Positions 1-64,000 of a stretch of DNA of 64,000 nt are shown here, piece after piece. The stretch is from Carcharhinus longimanus. Its lineage: Eukaryota. Location of the stretch: contig JASCQW010000132.1 in NCBI GenBank assembly GCA_030264375.1, forward strand, positions 48,540,234 to 48,604,233, given 5' to 3'. Within the stretch, counting starts at the first letter, position 1; each line of letters begins with the position of its first letter. The translations under genes and the position numbers were made by a program. The notes below the pieces were generated by a model. That model ran no database searches. It saw only the letters and a program-made list of their open reading frames with translations, and was not told the DNA's origin.

Positions 1-140
<140 letters not shown>

Positions 141-355
141 TGATAGCAATAATGGGCACACTTTTTCAGTAAATGACTAATATTATGCTTTTGTCTGTTT
201 AGATAAAGAAATTTTAACCACTTGCACAATTCAAAAACATTTTTAGCTGAATCTGAGAAGATGGGTTCATGTCAGTTACTTAAACTAAAGGGGGAAAATT
301 TGAAATTTAATTGCAAAAATGTCAACTACTTGTGATATTATATAGGCATTATCTA

Positions 356-744
356 GGGCAGCACATTGGTTAGCACTGCTGCCTCACAGTGCCAGGGACC
401 TGGGTTCAATTCCAGCCTTGGTCACTGTGTTGAGTTTGCACATTCTCCCTATGTCTGTGTGGGTTTCCTCCGGGTGCTCCAGTTTTCTCTCTCAGTTCGA
501 AAAATGTGCGGGTTAGGTTGACTGGCCATGCTAATTNNNNNNNNNNNNNNNNNNNNNNNNNNNNNNNNNNNNNNNNNNNNNNNNNNNNNNNNNNNNNNNN
601 NNNNNNNNNNNNNNNNNNNNNNNNNNNNNNNNNNNNGTAAAATATGTAGGGATATGGGGGTAGGGCCTGGGTGGGATTGTGGTCCGTGCAGACTCGATGG
701 GCCGATGGGCCTCTTTCTGCAGTGTAGGGTTCTATGGTTCTATG
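356..744 (+). mobile_element. HE1-like V-SINE (tRNA-derived), spans a 100-N gap
   Basis: Head TGGTTAGCACTGCTGCCTCACAG with B box GGTTCAATTCC, V-domain GGGTTTCCTCCGGGTGCTCC, and CR1-like tail ending (TTCTATGG)n. Confidence 0.85.
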
Positions 745-764
745 CTCCTTCTACTTTGCCCCAT

Positions 765-1323
765 GGTGGCACAGTGGTCAGCACTGCTGCCTCACAGCAC
801 GGGATCCCAGATTCAATTCCAGCCTCAGGTCACTGCCTGTGCAGAATCTGTATGTTCTTTCCCTGTCTGTGTGGGTTTCCTCTGGGTGCTCTCCCACAGT
901 CCAAAGATGTGCAGGTTACTTCAATTGGCCATACTAACTTGCCCCTTAATGTCCAAAAATGTGTAGGTTAGGTGGATTGGCCATACTAAATTGCCCCTTA
1001 ATGTCCAAAAATGTGTAGGTTAGGTGGATTGGCCATGCTAAATTGCCCCTTAGATGTGCATGTTAGGTGGATTGCCCACACTAAATTGCCCCTTAGTGTC
1101 CAAAGATGTGTGGGTTATGTGGATTGGTCATGCTAAATTGCCCCTTAGTGTCCAAAGATGTGTAGGTTTGATGGATTGGCCATGCTAAGTGTATGGCCTT
1201 ACAGAGATATAGCGAGGGAAAGGGCTTGGGTAAGATACTCCATCAGAGAGTTGGTGTAGGCAGAATGGGCCAAATGGCCTCTTCTGCACTCTAGGAATTC
1301 TATGATCTATGATTCTATGATCT
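765..1323 (+). mobile_element. HE1-like V-SINE with internal 52-bp tandem expansion
   Basis: Same head, V-domain and tail as other copies; about 6 internal repeat units at 901-1190. Confidence 0.85.
901..1190 (+). repeat. 52-bp tandem repeat, about 6 units, inside the SINE
   Basis: Unit CCAAAGATGTGTAGGTTAGGTGGATTGGCCATGCTAAATTGCCCCTTAGTGT starts at 901, 953, 1005, ~1053 (shortened), 1100 and 1152. Confidence 0.9.
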
Positions 1324-1446
1324 GCACACATGCAAGGGATCAGAGAGGGGGGCCAAAGATCTGGGAGAGTCAGAGACAGTGAGGGGGTGAGGGTATGGAG
1401 AAATTGGAAAACAATGTTGAGAATGTAAATTCAGTTTAAATTTCAT

Positions 1447-1562
1447 TGATTAGCAGGGTAAATATGTGGGCTTACGGGAATAGGGCCTGGGTGGGATTGT
1501 GGTCGTGCAGACTCGATGGGTTGAATGGCCTCCTGCCCTGTAGCGATTCTATAGATTCTATG
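1447..1562 (+). mobile_element. V-SINE 3' fragment
   Basis: GGGCCTGGGTGGGATTGTGGTC...CAGACTCGATGGG...ATTCTATG matches the tail of the 356-744 copy. Confidence 0.75.
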
Positions 1563-3611
1563 CGGTTACAGAAGACTGTCAGCTAAACTGTTGTTCTGTG
1601 TAATTGTTTCAATAGAGGTATTGGGATCCATGAGGCGATGTCTTAATCTATTCTTTAAAGTATAATTTTAACCTTTAGAAAATAATCTAGATTTATTCTT
1701 CAGAAATCATTGATGAAGATTAAGTAACATTTGCTCTTAAATATCACATGAAGTTTGTGAATGAGTGCCTGAAATGTAAATTCCAGCATGGAAAATACTC
1801 ATTGCCATTTTGAGCTGTGAGAGATTGCATTTAGACAATGCCAATGAAGGCACTGATTTGTTGTGTTATGGTACCAATTGTCATGGTAGGATCGGTGTCC
1901 AGCCTTGATGGCAGTAGCAGTATACTTGACCTTATAGAGATGCCTATTGTCAGCACTTGCTTAAAAGTGAATGTAAAAGTTCTGTCATCCACTATTGTTA
2001 ATCCTGCACCCTTGAGACCAAAAGAGTGGAACATCAGAATGGTGAATAGTAAGTGGCATTAGTTCAAGTGCTTCATGGTCTAAAATAACACTGGTTTAGA
2101 CACTATAGTGAGATAATGAAAAACCCTCCAGAAATTATGACATTTTCTCTGTAGTAAATTTTGTCCATTTTTTGTTTTATTCTGAGCAACTCAAACCTGA
2201 TATATTTTTATAGTAATTATTTCTCATAGCCTCAATATTATTCATCAGAGTGCTGAACTAAAGAGGAAAATTACTGTATTAGGACCAAGAGGTGAAGCAA
2301 CACTTTTCAGAATAATTTGCAGCCAAAATGATCATTGTTAACAACTGGAATCAGCAATTATGATGAAAAAATGATTGCAGATGCTTTTTCAGAATCAAAC
2401 CCCAGGGGTATTACATAACACACAATAAATAAATTACATGGACATTTTTTATGTGAAGTGAAGCAACAATAAATTTTACTATAATTCTGGGAAATTGTAC
2501 TATTTTAATTAAAAAAAGAGAATATAGTTTATGTTATGGTTGAGTTATCAGGAAAAATTGAAAAAAATGTTCTCACAGTAAATACCTCTAAAAGGGATAC
2601 TTGAAATCCAAAATATTGCTCATCACTAATTCACAGGTGTGTGTAGGAAGACCACTGTGTAAAATACCGTGGTGTGACATTGTGAAAGCAATGCTTATAT
2701 GTTTTCTCAGTTAAGTATTTGTGCTTGGAGTTCCAGATTAATCCACATAGTAAATAAGTGAGCATGACATCTAAAAAATGAAGCTCTTTATTGCTTCTAG
2801 AATGATACATTTAATATCTTTTAATGTAAAAGGCAGTTCTTTGAACCATTTAGTTCACAGGAAAAACCATGTTTTAAGCATTTATGCCGAGGTTTGTTGG
2901 AGAAGCCAGTGTTTAGAACTTGTGTGAATAATTCTGTGGAGCTGATGATTATTTTCACTACCCAGGCAAGGAAATTTACTCAAACTGTGCATCCATTCAT
3001 ACTGTGCACAAAGTTATGCTTAAGTTGCCAAAAGTAATTCTCTATTTGAATTACATTGCATATTAAATGTGAATTTTCCTGGTTCAATATTTCTGGTTCA
3101 ATGTGCTTTCAATGTTTTGTACAGATTTTAAGTATTAATGCAATGTTGCCCGTACTGAACCCAGGAATTGAAGGTAGCTAGGTCAGTAGAATTTCAAACA
3201 CTCATGGGCAAATCGTAGGCATTGTTTAATCAGTTGCAGGTGTTGAGTGAGATTCTCTGGCACTTCCCGCCGGTGGGATTTTCTGGTCCCGCTGAAGTAA
3301 TTCCCTGGTGATGGGGCAGGCGAGCCATGCTAAAGCCCATAGACTTTGGCGGAAATAGAAGATCCTGCTGGTGGCCAATGTCTCGCTGCAAATACCATGG
3401 GAAAACCAGCTGCAAGCGGACAGGAAAATCCTAACCCACTGTGCCAACTTTCTGATCTTTCAAAACTTACTGCCCTGGTTAGGTCACTACACAGCCCAGA
3501 AATGATTCCATTGATGCTCACAAGTACTTGAGTACTGATTTTTATTTCTGTCACTCATTAAATTGCCATGTGGGAAAGTCTTCAATTGAGCTTGACTGTC
3601 CTTAATCAAAA

Positions 3612-3804
3612 TCACAGAATCCCTACAGTGTAGAAGGAGACCATTGAGTTTGGACTGACTCCCCAAAAGAACATCTTACCCAGGCTCACCCCTCTGCCCT
3701 ATCCCCCATGCATTTACCATGGCTAATCCACCAAATCTTTGGATTGTGGGAGGAAACCAGAGCATCTGGAGGAAACCCACACAGACATGGGGCAAATGTG
3801 CAAA
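3612..3804 (-). mobile_element. V-SINE fragment
   Basis: Reverse complement of the tail and V-domain (GGAGGAAACCCACACAGACATGGGG). Confidence 0.75.
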
Positions 3805-4415
3805 GTCATCTAAAGTTATTTCACAGTATTGAGTCACTAAAAGAAGGACTTTTGATTTTATGCCTGAATATTTTCTGGTGTGGCTTAGAAGTATTGAAAC
3901 AATCCAAATCCAAACTTCTCATTTAGAATTTCTAGATTTCACTCTCTGAATCTGCTGGATCTTGAATGGTGCAGTTAGTGACAATTTATCATAATCCCAA
4001 TACTGAAGAGATGCCAATTATTAACTAAGTGAAATCTGACTGAGACCAGACTGGTTGGAAATGCGTGGAAATTCATTCAATATCTGAAAGAGAAAGATAA
4101 GTTAAATGCTCCAAGTGGGACTTTTTAGGAGAAGTTAACAAATTACAGTCTAAAAAGCAAAAGCACTTGAGGAAAATATTAAATTCTTAAACACAAAGGC
4201 ATTTCACATTATCAGGCTCATCAACTTGCTGGTGATTGATAATGTGACTAGATCCAGGAATCCATAACCAGTTTGTTGATACGCTTGGCAATTTGCACTC
4301 CATGACAGTATAGTCTTTGAGGAATGAGGATGTTCTGTAGTTTACTTTCAGGATTCCTGTAATTCCAGGGCAGTCCAGACCCATTGACCAGTTATTTTCT
4401 TTTGTTAAAGGTCTT

Positions 4416-5218
4416 GGGTGCTATTTTTCCAGCCCGCTGAGTTGCTCAAGTAGAGAAGCAGAAGGCCTGTAGCGAGGGTCGTGATTGGTGTTCAGCCAAT
4501 TGCAACTCTCGCAGGTCTTTTTTCAATGTAATCAGCCTCACACCGGAAGTCAATGCGAGATTGATAACCATATGGAAATTCCAATTTCCATCTCATTTGC
4601 AAGCCTGGGACAGTATCATCTGGGGCTCGCTTATGTCCTCCCCCACTGCCCCCCTGCTTTGCCGGGAGCAGATTGCACCAATGGGGATCAAAGCTCGTCC
4701 CATCAATGGGGACCACCTTACTGGTGGGGACTGAGGCCTTTGAGGGCCCACCAGGAGGTCAGGGTTCATGCCCTCGGGTCTGGTGATCAGGGCTGGCCCG
4801 TTGGAGGGGGAGGTTGAGGAAGCCAGCTCAGTTCAGTGGAGGTGGCCCAATAGAATCAAATATCCTTCTTGCCCGATTGAGGTCCGTGGTAGCGATGGCC
4901 ACAGAGATTAATGGCTTGTTATTGCTGTCTGTGGCAGCGTGGATGACAGGCTGCACTGCATCAACCTGAGTGTCAGAATCATCAAGGGAGTCCAATTAAA
5001 GGTGAGCGAAGGCTGAAAGGCACAGACACAGGATACAGGTCACAGGGAGCTGAACACAAAGGCAGGATGGTATCTGTCAAGAGTCACCTGCTGCCCAATG
5101 CTGAGTCCCTTAATCAGGTACATAGTGCCTGATAACAAGTGATTCAACACTTCTCCAACAATTAGATGGGCCAGGCCACTATGTTTCCAGCTGTGATATG
5201 CTACATAAAATCCAGCCC
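4416..5218. mobile_element. Non-autonomous short-TIR element (Harbinger-like MITE)
   Basis: GC-richer island bounded by GGGTGCTATTTT and AAAATCCAGCCC. Confidence 0.5.
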
Positions 5219-5625
5219 TATATATTCCGTTCTTATTTCCAGTTCACATTTATATAGGAAACCAACTATATAAATTGATCATAATTTACTGTCCTGCCAT
5301 TGGAGTGATAAAGCATTTTTGTGGAGGATGTAAATATAACATGTTGGCCAGAATTCTCCCGTCCGCCAGCAGCGCATCCCCACTCGCGGGTTTTCAGCTG
5401 CGTGGAGTGATGGACCAGAGAATCCCACTGCTAGCAAACAATGTGCCACCTCCCACCAGCGGGAAACATGCGGCTTGGAGGCTGAAAAATTTCATCCAAT
5501 ATATTTTTCATAGGTAGTTTATCCTAGAAATTGAACATGGAAATTCATAATGAAAATATATGAAAGATTTGGCTACGGACTTCCTTTGTGTCACTGTTGT
5601 GTGGTACTTTGGGAAATTGAGATTA

Positions 5626-6878
5626 AGACCTGAATTTTCAAAATGATGAAGACTCAGTCATAGTGAAAATGGTTGTGGAAGCCCTGATCTGGATGACTCC
5701 TGTGAACATAGTGCCTATCTTGGTTGCAGAATGGAAGGGAATTGGGACCGGTTCGAAAATGAACTTCCATGCTTCATGGAGGAAGCTGGTCATATACAAT
5801 AGCAGCTGCCTCCAGTTATGTCAGATTTTCATCAGCTAGGAGTGGGGAAAAATGACATATGCAGATTAGAGCTAAATTTGGCGGAGTTGTTTAGATTCAT
5901 GGGGTACTCTTTTAGACATGGTCCTGGGACACCTTTCAGAGAGGTTAAGTTCCCTTTGGGATTGTTGAAGGTAGATGTGGATGTGTGTAAAAAAAAAATT
6001 CATATGCTCACCGTAACTTCAAGTTCTTTGGAGCTGTCAAGTCTTTTAAAACCTCTGCCCTTTAAATATTTGTAAAAATGTTTTAAAAAGGCTGCTTGCC
6101 ATCCATCAGTTGACAAAGATTGTACATTATCATTACTGGACTAGTGCTGCTGACTGATTATATAACATTTCCATTATCACAGCGGGGCGTTGCCCAGTTC
6201 ATTGTTGGAATCACAGCTCCCAAGGGTTTTAAACTCCTTTGAGTGGGACTCAGAATTCCACTGCTTGTATTTATAAGTGGTTAAAAAAAGCTAAATGTAG
6301 TGAGTGGGCTTTTAGCAATGAGACTGTATTCTTGAAATAGTGAATTATTTATTAGACACCTAATACATCAATTTTATTTCATCTCAGTATGAGTCCTGAG
6401 GTCTGTTCCTGGTGGATACTGGTTGAGCTAGCATGGTAGATGGAAGAGCAAAGGGTTGGGGGGACATGGGTTGACATGAGTTGGAACTAAGTTGGCACAG
6501 GGACTATAAAGGATCCATGGGAGGGTTGAGTAGAGGGGCATAGGTTGACATTGAAGGTATGAGAAACTATGGGGGCTGTGTGAGGTCATGAGGTGGCATG
6601 AATGTGCATGGTTAGTGTGTGAGTGTGGGGGGTGAAGACTGGAGGACTTACCTTTTCCTGTTTCTTTTTAAAAAATTTACACACAGTGCTGGTGCACTGA
6701 TGCAAGCTTTCTGCCTAGCCTGCTTCCACATGCAGTAGTCTTTGCACTCATTCCAGTGTTGGCAACCACAACTGCCATATTCACCTGCCCAGCTGGGCCT
6801 GAAAATCTGACTTGCTGGAATAGTTTCCTCCACGCTAGGTTTGCGGAGCCAGGAATTGTTCTGACTAAATTCAGGCCC
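5626..6878. mobile_element. Non-autonomous short-TIR element (Harbinger-like)
   Basis: AGACCTGAATTT at 5626 and AAATTCAGGCCC at 6867-6878 form a 10/12 inverted match. Confidence 0.55.
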
Positions 6879-7121
6879 AAGTATAATCTTCAGCTACAGT
6901 TGGACAATATGACGTGCAAAAGGCTGGAGGGAAATGTAAAACAGGGTCAAAGGCTAAGGCTGAAAGGTTAAAGGCCAGAGAGGCAAGGGAAAATCAAGAG
7001 TTAAAGGTTACAGGTAAATGGGAAAGTCGTATAGGGTTATAAGGGTAAAAGCAACATACTGCAGATGCTGTTAAAATTAAAGTTTGTTTATTAATCACAA
7101 GTAAGGCTTACTTGAAGCAAA

Positions 7122-7309
7122 AACAGAAAATGCTGGAAAATCTCACCAGGTCTGACAACATCTGTGGGGAGGGAATAGAGCCAATGTTTCGAGTCTAGAT
7201 GATCCTTCACCAGAGCTCTGACAAAGGGTCATCTAGACTTGAAATATTGGCTTTATTCTCTCTCCACAGATGCTGTCAAACCTTCTGAGATTTTCCAGCA
7301 TTTACTGTT
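7122..7309. mobile_element. Penelope-like palindromic repeat with two head-to-head degenerate hammerhead motifs
   Basis: Arms AACAGAAAATGCTGGAAAATCTCA... and ...TGAGATTTTCCAGCATTTACTGTT are reverse complements centred on CAGAGCTCTG (7211-7220). Confidence 0.75.
7177..7219 (-). ncRNA. Degenerate minimal type-I hammerhead ribozyme motif
   Basis: Minus strand reads AGAGCU-CUGGUGA-A-GGAUC-AUCUA-GACUC-GAAA-CAU-U-GGCUCU. Stem I (6 bp) and stem II can be drawn. The core has an A>G change, so it is probably inactive. Confidence 0.55.
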
Positions 7310-9871
7310 GTTGTAGGGTTATAGGGTAGTGAGGTGAAGCAAATGCAGGATTGCAGAAGGTAAAATGGTGGGGGCAGGGGTATAGAGGGGGAGGAATTAC
7401 AGTTAGTGAGAGGCAGTCGCTTCAAGGATGGGCGGAGGGAGCAGAGCATAAGGAGAGCCAGAGACCCCAAAGTGAGGATGTGACAAGAGTATCATTGGAT
7501 GCTGGTAAACGATTAAGGCTCAGCCGTCAAGGTGGATGCTGTTGACTTGGGAACTGATTCGCAGGGAAAGTTTGCAGAGTGAAACACAGAGAAGGTCAGA
7601 GTTGGAAGCAGTGATTCCAGTCGTGTAAACCCAGGTGAAGTTGAAATGGGAGAATGGGAATTTAAAAGGTGAAGGGAAAATTGGGAAAAAGGTAAGAATG
7701 GGGAAGGAGATACAGGAGAAGAGTAGGAGGAAGGTGAAGCAAGCAGATTTTCAACTTGCCTTTTCAGCAAAATACCACAGTGGAGCCTGGGGGATGCCTT
7801 TGTTTGCTGACAGGTTTGGAGTAGTCGATGGTAGGGAAGGTGGTGGGCTGAAATTTCCTAACTTTCAGGGGTTGGGAGGGGTTCCATAAAGTGGGAAAGG
7901 AATGTAAGGGTGGAGTACCGCTCATTTTCCTGCATGCATGCCATCTTGCCAGTGGAGGGGAAGTCGGTATACAGTTTTCATGCACAGAGGCCCATTGAGC
8001 CACTTGAGTGGCCAATTAAAGGTCCCTTTTCTATCCCTGATGGCAAATTCTGTTGGACTGGGGTGGGGGAGTTCCTCCTATTACACACTATTTTGCCCAC
8101 AGATGGAAAGGGTGCTCCAGTAGCAATGGATGCTTCCCTGTCAATGTCATATGGTTTTTAACCTCCCCCCGCCCCTCACCCCTCCACTTCCCTGTCCACT
8201 TCCCGTTTCTGTGCCTGATGGCAGGAATCCTGCAGTGAGAACAAAATTCCAGCTGGTGGGTCTGGTGTAATGCAAGAAACCTGAAAGTCTGGGAAGCAAT
8301 GGAGCAGAGATCACTGTCATACCAGGAGCCAGCAAGTGCTGAGTGGCGTTGAGGTTACGATCACAGCGCAAGACAATAGTAGTGGTGAGGAGGGGTGGGT
8401 TGGGGGGAATAATATGGGCCAGGAACACCACAAGGTCTCAAGTGAGTGGAACCAAGATCATAGTCATACTAAGAGCACAGAGAGCAAGAGTGGAAGGTCA
8501 AAATCTTAGCCATCTTGTTAGTGAGATGGACGCAACTGTAAACAGAATCCAAGTAGCTAGGACAGTTTGGCACACAATAACGACCAGGGTAGGACAGTGC
8601 TGCCTGCATCACTGTTTTTTTTGAGCTAATGGTTTATTTTTAACTGGTGCAACCTGAAAATAATCCTGGGGGAATTAGAGTAAATTCCACTCTAGCAGCT
8701 GCTGAGCAGGGGCACTGGCTGGTGAGGGTGTGGAGCAGGGAGCGTGAGATGAGCAGTAAGTACCAAAATCTAGAAACTTAAAACAAACATTAATATCATA
8801 AAAAGTAACAAATAAATACAGCAGTGCGGAGTTTCCACTAATTGTGCTTTTATTTTTCATTGCTATAACAACCAGAAAACATTGAAAAATTTTAAATGCA
8901 AATTTTGTTCAGTGCAATTTGCGTTTCCACGATCTTTAGTGTTAGTTTAAAAAATATTATGCTGGAACTCGGCCCCACCTCCAAAACTGATCATGCCCAT
9001 CCCGCACCCCACCCCAGGATAGATTTAGCACCATTGGGAGTTTCTGCTAATTGTGCCTGTTTGCAACCTTTCGGGGAGGATCCAGAAATGAAGCTGCATC
9101 TTTTGAGTTCAAGGAAACTAATAGATATATTTTGGAACATTGTAAATTACTTTTATAAATGATTTAAAATTATTACTTTTTTGTCAACTCATTTTTAGCT
9201 GCATCATTCAAGCATTATCAAGTTATGACTCTTAAATATATAAAGGAATATTTATGAAAGACTTTTTTTTAAATTAAAACACTGTCCGACTGCATTGTTT
9301 CTTAGCAGTTTGCAAATGTGATGCAAAAATGTTTGAACGGAAACTTGGAGAAGGGAGCAATTTTTCAAAAATGGGTGCAATTTTGTGTTAAATTTGCGCT
9401 ACAGTAGCTGATTGTGCCTCAGTGTGACAAAAACATGATCATCAAGCAGATTGGTTTGGAGTGATTGACTGCTTCCCATTCCTTTTCTCGTTCATTGGTA
9501 TGTTTTGTTGACTGTTCATGTTTGTTTCTTTTGTTGTCATTTGTGCATAGTAGTTCCTCTGTAAATGTAAAGTACATTTACCCATTCTTCTCTTGTTTGA
9601 TACATATATCCCCTGCCCCTTCAGTTATGATATGCTGCTATTTTATGAATGTAAAGTATGAACCAATCAGTTGCAGATATTTCCACATACGCAAATATGG
9701 CATTGAAGTGTGAGCCAGGTATTGAATTTGCAATGGACAAATTGCATGTTAAATACTTTATTCTATGTACAGTTCTAACTGTGATAAATTGCAGGTAAGT
9801 AACCAATGCAAAGATGCCCCACACAGGTCAAAGACAAAATGTAGTGCATCCATATGACACTAACATTTTGT

Positions 9872-10248
9872 TAGCGAGAAGAAGGTTAAGAGGTGACCAA
9901 ATAGAGGCATTCAAGATGACCAGAGGATTAGATAGGGTGGACAGTGAGAGCCTTTTTCCTCAGGTGGTGATGGCTAGCACAAGGGGACACAGCTTTAAAT
10001 TGAGGGGTGAAAGACATAGGACAGATGTCAGAGGTAGGTTTTATACTCAGAGAGTAGTAAGGGCGTGGAATACCCTGCCTGCAACGGTCGTGGACTCGCC
10101 AGCATTAAGGACATTTAAACGGTCATTGGATAAACATATGGATAATATTGGAATGTGTAGGTTAGATGGACTTTAGATTGGTTTTCACAGGTTGGCGCAA
10201 CATCAAGGGCTGAAGGGCCTGTACTGTGCTGTAATGTTCTATGTTCTA
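9872..10248 (+). mobile_element. CR1 (HER1-like) LINE 3' end
   Basis: ORF2 C-terminus RRRLRGDQIEAFK...TRGHSFKL...FYTQRVVRAWNTLP...FKRSLDKHM, with tail GTTCTATGTTCTA. Confidence 0.9.
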
Positions 10249-10477
10249 ACCCATATGTTACCTTTTATTGCTGATTGTCTCAAAGAATTGTGGAAAAATT
10301 AATATTCTACCAGCTGCTTAATATTAATCCAAGCTATCATCAACAGCAAAGCATATATAAAGAGTTTCTTACATGCGTAATCAATATTTTTACAGTTTTC
10401 AGGTTTGTCACTTCATATGTTATTTATACCTTAAGTTCATATCTTTTTTCTGAAGCTTGCTTTATTTATTGCTGTAG

Positions 10478-10941
10478 CTGAAATGGAGACCATGTCTGAA
10501 CTGTCCATTTCTCAACAAGGAACAAATCATGTAAACTTTGGATCACCAACAGTTCCCGGGAATGGTACTGAACTGCCACAGCCACCGTCACCTGCTCAAC
10601 TTCCGCATAGTGGTCAGCCTGCTCCAAGGTCCCAACTTTCCAATTTGCATCCAGGACTTGTCTCTGCACCTCTTAGCCCACAGCTGGTGAACCAGCAGCT
10701 GGTTATGGCCCAGATATTAAACCAACAATTTGCTGTCAACAGACTCTTGGCACAACAGTCTCTAAATCAACAATACCTGAACCACCCTCCTGTCAACCGG
10801 ACCATGAATAAACCATTAGAACAACAGAGTTCATCCAATGCTGAAGTGTCTTCCGAAATCTATCAGTGGGTTCGTGACGAGTTGAAGCGAGCTGGCATCT
10901 CCCAGGCAGTGTTCGCTCGTGTGGCTTTTAACCGAACTCAG
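10478..10941 (+). CDS. SATB1: SATB1 coding exon (464 bp): P/Q-rich linker and first half of CUT1
   Basis: Acceptor tttatttattgctgtAG at 10476-10477. Phase 1 matches the upstream exon (G|CT = Ala). Encodes EMETMSELS...NQQYLNHPP...[31 protein letters not shown]. Donor GTGAGA at 10942. Confidence 0.97.
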
Positions 10942-11082
10942 GTGAGACAAAAAATTCTTTCATTTTGGATACTTGGCATAAAACCAGACCAATGGTGGAG
11001 TCATGTTAGTGAATGAATGATCAGAGCATTCGATTTTGGTTTATTGAATGGTGAGATGCTGCAGAGAGACTCCTAACTTTTC

Positions 11083-11380
11083 TTTTGATTTGACTTATTA
11101 TTGTCACGTATTGTTTTTCTCGTACTATACAGACAAAGTATACCATTCATAGAGTACATAGCGAGAAGGAAAGGGCAGAATACAGTGTTTCAGTCAGAGA
11201 TAGGGTGCAGAGAAAGATCAATTTAACGTAGGTCCATTCAAAAGTCTGATGGCAGCAGTGAACAAGCTGTTGGCTAGGTGCTCAAAAGCACTTGTAATTT
11301 TCATCAGTTCTGAATGATAACCAAGGCTCAGAAAACATTATTTTCTTAGTACGTGATCTCAGACTTTTGTATCTTTTCCC
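11083..11380 (-). mobile_element. Rex1/Babar-type LINE 3' end, interrupted by a 66-bp insert
   Basis: TTTGATTTGA tail plus GTCCATTCAAAAGTCTGA...CAGACTTTTGTATCTTTTCC, as in the copies at 14051 and 51387. Confidence 0.7.
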
Positions 11381-12269
11381 AAAAATTACACCACACTATT
11401 GACCTTTACAGAATCACAGATGTTCTGTGAATCACTTTTAAAGTTTTGAGACTAGACAACCCATGTTCCTGTGCACATTCACAGGCATCATTAATGTATT
11501 GACTATAAGAGATTCATGGATGTTTTTTGAAGGATGAATAAAGTTCATTTCACCTTTTGCAATTTAATTAAATGCATTTGTAACAACTTGTCAACAAAAG
11601 TAAAGATTTAGGAATCTGTTTCAGCTATTCCAGCGACACTGCACAGAAGTAATAAACACTTTTCATATTGGATACCCTGATGATTAGTTAGGATCCTTCC
11701 TTGTTCCTCATTCACTCATCTACTGACCTGTTTAAATGTCTGTTTTCTTGATGTGAAGACTTTCAATCAATATGTCTGAATTAATGTTGGTTTAGTTAGT
11801 TAAGGGTGCCTCAGAAACTCAGTATGTGTTCTTAGAGAGAAAACTTCCTGGCTATTTTTTGTAGTTTTGTTAGTGATAACAAAACACATAAGATATTTAT
11901 AAGTATATAAGATATATATAAATATATAAGAAATAAGTAAAAACGATATTGAGACATTTTGGTGGGAAACTTAATTCTGTTCAGTTGGGCAGTAAATTTA
12001 TGAAACCTACAAAAATGTAGCTACAGATATTCCCCTGATACACAATAAACTGTTTTGATATAAATGTTTTCTTAGTCATTCAGAACTGATGAAAATTATA
12101 ATTGCTTTTGAGCACCCAGACTTGCACTTCTGTCTTTCTGGCATAAGATGGTGAGAAAGTAAATCACTTCAGTATTTCAGTTTTCTCACAATGAATATTG
12201 CGTTGCCTGGACAGATTATTTAAAAAAGCTTTCTAAAATGTATAACTAAAACTCACATTTTAAGATTAT

Positions 12270-12570
12270 GGGGTGGCATGGTGGCACAGTGGTTGGGGCA
12301 GCACGGTAGCACAGTGGTTAGCACTGCTGCCTCACAGCGCCAGGGACCCGGGTTCAACTCCCAGCTTGGGTCACTGTCTGTGTGGAGTTTGTGTGTTCTC
12401 CCCGTGTTTGCGTAGATTTCCTTCGGGTCCTCCAGTTTTCTCCTACAATCCAAAGACATGCTGGTTAGGTGCATTGACCATGCTAAATTCTCCCTCAGTG
12501 TACCCGAATAGGGGATTTTCACAGTAACTTCTTGCAGTATTAATGTCAACCAACTTGTGATATTGATACA
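12270..12570 (+). mobile_element. V-SINE with duplicated 5' head and an alternative 3' tail
   Basis: GGTGGCACAGTGGTT repeated at the 5' end, intact A/B boxes and V-domain, and tail GGGGATTTTCACAGTAACTTC... instead of the CR1-like tail. Confidence 0.8.
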
Positions 12571-13151
12571 TGAACTTAAAACAAACTTTTATGGGGGTGA
12601 TCTTGAGCTCACACTTGCTGTCAGTATGAATGTAGATGGAGGCAGATCCAGAAGTCTCAGTTCTCACCAGTGAGTTCATAATTTCAGATCTTCCTCGCCC
12701 CTCATCAGCATCATCATCTGATTCATGCCCAATTTGAGTGTAAACCTGTTTAAAATCTATTCAAATACATGTTAATATAATTAATCCACCCTCTAGTCAG
12801 ATATTGACATCATCACTGCCCACCATATTTTGACAGTAGCCTGACAGTGCTCCCTGGCACTGACCCTCAGCATGGGTTGGCACCATGCCTCTCATCCCAA
12901 GGACCAATTTAGTGAATCTTTACTGTACTGCCTCCAATGCATGTAGATCTTTAGTTAACTGTGGAGACCAAAACTGCATGCAGTTTGGTTTCACGAGAAC
13001 CCTGCACAACGCCAGCAACAAGAATCAATGCTGGGGCCTCAGCGATTTGCAATCTATATTAATGACTTAGGTGAAGAGACACGACAGTAATGTATTTAAG
13101 TTTTGATGACACGAAGCTAGAGTGGAAAGGTAAAGAAAGTGTGAAGTTATC

Positions 13152-13961
13152 NNNNNNNNNNNNNNNNNNNNNNNNNNNNNNNNNNNNNNNNNNNNNNNNN
13201 NNNNNNNNNNNNNNNNNNNNNNNNNNNNNNNNNNNNNNNNNNNNNNNNNNNNNNNNNNNNNNNNNNNNNNNNNNNNNNNNNNNNNNNNNNNNNNNNNNNN
13301 NNNNNNNNNNNNNNNNNNNNNNNNNNNNNNNNNNNNNNNNNNNNNNNNNNNNNNNNNNNNNNNNNNNNNNNNNNNNNNNNNNNNNNNNNNNNNNNNNNNN
13401 NNNNNNNNNNNNNNNNNNNNNNNNNNNNNNNNNNNNNNNNNNNNNNNNNNNNNNNNNNNNNNNNNNNNNNNNNNNNNNNNNNNNNNNNNNNNNNNNNNNN
13501 NNNNNNNNNNNNNNNNNNNNNNNNNNNNNNNNNNNNNNNNNNNNNNNNNNNNNNNNNNNNNNNNNNNNNNNNNNNNNNNNNNNNNNNNNNNNNNNNNNNN
13601 NNNNNNNNNNNNNNNNNNNNNNNNNNNNNNNNNNNNNNNNNNNNNNNNNNNNNNNNNNNNNNNNNNNNNNNNNNNNNNNNNNNNNNNNNNNNNNNNNNNN
13701 NNNNNNNNNNNNNNNNNNNNNNNNNNNNNNNNNNNNNNNNNNNNNNNNNNNNNNNNNNNNNNNNNNNNNNNNNNNNNNNNNNNNNNNNNNNNNNNNNNNN
13801 NNNNNNNNNNNNNNNNNNNNNNNNNNNNNNNNNNNNNNNNNNNNNNNNNNNNNNNNNNNNNNNNNNNNNNNNNNNNNNNNNNNNNNNNNNNNNNNNNNNN
13901 NNNNNNNNNNNNNNNNNNNNNNNNNNNNNNNNNNNNNNNNNNNNNNNNNNNNNNNNNNNNN
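13152..13961. other. Assembly gap (810 N); several 100-N and 10-N gaps elsewhere
   Basis: Runs of N, mostly located inside young repeats. Confidence 0.99.
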
Positions 13962-14050
13962 CCCTCTGTGGGGGCCCCAATTGCCCCTTTTAACTCCAGT
14001 GGTGTCAGGCCACTAGCTGCACGCATGGGAGATGCATATGACCCCGCTAG

Positions 14051-14745
14051 AGTGAAAAGTATTGTTTCTTGCACGCTATACAGACAAAACATACCGTTCG
14101 TAGAAAAAGAAACGAGAGAGTGCAGAATGTGGTGTTACAATTATAACTAAGGTGTAGAAAAAGATCAACTCAATGTAAGGTAAATCCATTCAAAAGTCTG
14201 ACGGCAGCAGGGAAGAAGCTGCTCTTAAGTCGGTTGGTACGTGACCTCAGACTTTTGTATTTTTTTCCTGACGGAAGAAAGTGGAAGAGAGTATGTCCGG
14301 GTGCGTGGGGTCCGTAATTATGCTGGCTGCTTTGTCAAGGCAGCGGGAAGCATTGACAGAATTAATGGATGGGAAGGCTGGTTTGTGCGATGGGTTGGGC
14401 TACATTCACGACCTTTTGTAGTTCCTTGTAGTCGTGGGCAGAGCAGGAGCCATACCAAGCTGTGATACAACCAGAAAGAATACTTTCTGTGGTGCATCTG
14501 TAAAGGTTGGTGAGAATAGTAGCTGAAATGCCAAATTTACTCAGTATACTGAGAAAGTAGAGGTGTTGGTGGGCTTTCTTAACTATGGTGTCAGCATGAG
14601 GGGACCAGGACAGGTTGTTGGTGACCTGGACACCTATAAACTTGAAACTCTCAATCCTTTCTAATTCACCTCCATTGATGTGGACAGGGCATGTTCTCCT
14701 CTATGCTTCCTGAAGTTGATGATAGTCTCCTTCGTTTTGTTGAGT
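14051..14745 (-). mobile_element. Rex1/Babar-type LINE 3' fragment
   Basis: Minus strand encodes a decayed ...FKFIGV...SFWLYHSLVW...PSGK.YKSLRSRTNRLKSSFFPAAVRLLN-type C-terminus. Confidence 0.75.
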
Positions 14746-14978
14746 TAAATGTAGCTCTTGGGACTAATGGGAGCAAAGGATATGGAGGGAAAACGGGAAC
14801 AGTTACTGAGTTGGATGATCAGCAACGATCAGAATGAATGGTGAAGCAGGCTTGCAGGGCAGAATTTCCTACTCCTGCTCCTAATTTCTAAGTTTCCACG
14901 CCCACTCTCTGCTCCCTGTCTGTAAACCAATCCTCTATCCATGCTGAGATATCACCTTGAACTCCATGCACACTTATC

Positions 14979-15547
14979 AGGGGCGATTCTCCCATCCCAC
15001 TGCTGTGATGTTTAGAGTAGTTAACTCCAGCGGGGTTATATACATCTCCCTTGCGTGGAGCTAGTGGTCGGCCACCACTGGAGTTAAGAGGGGGCAATTT
15101 GGGCCCCCACAGAGGTNNNNNNNNNNNNNNNNNNNNNNNNNNNNNNNNNNNNNNNNNNNNNNNNNNNNNNNNNNNNNNNNNNNNNNNNNNNNNNNNNNNN
15201 NNNNNNNNNNNNNNNNTTGGGCAGCAGGAGTGCCCCTTGGGCTGGCTAGTGGTTAGGAAAGCTGGCTAGTGATTGGGAAGCTGGCAGACAGGGCCACTGT
15301 GCACGCATCCATCTCAGCATTGACAGATTGGTGCAAGTGCAGTGACCTGCTCAGCGCTATGCTGTCAGCCTCCCAGGCAGGAATAGACCCTGCCCCTTGA
15401 TTTTTTACATGATTTGTGCGGATACACTGAGAAGTGCACAGAGTGTGGGAGATTCTTCTCTAAACGCACACTGAAAAAAAACAATGTGATTTACTCCAGT
15501 TTTCACGTTAACTCGACAATTAGAATTTTGTTGGCAGAATCACCTCC
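14979..15547. mobile_element. Short-TIR non-autonomous element (MITE), spans a gap
   Basis: GGGGCGATTCTCCCA ... TGGCAGAATCACCTC. Its sub-terminal 95 bp recur inverted at 13962-14055. Confidence 0.6.
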
Positions 15548-16636
15548 ATCTTGCCTGTTAAGCTCTTGTATGGTACCTTACCTAAAGTCTTCTGGAAGTC
15601 CAGATAGACTACATCTGTTGGTTCCCCTTTACCTACCTTACTAGTTATGTACTCAAAAAAATTCCAATTCATTTGTTGAACATGATTTGATTGGTAAAAC
15701 CATGGTGAAAACCATTCATGGAAAGAAATGGATTTACTGCACGAGCACCTTATTGCTCAAGGCAGGTGTCATGTTGCACATGAGCAGATCTACTCTGTTC
15801 AGCTCAAATGTGATGATATCCTCACTAAGGGACGAATGATGGTGACATGTTGTTGTAAGTTTGCTGAGTGATATTGTTATAATTGCTTCCCTGAAAGTGA
15901 CAGTATACGTCTCAATCAAATTATTTCATTTTCTGGCAAATGTGACAAAGGCGGTTGAATTTAACTGAAGAAAAAGAGGCAGCTTTGGGATAGGTGGCAG
16001 GTTAAAGTGTCAGAAATCTGTTTCCTAATCCAAACCCACCTTCAACCACCTATTTCCTGCATTTACTAAAGTGGAAGGGTAGACAGTTGACCAGCCAGTC
16101 TATGGAGGGGGATTGCAGTTTTAAATAGGATAGTGAGGCTGTGAGTTTTGGAATTTTTACACTTATCGATCTCCCACCTCAAGGCCCAATTCTCTCACTG
16201 CCACCACCAGGGTCAGTTACCCCTTCCACAACCAACGCTTCATTCTTTCACCTGGGGCACCAGCACGCCTTGGCTTTCCTGCCTTTCAGCCCTTCAGGAG
16301 TCCAATTCCCCCTGGATATCCGGCCCCTCTCTGTTTAATGCCTCTGTTATTCAAGCTGGCCCTCCAGGCAGGAAAGTAATCATTGATGTTAAATCTCTAC
16401 AGCATGAGGATTGGAGGGAGGGGCATCTGAATGACAAGTTCCCCAACTTCCTACCCAACCCAGCTCCTACAGGTCAGAGCAGGTCAGGTCAATGGAAGTT
16501 CTGATCCCATGTCAGGAGAGTAACTCCACGTTAATTTTCGCTGAATCAGCCTATTAGTGGTCAGAGAACGTTATCAAATTAAGGATGGCAGGGTGAGCTT
16601 TCGAAGCCAGAGGGACAGTAGGATACCCTATTGGAA

Positions 16637-16937
16637 TGGCACAGTGGTTAGCACTGCTGCCTCACAGTGCCAGGGTCCCAGGTTTGATTCCAGCCTCTGT
16701 GTGGAGTTTGCACATTCTCCCTGTGTCAGCGTGTATTTTCTCTGGGTGCTTTGGATCCTCCCACAGCCCAAAAATGTGCAGGTTAGGTTGATTGGCCATA
16801 CTAAATTGCCCCTAAGTGTCAGGAGGATTAGCAGGGCAGATACGTTGGGTTACGGGATATGCAGAGCCTGGGTGAGATTGTTATCGGTGCAGGTTCAAAG
16901 GGCCAAATGGCCTCCTTCTGTACAGCAGTGATTCTAT
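16637..16937 (+). mobile_element. HE1-like V-SINE
   Basis: Head, V-domain and tail as in other copies. Confidence 0.85.
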
Positions 16938-17749
16938 TCATGAAGGAGTTGCAAGTCATGCAGACTTGCAAACTCACTCCCTGATCCAGCCTAACATGTT
17001 GCATTTAAGTATTTTACAATATTGGAAATAAAAAATGGTCGCAGCAGCTGGACCACCATTGTGGAGGGGAGACCTCAGCCCTGGACCAAAGGTGATTCCT
17101 TCGTCTGCTGCTGGGAGGCAGCAGCTGTGCTCTTGATGCCACAAAAGATTCTAGTCAGCCTTTGTTTAATGGTATTAATCAGCCTGTTAATTAATTTAAC
17201 AAGCTACCAGTAACTGTTCTGTGCATTTCCCAAAACAGGGATGACATGATGTGGGCAAACCAGAATGTCAGCTGATAGTGCAAAATGACTCACCATCTCA
17301 GATTCCCAACCACATCGGCCTCCAAAAATCCTGCCCATATCTTTGCCCAACATAATTCAACACAAATGCTGCATTCTGCCATGTGATACTGTCATGTACT
17401 ACCTGACACTTGCTGTTCAAGAGGAAATGAATGCAGGCGTAGCGTTGGCATTATTAGTCAACATGATTCAAATTACAACATTTTTCCTGCTCAGTCGAAT
17501 AACAATTCAGACTGTTTTCTAGACGTCTGTCACGTTTTATCTTTGCAAGTTGTGGCATTACACAACCATTTTCTTTCATTGCTGTGAAGATAATTAACTA
17601 GTTGCAAAAATGTATGAAGAGCATCACAAATCATGTGATAAAACCAAAAAAGTGACAGAAAGTGAATGTACAAAAATGGGTTATAAAATATTTATCGAAG
17701 TTAACTGGTCTGCATCCTCATGTGTTAAAACAGTTATCGTTCTTACAAT

Positions 17750-18175
17750 AGAAATAAAATCTTAATAGTGCATTTCATGACCTTGGGACATCTCCAAAAC
17801 ACTGAAGTAGCCAATGAAATACTTTTGTACTACAATCACTCTTATAGCGATTGGAAAGCACAGCAATGAGAACCAAAAATAAGCAATGAGCTAAATGACC
17901 AATTAATCTATTTTAAGGGATGTTGATTGAATAATAAATGCGTCTAAGACATACGAACATACATATTAGGAGCAGGAGTAGGCCACTCAGCCCCTCAAGC
18001 CTGTGCCACCATTCAGTAAGATCATGGCTGATCTGATTGTCACTTCAACCCCACATTCCTACTACTCCCAATAGCATTTCACCCCCTTGCATTAAGAGAG
18101 CTCCCTGCTCTTTATCATGTTGTTGTCGAGGGATTTTTAAAATCAGTTGAGAGTACAAATGGGCTTTGGTGATTA
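17750..18175 (-). mobile_element. Old Deu-domain SINE (SacSINE1-like), split by a CR1 tail at ~17950-18090
   Basis: Reverse of the L2-type tail (CATGACCTTGGGACATC...AGCCAATGAAATACTTTTG) and Deu-like core (CTCCCTGCTCTT...GGGATTTTTA). The insert is ACATATTAGGAGCAGGAGTAGGCC... Confidence 0.55.
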
Positions 18176-18285
18176 TTCCTCAGGTGTTATTATCTTGTTA
18201 TTATCTTGATTAATATCCATCTATTATATATGATCATAACCAAATAGGTGTATTATTTAATCTCAAACTGCAGTGATAATTGTTA

Positions 18286-18303
18286 CACCTCTAGGTGGCA
18301 CTG
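18286..18303 (+). promoter_or_regulatory. Candidate CTCF site
   Basis: CACCTCTAGGTGGCACTG closely matches the CTCF core; TGCAGT lies upstream at 18269. Motif evidence only. Confidence 0.45.
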
Positions 18304-19736
18304 TGATTGGCAATTACAGTGTTAAATGGATGTCCTGTAACATTATGGGCAGGATCTGCTCACCTGCCCAGGGACCATAAATTCTTGCCTAAAGTCAACA
18401 CACGTTTTAATGGTCTGTTAAATTATCAGTCACACCCGCAATGATTCCTGCAGTGGATGGGATCGGAGGATTTAGCCATTATTTGTGAAATCTATTACTG
18501 GTATTGTATTGTGGCAGTGAGATTTGCCATCTGGTTTTAATGCAAAGACAGTGCGTAGAATTCTTCCTTCCAGGACAAGACGCAGAGGTCAGAACCATAT
18601 CTGGGTCCTGAGTCACATACCCTGATTTTCATTAATGGCCATTGGCCTCACCATCCAACTAAGGACTGAGGGCAGGCTCTCAAAGCTGGAACGACAATCA
18701 GACCCAGCTCTGAAGCAGCACGAATAAAGGGTAACTGAGGGTGCTTGAAAATGGAGGAGCCTTCTCTCCAGCGTTAAGTATATTATAAAATGGACCTATT
18801 GCCAGTTTACCACTATGGAAACAGTACCCCTCTCCAGTACAGCCTTCAGCTGCTCCTGAACCCTGGCAGGCAGGGCTTCTGGGCCTGCGTGGAGTGTTGG
18901 CTCCCCCACCCACTGTTTGACCCAGCTTGCCATCAGGAGGCTGCTTCCAGGCAGTTAAACTGAGCCCTGCATTCTGTGGGGACTTGGAAGCCGAGTGGAG
19001 AATCCAACTTGTCCTCTTTTAATCAGCTTCAATATGCTATTTAACAAACCTAATTGACTACCCTCCATGTGCAGGAATTTAGTCCTGCCATCCCCTCCAT
19101 TCCACTTCTGCAAAAGTGACCCAGCACTAGCACAGGGCAACATCACCTGGCAGGATTATTTTTGGTGCCCGCCCACCTTCGATGCTGGTACTGGTGGACA
19201 CTGAAAATCCACCTCACTGAGTCTATGATTATTTGCTCCCATTGAAAAGTTCTTAAAATTTCTTCAGACAGGTGAGTGCGCTCCTCTAAAGTTGCAATCC
19301 CCATCAAATAGGAATAAAGATGCAAATTGGGAATTAGAGCGTTATGCTAACTCCAACCCCGTTCTAACAGAATACACACCTCCCCCAATGAACAGAAATC
19401 CAGAGCTGGAAAACACTGACACAAGAAAAGCCACTGCAGTGCTTGCTCTCAGCAATACTGTTGCAGGTATAATAATCAATGGCAAAATAGCTAGCCCAAT
19501 CTTTTTAATTGGTTAGCAATTCTACTCTAATTGCCTACAGAGGCAATCCTCTCTCACTAAAGCTATAAATGGACAGTGAGACTGTGCTTTTGGTTCAGTT
19601 ATTGTTTGGCAGTCATACTGGCCCTGGGGTTAACCAGGTTAAACATTCAGGCTCTCAGATAGAATGTTTCAACCTCAGCCACCAACTTAGGCAGTGAATT
19701 CCAGATCCTACACCCTCTGGGCCTCTGGTGAAAACT

Positions 19737-20402
19737 TCTTTTTTATTCGTGGGACATGGGCATCGCTGGCTGGCCAGCATCTGTTGTCCATCCTTGGTTG
19801 TCCTTGAGAAGGTCGTGATGAGCTGCCTTCTTGAATTGCTGCAGTCCATGCTCTGTTGGTTGATCTGCAATGCCATTAGGGAGGGGATTTCAGGATTTTG
19901 ACCCAGTGACTGCGAAGGAATGGCAATATATTCCCAAATCAGGATGGTGAGTGGCTTGGAGGGGAACTTGCAAATTTATTTCCCATTTATCTGCTGCCCT
20001 TGTCTTTCTAGATGGAAGTGTCATGTGTTTGGAAGATGCTGTCTAAAGATCTTTGGTGAATTGCTGCAGTGCATCTTATAGGTAGTACACACTGCTACTA
20101 CTGAGCATCAGCGGTAGAGAGATTGAATGTTTGTAGATGTAGTGCCAATCAAGTGGGCTGCTTTGTCCTGGATGGTGTAAAGCCTTTTGAGTGTTGTTGG
20201 AACTGCACCCATCCAAGCATGTGGGGAGTATTCCATCACACTCTTGACTTGTGCCTTGAAGATGGTGGATAGTCTCTGGGGAATCAGGAGGTGAGTTACT
20301 CATTGTAGTATTCCTAGTCTCTGACCTGCTGTTGTAGCCACTGTGTTTATGTGGTAAGTCCAGTTGAGTTTCTGGTCAGTGGTAACTGCAAGGATGTTGA
20401 CA
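19737..20402 (-). mobile_element. LINE 3' fragment (CR1/L2 group, same family as 41770-43790), inserted in an older CR1
   Basis: Reverse of tail GCTGGCCAGCCAGCGATGCCCATGTCCC and of the coding end; flanked on both sides by contiguous CR1 sequence. Confidence 0.75.
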
Positions 20403-22560
20403 TGTTTTTTCCTCATGTCCCCCCTTTTGCTAATCACTTTAATTCCATGCCCCCTGGTAACTGACCCCTCAGCGAGGGGAAACAGGTCTTTCCTGTCTAC
20501 ACTATTAGGCCACTCATAATTTTGTATACCTTAATCAGGTCATCCCTTAGCTTCCCCTGTTCTAAGGAAAATAGCCCCAGCCAGTCTAATCTCTGCTCAT
20601 TGTTCAGTTTCAAGCCATGGCAACAGCCTGTAAATCTCCTCTACACTCTCTCCAGAGCAATCATGTCCTTCCTGTAATGTGGTGACCAAGATGGCACACA
20701 AAATTCCAGCTGTGGCCTGACCAGCATTTTATACTGTTCTATTATTACATCCTTGCTTTTGCATTCAATACTTCAACCAATAAAGAAAAGCATTCCATGT
20801 ACTTTCTTGACCACTTTGTCCACCTGTCCTGCCACTTTCAAGGACCTCTGGACATGCACTCCAAAGTCTCTCATTTCTACAGCCACTCCAAATATCTTTA
20901 CGTTTGTTGGCCGTTCCTTACTTTGTTTCGCCTCCATAAATGCAGTACCTCATACCTTTCTGGATTGAATTCTATTTGCCACTTCTCTGCTCACACAGCA
21001 AAACCATTGATGTCACTCTGGAGTAGACAACTATCCTCTTCACTATGTGCTACATGGACAATTCCTGTGTCATCTGCAATTTTCCTAATCATGCGTCCCA
21101 CATTTAAGTCTACATCATTAATAACCAACAAACAGCAAGGGTCCTAATACTGAAGCCTGTGGAATACCGCTGGAAACCGTTTCCATTCACAAAACATCCA
21201 TCAACCATTACCCTTTGTTTCCTGTCATTGAGCCAATTTTGAATCCAACCTGCCACTCTCCCCTGTATCCCACAAAATCTCTTTTCTGACTAATCTGCAT
21301 GTGGGACCTCATCAAATGCCTACAGAAATCCATGTACGTAATATCCATTGCACTCCCTGATCAATCTTCTTGTTACTTCTACAAACAATTCTATAAGTTA
21401 ATAAGACGTGACCTTCTCCCAACAAAACCATACTGACTATCCCTGATTAATCTGTGCCTTTCTAAGTGACAGTTTATCCTGACTCAGAATTGTTTCCAAT
21501 AATTTGCCTACCACTGAAGTCAGATAACTGGCCTCTGGGTTTTCAGGCCTATCCTCTGCACCCTTTTTAAATAATGGTACAATGTTCATAGACCTCCAAT
21601 CCCCAGGAAACTCACTTGTTTCTAGTGAAGGTTGGAAAAAAATCATCAGAGCATTGTCAGTTTCCTACCTGGCTTTCTTCAGCAGCTTCAGATACGATCC
21701 ATTTAGCCCTGGTGGTTTATCCACCTTTAACAAGAATGTCTGCATCATTAGTGAAGACAGAGGCAAAATACTCATTGAGAACCCTGCTTGCATCTTCTGA
21801 ATCAATCCACAAGTTACCATGCACATCTCTGATGGGCCCTACTTTTTCATTAGCTATTTTCTTGCTGATGTATTAGTACATCATCTTAGGATTTTCACTG
21901 ATTTTACCTGCTAATAATTTTTTGTATCCACTCTTTGCTTTCCTAATTTCCATTTGCACTTCACTTCTATACTTTACACACTTCTCTAGGCTTTCTATGG
22001 TCCTAATGTTTTGTAACTGCCATAAAGTTTTTTTTTGCTTTATCTTGGCCTGGATGCAGTTGGATACAGTAAAAAGTCTGACAACACCAGGTTTTAGTCC
22101 AACCTATTTATTTGATAATATACTCACAAGCTTTCGGNNNNNNNNNNNNNNNNNNNNNNNNNNNNNNNNNNNNNNNNNNNNNNNNNNNNNNNNNNNNNNN
22201 NNNNNNNNNNNNNNNNNNNNNNNNNNNNNNNNNNNNNGGACTAAAACCTGGTGTTGTCAGACTTTTTACTGTGTTTACGCCAGTCCAACGCCGGCATACC
22301 CACATCATGACTGCAGTTGGATAACCAGGGGGCTCCAGATTTGGCAGTACCACTCTTGTTTTCTTTGTGGGGACATGTCCACAATGTGCCTGTAGAATTT
22401 TGCCTTTGAGTGCCTCCAACTGATTTGACACAGTTTTTCCTTCTCATAGCAATATCCAGTCCACTCTTGTCACCTCACCTCTCAGCTTTGTAAAACTTGT
22501 CTTCCCCGATTTGGAACTTTTACTTCTGTTCTAACTTTGTCCTTTTCCAAAATTATGCCA
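20403..22560 (-). mobile_element. Decayed CR1 LINE ORF2 (continues at ~19660-19736)
   Basis: ORF 21437-21646 reads FQPSLETSEFPGDWRSMNIVPLFKKG...LTSVVGKLLETIL, the canonical CR1 RT N-terminal block; many stops and frameshifts elsewhere. Confidence 0.85.
22067..22311 (+). mobile_element. Penelope-like inverted-repeat insertion with 12-bp TSD; centre lost in a gap
   Basis: CAGTAAAAAGTCTGACAACACCAGGTTTTAGTCC is inverted across the N gap. TGCAGTTGGATA is duplicated at 22055-22066 and 22312-22323. Left arm ends AGCTTTCGG (CCGAAAGCT reversed). Confidence 0.75.
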
Positions 22561-22760
22561 TACTCCTTTTGCTGTTAGAGATAAGTATGGCAGCATTTCT
22601 GTTTCGCCCAACTGACTTTGCATTGTTCGTTTCTACCCTCGAAGATCTTCAGTGATGTGACTTCTTATTGCTGCTCCTTTTGGTTTCTCTATCAGTAATG
22701 AACATCTGAGGATAACAAGATTGATCTGCCTCCCCACCTCCGTAAACACACTGATATATT

Positions 22761-23419
22761 GGGCAGGAACTTCTGCCCTCCCCTTTGGTGAATTTGCTGG
22801 AGCGGGGGCAGGGGGCATTTAATCAGGCAGCAGCTGGGAATCCTGCTATCTTCCCACCTCCGTTTCCTGATTAAGTATGAGGCAAGAAGATGGAGCAAGC
22901 CCCTCCCCCAACACCAAATACTCTCACATGTTTGCTTGCGGGCTCCCGGTGGATGGGGAGAAGCAGTGGTCTTTCATTTACAGCACGCAGTGTCTGAAAG
23001 GAACCTGGCATCAAGAAGGTGGGGGGGGGGTGCACTTAAAGTCACGTCAGCCCCCCAATTTGCTGCCGGCACTCTTCCTTTCTCCTTCGCAGTCCCCATC
23101 CACGAAGCCCGTCCTGCTATCACTCATATATGACTGGGTCCCACATGGATCTGAGGCATAGTAGTAATGACAGCAGCCCTCCACCTCTCCGGTGGTGACG
23201 CTGAGTAAAGAAGAGCTGCCAGCCTCTTATTGGCTGGCAGATCAGGGCAGGTGTGATTTCTGCCCCAGGGGCCCTTGATCCCCAGGGAAAGGCCTGCTGC
23301 TGGCTTCTTAAGTGGCTGAATGGCACAAGATATGGCAGGCCTTCCTGAAAAGAGGCAATGCAGACCCAGCCTCCAGTCAGGGGTTCAGACCGAACCGTCA
23401 CCTCTGCAAGATTCTGTCC
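22761..23419. mobile_element. Short-TIR non-autonomous element
   Basis: GC-rich island bounded by GGGCAGGAACTT and AAGATTCTGTCC. Confidence 0.5.
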
Positions 23420-25087
23420 ATCGTCATCTGGTTTACTTTCTGTAATAGACTACACTTTGCAGTAAAGAAATGGAAATGTTTTCCACTCAGCAACTATGAG
23501 GGAAATGGCTATAACATTAGAAGCTAAGTTTCTGAGTAAGGTGTGACGGTGTTTATCCGAATTGTTTGGTGCATTACATATATATGGTTCATATATCAAT
23601 ATTTTAAAAATGTTATAACAACCAGTAAGGAGCTGGTAGGCAATTGCTTTGATAGTTAACTTGTGGTTCAGAATTATGTCAACAGCATGAGTTCAATACC
23701 CATTTTGGCTGAGGCAAACAACACTGAAAAATTGCCAAAGAAATGGCCTGTGGATGAAGCATAAGCAGACAATACTGAGTCAAGGACCTGCCTGTGGGCA
23801 GGGCACACCTAATATAATGAATGAATGAATAACATCTCATAGGAAAAACTTATTGCAGTTAAACAATTCACTAACAGCTTGGACAGGAATGTATCTGAAA
23901 CAAAAAACACAAAATACATTACACTGTTATTAGGTGACCCCTCCCTCGCTGTGTTCCACTGATTCTTGTTATAACATGTACCTTACTATAACACATTATT
24001 TGGATAGCTTCCAAGTAGTGCATTATAGCAATGGTATGCTGTACATGCTTAGTAAATTTTATCCTCCAAACAATTAGCAATTTTTCATGCTTTTGATTTT
24101 CAGATATTTTAAATTAAACCTCCTTAATGTGCATCAAAAAGTTAGTTAACAGAAACATGCTGCCAGTCACGTGATGCCTGGGGGAAGCAAACTAACTGGT
24201 TGTTTGATTCACTCCGTTCTTATTCTGGTCGCTGTTGGAGGTTGTAACATCAAGACACATCGCCCCACAATAAAAGGATTTTAAATGTTTAAAAATCCCA
24301 ATTTATGAATTCAATTTCAGTTTCATTCTTGGGTAGATTGGTTGTACTGGGGGTAGTGAAATGCCAAATAAAACTCACTTTAAACCGAAATTCATGCATC
24401 CAAAGCTGATTGAGAGACGTGGAGCAATTTATCCCGAGGGTGCAATGCACAAAACTGTGTTCGTTAACATTTTGGTGTTCCTCGACTTTCCACAGAGAAG
24501 TAAATGTTCAGGGAATATCTGCTCCATCATGTTTATCTTTCAACACATGAACACTTCCCTTCTGAATTGACTCTTGTCCATATGTTCGCAGTGATGTTAG
24601 GCCTTTGTGCATTCCACCATAATAGGCACGATTAATCTAGCAACAAATAAAACAGTCCAATGTTCACTATTTGGTAAATGAGCATGAACCTTTTTTTAAA
24701 ATTTCTGATATTGATAGATCATGTTGGTGAACTTTCAGCGTGTTGGAAATGTCCAAGATTGCTTGGGATAACTTGATCTTCAATTTTAAAAGAAATTAAT
24801 GGCCTCACAACCTTAAACTTCAGCTATCGCAGTTTGCCCATTCAGTCAATCTACCAGTGTTTCTTGCAGCATTTTGCTCTTAACTATACTCTGTTATTAA
24901 CAAACTTGGATATACAGCTCACTATTCCTTCATATGTATTCCTCGAGACATGGAACTCCGCAAAAATCCAGTCCCATGTATCCAGTTTTGGATTCAGAGC
25001 CAGGCCAACTTTAGAAGCATTAGAAGTGGTGGACAGGTCTTGGATACAGTTGTCCTGTCCCCATTTCTGGCTGATCCCATTTTTGCT

Positions 25088-25228
25088 CCCACTCATCTGA
25101 TGAAGGAACAGCATGTTCCAAAAGCATGTGGCATTTGCTACAAATAAACCTGTTGGACTTTAAGCTGGTGTTGTGAGACTTCTTTCTGTTTTTGCTTCAG
25201 TCTAACACCGGCATCTCCACATCATGAC
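25088..25228 (+). mobile_element. Short Penelope-like insertion with hammerhead-like motif and 13-bp TSD
   Basis: TCCCATTTTTGCT duplicated at 25075-25087 and 25229-25241. CTGATGA-A-GGAACA-GCA-TGTTCC-AAAAGC at 25097-25125. Same 3' end (CCACATCATGAC) as 22067-22311. Confidence 0.75.
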
Positions 25229-25822
25229 TCCCATTTTTGCTGCCAGGGCAGGATGTGAATCATATAGACAGGAGACCCAAATTCAGTCAAATCATTTGTA
25301 ATTAATGCTGAATTCAACCAATCTCATTTGCAAGGGCATTTGCCCACAGTTTGCAATTTATAAATTTATGGAGGAGGCATAGATGTTCATGCAGGGCAAA
25401 TAAGGTCTGTTTATGTGTTATGATCTGAAGTTATTTAAATCCTCAGCACGTTAATGATGAAAGAAAGAGGCTGCAGCTGTCAGAGTTAAAAGGTAGACAC
25501 CCACTACTGGAGTGTACTGATTTATAGGCCATCTGATATAGTTAAAATAATTCAGTAGCCATCTGTTCCTGCAGTTTCAATAGATTTCACTGTTGACATT
25601 TCCCAAGAGCTGCTATTGTATCTGAGCCCATTATGAATATTTGGCTGAATTTCAAAAGCACCAAGACATTTAATTCAACAGAGTTTGAGTTCACTTTCTG
25701 ATTGACAGTTGAAGAGACTATTAAAGAATTAGTGTCTTTGATGTGGTTAGTGAATAGAGGTTTGTTTTTACATTGACCACTTGAAAAGATTTAACATTTT
25801 AATGTGTTTCATGATTAAAATA

Positions 25823-25975
25823 AAACAGTAAATACTGGACAAACTCAGCAGGCCTGGCAGCATCTGTGCAGGAGAAACAACAGTTAACGTTTTGAGTCAA
25901 ATATGATTCTTCTTTGGGACAGTAACTCTGCTTCTCTTTCCACAAACGCTGCCAGACCTGCTGAGTTTTTCCAGC
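25823..25975. mobile_element. Penelope-like palindromic repeat, centrally deleted relative of 7122-7309
   Basis: AAACTCAGCAGGCCTGGCAGC and GCTGCCAGACCTGCTGAGTTT are inverted arms. Confidence 0.7.
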
Positions 25976-26379
25976 TCTTGAGAGGCAAAGTTTATTATTT
26001 TGTGCATCTCCTGAGGTTTGCCGCACTGGATATTAGGTAAGTTTCTGTGGAGCTGATATTGGAGTATAAGATGGCATGTGAGGAGTAGAGGGCATAGAGG
26101 TGGCTTGGGGATGTGAGGGGATATTGGGGTTGGGTGAGGAATTAGGGCCAGATAACTAACAGTCTTTTACATACCTGTAACGAAGTCTTAGAGAACCGAG
26201 ACAAATCTTCTAACCAGCCTTTGGTTCTGTAAGCATCCATTCTATTACCCCATCCCCTTTGTGTTTGTTTATCTCTCCTTTCTCCAGTCAATTCCTTTAT
26301 TTTCTCAAAGAGTCCCTTTTCTTGCCTTTTTCATACTTCTTCCAAATCTCTGCACTGCTGTCCCCAGCAACTCTCTCTT

Positions 26380-27110
26380 CCAGGGTCAGTCCATCTTCTT
26401 AGAGAATGCTTACTACCACAAAGTCAGGGCAGAATTCTCCAGGGCCATCCCCCATTGGTTTTTCCTGAGGTGATTCGCCATCAGCCACTGGCAGGATCTT
26501 CCAATCCCACAGGAATTGATGGTGATTTACACGCTGCCGTCAAGGAACCAGCAGTTAGAGTTGATTTTGGTGGGACCAGAAGATCCCACCAGCAGGAACG
26601 GCTGGAGAATTTCACCTTTGGAATTGGAATAGCATTGGCAAACAATGCATTCTCCAAACACAAAGAATTGCTCAGCATAGGAATAAATTGCAATCTTGTG
26701 AAATTAATTATCAAGACTATGGTTTGGAGAGTCTTGTTGTACAAGGCTGAAATGTGGACCTTGAGAAAAGCGAATGTCCAAGTGCAGAAATTGTGAAGTG
26801 TAGTACTGGAGAAGAGTGGAGGAGGTCAATGGGCGAGCGCACAAGAACAAAGAGAAAGTTCTTAGGAGAGTGGAGGAAGAAGGATAGTCCTGAATGTCAT
26901 CAAGAAAAGACAACAAAGTTAGATTGGCCTTATTCTAAGGCATGAGAACTTAATGAAGGCGGTGATTGATTGAAAATTAGAGGGATGATGATGTTAGACA
27001 ACTTGAATTTGAAAATGGGAGGCTTCGACGAGCAACTGAAGAGGAAAGCAGAAGATGGCGAGGCATGGAGAGTGAGCAGAGAGCCTGCCTTTAGGCAGAT
27101 CACTACAAAC
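26380..27110 (+). mobile_element. RTE-clade LINE 3' fragment split by a MITE (~26426-26616)
   Basis: IALANNAFSKHKELL...IIKTMVWRVLLYKAEMWTLRK matches the RTE C-terminal LLYGAETWTL block. MITE bounded by GGGCAGAATTCTCCAG and CTGGAGAATTTCACC. Confidence 0.7.
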
Positions 27111-28896
27111 TCTGGATTATTTTGGTAATTAAATACCGTGCTAGATTATTTGAATTATACGTTGACTATTGAGCTAATTAAATGCACTATCAGTATTTTG
27201 CACACCGATTTATTGACGTTTAGTGTCGAACTAAAGACTAACCAGTTGGGATTACGTATTCCAATCAGTGCATACTTTCATTTTCAAGCTAATAAACACA
27301 ATTAAAAACACATTTTATTTTGTATGGCAATGTTATTGTAAGTTATGTGCAGTATAGGGTCTAAAAAAACAAATTGAGTGTGTCAACACTATATCATTCC
27401 ATACCCGGACTGGCTGGCTTCCTGACAAGTAGACTAACCGATTCCAAGTTGCAAGAAAATCGATTGGCACAACCTCCTATGAAGGATTATCCGGCATAGA
27501 GTAAAGTGTTAGTATCTCTTCTCTTCAGCACTGCTTGGGCAGCTATTTAAATCCACAGCGGAGTAAAACAATTATCCAATGTTTAAATTTGCGTAGTTGT
27601 TTTCATCACAGTATTTTTTTTCTCTTTCATTTAAATTTGATTGCAGCTGTCTCTTTACTGGGAACCTGACTTGTAAATCAGTCAGAGTACACAAAGAAAT
27701 TGCTATGGTTCGCTTTCAAATTTATGAAATTGACAAGGCACCAAATGGACATGGATTGTATTTTGAATAACTTGGGGGTGTTACTCCAAATTCTGTACTT
27801 CACCGTCTCCTGTTATTGTGAATCTGATAATGGTCATGCGTACAGCTGCAACCATCCATAAAGTGGTTAAAAGCACGGTGGCTGTTCCAAAGTGAACATT
27901 AAAGGTAGTCAGCCATTTTATGCACAGTCAGGTCTGTAGGGAACAAATTTTTTTTTGCAGATTCAGTATTCTATGGTTTATTTGGCATCTGCTTAGGAGT
28001 CACTGAAGTGTATTCTAACACTAGCTTGGCATCATTTTATAACAATATGTCACCTGTGCATGAATAAAGTTGACGCATTTATAGAAGTATGAATTATACA
28101 GAAAGCTTTAAAAAAATCTTTCGATGTTGATAATACCTGAGCAACCAACTTGCGTAGCATCAAAAGCTGATGTTTATTACTATCTGTATATATTTACCCA
28201 ATAGAAGTTATATCCATTTTCATGTGCGGGTATTTTTAAAGCATCTGTTAACAGATGGTAACAAAATGCACGTTAACGTTTACATAGTGACTACTCCATT
28301 CTCATCAAGTCAATGTAGATTTGACTTCTTTTATACACATTGTTTTGAAGCGTGGGTAAAGAGTTGATTTTGTTCTTGTTCTTTTTCCCAAATTTTCTTC
28401 ATAGGCATATATTGCCATTTTTAATTGCTTTTTTTTGAGGTAACTTGACTGTTCCAAAATTGTCATTCTTCCTTTAACAATGTACTAAGAGTTCAACTTA
28501 AGGAGAAACTGTAACTGTTCACTGTAAACTCCTGCAATTGTATAGACTGGAAAATTGTTCACTCACTATTTTTGTAATATCTTTTCTATTTAGCCATCCA
28601 CAATTGCGCAATTGTAGATTTGCATCTGTATGCTTTAAGAAAATCTATGTAGTGATCTCCTACATTCTGGTTTATATCATGAATGTCAGTGTACTACTAG
28701 GAAAGACAGTTATAACATTAGGGTTACAATCGAGTCTTTCTTTCAAAGAACCTAATTGAGCATTAATGTATTCTTACTGCCATTGAAGGTTCTCTTTGAA
28801 ACTCCAGCACAGCAGTGAGAGAATAATTAGCAGTCCCTAGTCAAGTCCAGTTCACAAAAGTACTACTATGTTGTTTCTACTTCTTCTTTTGCGCAG

Positions 28897-29106
28897 GGTT
28901 TATTGTCTGAAATTCTCAGAAAAGAAGAGGACCCAAAGACTGCCTCGCAGTCTTTATTGGTCAACCTGAGGGCAATGCAGAATTTTCTAAACCTGCCAGA
29001 AGCAGAAAGGGACCGTATTTACCAGGATGAAAGGGAGAGAAGCCTCAATGCAGCCTCAGGGATTGGAACTACACCTTTGATAAGTTCTCCTAACCGTACC
29101 CAACAG
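28897..29106 (+). CDS. SATB1: SATB1 coding exon (210 bp): second half of CUT1 and linker
   Basis: Acceptor ttcttcttttgcgcAG, phase 0. Encodes [70 protein letters not shown]. Donor GTAATC at 29107. Confidence 0.97.
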
Positions 29107-31148
29107 GTAATCATTCAATAAAAATATCCATTTTGTGTTTTTCCTGCAGCTGGTCCTGAAATTCGGCTTATCATGTTTTTCCTTCAAGAAAACTTTTTCT
29201 TCCTGGTATCGTGTTATGAAATTAATTCTTTGGCATTGTATGTTATTCAAATTATTCAATTTTATAATCATGAACGAATTGAAATTTTCAAAATAATTAT
29301 TTATGCCGATGCTTTATCCAGAATGGAACACTGCTTGATTTGAGACAATAAAAAGAAAATGCTCAAAAGATTGAAGAATCACACTGGTTTTTTGTATCAG
29401 GAAATTATGGATATATTTTCTGATACCTTGCTGCCAGTGGTTTGCTTGACCAGAGAACAAATTAGTGCGTTGGGTCTGGAGGTCATCATGTCTCGTATGC
29501 AGTGCTTTCAATTTTTTTGGTTGTTGATTTCAATGGCTGATTAACCAGAAATGGTGTCAATCAGATGCAGTCAGCTCCATGCCTGAATCTCCAATACGTG
29601 CTCTCACTGAGAAGGGTTCAGCACAGGACAGAGAGCCTTGTAACATTTACTCTTTCGTGATCTTTGGGGAACTGATTTAAAATGCAGCTCTTTTACTTCT
29701 AAACCAAACAGTCATAGAACAAAGATTTATTTTATCTGCTAGCTGTGAGATCCTTAAGCAAAATTAATTTGAATAGTCTCAGCCCAGTTGATAGTTAAGA
29801 GTGGATCTTTGCCACATGATCACCCACAATTTGGTGCAGTTGACACTTAGGTTTTACTTCACAATGTGGCAATGAATTAAGATAAGTAGGGTAAGGCTGT
29901 CTTAAAATAGTAGAAATTGGAATTTCATAAAAACAGATTAAACATTGTGTACTAATATTTGCACAGTGTAATTTCAAGCCCTGAAGGGAACAAATTCATT
30001 CAGAGGGAAAATGGGACAAAGTCACAGTGCTGCGATTGGGAATCTGAGGTTGGGTGTAAGACTTGGGTGGGGCAAAGTAAAATGACTTTTAATCTGCATC
30101 TGGTCACAGCACTTGAGTTCTAGGTGCTTAAGAGGGACTGTGCTAGACTTTGCAGCATTAACATCCACTACCAGCACAGAATTTTATTTAATTTGACATG
30201 CATTTTATAATATTTTTGAATCATTTGAAAAATTCACTCTCCAACACGTGCAGTGAAAGCAGTTCTAAATTGTTAACATTAGTCAAATTGTTATTTATGC
30301 TTAAGCAACCATCCATAGGTTTTGGGGTAAAAAATTAGTGATATATAAAGATTGCCAAATTACGTTGATTGAAAGATATTTGCCAAAAACCTCCATCTTC
30401 ACCTGCGGCTGGGATTCTCCAGTGCCACTGAAAGTGAATAGAGTTTTGGCTGAGCGCCAAATTTTCTGTTCTTATTGGCAGAGATGGCAAGGTGAATGGA
30501 ATCAGAGAATCTCACCATTATCAGGAAGATGGAACCCATGTAGGTTTTTGAGGAAGGAGTTAAAAGTTGTTAAAATTATTTTTTACGATTGCGTTAAATG
30601 GCAGTATAAATAGTTTACTGAGTTTATTCAGTGAACAGTTGAGTCATCACAGAGCAGTGGTCTCAAATTTAGTCCCTTATCTGTGCTGTAGTGATCAGTG
30701 CAGGAGCCTCAAACTATTTACAATCCATATTGACTTGGAGAAAGAGACAGATTATCTTGGATTTGCAAAAGGCATTTGATAAGAATCCACGTAAAAAAGT
30801 TACTGCACAACATCAAAGTCCATGGTGTTGGTGGTGATATATTAGCATGGATGGAAGATTGGCTAATCAACAGACAACAGAAATTTGAAATAATTGGATA
30901 ATTTTCCAGTTAACAATCTATAAGTAGTGGAGTGCTGCAGGGATCAGTGTTGGAATCTCAAAGATTTACGATCTATATTAATGATCAAATGAAAAGATAA
31001 CCAAATTTGCTGATGAGACAAAGATGGCTGGGAGAATGAGCTGAGAGGAGGATATAAATATTTTACGAAGAGGTATATGTATAAGTTAATTAGGTAGGCA
31101 AGACATCGGCAGATAGAGTGAAATGTTGGAAACTATGAAGCCATCCAT

Positions 31149-32366
31149 GCAGGGTGAGGTAGTCAATTGGATACAAAATTGGCTTGATGATGGAAGACAG
31201 AGGATGGTTGCAGAGGGTTGTTTTTCAAACTGGAGGCCTGTGACCAGCGGGATGCATCAGGGATCGATGCTGGGTCCACTGTTATTTGTCATTGATATTA
31301 ACGATTTGGATGATAATTTAGGAGGCATAGTTAGTAAGTTCGCAGATGACATCAAGATTTGTGGCATAGTGCATAGTGAAGAAGATTATCTAGGATCACA
31401 ATGGAATCTTGAATAATTAGGCCAGTGGGCTGATGAATGGCAGATGGAGTTTAATTTAGATGAATGCGAGGTGATGCATTTTGGTAGATTGAACCAGGGC
31501 AGGACTTACTCAGTTAATTGTAGGGCACTGGGGAGAGTTATAGAACAAAGAGATCGAGGGTAACGGGTTCATAGTTCCTTGAAAGTCGAGTCACAGGTGG
31601 ACAGGATGGTGAAGAAAGCATTTGGCATGCTTGTTTCATTGGTCAGAACATTGATACAGGACTTGGGACACCTTGCTGAAGTTGTACAAGACTTTGGTAA
31701 GGCCACATTTGGAGTACTGTGTACAACTCTGGTCACCCTATTATAGAAAGGATATTATTAAACTAGAAAGAGCGCAGAAAAGATTTACTAGGATGCTACT
31801 GGGACTTGATGNNNNNNNNNNNNNNNNNNNNNNNNNNNNNNNNNNNNNNNNNNNNNNNNNNNNNNNNNNNNNNNNNNNNNNNNNNNNNNNNNNNNNNNNN
31901 NNNNNNNNNNNCTAGGATGCTACTGGGACTTGGTTTGAGTTGTAAAAAGAGGCTGGATAGACTTTTTCGTCTGGAGTGTAGGAGGTTTAGGGGTGATCTT
32001 ACAGAGGTCTATAAAATAATGCGGGGCATAGATCAGCTAGATAGTCAATATCTGTTCCCAAAGGTAGGGGTGTCTAAAACTAGATGGCATAGCTTTAAGG
32101 AGAGAGGGGAGAGTTACAGAAGTGTCCAGAGGGGCAACTTTTTCACATAGAGGGTCATGAGTGTCTGGAACAAGCTGCCAAAGATAATCGGAGAGGTGAG
32201 TACAGTTTTATTTTTTAAAAAGCATTTAGTCAGTTACATGGGTAAGATTGTATAGAGGGATTTGACCAAATGTGGGCAATTGGGACGAGATTAATAGTAA
32301 AAACTGGACAGCATGGACAAGTTGGGCCGAAGGGCCTGTTTCCATGTTTTAAACCTCTATGACTCT
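31149..32366 (+). mobile_element. Younger CR1 LINE 3' part
   Basis: WIQNWL...QGSMLGPLLF..INDLD..SKFADD, LYKTLVRPHLEYCVQLWSPY and RRFRGDLTEVYKIM; tail CTCTATGACTCT. Confidence 0.92.
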
Positions 32367-32403
32367 GTGCATAGAAAAGCTAGAATGATGAGCAGGATTC
32401 TCT

Positions 32404-32714
32404 TAGAATCGTAGAATCCCTACAGTACAGAAGGAGGCCATTCGGCCCATTGAGTCTGCACCGACCACAGTCCTACCCAGCCCCTATCCCCATTACCACA
32501 CGTATTTACCCTGCTAATCCCGTTGACACTAAGTGGCAATTTAGCATGGCCAGTCAACCTGACCCGCATATCTTTGGGCTGTAGGAGGAAACTGGAGCAC
32601 CCAGAGGAAACCCACGCAGACATGGGGAGAATGTGCAAACTCCACACAGTGACCCAAGTCAGGAAACCCTGGTCCCTGGGGCTGTGAGGCAGCAGTGCTA
32701 ACCACTGTGCCACC
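32404..32714 (-). mobile_element. HE1-like V-SINE with 7-bp TSD
   Basis: Full reverse copy; ATTCTCT at 32397-32403 and 32715-32721. Confidence 0.88.
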
Positions 32715-35646
32715 ATTCTCTGGCCTTCCCTCAGCATTTTTCTTGATGGTTGGAGTGGGTGGGTGGGGGGGGGGTGCGCGGGGTGGGGGGACGGTGTGCA
32801 TGTGTCCTGGAAATGAACCTGTTGAATTCCGAAGGTTGGGATTATGTCTGCACAAAGCCGATGGTTCTGATCTTCCAAAAGGGAAGCAAATGAAGAGAGA
32901 AGCTGGGGAAATCGAGGGAGAATCAGGTTATGGTTATAATATCACAACCTTAAACATTTTCCACATAACTGAGTTTGTGAAAGGACCTGAATTTGAGCTG
33001 TCAGTGCCAGTCTAATCACTCCGGCTCTCAATGCTTTGCAGTCTTCTCTCTGGTGAGCGTGGGCTAGGGGAGTATTCCCATAAACAATAGTTTTTATTTC
33101 AAATTCACACTTTAGTCATCACATAGCTGCTAAATAAATCCATTTGTCAGCCCTTTCCCCGCTGCCTGGTGCACGCAGTCAGACCCATGTTTCTGCTGAC
33201 TTGGTGCAATCTGTGCGCTGGTGGTGGGAGGTGAATTAAACAGCCAAGCCACTGGAAACCAGGCCCCCCTAAACTTGTACAGAATTTAGTTCAGTTAGTT
33301 GTTAAGTCAGTTAGCTGCAGAATTTTCTGATATTTTTGACTATGTATCAACTCAAGTGGGAAAGTCCAGCCACTCTGCCAGTTTTCCCTGCCCTTTTTTT
33401 TGATGTTTAGCCAAATGAAAAACCAGGAGGTGGGTCCCACGATGCCACGTTGGTGGGGAGAGATATCTCAATGTCTGCCGCGCGNNNNNNNNNNNNNNNN
33501 NNNNNNNNNNNNNNNNNNNNNNNNNNNNNNNNNNNNNNNNNNNNNNNNNNNNNNNNNNNNNNNNNNNNNNNNNNNNNNNNNNNNGGGGGGGGGGGGACGG
33601 GGTGCAGTGGAGGTGTTGGTGGCAAGATCCTCTGGCACCAACGCTGTTGATGGGAATTCCCACTGAAGCCATCCCACTTGCCTGGAACCCCACAGCGGGG
33701 TGTTCATTGCTGGCGGGATCAGAAAATCCCGCCAATGTGCGCAGCCAGAAATTTCTGGCCATTATTTAAAAGGAGAAAGACTGCAGAATACGGCAGCACA
33801 GATGGACCAGGGTGTCCTTGTACACGAATCACAAAGAAATAGAGTGCAGGTACAGCAAGTAATTAGGAAGGCAAATGGAATGTAAACCTTTGTTACAAGG
33901 GGGATAAAGTATGAAAAAGAGAATTCTTGCTACAACTGTGTCTGGTGTAGGGAGACAGACCTCGAGTACTGTGTACGGCTTTGGTCCCCTTGATTAAGGA
34001 GCAAGATCCTTGCATTGAAAGGAGTTCAGAGAAGGTTCATTAGGCTGACTCCTGGGAGGAAGGGGTTGCCTTATGAGAAAAGGTTGAAGTTAGAAAACTG
34101 AGAGGAGATTGCATTGAAGCAAATAAGATTCTGAGGGGATTTGAAAGAGTAGGTACTTCCTTTTTGAAGGGAATCTAGAACTGGGGACACATTTACAAAT
34201 ATGGAATCTTCAAGTTAAAATAGAGACGAGGATGGATCTTTTCACTGTGGGAGCTGTTAATCTTTGGAATCCTTTTCCATAGAAAGCAGAAGATGTTTGG
34301 TCATTGAATATGATTAGACAGATTTTTGATTGAAGACAAGTTAAGAAGGGATAGACAGAAGAGTAGAGTTAAAGTCACAATCAGCACAGTCAAGATCTTA
34401 TCAAATGGCAGAGCAACCTCAATGGGCTGAATGGCCGACTCCTGCTGTTCGTCTTTATGATCTTATGATTACTCAGCTGATCTTAACTGGAATCATGGTG
34501 GGAGTGTTGGAGTTGATATCATTGCCCTCTATCAAGCAGGGGAAATAATCCTGAGTTCCTGTTCCTGAATCCTTGAACTCATCAATCTCTGCTAGATGCA
34601 TGCAGATGTGACCATTAGATGAGGACAGGTTCCACCTGGTCAAGTTACCTGCTAGTCCCCACTCTCAAGGCTTCTACATAAATGTGCACTTGAACCAAGT
34701 TTTCTGAGGGTGGCACACCCAGAGAGTCCATGACTCAATATCTTCAGCGAAAAAAGAGGAGAACACAATTGTCAATCGGGGGAAAAGTAATAGAAAAGAT
34801 TATTGTTGGACTAACACCTGGTGGACTCCTTTCAGTTGCTGCTCAAAGTATGCAGTTAGCTGTGATTATTTCTTCAGCCCCCCTGCCATCCTCTCAGGAG
34901 TTGTTTCTCAGGTGAGACTTAATGGAAGAGAAGAACAAAGATTTTTGATATTCTTGTAAAATGCTCTCCATTCTTGCATCAGTGATCCAGAACCTTTTTA
35001 TTTTCATTAAGATGTCTTACTTTGTTTTTAAATGATGCCTGATGTATTGTTTTCAGCAGAACCTCCCACTCAATTTTACAAAGAACAGATTTTGATCCAT
35101 TACTTTGTCTAAATCTTATAATTATTAATTGGAAGAAATGCGCTGTCCAATTGTTACCTTTCAAAGCATTACTTTATAACTTCAGTGGTGATAATGCCAA
35201 CACTTGAGCAGCAACGCACCATGGGAATTTCAGACAACAAATACATTTCGGAAAGGTGACATATATGAATCAAAATATCCTTTTTATTCTGTGGGAGTGA
35301 ATTAAGTTCCACTGCGCAGCAAACTGATAATTCAGTCCAGTAAAATACAGGAAATATAATGGACAAGCAAATTTTTTTCTGACGATTGACATATCATTTT
35401 GAAATGTATTTAAAGGTTCAGTGAGATTCTAGGGGGCATTCTCTCCCACAAACTTTAGAAAAAAAATCACCAGCAATGCTCGTTCCAGCTAACCATCGTA
35501 ACTCACTCAAGCTTGTACTTCTTGTAACTTATGAGTATTTTTGCATTAGTGAAAGAACCCCTGTAACATATTATCACAGGATGATATGCCTTTGTATTTA
35601 TACTTTCTTATAGTACATTATTAACTCAGATTAAACCTTTATCTAG

Positions 35647-35802
35647 GTCAAAACGTCCTCCATTACAACTGAATGGAATGGTAAATCGGAAGGCTGTGCA
35701 CTTAATATTAATGCTTCCATTTACGATGAGATTCAGCAGGAAATGAAGAGGGCCAAAGTGTCCCAAGCATTATTTGCTAAGGTTGCAGCAACAAAGAGCC
35801 AG
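35647..35802 (+). CDS. SATB1: SATB1 coding exon (156 bp): first half of CUT2
   Basis: Acceptor cctttatctAG, phase 0. Encodes [52 protein letters not shown]. Donor GTAAGG at 35803. Missed by the ORF track. Confidence 0.96.
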
Positions 35803-36494
35803 GTAAGGATTAGGTGCAGTCTGCTTGCATGCATAGAAGATTTATGATATGCTTCAGCTAATGGATCATCATGCACAGCCTGCATTGTATAGTCATTTAT
35901 ATTGTAAAAAGAAAAGGTTGCTTCATAGAAAATGTTCGATTATAGAGGATATGGAAAGCAGTAGTGAACCAAGTAGTTTTGCCTCATTTATGGATGCCAG
36001 CTGTTCATCAAAATACATTTTAGTATAGCTTAACTTTAATGTTTCAGAGGGTTAATTTTCTTTTTATCATTTTGATCATTGAGATTGCCACTTGCAATGT
36101 TAGAGCACATATATTAATGGTTTTGTATGACATTCTGCTGGTTATTTTAATGAAGGAGAACTGAAGATCACACTTGCATAAGAGAAGGTAGGGTAGTTTG
36201 GTTCAGAGATTCTGCCATGATATCCTTTAATTGGCTCTATGATTGGTTAATAATGATGAGAAAAGTCAGATTGTGTTCCTGTTTCTCTTAACTGGTGTAT
36301 ATCCACCTGACCATCCATCTAGTTGGCAACAAAACTGACTTGAGGATACCCAGTTACTTTGAACAAACCTTACCTTGTGGTGCAGAGCAGAGAGTTTGTG
36401 GTAGAGTGTCAAGTGACCAGGAATCACTGCTGCAGCCCTTGCATCTTGCTTCTGTATTTTATGTTCTTGTATGTAGACTTTCAGTGCATGAAAG

Positions 36495-37556
36495 TGTTAG
36501 TTTGGCTCAGTTGGTGGTATTGTTGCCTCTGAGTTAGGGTTTGAGCATGTGTTTAAAATTGACACTTACACACAGTTTTGAAAGACTGCTGCATTGTGGG
36601 GTTGCTGTCTTCTGGATACCAAGTTTATTCGAAAGATTGTCTGCCTATTGAGATGGATGTAAAAGTGGAAGAAGTGGAGGACACTGTCCTGGATATTTTT
36701 TTCACTTTCAACCAATCCCACCAAAAACAGGTTAACCTGAGTCATCTTATTTTGCTGTTTGTAGAATCTACATGAGAACATTAGGAATTAGGAGCCGAAG
36801 TAGGCAAAATCAGCCCTTCGAGTCAACTCCACCATTCAATCTGATCATGACTGATCTCTCCCTGATCTCCAATCCACTTCNNNNNNNNNNCCTCACCTGT
36901 TTCCCATATCCCTCTTTCCCGTTTTTTTTATTAGAAATATGTCTATCTCCCTCTTAAAATCATTCAAAGATTCAGACTCCATTGTGCTATTGGGCAGTGA
37001 ACTCCACAAATTCACCACCCTCTGCGGAAAGTGAATTAGATCTCCTGATCTCAGTTTTAAATCTACTGCTTCGCAACCTATACCTGTGACCTGTGAGATT
37101 GCCCCATAAGAAGAAACATTTGGTCAACATTTATTTTATCAATTCCTTTTAAAAATTTTATATACCTCAATCAGAACCTCTCTCACCCTCTAAACGCCAG
37201 TGAGTACAAGCCCAAACTATTTAATCTCTCCTCATGCTTCAACCCCTTCATCCCCGGAATCAATCTGGTGAACCTTCTTTGAACTGCCTCTGATGCTATC
37301 TTTCCTCAAATAAAGAGACTAAATCTGGACATAATACTGATGTGGTCTCATCAACACCCTACACAACTGAAACAACACTTCTCTACTTTTATAGTCCAGT
37401 CCTTTTGCAATAAATACCAACATCCCATTTGCCTTTTTTTTATTATGATCTGCCTGTATGACAACAGTGACAGTGGTTAAAAGTAATTTATTTGGATGTA
37501 AAGCGCTTTGGAGTATGCTTTGAACGTGACAGAGTTCTATATAAATGCAAGTTCTA
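36495..37556 (+). mobile_element. Old Deu-domain SINE (SacSINE1-like), split by a CR1 fragment
   Basis: tRNA-like head TTGGCTCAGTTGGT and Deu-like GATGGATGTAAAAG. L2-type tail TGTAAAGCGCTTTGG...TATATAAATGCAAG resumes after the insert. Confidence 0.55.
36770..37455 (-). mobile_element. CR1 LINE 3' fragment
   Basis: KKANGMLVFIAKGLDYKSREVLFQLCRVLMRPH in ORF 37319-37591; reversed 3' UTR at 36770-36860. Confidence 0.85.
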
Positions 37557-37916
37557 TCAAAGCTATTACTCATCATAATAGATTGAAACAAAAAAAGTCA
37601 AACCATCTTGACATTTTCTTTAACATATTCAGCATATGTTGCTTTTTATTCTTGTTCTGTTTCAAAACACAGCTGAAAGCACACAGCTTTGTGCCTTCTT
37701 CATCTTTTGATCTTGTGTTTCTTTCTGCTGAAGTATATGTGAAGACACAATCGCAAAGCAGCAATAATTATAATTTAAGCTACCAAACTAGGTGCTGCCC
37801 AAACAGCAGGATTAGTTACGGGTTGGAAACCTGAATAGTAAAGGAGTGGACATTGCCAAGGCTCTTTCCCAGAGCCACAGCATTAACATCCCACCTTCAT
37901 GTTCCCCAATTAATTA

Positions 37917-40251
37917 GGGAGGAGATTTTGTCAAAGGAAGAATTGTGAATTAGCAGGTTTCAAGGACATGCTAGCATTTGGATTTTGAGACAGTAGCAAC
38001 CTTAGGATGGAAAGATGTCCTGAGAAAGCTGTCTTTTGGGTATCTCACTTCTACCTGGAGGTTCTGCTGTGAGATCTGAGGGGCTGCAGAAAGGTGAGCT
38101 TTCCCAAGGATGGGCAAAGGAGGCCAGCCTCTTAAACCAATCAGGCATAGATGGAAGTGATGGAGGAAGTCACCAGCAGAAGTGTGGTCCCTTTAATGCA
38201 TCAACAGGATCCAGAACTTCAGGAGGGAATGGCAGGTGAGTGGCATAATACAATTAGAGCCCTACACTTTGACTCTTCCAGCATTCTCCTGCATAGCACT
38301 CCCCAGGACAGCAGACTTTGAAGCCCCACTTGTTCATCTCATGGCAGACACCTCCTTATATCACCATCTGAACAACCAACACATCCTCCTCTGAACAACT
38401 AACACTTGCCTTCATCTCATTGCCCTATTGCATCCATGCCTCATAGCCCTCTACAGATGTTGTCCTTCTATGTTGTCCTCACAAACTAATGCTCCCATCC
38501 ACCTGCTTTCTCTCCATGCAGGAAAGGAGAGCACACAATTTGGTGAGTGGTACAGACCATGTTTAAGGGTCAGGAGGTTCTTGGGGAGAGGGTGGCCCTC
38601 CAGTAACAGGCACCTTAATCAGCCACTGCCAATGTCAATGTGTACCTACCCATTCCATTAAGAAGGATGCCTTGTTCCAGAACGTTTCGGATGTCAGCAA
38701 CAACTGCCTTGAATCTCATTAGTGAGGTTTGTATGTGATCATCCCCCTCCCAGAATGTTTCCACCTCCTCAGCAGGATGTCACACGGGTGCAAATCACTA
38801 CTGGTCCCTTGAAGTGTGGTCCAGGTACCATGGATTGCGAGGATGCCCAAGAAGGTAAGTACTGTGTAGCATTAACCTCCAAGGTGTAAAAGGGTAAGTC
38901 AGCTACTGCCATGGTGCGAGATGGGTTGGGGAGTTTTCAACAGTGCAGGCACTTGTGGGGCCCTGGCGAGGCCAGAGGTCCACAGGTCAGGGCCCACTGC
39001 TGAGTTGGGGCTATGTGGCGAGTATTCACACTGGCGGCTGAGACGCTCTCTGGTTCACTTTTGACATTCCATCCCATGCCCCACTTACACTTAGAAGCAC
39101 CAGGTATGGCAGCTGTTGCCTCAATGAAAGGAGTTTGTCAGCATAGCTCTTCACACTGCTCTGTAAACTCTGAAGTACTTCCGACAGTGAGCACATAATG
39201 TCTAATCCCGTGGAAGTCAGGAGGGTTCTTTCTTCCATCTGAACTGCACGCCATTCCTGGAGGCTGGTTTGCACCAGACATCCAGGTGGCTACACCCGGA
39301 GATCATACTGCAAATATCCCCCAGTGAGGTCTTTCTCACAGCCACCTGATTGTCTACATGAGTGCCACAGTGTTCAGCCTAATCTGCCACATGCTGCCAA
39401 TCCTCAGCGGTTCAGGGGTCTGTATCTGGGTGGGAGGGGCTCCCACAAAGAGGATTCAATGAATGATGACACTGCCATTCAAGGATGTCTGTCATCTTGA
39501 GTCTCAATGACTCTCGCTATTGGGATTGCTTGGGAGGCTGGTAAGAAATTCTGAGTACAGATGGGGAGATAAAAAGGTGAAATGGGAGGTGGAGGGACGG
39601 TGGGTAGACAGGTGCCATATATCGGCACAGTGCCTTATATGTTTTAACGAGGAGTACCAGAGTGATGAGGCCGATGCCCGTGTCAGGTGCTGGAAGGCCG
39701 TGGGGCTTCAGGGAATGAATTTATGTGGACATTCCAGGTGCAATAGATGGGACTGGGGCCAGGATGTGACAGATGGACACTCACCCTTGCAGCTCAAATT
39801 AGGTCATTCAATTTTCTTGCGGCATTGGACGCCAGTCCTCAGTGTCAGGCCACTGGCACTGACTGCCGCAGCCGCATTTGCTTCCCTGTTCCTGGGTCAT
39901 CCACCCACTCAGGGGTACAGGGTGGCCACCTCTCCTGCAGTGGATTCAGAAGCCTTCCAAGGTCTGCCTCCATGGTGCATGGAGCTGCTCTGCACACTGC
40001 CAGTCTTCTGGCTTGACTGGCTGTGAGTGCAGAGAGAGTGTTTAAATGCAGCTCCCCTTCATTAACAGTGCGAGCCAGTTCGGGTGAGCCACATGCCTGA
40101 GGACTCCATAGCGGCATGATTCACGTGGGGGTTCACTCAGTGCTTAGTGATGGATGACTGTGACCTGATTTGCGGCAGACATACCAGTGCGAATCACACC
40201 TACTTTCTCACCCAAAATTACATTGGGTTATTTTTTGAGAAAATTCTGCCC
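37917..40251. mobile_element. Decayed PIF/Harbinger-like relic(s) with Myb/SANT-like pseudo-exons
   Basis: Two disrupted Myb/SANT-like exons (38055-38235 + and 39785-40010 -), each followed by GTGAGT. TIR-like AAAATTCTGCCC at 40240-40251. Left boundary uncertain. Confidence 0.55.
39785..40010 (-). pseudogene. Myb/SANT-like DNA-binding domain pseudo-exon (Harbinger accessory ORF type)
   Basis: RAAP..EADLGRLL ... AAAVSASGLTLRTGVQCRKK(+1 frameshift)LNDLI*AAR, then donor GTGAGT. Confidence 0.65.
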
Positions 40252-41662
40252 CTTTCCTTGGTGATCCTGGCAAGTTGTGACCGATCCAAGAATATCTCTC
40301 CTGGCTGGGGAATCCACATTTAAGGGATAATATCATTCCGAATTAGCTTTTTAAATAACCTAACTACCTGATAGATCCAACTGAGTTCTCCATCCCTGCG
40401 AAACCAGGAAGAAGGCTGCTTGACGTTGGAACCCTTATCTCAGGGCACTTAATTTTCCACCTGCACCTAAACTCACCTTCCCTTGCCTGTTGGAATATCA
40501 CCTGTATGATCAGTGAATCATTCTTTATGGCAACCATTTTCAGACACACAAAACAAAATTAACTTTAGAATGCTGACTTGTAACAAAATGACGGTGTAAT
40601 TGCCCAATTCAGCTCCACGTCAGAGAGGAACCATAAAAACCGCTCACAAAGTTAGCTTACAGTAAGGTATGTAAATATACTGGAAAAAATAACCCAAAGG
40701 AATGAATAAAAGTCATGACCACTGTTATTAATATGTAAGAAATTGAATAAATAAACACAAATAACGACAAGGGATGTTAACCATCCTGGTGCAAGCGTAA
40801 TAGTGAAATGTGCAGCAGCAACATTATCCACTGTGTGTCCAGTCACACAAACTGAGCTGAATATTTAAGTTGAACAAGGTAACCATTATCACTCAAGACA
40901 AATAACTGTGGTCACTTGGCCTTCAGTAACTCCCAAATGAAAGGAGAGATATGGTGAGTACCTCCAATTGAAATTCTTCACCCACTTTAAAGAAGCCAGC
41001 ATGGGTATCATCTGCATTAAGTCTGTGAAGGTGATGGGCAATGCTGAGTCTTGAGATCAAGTGTAAACTGCTAGTTTATTTCACTATGGCAATATATAGT
41101 ATTGACTGAACAATTCATCATGAGTGAACACAAACAGAGTTAATGTACTCACGGGATACATGGCACGTGATTACAGTTACACAGCAGGATACACAACGGG
41201 GAAGTAAGATGATCTTTTTCTTTTTCTTCTCATAGAATACTGCCCGATGTTATGCTGTCTAGCTATTCATACATGAGCACAGATATTATACAGAATGTTG
41301 GAATCTTATCTGTTTAGAAACAGAAGACATCATATAATGAAATCCATTCCGTAAGGAAAGGACAGTGTGTGGGTCACTTGCAGAATGTATATTCAGCCTA
41401 CAGCAGAACATTGCCAAGTTTAGAATGGGGAGGCTGTGGTCAAGTCACTGCACTAGTAACTCAGAGGCCCAGGCCAGTGACCTGGGAACAACTTGGTTAT
41501 AGAGAAGGCGAGTTCAATGCTATTTCTGGAATCCTGTCAGGGCCTATAGCTTTTGCAGTATCCAGTCTTCAGCCTTTTTGTGGTATCACATGAAATGGAC
41601 TTAGTTGAAAACTGGCATTGGTAATGCTGGGGACCTGGGAGGAGACCTGGATGATCATCCAC

Positions 41663-41763
41663 TCTCATTTATTAATTAATTGATTTCAAATTCCACTACC
41701 GGCCATGAGGAATTCCATCATGGCAGGTAGTGGAATTTGAAATCAGTTAATTAATAAATGAGA
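41663..41763. repeat. 101-bp near-perfect palindrome
   Basis: TCTCATTTATTAATTAATTGATTTCAAATTCCACTACCGGCCATGA and its reverse complement differ at 2 positions; centre GGAATTCC plus one unpaired base. Confidence 0.92.
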
Positions 41764-41769
41764 TGACAT

Positions 41770-43790
41770 CCTGGTGAAGTTGCAGTACAGGATGGCTTAC
41801 ATGTCAAACAGCAAAAGAAACATGCAATAGAGCTGAACAATCCCACCAGCATCAAATCAGATCAAAGCTCCATAGTCCTGCCGCATCTAGTTATGAGTAA
41901 TTGTGGGCGATTAAACAACTAAATGAAGGAGGAGGCTCCACAAATATCCCCATCATCAACACATCAGTGCAAGAGAGAAGGCTGAAACATTTGCAACAAT
42001 CTTAGCTAGAAGTGCAGAGTGGATGATTCATCCAGGGCTCTTCCAAGGTCCCCAGCATTACCAATGCCAGTCTTCAATTAACGCAGTTCATTTCATGTGA
42101 TACCACAAAAAGGCTGAAGACTGGATACTGCAAAAGCTATGAGCTCTGACAACATTTCAGAAATAGTATTGAACTCGCCGTCCCCATAGTCAAGTTGTTC
42201 TAGTACATTCACAACACTTGCTTCTACCCGACAACATGGGAAAATTGTGTAGGTATGTCCTGTTTACAAAAAGCAGGATGAATCTAACCAAGCCAATTAC
42301 CACCCCAGCAGTATGCTCTTGATCATCAGCAATGTGATGGAAGGTGCTTTTACCAGTGCTATTAAGCAGCACTTACTCAGCAATAATCTGCTCATTGATG
42401 TTCAGTTTACATTCTTCCAGAGTCACACTGCTACTGACCTCATTACAGCTTTGATCCAAACATGCACAGATGAGCTGAACTCAAGAGGTGAATGAGAGTG
42501 ACTGCCTTTGACAATAAGCAAAACTAGAGTTGGTGGGAATCAGGGAGAAATCAGCTGGTTGGAGTCGTACCTCGCACAAAGGAAGTTGGTTGGGTTGTTG
42601 GAGGTCAATCATTTCAGTCTCAGGACATCTCAGCAGGAGTTCTCGGGGTAGCATCTTCAGCCCAATCATCTTCAGCTGCTTCATCAATCACCTTGCCTTC
42701 ACCATAAGGTCAGAAGTGGGGATGTTCTCTGATGATTGCATAATGTTCAGCACCATTTGCAACAACTCAGACACTGAAGCAATCCATGTCCAAATGCAAA
42801 AAGGCTTGGACTGGCTTTGAGCTGATGAGTGGTATGTAACATTCACACCACACAATTGCCGGGTAATGACCAAAGATATGCAGGTTAGTGAAGTGATCAT
42901 GCTAAATTGCCCCTTAGTGTGCAAAAATGCATAAATTGGGTGGATTAGCATGGGGTTACAGGGATACGGCAGGGGAACGTGCCTGAGTAAGATGGAGAGT
43001 CAGTGCAGACTCGATGGACCAAATGGCCTTCTTCTGAACTGTAGGGTTTCTGTGATTCTACAGTCTTCAAAAAGAGAGAATCTATCCACCTTTGTTTGAT
43101 ATTCAGTGGCATTACCATTGTTGAATTTCCCACTATCAACATCCAGGGGTTACCATTGTCCAGAAAGTGAACTGGACTAACCATTTGAATGCTGTGGCTA
43201 CCAGAGCAGGTCAGAGGCTGGGAACTCTACAGAGAATAACTCATCTGACTCTCCAAAGCCTGCCCACCAACTGCAAGGTGCAAGTAAGAGTGTGATAGAA
43301 CGCTTTCCACATTCCTGAACGAGTGCAGCTCAAGCAACACTCAAGAAGTTGAACAACATCCAGGACAAAGCTGTCCACTTGATTGGTCCCCCACCCACTT
43401 TACACCCTGCCCACCAACACGCAGTAGCAGCAGTGTGTACCATTTACAGGATGCCCTGCAGCAACTCACTGAGGCTCCTTCAACAGCACCTTCCAAACCT
43501 GCACCTCTACCAACTAGAAGGACAAGGGCAGCAGATGTACGGAAATATAACCACGTGCAAGTTCTCCACCAAGCCACTCACCGGCCTGACTTGGAACTAT
43601 AATCACAGTTTCTTCACTGTCACTGGGTCAAAATCCTAGAACTGCCTAACTGCGCTGGGGATGACCCTACACCATGTAGACTGCAGTAGTTCAAGAAGGT
43701 GACTCACCACCACCTTCTCAAGGGCACTTAAAAATGGACGATAATTTGTGGGCTAGCCAGCAATACCTGCATCCTGTGAAGAAATCAAAC
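41770..43790 (+). mobile_element. Decayed LINE ORF2 and 3' UTR (CR1/L2 group), containing a 5'-truncated V-SINE at ~42870-43059
   Basis: GSIFSPIIFSCFINHL...VGMFSDDC RT motifs, NIQDKAVHLIG C-terminus, and tail TCACCACCACCTTCTCAAGGGCA...GCTAGCCAGC. Confidence 0.8.
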
Positions 43791-45494
43791 TAACCTTCCA
43801 ACAAAGAGAAGTTTCTGCGTATTGAGGACTTGTATATGTGGCTCACTTATTTCCAATAGGCTATTGTGGAAAAGTCTTATCACACGTCCTTTGTCCATTT
43901 CAATGTGCATGACTCTCAAATGTCTGTCATAGAACACATGATAAATTCAATGTCATCTGCAATACTTGATGGCTTAAGTTGCTTGGCAAGTACAGTCCAA
44001 AAGTACAGTCAATGTGCACCTTCACATGGCAGCATCCACAGATCATTAAGGTTCTCAGAAACCCATAATCCTGGGATCCTAAGTGCTCAAAGAAGTAAAA
44101 ATTTTCTGTTACAGAGATCGGGTTCTGCATTAGAGCTTGGCTTTTTGTAAACAGCTGAAGCAAAAAAGACCGTATCAGTTATTCGTGCATACATAGATTA
44201 AGGCCAACAGGAAACTCCCTGCCAGTACAATGATGACCATGACAGACACACCTCCTGACCCCTATGAAAAGTTAGTCGTTACAGAATGTAATGTACCCTT
44301 TCCCCCCATATCTAAGAAACCTCCTAAGCAAGTTTCCTACCATAGCTGCTCTTTCTGGAAAATCACTTAGAAGTGGCAATAAGATATTGCTTTTGGCACT
44401 GAAGGTTGAGGAGAAAAAGGGTGATTTATAACATGACTAGCACATTCAAGGCAGTGTGCATTATAAGAGTGGAAGGTATGTTTAGCACTCAGAAGTTTGT
44501 TTAATACATTTTTATGATGCACATGAAGCCAAGCATTGCAGTTTCGCAGTTGTAGCATCAGATTCAGAAAATAGGTGCTTTATGTGACCTTAAAGGTGAT
44601 GAACATATTTAAGGTGATAGCCCAACAAGGAGAGAGATCACTGATGCTACCTTTTTAGGGATATGAAATGTTTGCTATAGCCATGAGGAAATATATTAAA
44701 TAAGCTGAACATTTTTTGATTGGTTATTTGTTTATAATGGAGTTGTACTTTTATGGAGAATAGGAACCTTGAATATGATGTAAGGATTTGTTTGAAGTTA
44801 TACCAATTATAAAACATGGAAATTTCATAGCATCTGTGTCATAAATACCTTCTATATGTTGGTGGTTAATGGTTCTTTGCATAGATATTGACTGTGAATT
44901 CATTCATTGGTGAAGCATTCTTGAATCGAGGTCTGACCAAGAATTCTTGTGTGGATTATCCATTCTTCTGTGGATTATCACTTCATCTGAATCTTGGAGT
45001 TAGTCATCTCTGTCCCCATCCATGTCTTCTTGTAGCAAGTTTGGACAGAAAGGGGATTCTCTGTTTCTTGCAACATGCAGCAAAAATTAACAATTCTTCC
45101 GAAGTGTTTTGTAAGGTACTGTAATATCCATCCTCTTCTCTCCACTGAGACTCATTTAAGCAGCTCAGGGAGTCCAAATTGTTGTTCAATTTAGGACACT
45201 TGCTGTCCTGTAGGAATTATAGAAATGTGTCACTAGTACCATGTGCAGGTTGATAATGAAGGGCATTGACCATAATTACACAAGAGTACATGCTATCCTC
45301 AAGAAGCTAATCTTGTACTCTACCTCGCTACTGAAAAAAACACAGTTCTTAATATTTCCTCAAAATATTGAAGGTACTACTGAAGTAAGTGCCCTGATCT
45401 AATGCAGGCAGTGTTAATGAATATTAAGGGGAGTAGGAATTCCTTGTATTTACGTAAGCTGGTGAGTTATAAGTATAGCTCACATGGCTGTGCA

Positions 45495-45990
45495 AAACCA
45501 ACAACAAATATTTATAATGTACCTTTAATATAAAACATTCCACTTCCCTGCATACGATAAGTGTTACATCAACGCACATGACAAGACATTAGGGCAGATG
45601 AGGTAGGTTTCAAGGATTGTCTTAAAGGAGGAAGAATACAAAGAGTGGAAGAAAAACTTAAGGATTTCAGAACTTCAAACTTTGGCAGTTGAAAGCACGC
45701 CTCTCACTGGTGGAGCCATTAAAATTGAGGATTCTGGAGATGCCACAATTAGAAAAACATAGATATCTCAAAAGATCGTAGCGCTGTATGAAGTTATAGA
45801 GATAGGGAGGCATAAGGCCATGGAAGAATTCGAAAACAGGATGAGAATTTTAAAATTGAGGTACTGCTTAACTTGGAGCCGATGTAGGACAGCGAGCACA
45901 GGGGTGATGGCAGCTGAGTTTAAAATTACCCCAAGTTTAAAGAATAGAATACAGGAGAATGGCTAAAAGTGTGTTGCAGCAGTATACGAT
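45495..45990 (-). mobile_element. Old L2-like LINE 3' end
   Basis: Reverse of L2-type 3' coding region and UTR (GAGATAGGGAGG...GGATGAGAATTTTAAAATTGAGG). Similar fragments at ~1330-1430 (-) and ~53030-53390 (+). Confidence 0.55.
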
Positions 45991-48900
45991 CAGTCACTTC
46001 TCCCTGTGCTCTGAGAAATGCACAATTGCCATGCTTCTGCTGTCGTTCCCTGGCAAAGTTAATTTACGTGTCAAATGCTTAAATAAAACTTGTCATTTCC
46101 CCTGTGCAGTAGTGGACAGCAAGCTACCCAATGCAACTGATTTCAACTATGTGGGACTGGAAAGATTCTGTTGTGAACAATTAAAGATAACTATGGTGAC
46201 CCCCATCATGATAATGGAACATGGAAACAGGCTTCCCTTAGCAGGAGGCTTTGAATTGTTGCAGTCAGAAGCTTTTGTAGTTGATGGCAAGTGTTTCCCC
46301 TAATTACTCTGCACAATAGCAGAACACAGGAGGAGGAAGATGTTGGTGAGTAGATAACTATAAAACCCAGTAGTACAGACATAAAGGTGTAACAAGATAT
46401 TTGAATTAATGGAGTAAAGCAATGTATATGAAATGGTCAGCAAACTGCCTTACTTTATTGAAGACTTCAGATGGTTCTGAGCATCATGACAATGTCAACT
46501 TTTATTGAAGGAGATTCTTCTTCTAGTTGTGGAAAGTGTATGCTCTATGGAAATACAGACTAGGGCTGGAATTATTTGACCTCGCCAGTGGCTAGGATTC
46601 TCTAATCCCACTGCAGTCCATTTATGCCAAATTCTACCTTCGCGTTGGCAGCAGTAGCGGGGCTGAGGTTTTTCAGAAGACCAGTTAAAAACCACTTAAC
46701 TGTCTTAAATGTTATTGCCTATAGAAAATCTGTTGCTCGTGGTCTGACATTTAACTTGAAGGAAAAATTTTATTACAAGTCCGCAAATTTAATTTTACAA
46801 CAACCAACTGAAATTACTCAGCAGAATTGTGCAATGAATGCAGAGAAAATCTGGATTTTCTGTTTTTCTGTCCCATTATAAGTTTCTGGCTTTTCATAAC
46901 TCAAATTTCTAATGGCGTGGGCAATACAGTTTTGCCTTTTATAAACCACATACTACTGACACCCACAGCCTTTTTCCAGGAATAAGAAATGATATTGCAC
47001 TTTTTGAGGGTGGGACCTAGATATGAAAAACAGAAACATTCACACGGGGAGTTGAGACGAAGAAGGATGGGGCTTCTACTCATCTGTCTGCACCTCAATT
47101 TAAAAAGTTTATGGGGTTTTTTTGCATAATTACTGAAAATAATCGAGACCTGGTAATTGTCTCGGTAGCAAATGCAGCATGAGTTCTGGTCCCACAAGAT
47201 TTTTTCTCAAGATCAACTGAAATAGTCTGGAAAAGTTTAGTCAATTCTCTACTGAGCCACAAAGGAAGGGATTCCGATTAACAGTGTATTGCATCAAATG
47301 GGGTGAAGAGTTTGACATGATCATCTTCCATGATGTAAATGCACCTCCCTGTTTCAGCAACTGAAATGTTACTTTTACTCATGGCTCGATTTTAAATTTA
47401 ACCACCTTTTCTTGGTTAAAAAGTAGACTTAAAAAAAGTGGGCAATATTTTGAACAATTAGCAAAACAAATAAAATTGTCTGAAAATGGTTTTGCATTTT
47501 ATGCCGTTTTCAAAATATAAATTTCATTGATTGTGATGTAACAACTATGCTTCTGGCAAAATAAATTAGTTTTTCGGCAGCATGTTGCTGTATAATAAGG
47601 TGCCTAATCCTTATTACCGGTTTGTTGATGCAAAAACTCCTTTAAATTGACCATTTCAACACATGGTTTCCCCTGAAACTAGCTGTGATAATTAGCGTGG
47701 GTCTAATGAGACAGAATGTCACTGATCCTGTGCTGAACTGTTGTGTATCAACGCCACAGACAGGAACTGTCAAGCCTGCCATCTGTGACAAGTCCTGTGC
47801 AGGCCTGGCATGTTAAAATTACAGGCTTGAGCATGCTCACTAGAGTGTGATGAACCGATGGCTTATCTTCATCTTTGCAAAAGCTGTGTTGCATATTTTT
47901 TTTCCTCTGGCAGACCACACAGGGGCTTGTTCTGAAGAACATTTTCACTAATCTGATCAGTCAGCCAAATACTTCGGGAAAACTGCTTTAATGATCCACT
48001 AATTACCACAAGTCAATATGAACTATATTATTAGTCTGAGGGAAAATATTCCATTAGGTCTCCCCCTTGGGAGTTCCTCTGCTTTGTGATGTCACAGAGT
48101 CATAGCCCCTTCTTGTAATTAATTTTATTTACACACGCAGACTCAGAAGGTCACACCTGCACAACCCAAGTCAACCAGGGAGCTGGTGGCACTCGGGTTT
48201 AATCAGATCTGTCATAATTACCATTATGCATGTTTCTGACACATGCTGTGAAATATTTCAATTTAACTGCCGCTAACAGAAGAACCAGATGTACTGTGAG
48301 TACGGCAGCACTGGAAATATTATTCCTAAAGATAAGCTTTCCCTTTCCTCTGTAGTTAATGTGCCACAGTAGCTGAAATATCCAGTAAATTATGATCTCG
48401 AAAGCAGAGTAGGGTTGATAACAGCCGATTAGACAGTTTAACCACAAACAGCTTGTTCATTTTTCAGAAATGCAAACCACATGTTCCAAATAATTATGTG
48501 TTTCCTGCATTTTTATAACTTTTATTACTTTTGCTTTCTATGCTACCATTTTTCTTCCCCTTGTTTTTTTGGGTATATTCGTTTTGCAAAATTCTTGGAT
48601 AGTCAGAACAAAAGCTAATGATTTTGGTTAACCCTCTGAGTGCCTGAAGTATATGTTTCTCCACCCTTTCTTTTGCATGATTTAGGATATGCAGCAAATA
48701 TTGTTGATATAAAAAAGGCAAATATTGCCTTTTTTCTCTATCCTGTTGATTTCCCTCCTAACATATAATACTAGAATTGTGTAAATTCACATAAACAGTA
48801 TGACTCCTTCCAAAAGTTGCAAAGGAACTCATGAAATGTCAATAGGCATTGAAGGTGCTTGTCAGAAAATTTGTTTTCTTTTGTTCTCTGAATTTTATTT

Positions 48901-49726
48901 GTTGTCCTATTCTCCAGAATAGCTGAATAATATTTTATTTCCCTGTCTCTCAAATTGGTCCCTGCTAAGTCAGAAACTGACTATTGGATTTAATGGGCTA
49001 ATTCCCAGTTTGGCAGTAATTTTAACACCAGTTTATCAGAGCCCAGGCATTAAGTTCGATTTGAACTGTATTTATGGTGGTTCATAATTTCCTATCATAA
49101 ACCTTTTACGCAACTGGAGTAAAAACAAATAATTAGCCTATGATTAGGAGGAGAGGAAATTTGAGGTAAATTTAGATACACTATAAATTCCAAATTGTTG
49201 TTCTGTACAGTCCATAGGAGTTGCAAGCAGGCTTTAATCTATTCATCCTCAAGACCTGTACGAAATCTGCAGTTTTTACATCTTAGTAAAGAAAAGAATG
49301 GGCAAATAGTAGGCCTCGATTTCTGAAAGAGAAGGTTCGAATGTCATATCTCGGGTTATCAGAAGGTACAGTGCATCCGGAGGTTATGAGAGCAATGTGC
49401 TCTAATGTTGAAAACCAATGTAACTACGTGTGTGTGGCAGTGAAAATGACAGCAACCATGAGGACTTGTCTGGTAAATCATCAACAGATTATTTTGTACA
49501 GGGAACTGTGCCCATTCATATTTAGGAAGGGGCTAACATATTCTTCTCAATCTCACACAATGGAATGCAGTGAAATGGTTAGGCAGACAGCAACAATTTG
49601 ATTTCATTGCTCACTTTCCCAGTATGCTTAATGTTATCAGCTGTGTTGCAAGTGGACGTGTGAGAGTAGACAGTCAATCCATTGGTATTCCGCAGCAGTT
49701 ATTTTCGTTGATCTTGGAGAGATAAT

Positions 49727-51041
49727 GGGCTGGATTTTCATCCTTGAGGCAGGTAGCAGGAGTTAGGAAAATTCCCAATTTCAGGAGGAAGTGCCCACAA
49801 GGGTGGGATTTTCAATGGGTGAGGGCTGCTGCTGTCGGGGCTAGCCAACTTGGGAAAAGATTTGGAAGCAGCCATGGGCTGATGGGTGCAGAGGCCTTCC
49901 TTGGTGTTGTAGAATTTCATCCTGGGTTGAAATAGAAATAGAAGACTCCCCTAGCCCGTATCACCATCACCCCTCCCCCCCCCCAATCCCTCATGGTTCC
50001 TCAGGCTCCCTATGTCCAGGTATTCCCCCAAAAAACCTTGAGGCCTCTCATGACTCCATACCATGGTAAGGCATCTCCATGACCAGCAATCCATTAGCCT
50101 ATTGAAACATTGATTCCCAAGGAAAACATTGATTGGCAGCAGCTCTATGCTGTCAATTTTACAATGTTTCTTTGCACAAGATAAAATAGTTCCAAGTGTA
50201 GTTTCAGCTATTGACATTTTAAAGGATCTGAATGATTGACACTTTTATTGGGCTATAGTAAGTTTTTTAAAGCAAGTGGTAAGTTATCAGTGAATTAACT
50301 TCTTAAGTTTTTCTGTCACTATAGGGTTCATTGCTTCTATACTATACATAATGAGTGAATGGACATGGAAATAAGGGCGGGAGAGGCAAATGAGAGACCT
50401 CAGAGGTTGTTTGGGGGGAGGAACCAATATTGACATGGGGGCATGAAATGCCATAGGAGGTGGTTGAGAGGTCATACCTTGGCACGGGGTGACATGGAAT
50501 ATGGGAATATGGCTAAGGTATTGAATAACTTTTTTGTTTCTGTCTTCACGGAGGAGGACGTGAATAATTTGCCGGGTGTTAGNNNNNNNNNNNNNNNNNN
50601 NNNNNNNNNNNNNNNNNNNNNNNNNNNNNNNNNNNNNNNNNNNNNNNNNNNNNNNNNNNNNNNNNNNNNNNNNNNNNNNNNNTCTTATTGAATGGCGGGG
50701 CAGGCTCGAAGGGCCAGATGGCCTACTCCTGCTCCTATTTCTTATGTTCTTATGTGGGTGGCCTTTCAAAAGGTCTCCTCATCCAGACTATGGTTCACAA
50801 CACCTCTGAGCTCTTCAACTGGCTCAACTCCATGAAAATTTCAAAGGACTAGGACATACCCATGGATCTGGCTGGGCTGGGTGTGTAGGGAGGTGGCTGG
50901 TGACCCAAACTAGTCTGCACCCTTAAAAGGCCCTCCCAAAGATTGAAAATCTCAGAATGAGGTCAGGAATCCTGAAATTTGGACCTACTTGCCATTTTTA
51001 AAGTACTCTTGAGCCATCCTAACACAGTGAAAATCCAGTCC
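49727..51041. mobile_element. Short-TIR non-autonomous element (Harbinger-like) with nested CR1 (~50490-50752, spans a gap)
   Basis: GGGCTGGATTTTCA and TGAAAATCCAGTCC match 13/14 inverted; flanks AAT and AGT. Nested MAKVLNNFFVSVFTEED plus CR1 tail TTCTTATGTTCTTATG. Confidence 0.65.
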
Positions 51042-51386
51042 AGTGTTGTTTAGAATGAGGAGCCATGGCCTGTCCTATTTATCTGCGGATCTAGGCGAGC
51101 TTGCAATATAAACCAGTCAGAATATGAACATCTTTTGTGATGTGCAATGTGCTGCATTTTGGCAGACACTCACTAAGGTATTAGGAAGAAATTATTCATG
51201 TCATGATTTTGGAGAGTGAAGGCGTCCGCAATAGCCTGTATCAGAAGGTGAGTTAGGACGTTCACCCCAAGATCACTGTCACACATTTTGTTAAGAGAGT
51301 CTTTTCCATTGCAGTGGCAACATTCCAATGACCCTTCCTACAAAAATACATCAATATTTACTAGCCAGTTATTGCTCATAAGTTTT

Positions 51387-51660
51387 TTTGATTTGATTTA
51401 TTATTATCACATTTATTGGTGTACAGTGAAAAGTATTGTTTCTTGCACACTGTACAGACACAGCATACCATACATAGGAGACAGTGCAGAATGTCATAGC
51501 TAAGGTTAAGAGAAAGATCAATTTAATGTGAGTTAAGTCCATTCAAAAGTCTGATGTCTGCGGGGAAGAAGCTGTTTTTTGAGTTGGTTGGTACTCAGAC
51601 TTTTATATCTTTTTCCTGACAGAAGAGTATGTCCGGGGTGTGTGGGGTCTTTGATTATAC
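51387..51660 (-). mobile_element. Rex1/Babar-type LINE 3' end
   Basis: IIKDPTHPGHTLLSGKRYKSL in ORF 51533-51775; (TTTGA)n tail. Confidence 0.75.
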
Positions 51661-52597
51661 TAAAAATACAGACAATGTGCAAAATAGTGCCGTTACCAAT
51701 CTTAAAGTCACCCTGGTTCAGTGGCACAGTGACACTGAATATTAGATCAGCCAGGACTTTAGATTGTTTACACATGTAGGTTTAACCCTTCTCCATCTAG
51801 TATCCAGTCACAATGCACTGTTATGAAAGACAGCAGAATCACAGCCAGCTTGCACTTGAAAAGCCAGGCAGATGAAAAAATACACAGTAAATTCAAACTG
51901 GAGAGAGGGGACATGGATTGAGAAGTTTGAAGCCAGCAAAATACTCCCATTGAAGAGAAGAGAAAAATAGCACTTCTGGGTTCTAGAATCCCACTCACCT
52001 CTGTTCCTATCACTTGGATCTGTGATCAACCATCGCGGGGGAAGACTTCTATTGTTCGGTACTTATCACATTTATAAAGAATATCATTATGGTTTTGCCA
52101 TGAATAGTGAAAGGCAGAAATCTTTCTCCTACATAGCAGTCTAAATTGCCTTAATTCTTGTAAGGTGATAAATCAACATTGTGGCTTTGGACTTACTTAA
52201 AGGTCTTTGTTTCAGAACAGGGGCAGAATTCATATCTCAGCTGTTTTCGGTTTTATTCAAACAAATAGAATTAAGGTGGAAGTGAGAGGGAGGAAGTGAA
52301 TGTTAAAAAAATCAATACTACAGTTTAGCGTCACTGAGGATGACTTTTCCCACACTACTTCCCACTTTTGGCTTTTGTAACTGTGCAATCAAATTAAATT
52401 CAGGATGAATGTTTAAGGTTAGAATTTCTCACATAATAACTTTGGCAAAAGATATCAAAAACCCCGGAGAAGCATGTCCAAACCTCAGCTGTCCAAATCC
52501 TGTCCACAGCTATCAGTCTGCTTCTCAATAACCTGTACTGACTTGCTATTCCTCTGCCTATTGGAATGCCTTCAACATGTTTGACGTGAGACTTTAA

Positions 52598-53015
52598 AAA
52601 TTTTTTTCATGAGATGTGATGTGGGCATTGTGGCAAGGCCAGCATTTGCTGCCCACCCCTGAGCTGAGTAGCTTGTTGGGCCATTTCAGAGTCAACCTGG
52701 GTCTGGAGTCAGCACATGCAGGCCAGACTGATTTGAATTGATTTATTATTGTCACATGTATTGGTACACAGTGAAAGTATTGTCTCTTGCCTGCTATACA
52801 GACAAAGCATACTGTTCATAGTAAGGGTGGCAGATTTCCTTCCCTAAAGGGCATTACTGAACCAGATGGAATTTATGACAATCGACAATGGTTTGAATCC
52901 CAGATTTCATTAATTAAACTTAAATTCCACCAGTCACTGTGGTGGGATTTGAATCCACGTCTCCAGAGCATTAGCTTGGGCCTCACGAATTTATAGTCCA
53001 GTGATGTTACCACTA
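52598..53015 (-). mobile_element. tRNA-derived SINE (same family as 57613-58160) with a Rex1-type tail inserted at ~52729-52823
   Basis: Reverse B box GGGATTTGAATCC, core CAGATTTCCTTCCCTAAAGG and tail GGCCAGCATTT. Confidence 0.65.
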
Positions 53016-55599
53016 CACTATCATTTTCCCAGATATTTGAATCCCTCCAAGAAAGAGGAAGATTTCTGCAACCTCCTCCTGCGCTATATCCCCTCTCGCA
53101 TCCTTCTGTCCTCTGACTGTGGCTCTTCTGCATCTTATCTCCCTCCTTTTGCTCCACACACAGTGACGGAGCTATTTGTGCCTCAGCTCTGTTTTCTGGA
53201 ACTCCTGTTATAACTTTTGCACATGTTGCTCTATTGTCAAAAATCTTAGCAAATCCCATCTTAACAATGAAACCTTCAGAGCCTTGTCCTAATTTTTCCC
53301 CCATAGTAAACTTGTTTCTTTATCATTTTTACCTCCCTCTCATGCCTTGGGACATTTTTGATGTTAAAGGTGATGCAGAAATTCAAGCTGTTAATTTTAA
53401 ATTTGAATTTAAAGGAAAAGAAATTTCATCTAGATGATGCCCACTGCTGTAAATGTGCAAATGCATCCATAAGTTGCGGCGAGGAAGAGGTATCCTATGA
53501 GTTATGAATTGCCATAAGTTCCTGGTCACTTTGCACTGCTCTGCCTTTAGCTTTGCAAAAACATCATAATCACACTTAATAATCTGCTGCATTTGCACAT
53601 TCATTACACATTAATCTCACCACTGAAAGCTAAGTCTAATAATCTTTATTTTTCCTTACTTTTCCTTTCTGGCTCTTCTTTCTTAACCTAATCTTTACTT
53701 TCCCTCTCCCCATTTCTCTTTGTGGACCTGACTTCGCATTGAATTCGCCCACTGAAATTCACCCCAATGTAGGTCTTTCCTCTGTTTACTATTCAATGCA
53801 TTAATCTCATTGGTGAAAGAAATGTATTGCTTATCCCAATGTTGACCAAGGTCCCGGATTTCTGATGCATCATTATCAGCTCACACTTCCAGGAACTTTG
53901 TGAGGTAAAATTTTTAAAAACAAATGTGTACAAACCAATCTAATGAATAGGGCACTTGAGATACCTTGTTCCAGCAAAATCTGCCCCAATACATTCGCAC
54001 CACAAGTTTAACATTAATGTGAAGTGGTTTTGGTTTCATAGCAACACTTGTATTTATGTAATACAAAGCGGATGTCAACACCCGAACTTCACTTCACTTT
54101 GGTGCTAGGTTAAGTTTTGAATCTTGAAGAAGGCTGCAATCATGCTGTTACTTACAATGTGATGAGATGTGAAGCTACTTTGTACTGACCCCACAATTTA
54201 AATGTGAATACGTTAAATTATACAATGTCAGAACTTTCTGAAAACAGCAATAAAGAAAATATTACTGAGATGCTACGAGTTAATTTAGACTGGAGAGGCA
54301 GGATAGGTTAAGAACAGTAGGGGTGGGTTTAGATATCTGTCAGTCATTCTGAAAAAAAATCAGTGAACAATATCAAAATCTGGTAAACTTTCACAGAAAA
54401 TTAATAAAAGGAATCTTAACCGCTGTGACTGCTAGAAATCCAAAATAAGGCAACCTTCGCAGTTGTTCCCAGTTACTTTTAGCAGTTTACTAACTGACGT
54501 GTGTGATGATAGAAATCCCTCTGCGTAAGTCTGCACTGTGTGGGCTTTGTGGGAATGCATCTGAGTTGTAACTTCCTTGTCTCATGTATCTGAAGGTGTA
54601 TCACATGAAAGAGACACCTCGCCCCCAGACTAGTGAGCCGCACTAAAGAGAATGTGCCCACACACACTTGGTTAGAAATAGTAAAAGTCAAAATAAAGGT
54701 CTAACTCTGAATTACTGCCTTAGTTTTTTTGTTAAGGATAAGGTTCTATTTCATATTGAATTAATTAAAATCTCAAATAGTGCAAATCTAGCTTGTTGGA
54801 TAACCGCTTTCACTTTGTAAAGTTCTTCATTTGTTCTTTTAAAATGAATGGAAACTGATTGAGATCGAAAGTTAAAAATATAAGATCTGGCATATGCTGT
54901 TCCCAATTTCTTTTTAATTTTAAATTGAACTATTCCTTTGCTGTGTGATTTTTCATTGCAGCTGCAGGAGAAAGGACTACTAAAGTATTGCTGAAGTTCT
55001 TTTTCTGTCTGTGTATGAGATCCATGTACAATTTTGAACTGGAATTCAACACATTTATAAAACAGGCTTTGTTTGTTTAAAGGGAACTGTTCAGAAGCAG
55101 CTCCATGTTAAGCAAATCACTGCATTTGGCACTATGTAGTTCTCAATTGTGGTTGTTTTATATTGAGTATTTAACAGTTGTGGGTATTTTATAGTCAATA
55201 TAGTGGTGTAAAATGAAACAACATTACCCTCTCATTCCATACAAACCCAAGGAAAGTAAGTAAATTATTTGCCATAATATAAATGTATAGGTTGTCACAA
55301 AAATTATCGGTCAGCATTTTTAGGTCCTGCCAGCAGCAGCAACGGAGCTTGAAAGTATGGAAATCCCAGTGTTGCCAGAGTGTCGCTATCTAATTTCTAA
55401 TATAGATTCACCAGAATGAGGAGGAGGCTGGCCCAGAGAACCCCTGATCAGTTAGTAAGTGCAATCAATGGTCTGCCCTCTGGAAATTGTGGTTTGTGAT
55501 TGCTGGTGGATGTGTTTCCCACCCCCGAAGGAAGATCAGGACCAGAGTGTACGCATTAACATATATGAGACTGAGTTTCGAAAATTTCCAAAATAGGTA

Positions 55600-56550
55600 G
55601 CAATTACTCAATGTCAGATTAGGCAGTCCCACAGGGTTGAGGATGACTTGCTCCCGCACTAACAATGAGTTCTCAGGTGACTGAGGAGCCCAATGCGTGA
55701 CCTACAGTCTCTGTCACAGGTGGGACAGACGGTGGTTGGAGGAGTGAATGGATAAGGTGCCGGAGTTGCCACGTGCTCCTTTCGCTGTTGACACTTAGCT
55801 TCAACTTGGTCTCAGCAACGAAACGCAAGGTGTTCAGTTCCTTCCTGGAAGCTTTTCCTCCACTTCAAGCAGTCTTAGGACAGGGATTCCCAAGTGTCAG
55901 TAGGGATGTTTCACTTTTTCAGGGAGGATTTGAGGGTGTTTTTGAAGTGTTTCCTCTGCTTTCCTGGGGCTGGCTTGCCGTATCAAAGTGCCGAATACAG
56001 CGCTTGTTTCGGGATTTTTGTCAGACGTGAACAATATGGCCCACCCAACGGGTTGAAAGTTGGTGATGTTGGCCTGAGTGAGAACACTGATACTGATGTG
56101 TCTATCCTGCCAATGGATTTGTAGGATCTTGTGGCGGCTGCGCTGCTGGTATTTTTCCAGGGTTTTGAGGTGCCTGCTGTACATAGTATCTTGTAAATAT
56201 CTCATGCCTCTGAACCATATAGGAGGATGGGTATCCCAACTGCTGTGTAGACCATGAGCTTGGTGCTGGGTCTTCAAATGCTTTGAATGGGATTTTATCG
56301 CTTTACTCGACCCAAGACCGGAAAATCCCAGCTGAGGTCAACAAACATTTCTATTGTCCGCCCCTTGCCCACTCTAATTCCGTGGCAGGAGAGGTGGTAG
56401 AATACCGGGGTCTCATCAGGTGACCAAAGCTGCACTGACATACTGAAAACGGTTTGGAACCTCATTCTCAATATTTGCCCTTGTTGACAGTAGGCTTCCA
56501 AGGTAAGGAAAGTGGCCTACATTGTCCAGGATTTTAATAACTGGCATGCC
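55600..56550 (-). mobile_element. RTE (BovB-like) LINE 3' fragment split by a MITE (~56283-56412)
   Basis: LDNVGHFPYLGSLLSTRANIENEV and TMYSRHLKTLEKYQQR..KILQIHWQDR are typical RTE C-terminal blocks. Confidence 0.8.
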
Positions 56551-56875
56551 GTGCCAACTGAGGGGGNNNNNNNNNNCTGCCAGCCTCTCTGTTCTTGAAG
56601 AGCACCTATCCATTTATAGCTAGCAGTGAGGTGGGACCTTGGGAGCTTGAGCAGTAGGTGGTTTTGACTGTGTGAAAGAAACTTCCTGCATCATGATTGT
56701 CAGTTAACTGCTGAATGTCTTGCACTTTCTCCACCCACCATCTGCTCTTTAGGTCATGGGTTTTTTTTGCTGGGTCTCAGCCTTCAACTGATTGTCAAAC
56801 TTTTTTTTTGTTCTTGAGTTGATTTGCTGTTTCAGGTTCAGGAAAACCTTGCGCTTGTAATTCATTAGCTTCTGG

Positions 56876-57188
56876 TCATAGAATCATAGAACTCATCAGT
56901 GCAGAAGTAGGTCATTTGGCCCATTTGAGTCTGCACCAACCAGGCCCTATCCTAATAACCCCATGTATTTACCCTAGCTAGTCACCCTGACACTAAGGGG
57001 CAATTTAGCATGGCCAATCCACCTAACCTGCATATCTTTAGACTGTGGGAGGAAGCCAGAACACCTGGAGGAAACACATGCAGACATGGGGAGAATGTGC
57101 AAACTCCACACAGTCACCTGAGACTGGAATTGAACCCGGGTCCCGGGTTGTGAGGCAGCAGTGCTACTCACTATGCCACCATGCTGCT
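56876..57188 (-). mobile_element. HE1-like V-SINE
   Basis: Full reverse copy with (CATAGAAT)n tail. Confidence 0.88.
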
Positions 57189-57189
57189 C

Positions 57190-57578
57190 ATTCTATATAC
57201 ACTGGTCTCCACACTCTTTATATCCCACTCTCCTCACAAAGGCTCACTCTTTATGTACCACTCTCCTCACTGAAGTCTCAGTCCTTATACACTGTTCTCC
57301 TTGCTGAATTATCGTTCTTTATACAACACTCTCCTCACTGAGTTCTCACTGTTTATACCCAACTCTCTTCGCTGAAATCTTGCTCTTTATCCCCCATTCT
57401 CCTCACTGAAGTCTCGCTCTTTATACACTGCTGTCCTAGCTGAAGATTCGCTCTTAATACACCAGTCTCCTTGCTGAAGTCTCATTCTTTATCCCCCATT
57501 CCCCTCACTGAAGTCTCATTCTTAAACCCTGCTCTCCTTACTGAAGTCTCGTTCTTTGCACACTGCTCTCTTTGTTAA
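57190..57578. repeat. Degenerate 34-bp minisatellite, about 11-12 units
   Basis: Unit approximately CTCTTTATACACCACTCTCCTCACTGAAGTCTCR. Confidence 0.85.
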
Positions 57579-57612
57579 ATTAATGTAAAGAATTGCACAT
57601 ACCATTAACACT

Positions 57613-58162
57613 GGGGAGACAATGGCCTAGTGGTATCATTACTAGACTATTAATCCAGAAACTGAGCTAATGCTGTGGGGACAAGGGTTCAAATCCTATC
57701 NNNNNNNNNNNNNNNNNNNNNNNNNNNNNNNNNNNNNNNNNNNNNNNNNNNNNNNNNNNNNNNNNNNNNNNNNNNNNNNNNNNNNNNNNNNNNNNNNNNN
57801 GACAATGGCCTAGTGGTATCATTACTAGACTATTAATCCAGAAACTTAGCTAATGCTGTGGGGACAAGGGTTCAAATCCTATCAAGGCATATGGTGGAAT
57901 TTGAATTCAATCAAAAAATATCTGGAATTCAGAATCTACTGATGATCATAAAACCATTGTCAATTGTAGGAAAAAAACCATCTGGTTTACTGATGTCCTT
58001 TAGGGAAGAAAATCTGCCGTGATTACCTCGTGCGTCTTGCATGTGACTCCAAAGCCACAGCAATGTGGTTGACTCTCAACTGCCCTCGAAGGGCAATTAG
58101 GGTTGGGCAATAAATGCTGGCCAGCCAACGACACCCATGGCCCACAAATGAATAAAAAAAAG
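57613..58162 (+). mobile_element. tRNA-derived SINE sharing its 3' tail with the 41770-43790 LINE family; head duplicated across a gap
   Basis: A box TGGCCTAGTGG, B box GGTTCAAATCC, and tail AAGGGCAATTAGGGTTGGGCAATAAATGCTGGCCAGCC plus A-tract. Confidence 0.7.
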
Positions 58163-59916
58163 CTGGGTTTTACATTTCTTGATGGAATGAGGGAGGAGGA
58201 GTGGAAGGCAAATAGTCTGCTTTTACCCCCCATCCCTGTCTTGTTTTGGCAAATCAAACACCAGGTGGTCAATTAATGTGTATCTGATGAAATGCAGCCA
58301 ATGAGCAGTGCCAGAGGTGGTCTGCACAAATTACAAGGCTAGGCCAGGACATAAAAGCATTGTAAACTGTGAGGAGGGAAGATAGTGTAGAACTTCAAAA
58401 GGACATTGACAAGTTGGAGGAGTGGATAGGTAGATACGGATAGAGTTCAATGTGGAGAAGTGTGAGGTGGTGCCAATGCAGACACAATGGGCCAAATGGC
58501 CTCCTCCTGCACCATAACAATTGTTTGATCTTACAGCTGAGGAGTTACGCTGTTAATAGCATGTTGACCATGGTTACAAATTTAAAGGTCCATGCTCTCT
58601 CAATCCTTGTTTATCTATTATATCAGGCCCCAAAATGTTTTAAAATAAAGAGTTAAAAGGAGATACAGATGCTGCCGCTTTCACCTGTGGAATCTGCTGA
58701 TCCATGCATAAGCCTTTTTTTCCACCCTTGTGCCACCTTTAGCACTCCTAAACTTTTTCCTATCCAATGCCCAAAAACTGCAGCAGGGAATAAAAAAATC
58801 ACATTCAAAAGGCTTTTTAAACAAGTTCAGTAGTCTGTTAATTAAATAATTTTTAATGACGAGTGTGTTTCCAATTTCGGTACCCGATCACCTTCCAAAA
58901 GGACCGTGACCGATGTGATGACATTGTATTTTTATGTTCACTCAGGGGTGCAGACTGCTCTATTACCTGCTGTAAAATCCAGTCTGTTATGTCAAAATTC
59001 AAATTAACAGCTTCACAATGTGCTTTTCCCACCTTCCCAAAACTATCTTTCAGAAGTTAAAGGGATTGTTGAATAAATAATGTAAAAAGGTGTTGAAAAA
59101 AATCTAAAAGGCTTTTGATAGCAAATTATGTCTTGCTCACATTTTTTGGATTGTGTGATAAATTTAACAAGATAATTCACATTTGTACCGTGGACTGAAA
59201 CATTTTCTTCTTGTTTCATCCACAATTTTATCCATTGATTAAATCCAAAGGGAGCTTACTGTAGATTATCTCAGTGACATAGCTTAACTACAGCTTCAGT
59301 GCATCTTCAACTGCACCTGTGACTTTTCTGTTTTTCACAACAGTAATTTTTGCGTCCTCTGAATGCAGGCTTTATGTTGCACTATGTACAATAATACCTT
59401 AACATTTCTTTTACTATGCTGGTGTCTTCAAGATTTTGAAGATGTTATTTACCAGTCAGTGGCAACTTTAAAAAGCTCTGGTAACTATTATGCTAGTTAA
59501 AACTGTCATCTGGAAAACTGAGCAATCGGCAAGGGCATAGTCTCAGTCCTGGTAAATCCATTTTTCTACCAGAGTAAAATGATGCCCTTCCAATGCTTTT
59601 CCAGTGCTGGGAGCCAGATCATTGTGAGACTTGCCCCCTGGATGAGCTTGCTTAGATGTTCACTCCATGAGAACAGTCACTGGCCTTCACCTTAAGACTC
59701 CCTTTATTGCTATCTGCACCATAGCCCAAAGTGACAGTTCCGATTCTGTTCCCACACTAAGGCAGACTTTTGTCTGTTTTCATAGATAGTAATTTGTGGA
59801 ACAGTTTACTAGGGGCTTATAGATTGAAGGGCACTGTTCTATATAAAGCGTAGCTGGCCGATAATCTCTCCCGCTTTTACCACCAGCCATTAGTATGTTT
59901 GGAAAGATTTTCAAAT

Positions 59917-60572
59917 GGTGGCACAGTAGTTAGCACTGCTGCCTCACAGTGCCAGGGACTCGGGTTCGATTCTGGCCTTCAGTGACTGAATGAGTTTGCA
60001 TGTTCTCCCTGTTTCTGCATGGAATTCCTCTGGGTGCTCCAGTTTCCTCCCAGAGTCCAAAGATGCACAAGAGGTTATTGCAGAAGGTCGGGGGGCATGG
60101 AGTTGGGGGTAGGGTGTTAGCGTGGATAGAGGATTGGCTGTCAAATAGGAGGCAGAGAGTGGGGGTCNNNNNNNNNNNNNNNNNNNNNNNNNNNNNNNNN
60201 NNNNNNNNNNNNNNNNNNNNNNNNNNNNNNNNNNNNNNNNNNNNNNNNNNNNNNNNNNNNNNNNNNNGTGGAACTGAGCCACGACAGATCAGCCATGATC
60301 TTATTGAATGGCGGGGCAGGCTCGAGGGGCTAGATGGCCTACTCATGCTCCTATTTCTTATGTTCTTATATTATGTGCAGGTTAGATGGATTGTCAATGT
60401 TAAATTGCCCCTTAGTATCCAAAGCTGTGTAGGTTAGATGGATTAGCCATGAGAAATGTGTGAGATTATGAGAATAGGGCAAGGATAGGTCTGGATAAGA
60501 TACTCTGTCAGGGAGTCTGTGCAGACTCAATGGGCCAAATGGCCTCTTCTGCACTGTATAGATTCTATGATT
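59917..60572 (+). mobile_element. HE1-like V-SINE interrupted by a CR1 insertion (~60066-60370, spans a gap)
   Basis: The SINE breaks at CCAAAGATG and resumes at ATGTGCAGGTTAG. The insert encodes HKRLLQKV..HGVGGRVLAWIEDWLSNRRQRVG and ends in a CR1 tail. Confidence 0.85.
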
Positions 60573-62554
60573 TGCAGGTTGATACTCAACCTGTTTGATG
60601 GCCAACCCCAGCTCCCTTGACCATCAGGTCCTGGGGTGGGAATCGAACCCAGAGCTTTTGTCTCAGGGCAGGGCCGCTACCCACTGCGCCACAAGACCTC
60701 CACAAAGTAATTTAGGGGAGAAATCCACACAGGCAGTGACCCAAGCCAGGAATCAAACCCAGCTCTCTGGCACTGGAAGGCAACTAACCATTGTGCCACT
60801 GTGCCACCCCCTAGTTGGGAAAGGGTTAAATAATTTTAAGTTTAAAGTTTATTTAATTTAAGCAGATTGGCTCATTAGTTAATCAGTCTTCTTCGATTTC
60901 ACTATATCCAGTAGTCCTGTAGTAAATTACATATTGTGAAGTAGGGCTGATACGAATTAGTTGAATCCAAATATAGATTTGGATTCTTCTTGGAAGGTTG
61001 AGAAGTAAATCTAAGTAGCAATTTGAATTTGGACTTCAACAATCCAGTTGGCTGGCACATAACTTTTTAAGGTCTTACCCATTATAGCAATTGTATTAAA
61101 AAGGCAGTAGTTACTCAAATCTGAACTAATTACATTTATGCAATTTTGCTTAAAATGAGTAGATCATAATGGAACCCGTTCAGAACAAGAGGCAGATTGC
61201 TTTGATATTACCCATTTAGCGAAGATTTGGTCGTGATTTTTGTTTTCAATTTTTATCTTTCGATTTTGAAACTTTGAAAACTGGATTTCATTTCCTTGAA
61301 ATGTAGACCATTTCCCATTTAAAAACATGTCATCTTGTATATTGCCTCTTCATCAAAGTGCCAAATGACAGTAAAACGCAAGAAGCAAATAGTCAGTGGC
61401 ATGAATAGTTACGACTTTTCAGGTCCTGTTGTATCCCCCAGATGCATGTTAAAATCATACTGGAGAAATACAGGTCTCAATAAATATTGTTTCATCAAAG
61501 TGCTAGCTTTCAGGATATAAAAAATTAACTGAGGCCCAGTGGAGATTATAAATCAACCCTTAATCAAACATTTGTAGGTGGCTCATATGGTTTTGCCATA
61601 ATACTATCAACCATTTTAGAATACTGTGGAAACATTCAGAACCAGCTACATTTCTCAAACCACACTAAATCATTTCTCAGTGTTGAGAATCTGGGATCTG
61701 ATATTCCGATAAGGTTTTAAAGCCTAAAACGTTGTGATACCCGAAAAAAATTAAAATAATAGTATGTGAAGTATGCCATTGGGGCATGTTAACTTTATGT
61801 ATGGCCCCATTGTAATAAATCTACTAATTCAAAAGGCATCTTGTTAATTTTAACAGGTAGATAGATAATTATTACCAAATTCTTAGGAACTGAGCTTGGA
61901 TAGTAACTGTGGTCTTCTGAAATATTGCTTTTAGTTTTTTATTCTAATCAGGGTTACATTTGTATTTTAAAATACAGCTGCTTGAGTTATTAGATTTGAA
62001 CCTTCTCACGTCCCCTGTAAAATTAAACTGTATTTTTTTTAGTTTAGATGCATATTCAATCTAATTTTAAATCGGCTGTAACATTAGCTTGATAATATTG
62101 GTTTAAAAATGATAGAATTATTGTCAGCTAATTAACTATCTCTCTGCAGGTGCATACATTTTCCCGTGCAATTAAAGTTCTAGCTTTTAAAAAAAGAACA
62201 CTCAAGACAGACACTGAGGCTGCTGCACCTAGTTTTATAATGTTCCTCATTAAAAACAGGAGCAAGTATTCATCTCAAACCTGAGGTAGACAAGCCCCAG
62301 TTCCTTAAGAATAGAATGAATAACAAAAATGAAGTACTTTAAATCTCATGCCATTAATATTTGGGAATTAGAACCATTTACTGGAACGACTGACATGACT
62401 AATTTATCACACCCACCTTTAGAATTCATTAAAATATTGACCAAACTTAGAAACTCCTTGTTTTTTAACCTTCAGCACCTGGGTTCTTTTCAGCATTTAA
62501 TATACAGGGAACCATTCGTTTGTCTTTATATGGGCCAGCTGTGAACACATCGAT

Positions 62555-62908
62555 CACGGTGGCACACTGGTTAGCGTTGCTGCCTCACAGCACCAGGGAC
62601 CCAGGTTCAATTCTGGTCTTGGGTTACTGTTCGTGTGGAGTTTGCACATTCTCCCCATGTCTATGTGGGTTTCCACTGGGTGCGCCAGTTTCCTCCCTTA
62701 GCACACAGACATGCAGGTTAGGTCTTCACTCATGATGAACTGCCCCTTTTTGTCTAAAGTGTATAAATTATGTTTAGCCATGGTGAATGTGTGAAGTTAC
62801 TGAGATAGAGAAGAGGGGAGGGCCTGGGTGGGATGCTCTTTCAGAGAGTTGATGCAGACTTGATAGGCCAAATGGCCTCTTCCTGCACTGCAGGGATTCT
62901 ATGGTTCT
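62555..62908 (+). mobile_element. HE1-like V-SINE
   Basis: Head, V-domain and tail GGGATTCTATGGTTCT. Confidence 0.85.
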
Positions 62909-63374
62909 TTGTCCTTAATGTCATTATACAATACATTTTATTTCTTTCTCTACTGCGTCCAATTTTGCCCTGCTTATTTTTGCCGTACTTTTTATTTGTC
63001 AGCACGTTAAATTTATTACATGATTGCCCTTTCCTTGGCAGAGGCAGGCAAGCTCATACTCATTTTATCTCGTGTGGATGAACTGTATGTACTTCAGTCA
63101 TCGCTTATCTGGACACAGTGACCAGATTTTTGCTTATCTCCAGCAGAATTCTCAGAACATGAGATTCATCGAATATGATTCTTTCTTTTTCGAGCAAATC
63201 TATTTTATATGTATGCAGTGATGAATTTACCCTGCATTCTTCAGTACTGTCAGCACTTGTAATGGCTACGGTGTCTACCGGCAGCCATCAGTTTGAACCC
63301 TTTTATGGTTTTAATAGTGCACACAGTACCAAACATGTTTTCTGTGCTGTTAATGTAAGTCACTAAAAGATGTT

Positions 63375-63981
63375 GGCCTGAATTTTGGAATCAGAGGTAA
63401 AGCAACAGCACATTCCATTCATCTCACTGACTGCTGTCCACAACATATTTACAGGGTTTTGAATGCAGACTAGCTCAGATCTGGTGAAGGGTTCTCGCCC
63501 AGTATGGGCATAGGAACTGAGATGTGTTCAGTTCCAGCTGTTTGCTGGCATGCAGATTCACCACCACCATCCCAATCCCTAGCCCTTTTTTGTGAAGGCT
63601 GGGTCGGGGGCAGAACAGTTAACTACCTACAAGTGATGGCAACTCACTAAGATAATTAAAAGGCCAATTAAGGCCATTGATCAGAGGTGACTGGAATTCC
63701 TCTCTACAATGCCTGCCCATCAGCTGTGGCCATTGTTTTCAAAAGTGCGGAGAAGCCATCTCAGTTTTGAAGCTCTCTCTCTCTCGCTCCCTTACCTGCT
63801 ATGGTAGGCTGCAGCTATTTTAGTGCTGGTGGGCCTCCTATTGGCCATCTGATTTTTGAGCCTACCAGTCATCCTTAATTGGATGGTGAGTATGCCCTTT
63901 AAGCTATTAATTGGCCAAACAAGGCAAATCCAATGTCAGGCTGTTGCTTCTGACAGTGAACGTGACTCAAAAATCAGGGCC
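63375..63981. mobile_element. Short-TIR non-autonomous element
   Basis: GGCCTGAATTTTG ... CAAAAATCAGGGCC. Confidence 0.45.
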
Positions 63982-64000
63982 TCAACCAAAACATAACAAC

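Follow-up and report, generated by a model that had tools for sequence, protein, structure and literature searches.

What is the palindrome of about 190 bp that lies in an intron of SATB1 in Carcharhinus longimanus, and does it place a working ribozyme in the transcripts of this gene? The palindrome is located in the window, the 64,000-nucleotide stretch of DNA that we analyzed, and was described in an earlier note, made from the sequence alone, as two head-to-head hammerhead motifs sharing a centre. Our analysis confirmed an inverted repeat of two 98-nt arms (7118-7215 and 7216-7313) that are 85% complementary and have no spacer between them, and both motifs are present in the sequence as they had been written. 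We believe that the palindrome is most probably one old insertion, flanked by a target-site duplication (TSD) and composed of two head-to-head pLTR ends of a Penelope-like element (PLE), which was likely twin-primed at insertion and is likely inert.

The whole insertion (7046-7313) is larger than the palindrome itself, so the extent given previously stands for the palindrome but had missed the TSD, a tail and a 41-bp insert. The left TSD (7032-7045, 14 nt, plus strand) is matched by the right (7314-7326, 13 nt, plus strand), the two being exact over a 10-mer (7032-7041 and 7314-7323) and alike at 13/14 nt overall with one deletion. Between them, the long arm (7046-7217, minus strand) is a PLE pLTR end that runs from an AGCT, the putative start (+1), to the tail end (+135), and it aligns up to position 137 of the reference arm. 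The short arm (7214-7313, plus strand) is a pLTR end that runs from +1 to about +100 and has no tail. The self-complementary AGCT (7214-7217) is common to both arms, forming positions +1 to +4 of each.

The tail of about 35 bp (7046-7117, minus strand, arm positions ~101-135) is present on one side only, as recognized by comparison of copies and from PLE tails in the relevant passages of three papers (PMC8557442, PMC3846280, PMC11167929). It is split by the 41-bp insert (7071-7111), which is the end of another common repeat that arrived later and replaced about 5 nt of the tail: the insert had 11 other matches among the fetched loci, each running on into one common repeat, and in copies that do not have it 7070 is joined to 7113 with 5 nt between. 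There is no obvious duplication around the insert, and it is also carried by a related organism, F. Contigs of organism F enter the element from both flanks, which are about 3% different (17/507 and 15/500 bases), and the insertion is therefore older than that split; an empty site was sought in organism F and was not found, as F carries the insertion. In the aligned palindromes, arms differ from the column majority by about 6% outside CpG sites.

Both arms are copies of the pLTR end, with its hammerhead, of a PLE that has a reverse transcriptase (RT) and a GIY-YIG endonuclease (EN). The query for this search was the upstream DNA of one copy; the 40 best of 4,321 candidate places were scored and 30 were fetched (L079-L108). 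In these 30 loci the arm, the same as the long arm of the window copy, follows a GIY-YIG-like C-terminus and a pyrimidine-rich pLTR with a TATA motif. The C-terminus scores 0.95 to clusters with PF01541 in up to 42% of their members, and an RT frame containing a YIDD motif lies farther upstream and had 20 protein matches at E<=1e-10, 14 of them with PF00078; two of the three named matches were from ray and shark. A Cys-rich linker between RT and EN was seen by eye in the translations, and in one decayed example among four long loci (L110) a body of about 3.3 kb is bounded on each side by the pLTR and arm. Pfam scans of decayed PLE fragments (2 and 16 fragments) detected neither RT nor GIY-YIG, and a PDB search with the RT piece gave 0 hits. 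The link to RT plus GIY-YIG open reading frames expected in the earlier note was nonetheless borne out, as was its assignment of the motifs to the minimal hammerheads of PLEs.

Perfect palindromes account for a few per cent of the arms and lie within a continuum of PLE insertion products. A 17-nt pattern for the arm start had 3,639 genomic matches versus 23 for exact two-armed centres, and correction for decay via column frequencies put the totals roughly at 10,000 arms and 160 perfect palindromes. On one contig, two of 29 consecutive insertions were perfect palindromes, and of 30 loci selected on the core, none had an exact centre and 10 had an inverted partner at the threshold of our script. 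The other forms are single arms, lopsided or partly inverted arms, and arms joined to RT/GIY-YIG bodies. One locus (L144, ~780-1520) holds a nested insertion in which two inverted arms of an older subfamily are followed by an RT fragment and then by an arm starting at +1; in this subfamily the triplet is GUC and AGCU comes after it, which makes both strands of stem I the same tetramer.

Palindromes, single arms and long copies alike have arms whose outer ends fall into two clusters, at ~100 and ~135. Two sets of palindromes were compared, 40 chosen by similarity to the window copy and 15 fetched of the 23 picked on the centre alone, with one copy in both. Under a strict cut-off, one tail was present in 31/40 of the similarity-selected palindromes, two in 1/40 and none in 8/40, the window copy being scored among these eight because its tail is split by the insert; exactly one tail was present in all 15 of the centre-selected palindromes. 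TSDs, variable in length (7-17 bp), were identified in 21/40 of the similarity-selected palindromes versus 2/120 shuffled flank pairs, but they were clear in just 6/15 of the centre-selected set at a slightly lower cut-off, and TSDs sought beside single arms were mostly absent; both points count against our reading. A one-tailed inverted pLTR is the signature of PLEs in the pertinent parts of the published accounts (PMC8557442, PMC3846280). At arm position 15 (7203 in the window) we also noted a change of G to A in 16/80 arms, which is not at a CpG site and never occurs in both arms of one copy.

The inner ends of the arms also appear to be fixed, as the 4-nt AGCT overlap is at the centre of 27/40 palindromes. 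Among 25 core-selected copies without native upstream DNA (5/30 having been set aside as native), the match to the native pLTR was 17, 21, 22 and 23 of 25 at positions +1 to +4, and 9, 9 and 3 of 25 at -1 to -3. A third set of copies was blunter (+1, 12/21; +2, 14/21; -1, 11/21), which counts against a fixed inner end. Inverted arms end at +1 before the PLE body in L041, L104 and L144; against this, they run past +1 in L084 and L194, and that of L084 continues into native pLTR. In L194, L196 and L197 there are larger inversions whose arms retain native upstream pLTR, so not every inverted partner ends at +1. A TATAAA motif (one mismatch allowed) starts exactly 30 nt before the A of AGCT in 22/30 native copies, a spacing between TATA box and start that is the textbook value. 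Based on this motif, we infer that AGCT is likely the transcription start of the element.

Alternatively, the fixed inner end could be a 3' splice site (AG|CT), with a spliced RNA or splicing intermediate setting the point at which the arms stop. This reading, which concerns one step only and not the identity of the element, is consistent with the pyrimidine tract and AG, with a CTRAY motif in 20/30 native copies, and with frequencies of A and G before CT that resemble those of exon ends (the consensus being taken from general knowledge). There is also a precedent, since in D. virilis Penelope the 5' end of helix I marks where the intron stops, and the promoter is TATA-less, according to the sections on this element in PMC4209133 and PMC2377424; a TATA/Inr-like motif is described for the pLTR of a rotifer element (Pen2a_Av) in the corresponding part of PMC3846280. 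We consider a splice site unlikely because an upstream exon common to the copies was absent among the 30 examined, the AG is retained where the partner is a PLE body (L041, L104, and L144), and TATAAA stays at -30 even in subfamilies whose spacer sequence differs.

With AGCT as a transcription start, we infer the following route to the palindrome. The RNA of the element would start at the A of AGCT, 30 nt below the TATA box, and its first ~40 nt would thus be the hammerhead. Nicks made 10-15 bp apart by the PLE protein, one in each strand, would let reverse transcription begin at two internal sites, at ~+135 for one strand and ~+100 for the other. Both cDNAs would run off at +1, their 3' ends being the self-complementary AGCT, which would anneal and be filled in to give a palindrome with no spacer. 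If instead one of the cDNAs stopped early or copied the far pLTR, the outcome would be one of the commoner forms, either a lopsided inversion or an RT/GIY-YIG body with an arm attached. We put forward this 'double strong-stop', in which two opposite-strand cDNAs run off the 5' end of capped PLE RNA and anneal via AGCT, as a serious but tentative possibility that we stop short of calling probable. The same tetramer is also the 5' strand of stem I of the hammerhead.

A lizard PLE of another clade, Poseidon of Anolis (PAc), has been studied in an in vitro system in which both strands are cut and then extended by its protein with uncleaved RNA as template, and two 3' ends that bound the tail, as here, are read as two RT start sites (PMC11167929); the passages of that paper considered here leave inverted junctions unexplained. 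In the corresponding part of PMC8557442, the origin of the inverted ends and one-sided tail of PLEs is called undefined. If twin priming is correct, it explains both of these features, and if the two cDNAs do run off at +1, the promoter of these fish PLEs is mapped, with TATA at -30 and the ribozyme at +1. From these minimal inserts we predict that each strand has its own priming site, two in all, and that the junction falls at the RNA 5' end. The palindrome is likely to be useful mainly as a clue to how PLEs probably copy from both sides of a cut.

A different route from the same PLE origin would be for one cDNA to fold back and prime its own second arm (self-priming), and for endonuclease resolution to leave the tail. 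Self-priming has been proposed for other PLEs, as set out in a section of PMC3846280, and a minority centre with a 6-nt overlap (4/40) fits snap-back at a small native hairpin. In addition, a subfamily marker site is concordant between the arms in 35/40 copies (Fisher p 2e-5), which favors fold-back; this concordance is compatible with a single source or a single wave of activity and does not discriminate between fold-back and twin priming. Similarly, the two arms within a copy resemble each other a little more than expected by chance (0.110 versus 0.116, p 0.01), which would also be given by fold-back or conversion. Against fold-back, a loop is absent from the most frequent type of centre, both outer ends also occur among single arms, and in eight copies (L048, L058, L137, L148, L150, L171, L177, and L178) it is the tailed arm that is missing its inner part and the arm without a tail that is complete, so that neither arm could have templated the other. 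Either arm may be the incomplete one in lopsided copies, which means that each arm can hold sequence that is missing from the other. Lopsided copies could be palindromes that were deleted after insertion, and such later deletion could mimic the copies that argue against fold-back. We regard fold-back as decidedly unlikely.

The family motif has the conserved core, stems I and II and a palindromic stem III, and is a credible minimal hammerhead. The intact ancestor inferred in the earlier note does occur in the genome, with 153 exact matches versus 0 for a control pattern, and a generic hammerhead core had 1,634 matches versus 143 for its control. A different, fully paired stem II was present in three of the five shortest-class matches among 100 listed, and older subfamilies change both sides of stem I; these examples are hand-picked and anecdotal. 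In an Rfam scan, the hammerhead was absent among 14 matches at E<=10, all to hairpin families and below threshold. A stem I of 6 bp, as had been described, is present in the window copy, but natively the stem is about 4 bp because the bases 5' of AGCT in the native pLTR are pyrimidines; the two outer pairs are supplied by the opposite arm and do not exist in the native element, whether AGCT is a start or a splice site.

Both motifs of the window copy are damaged, which agrees with the previous view that this copy is dead. The minimal type I motif on the minus strand (7179-7217) has core A6 changed to G, a mismatch in stem II and a non-palindromic stem III, while that on the plus strand (7214-7252), which is in the sense orientation of SATB1, has core G8 changed to A and two decayed CpG sites, so neither core is intact. 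CpG decay, to which most differences had been attributed, explains 6/9 changes inside the motifs but just 4/15 arm-to-arm mismatches. Across 40 palindromes, the core is intact in 10/80 arms and in 0/40 pairs.

The RNA of the palindrome is predicted to fold into one hairpin of about 98 bp (-139.9 kcal/mol, z -18; 0/200 shuffles as stable), as had been anticipated for SATB1 pre-mRNA. Enforcing the hammerhead fold costs 47 kcal/mol on the plus strand and 37 kcal/mol on the minus strand, and within the hairpin the predicted probabilities of the hammerhead stems are <1e-14. The antisense arm is therefore predicted to sequester the sense hammerhead in either transcript, and since the motifs are on opposite strands a dimer in cis is impossible. 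Self-cleavage of SATB1 pre-mRNA is very unlikely given the mutated cores, the modeled cost of the hammerhead fold and the lack of a cis dimer. We also considered whether an RNA start at +1 favors the hammerhead fold; the effect was strong in one copy and inconsistent over 10 copies, and this idea was rejected. Published PLE hammerhead motifs are weak or protein-assisted according to the passages on their activity in PMC4209133 and PMC11167929.

These results bear on the earlier proposal that the palindrome represents a non-autonomous family, here taken to retropose as a unit, whose copies put self-cleaving RNA on both intron strands. In its favor, a common centre is shared by 40 or more similar palindromes, and one master copy would also give the one-sided asymmetry. 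However, palindromes are only a few per cent of the arms, with 23 exact centres against the thousands of arm starts, fixed differences between long and short arms are absent in 31 pairs, the centres vary (13/40 differ), and the rule of one tail also holds for inversions that contain a PLE body. The claim of self-cleavage from both strands also lacks support, as the cores are mutated, no pair has both cores intact and folding of the hammerhead is predicted to be blocked within the hairpin. We consider a palindromic family highly improbable. A MITE or microRNA-type hairpin is scarcely credible: apart from the inverted-repeat shape and the Rfam matches to miRNA hairpins, all of which are far below gathering scores, the locus has unequal ends rather than equal terminal inverted repeats, TSDs of variable length (7-17 bp) rather than a fixed short TSD, and arms that belong to an RT element.

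The architecture of the insertion is already known. As in insertions of EN+ PLEs, judging from the portions of three accounts that deal with them (PMC8557442, Fig. 2; Pen2a_Av, PMC3846280; D. virilis Penelope, PMC2377424), there is an inverted, 5'-truncated pLTR in head-to-head arrangement, a tail of 30-40 bp at one end only, a TSD of about 8-15 bp and an overlap at the inverted junction; the TATA/Inr-like motif of the Pen2a_Av pLTR is a further likeness, and the Cys-rich linker in our translations may correspond to the C-x-x-C-type linker described before the endonuclease of Neptune/Nematis in part of this literature. The window copy differs in being the smallest possible case, with ORF and spacer absent between the arms and a junction preferred at one tetramer.

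Similarly, the minimal PLE hammerheads in the relevant sections of PMC4209133 share with our motif the core (CUGANGA / GAAA / UH), one extra base before stem II, the absence of helix III with a palindromic 15.2-16.2, and a short stem I. Paired motifs on opposite strands are also noted there; those of the window copy differ in that they overlap by 4 nt within a full hairpin and both cores are mutated, and in having a stem II of 5 bp and a GUU triplet in the window subfamily. Non-LTR retrozymes are likewise ORF-less, PLE-derived hammerhead sequences, but they are described in the part considered as direct tandem repeats with a complete hammerhead per unit (10.64898/2026.07.22.740005). The identity of our insertion as a retrozyme was rejected because of its inverted arrangement and damaged cores, which make unit-length RNA impossible. 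The sections of PMC6155905 considered here contained nothing on fish, and we found no published account of this fish PLE family or of a junction at AGCT and the start site, although repeat databases may already list the family.

The host gene is SATB1-like and on the plus strand, which confirmed that the palindrome is in a SATB1 intron. A search for the ULD domain, together with a scan of 75 of the 392 ORFs that were at least 55 aa long, located the gene: ULD exons are about 17-18 kb upstream of the window on the plus strand, and CUT exons are at about 10.5-10.95 kb and 28.9 kb of the window, the first of these having SATB1 as its best match (E 1e-22 versus 2e-12 for SATB2). A genome-wide CUT search did not recover the split SATB1 exons. 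We suggest no function in SATB1 for the insert, which is at most one more intronic double-stranded RNA hairpin. In every arm, at 7257-7266 and its counterpart, there is a pyrimidine tract, CAG and an ATG downstream of the hammerhead, which together resemble a 3' splice site ahead of a short frame; judging by these letters, the short arm, which is sense with SATB1, could have a role as a cryptic acceptor.

A second, older pair of inverted ends from a related PLE subfamily is located in the same gene at 25822-25975, with its centre mostly missing. RT fragments (PF00078) with an ALKBH8_N match are also present on the minus strand (31117-31413, 42518-42817, and 14365-14700), and these pieces in the SATB1 introns are likely ordinary LINE remnants.
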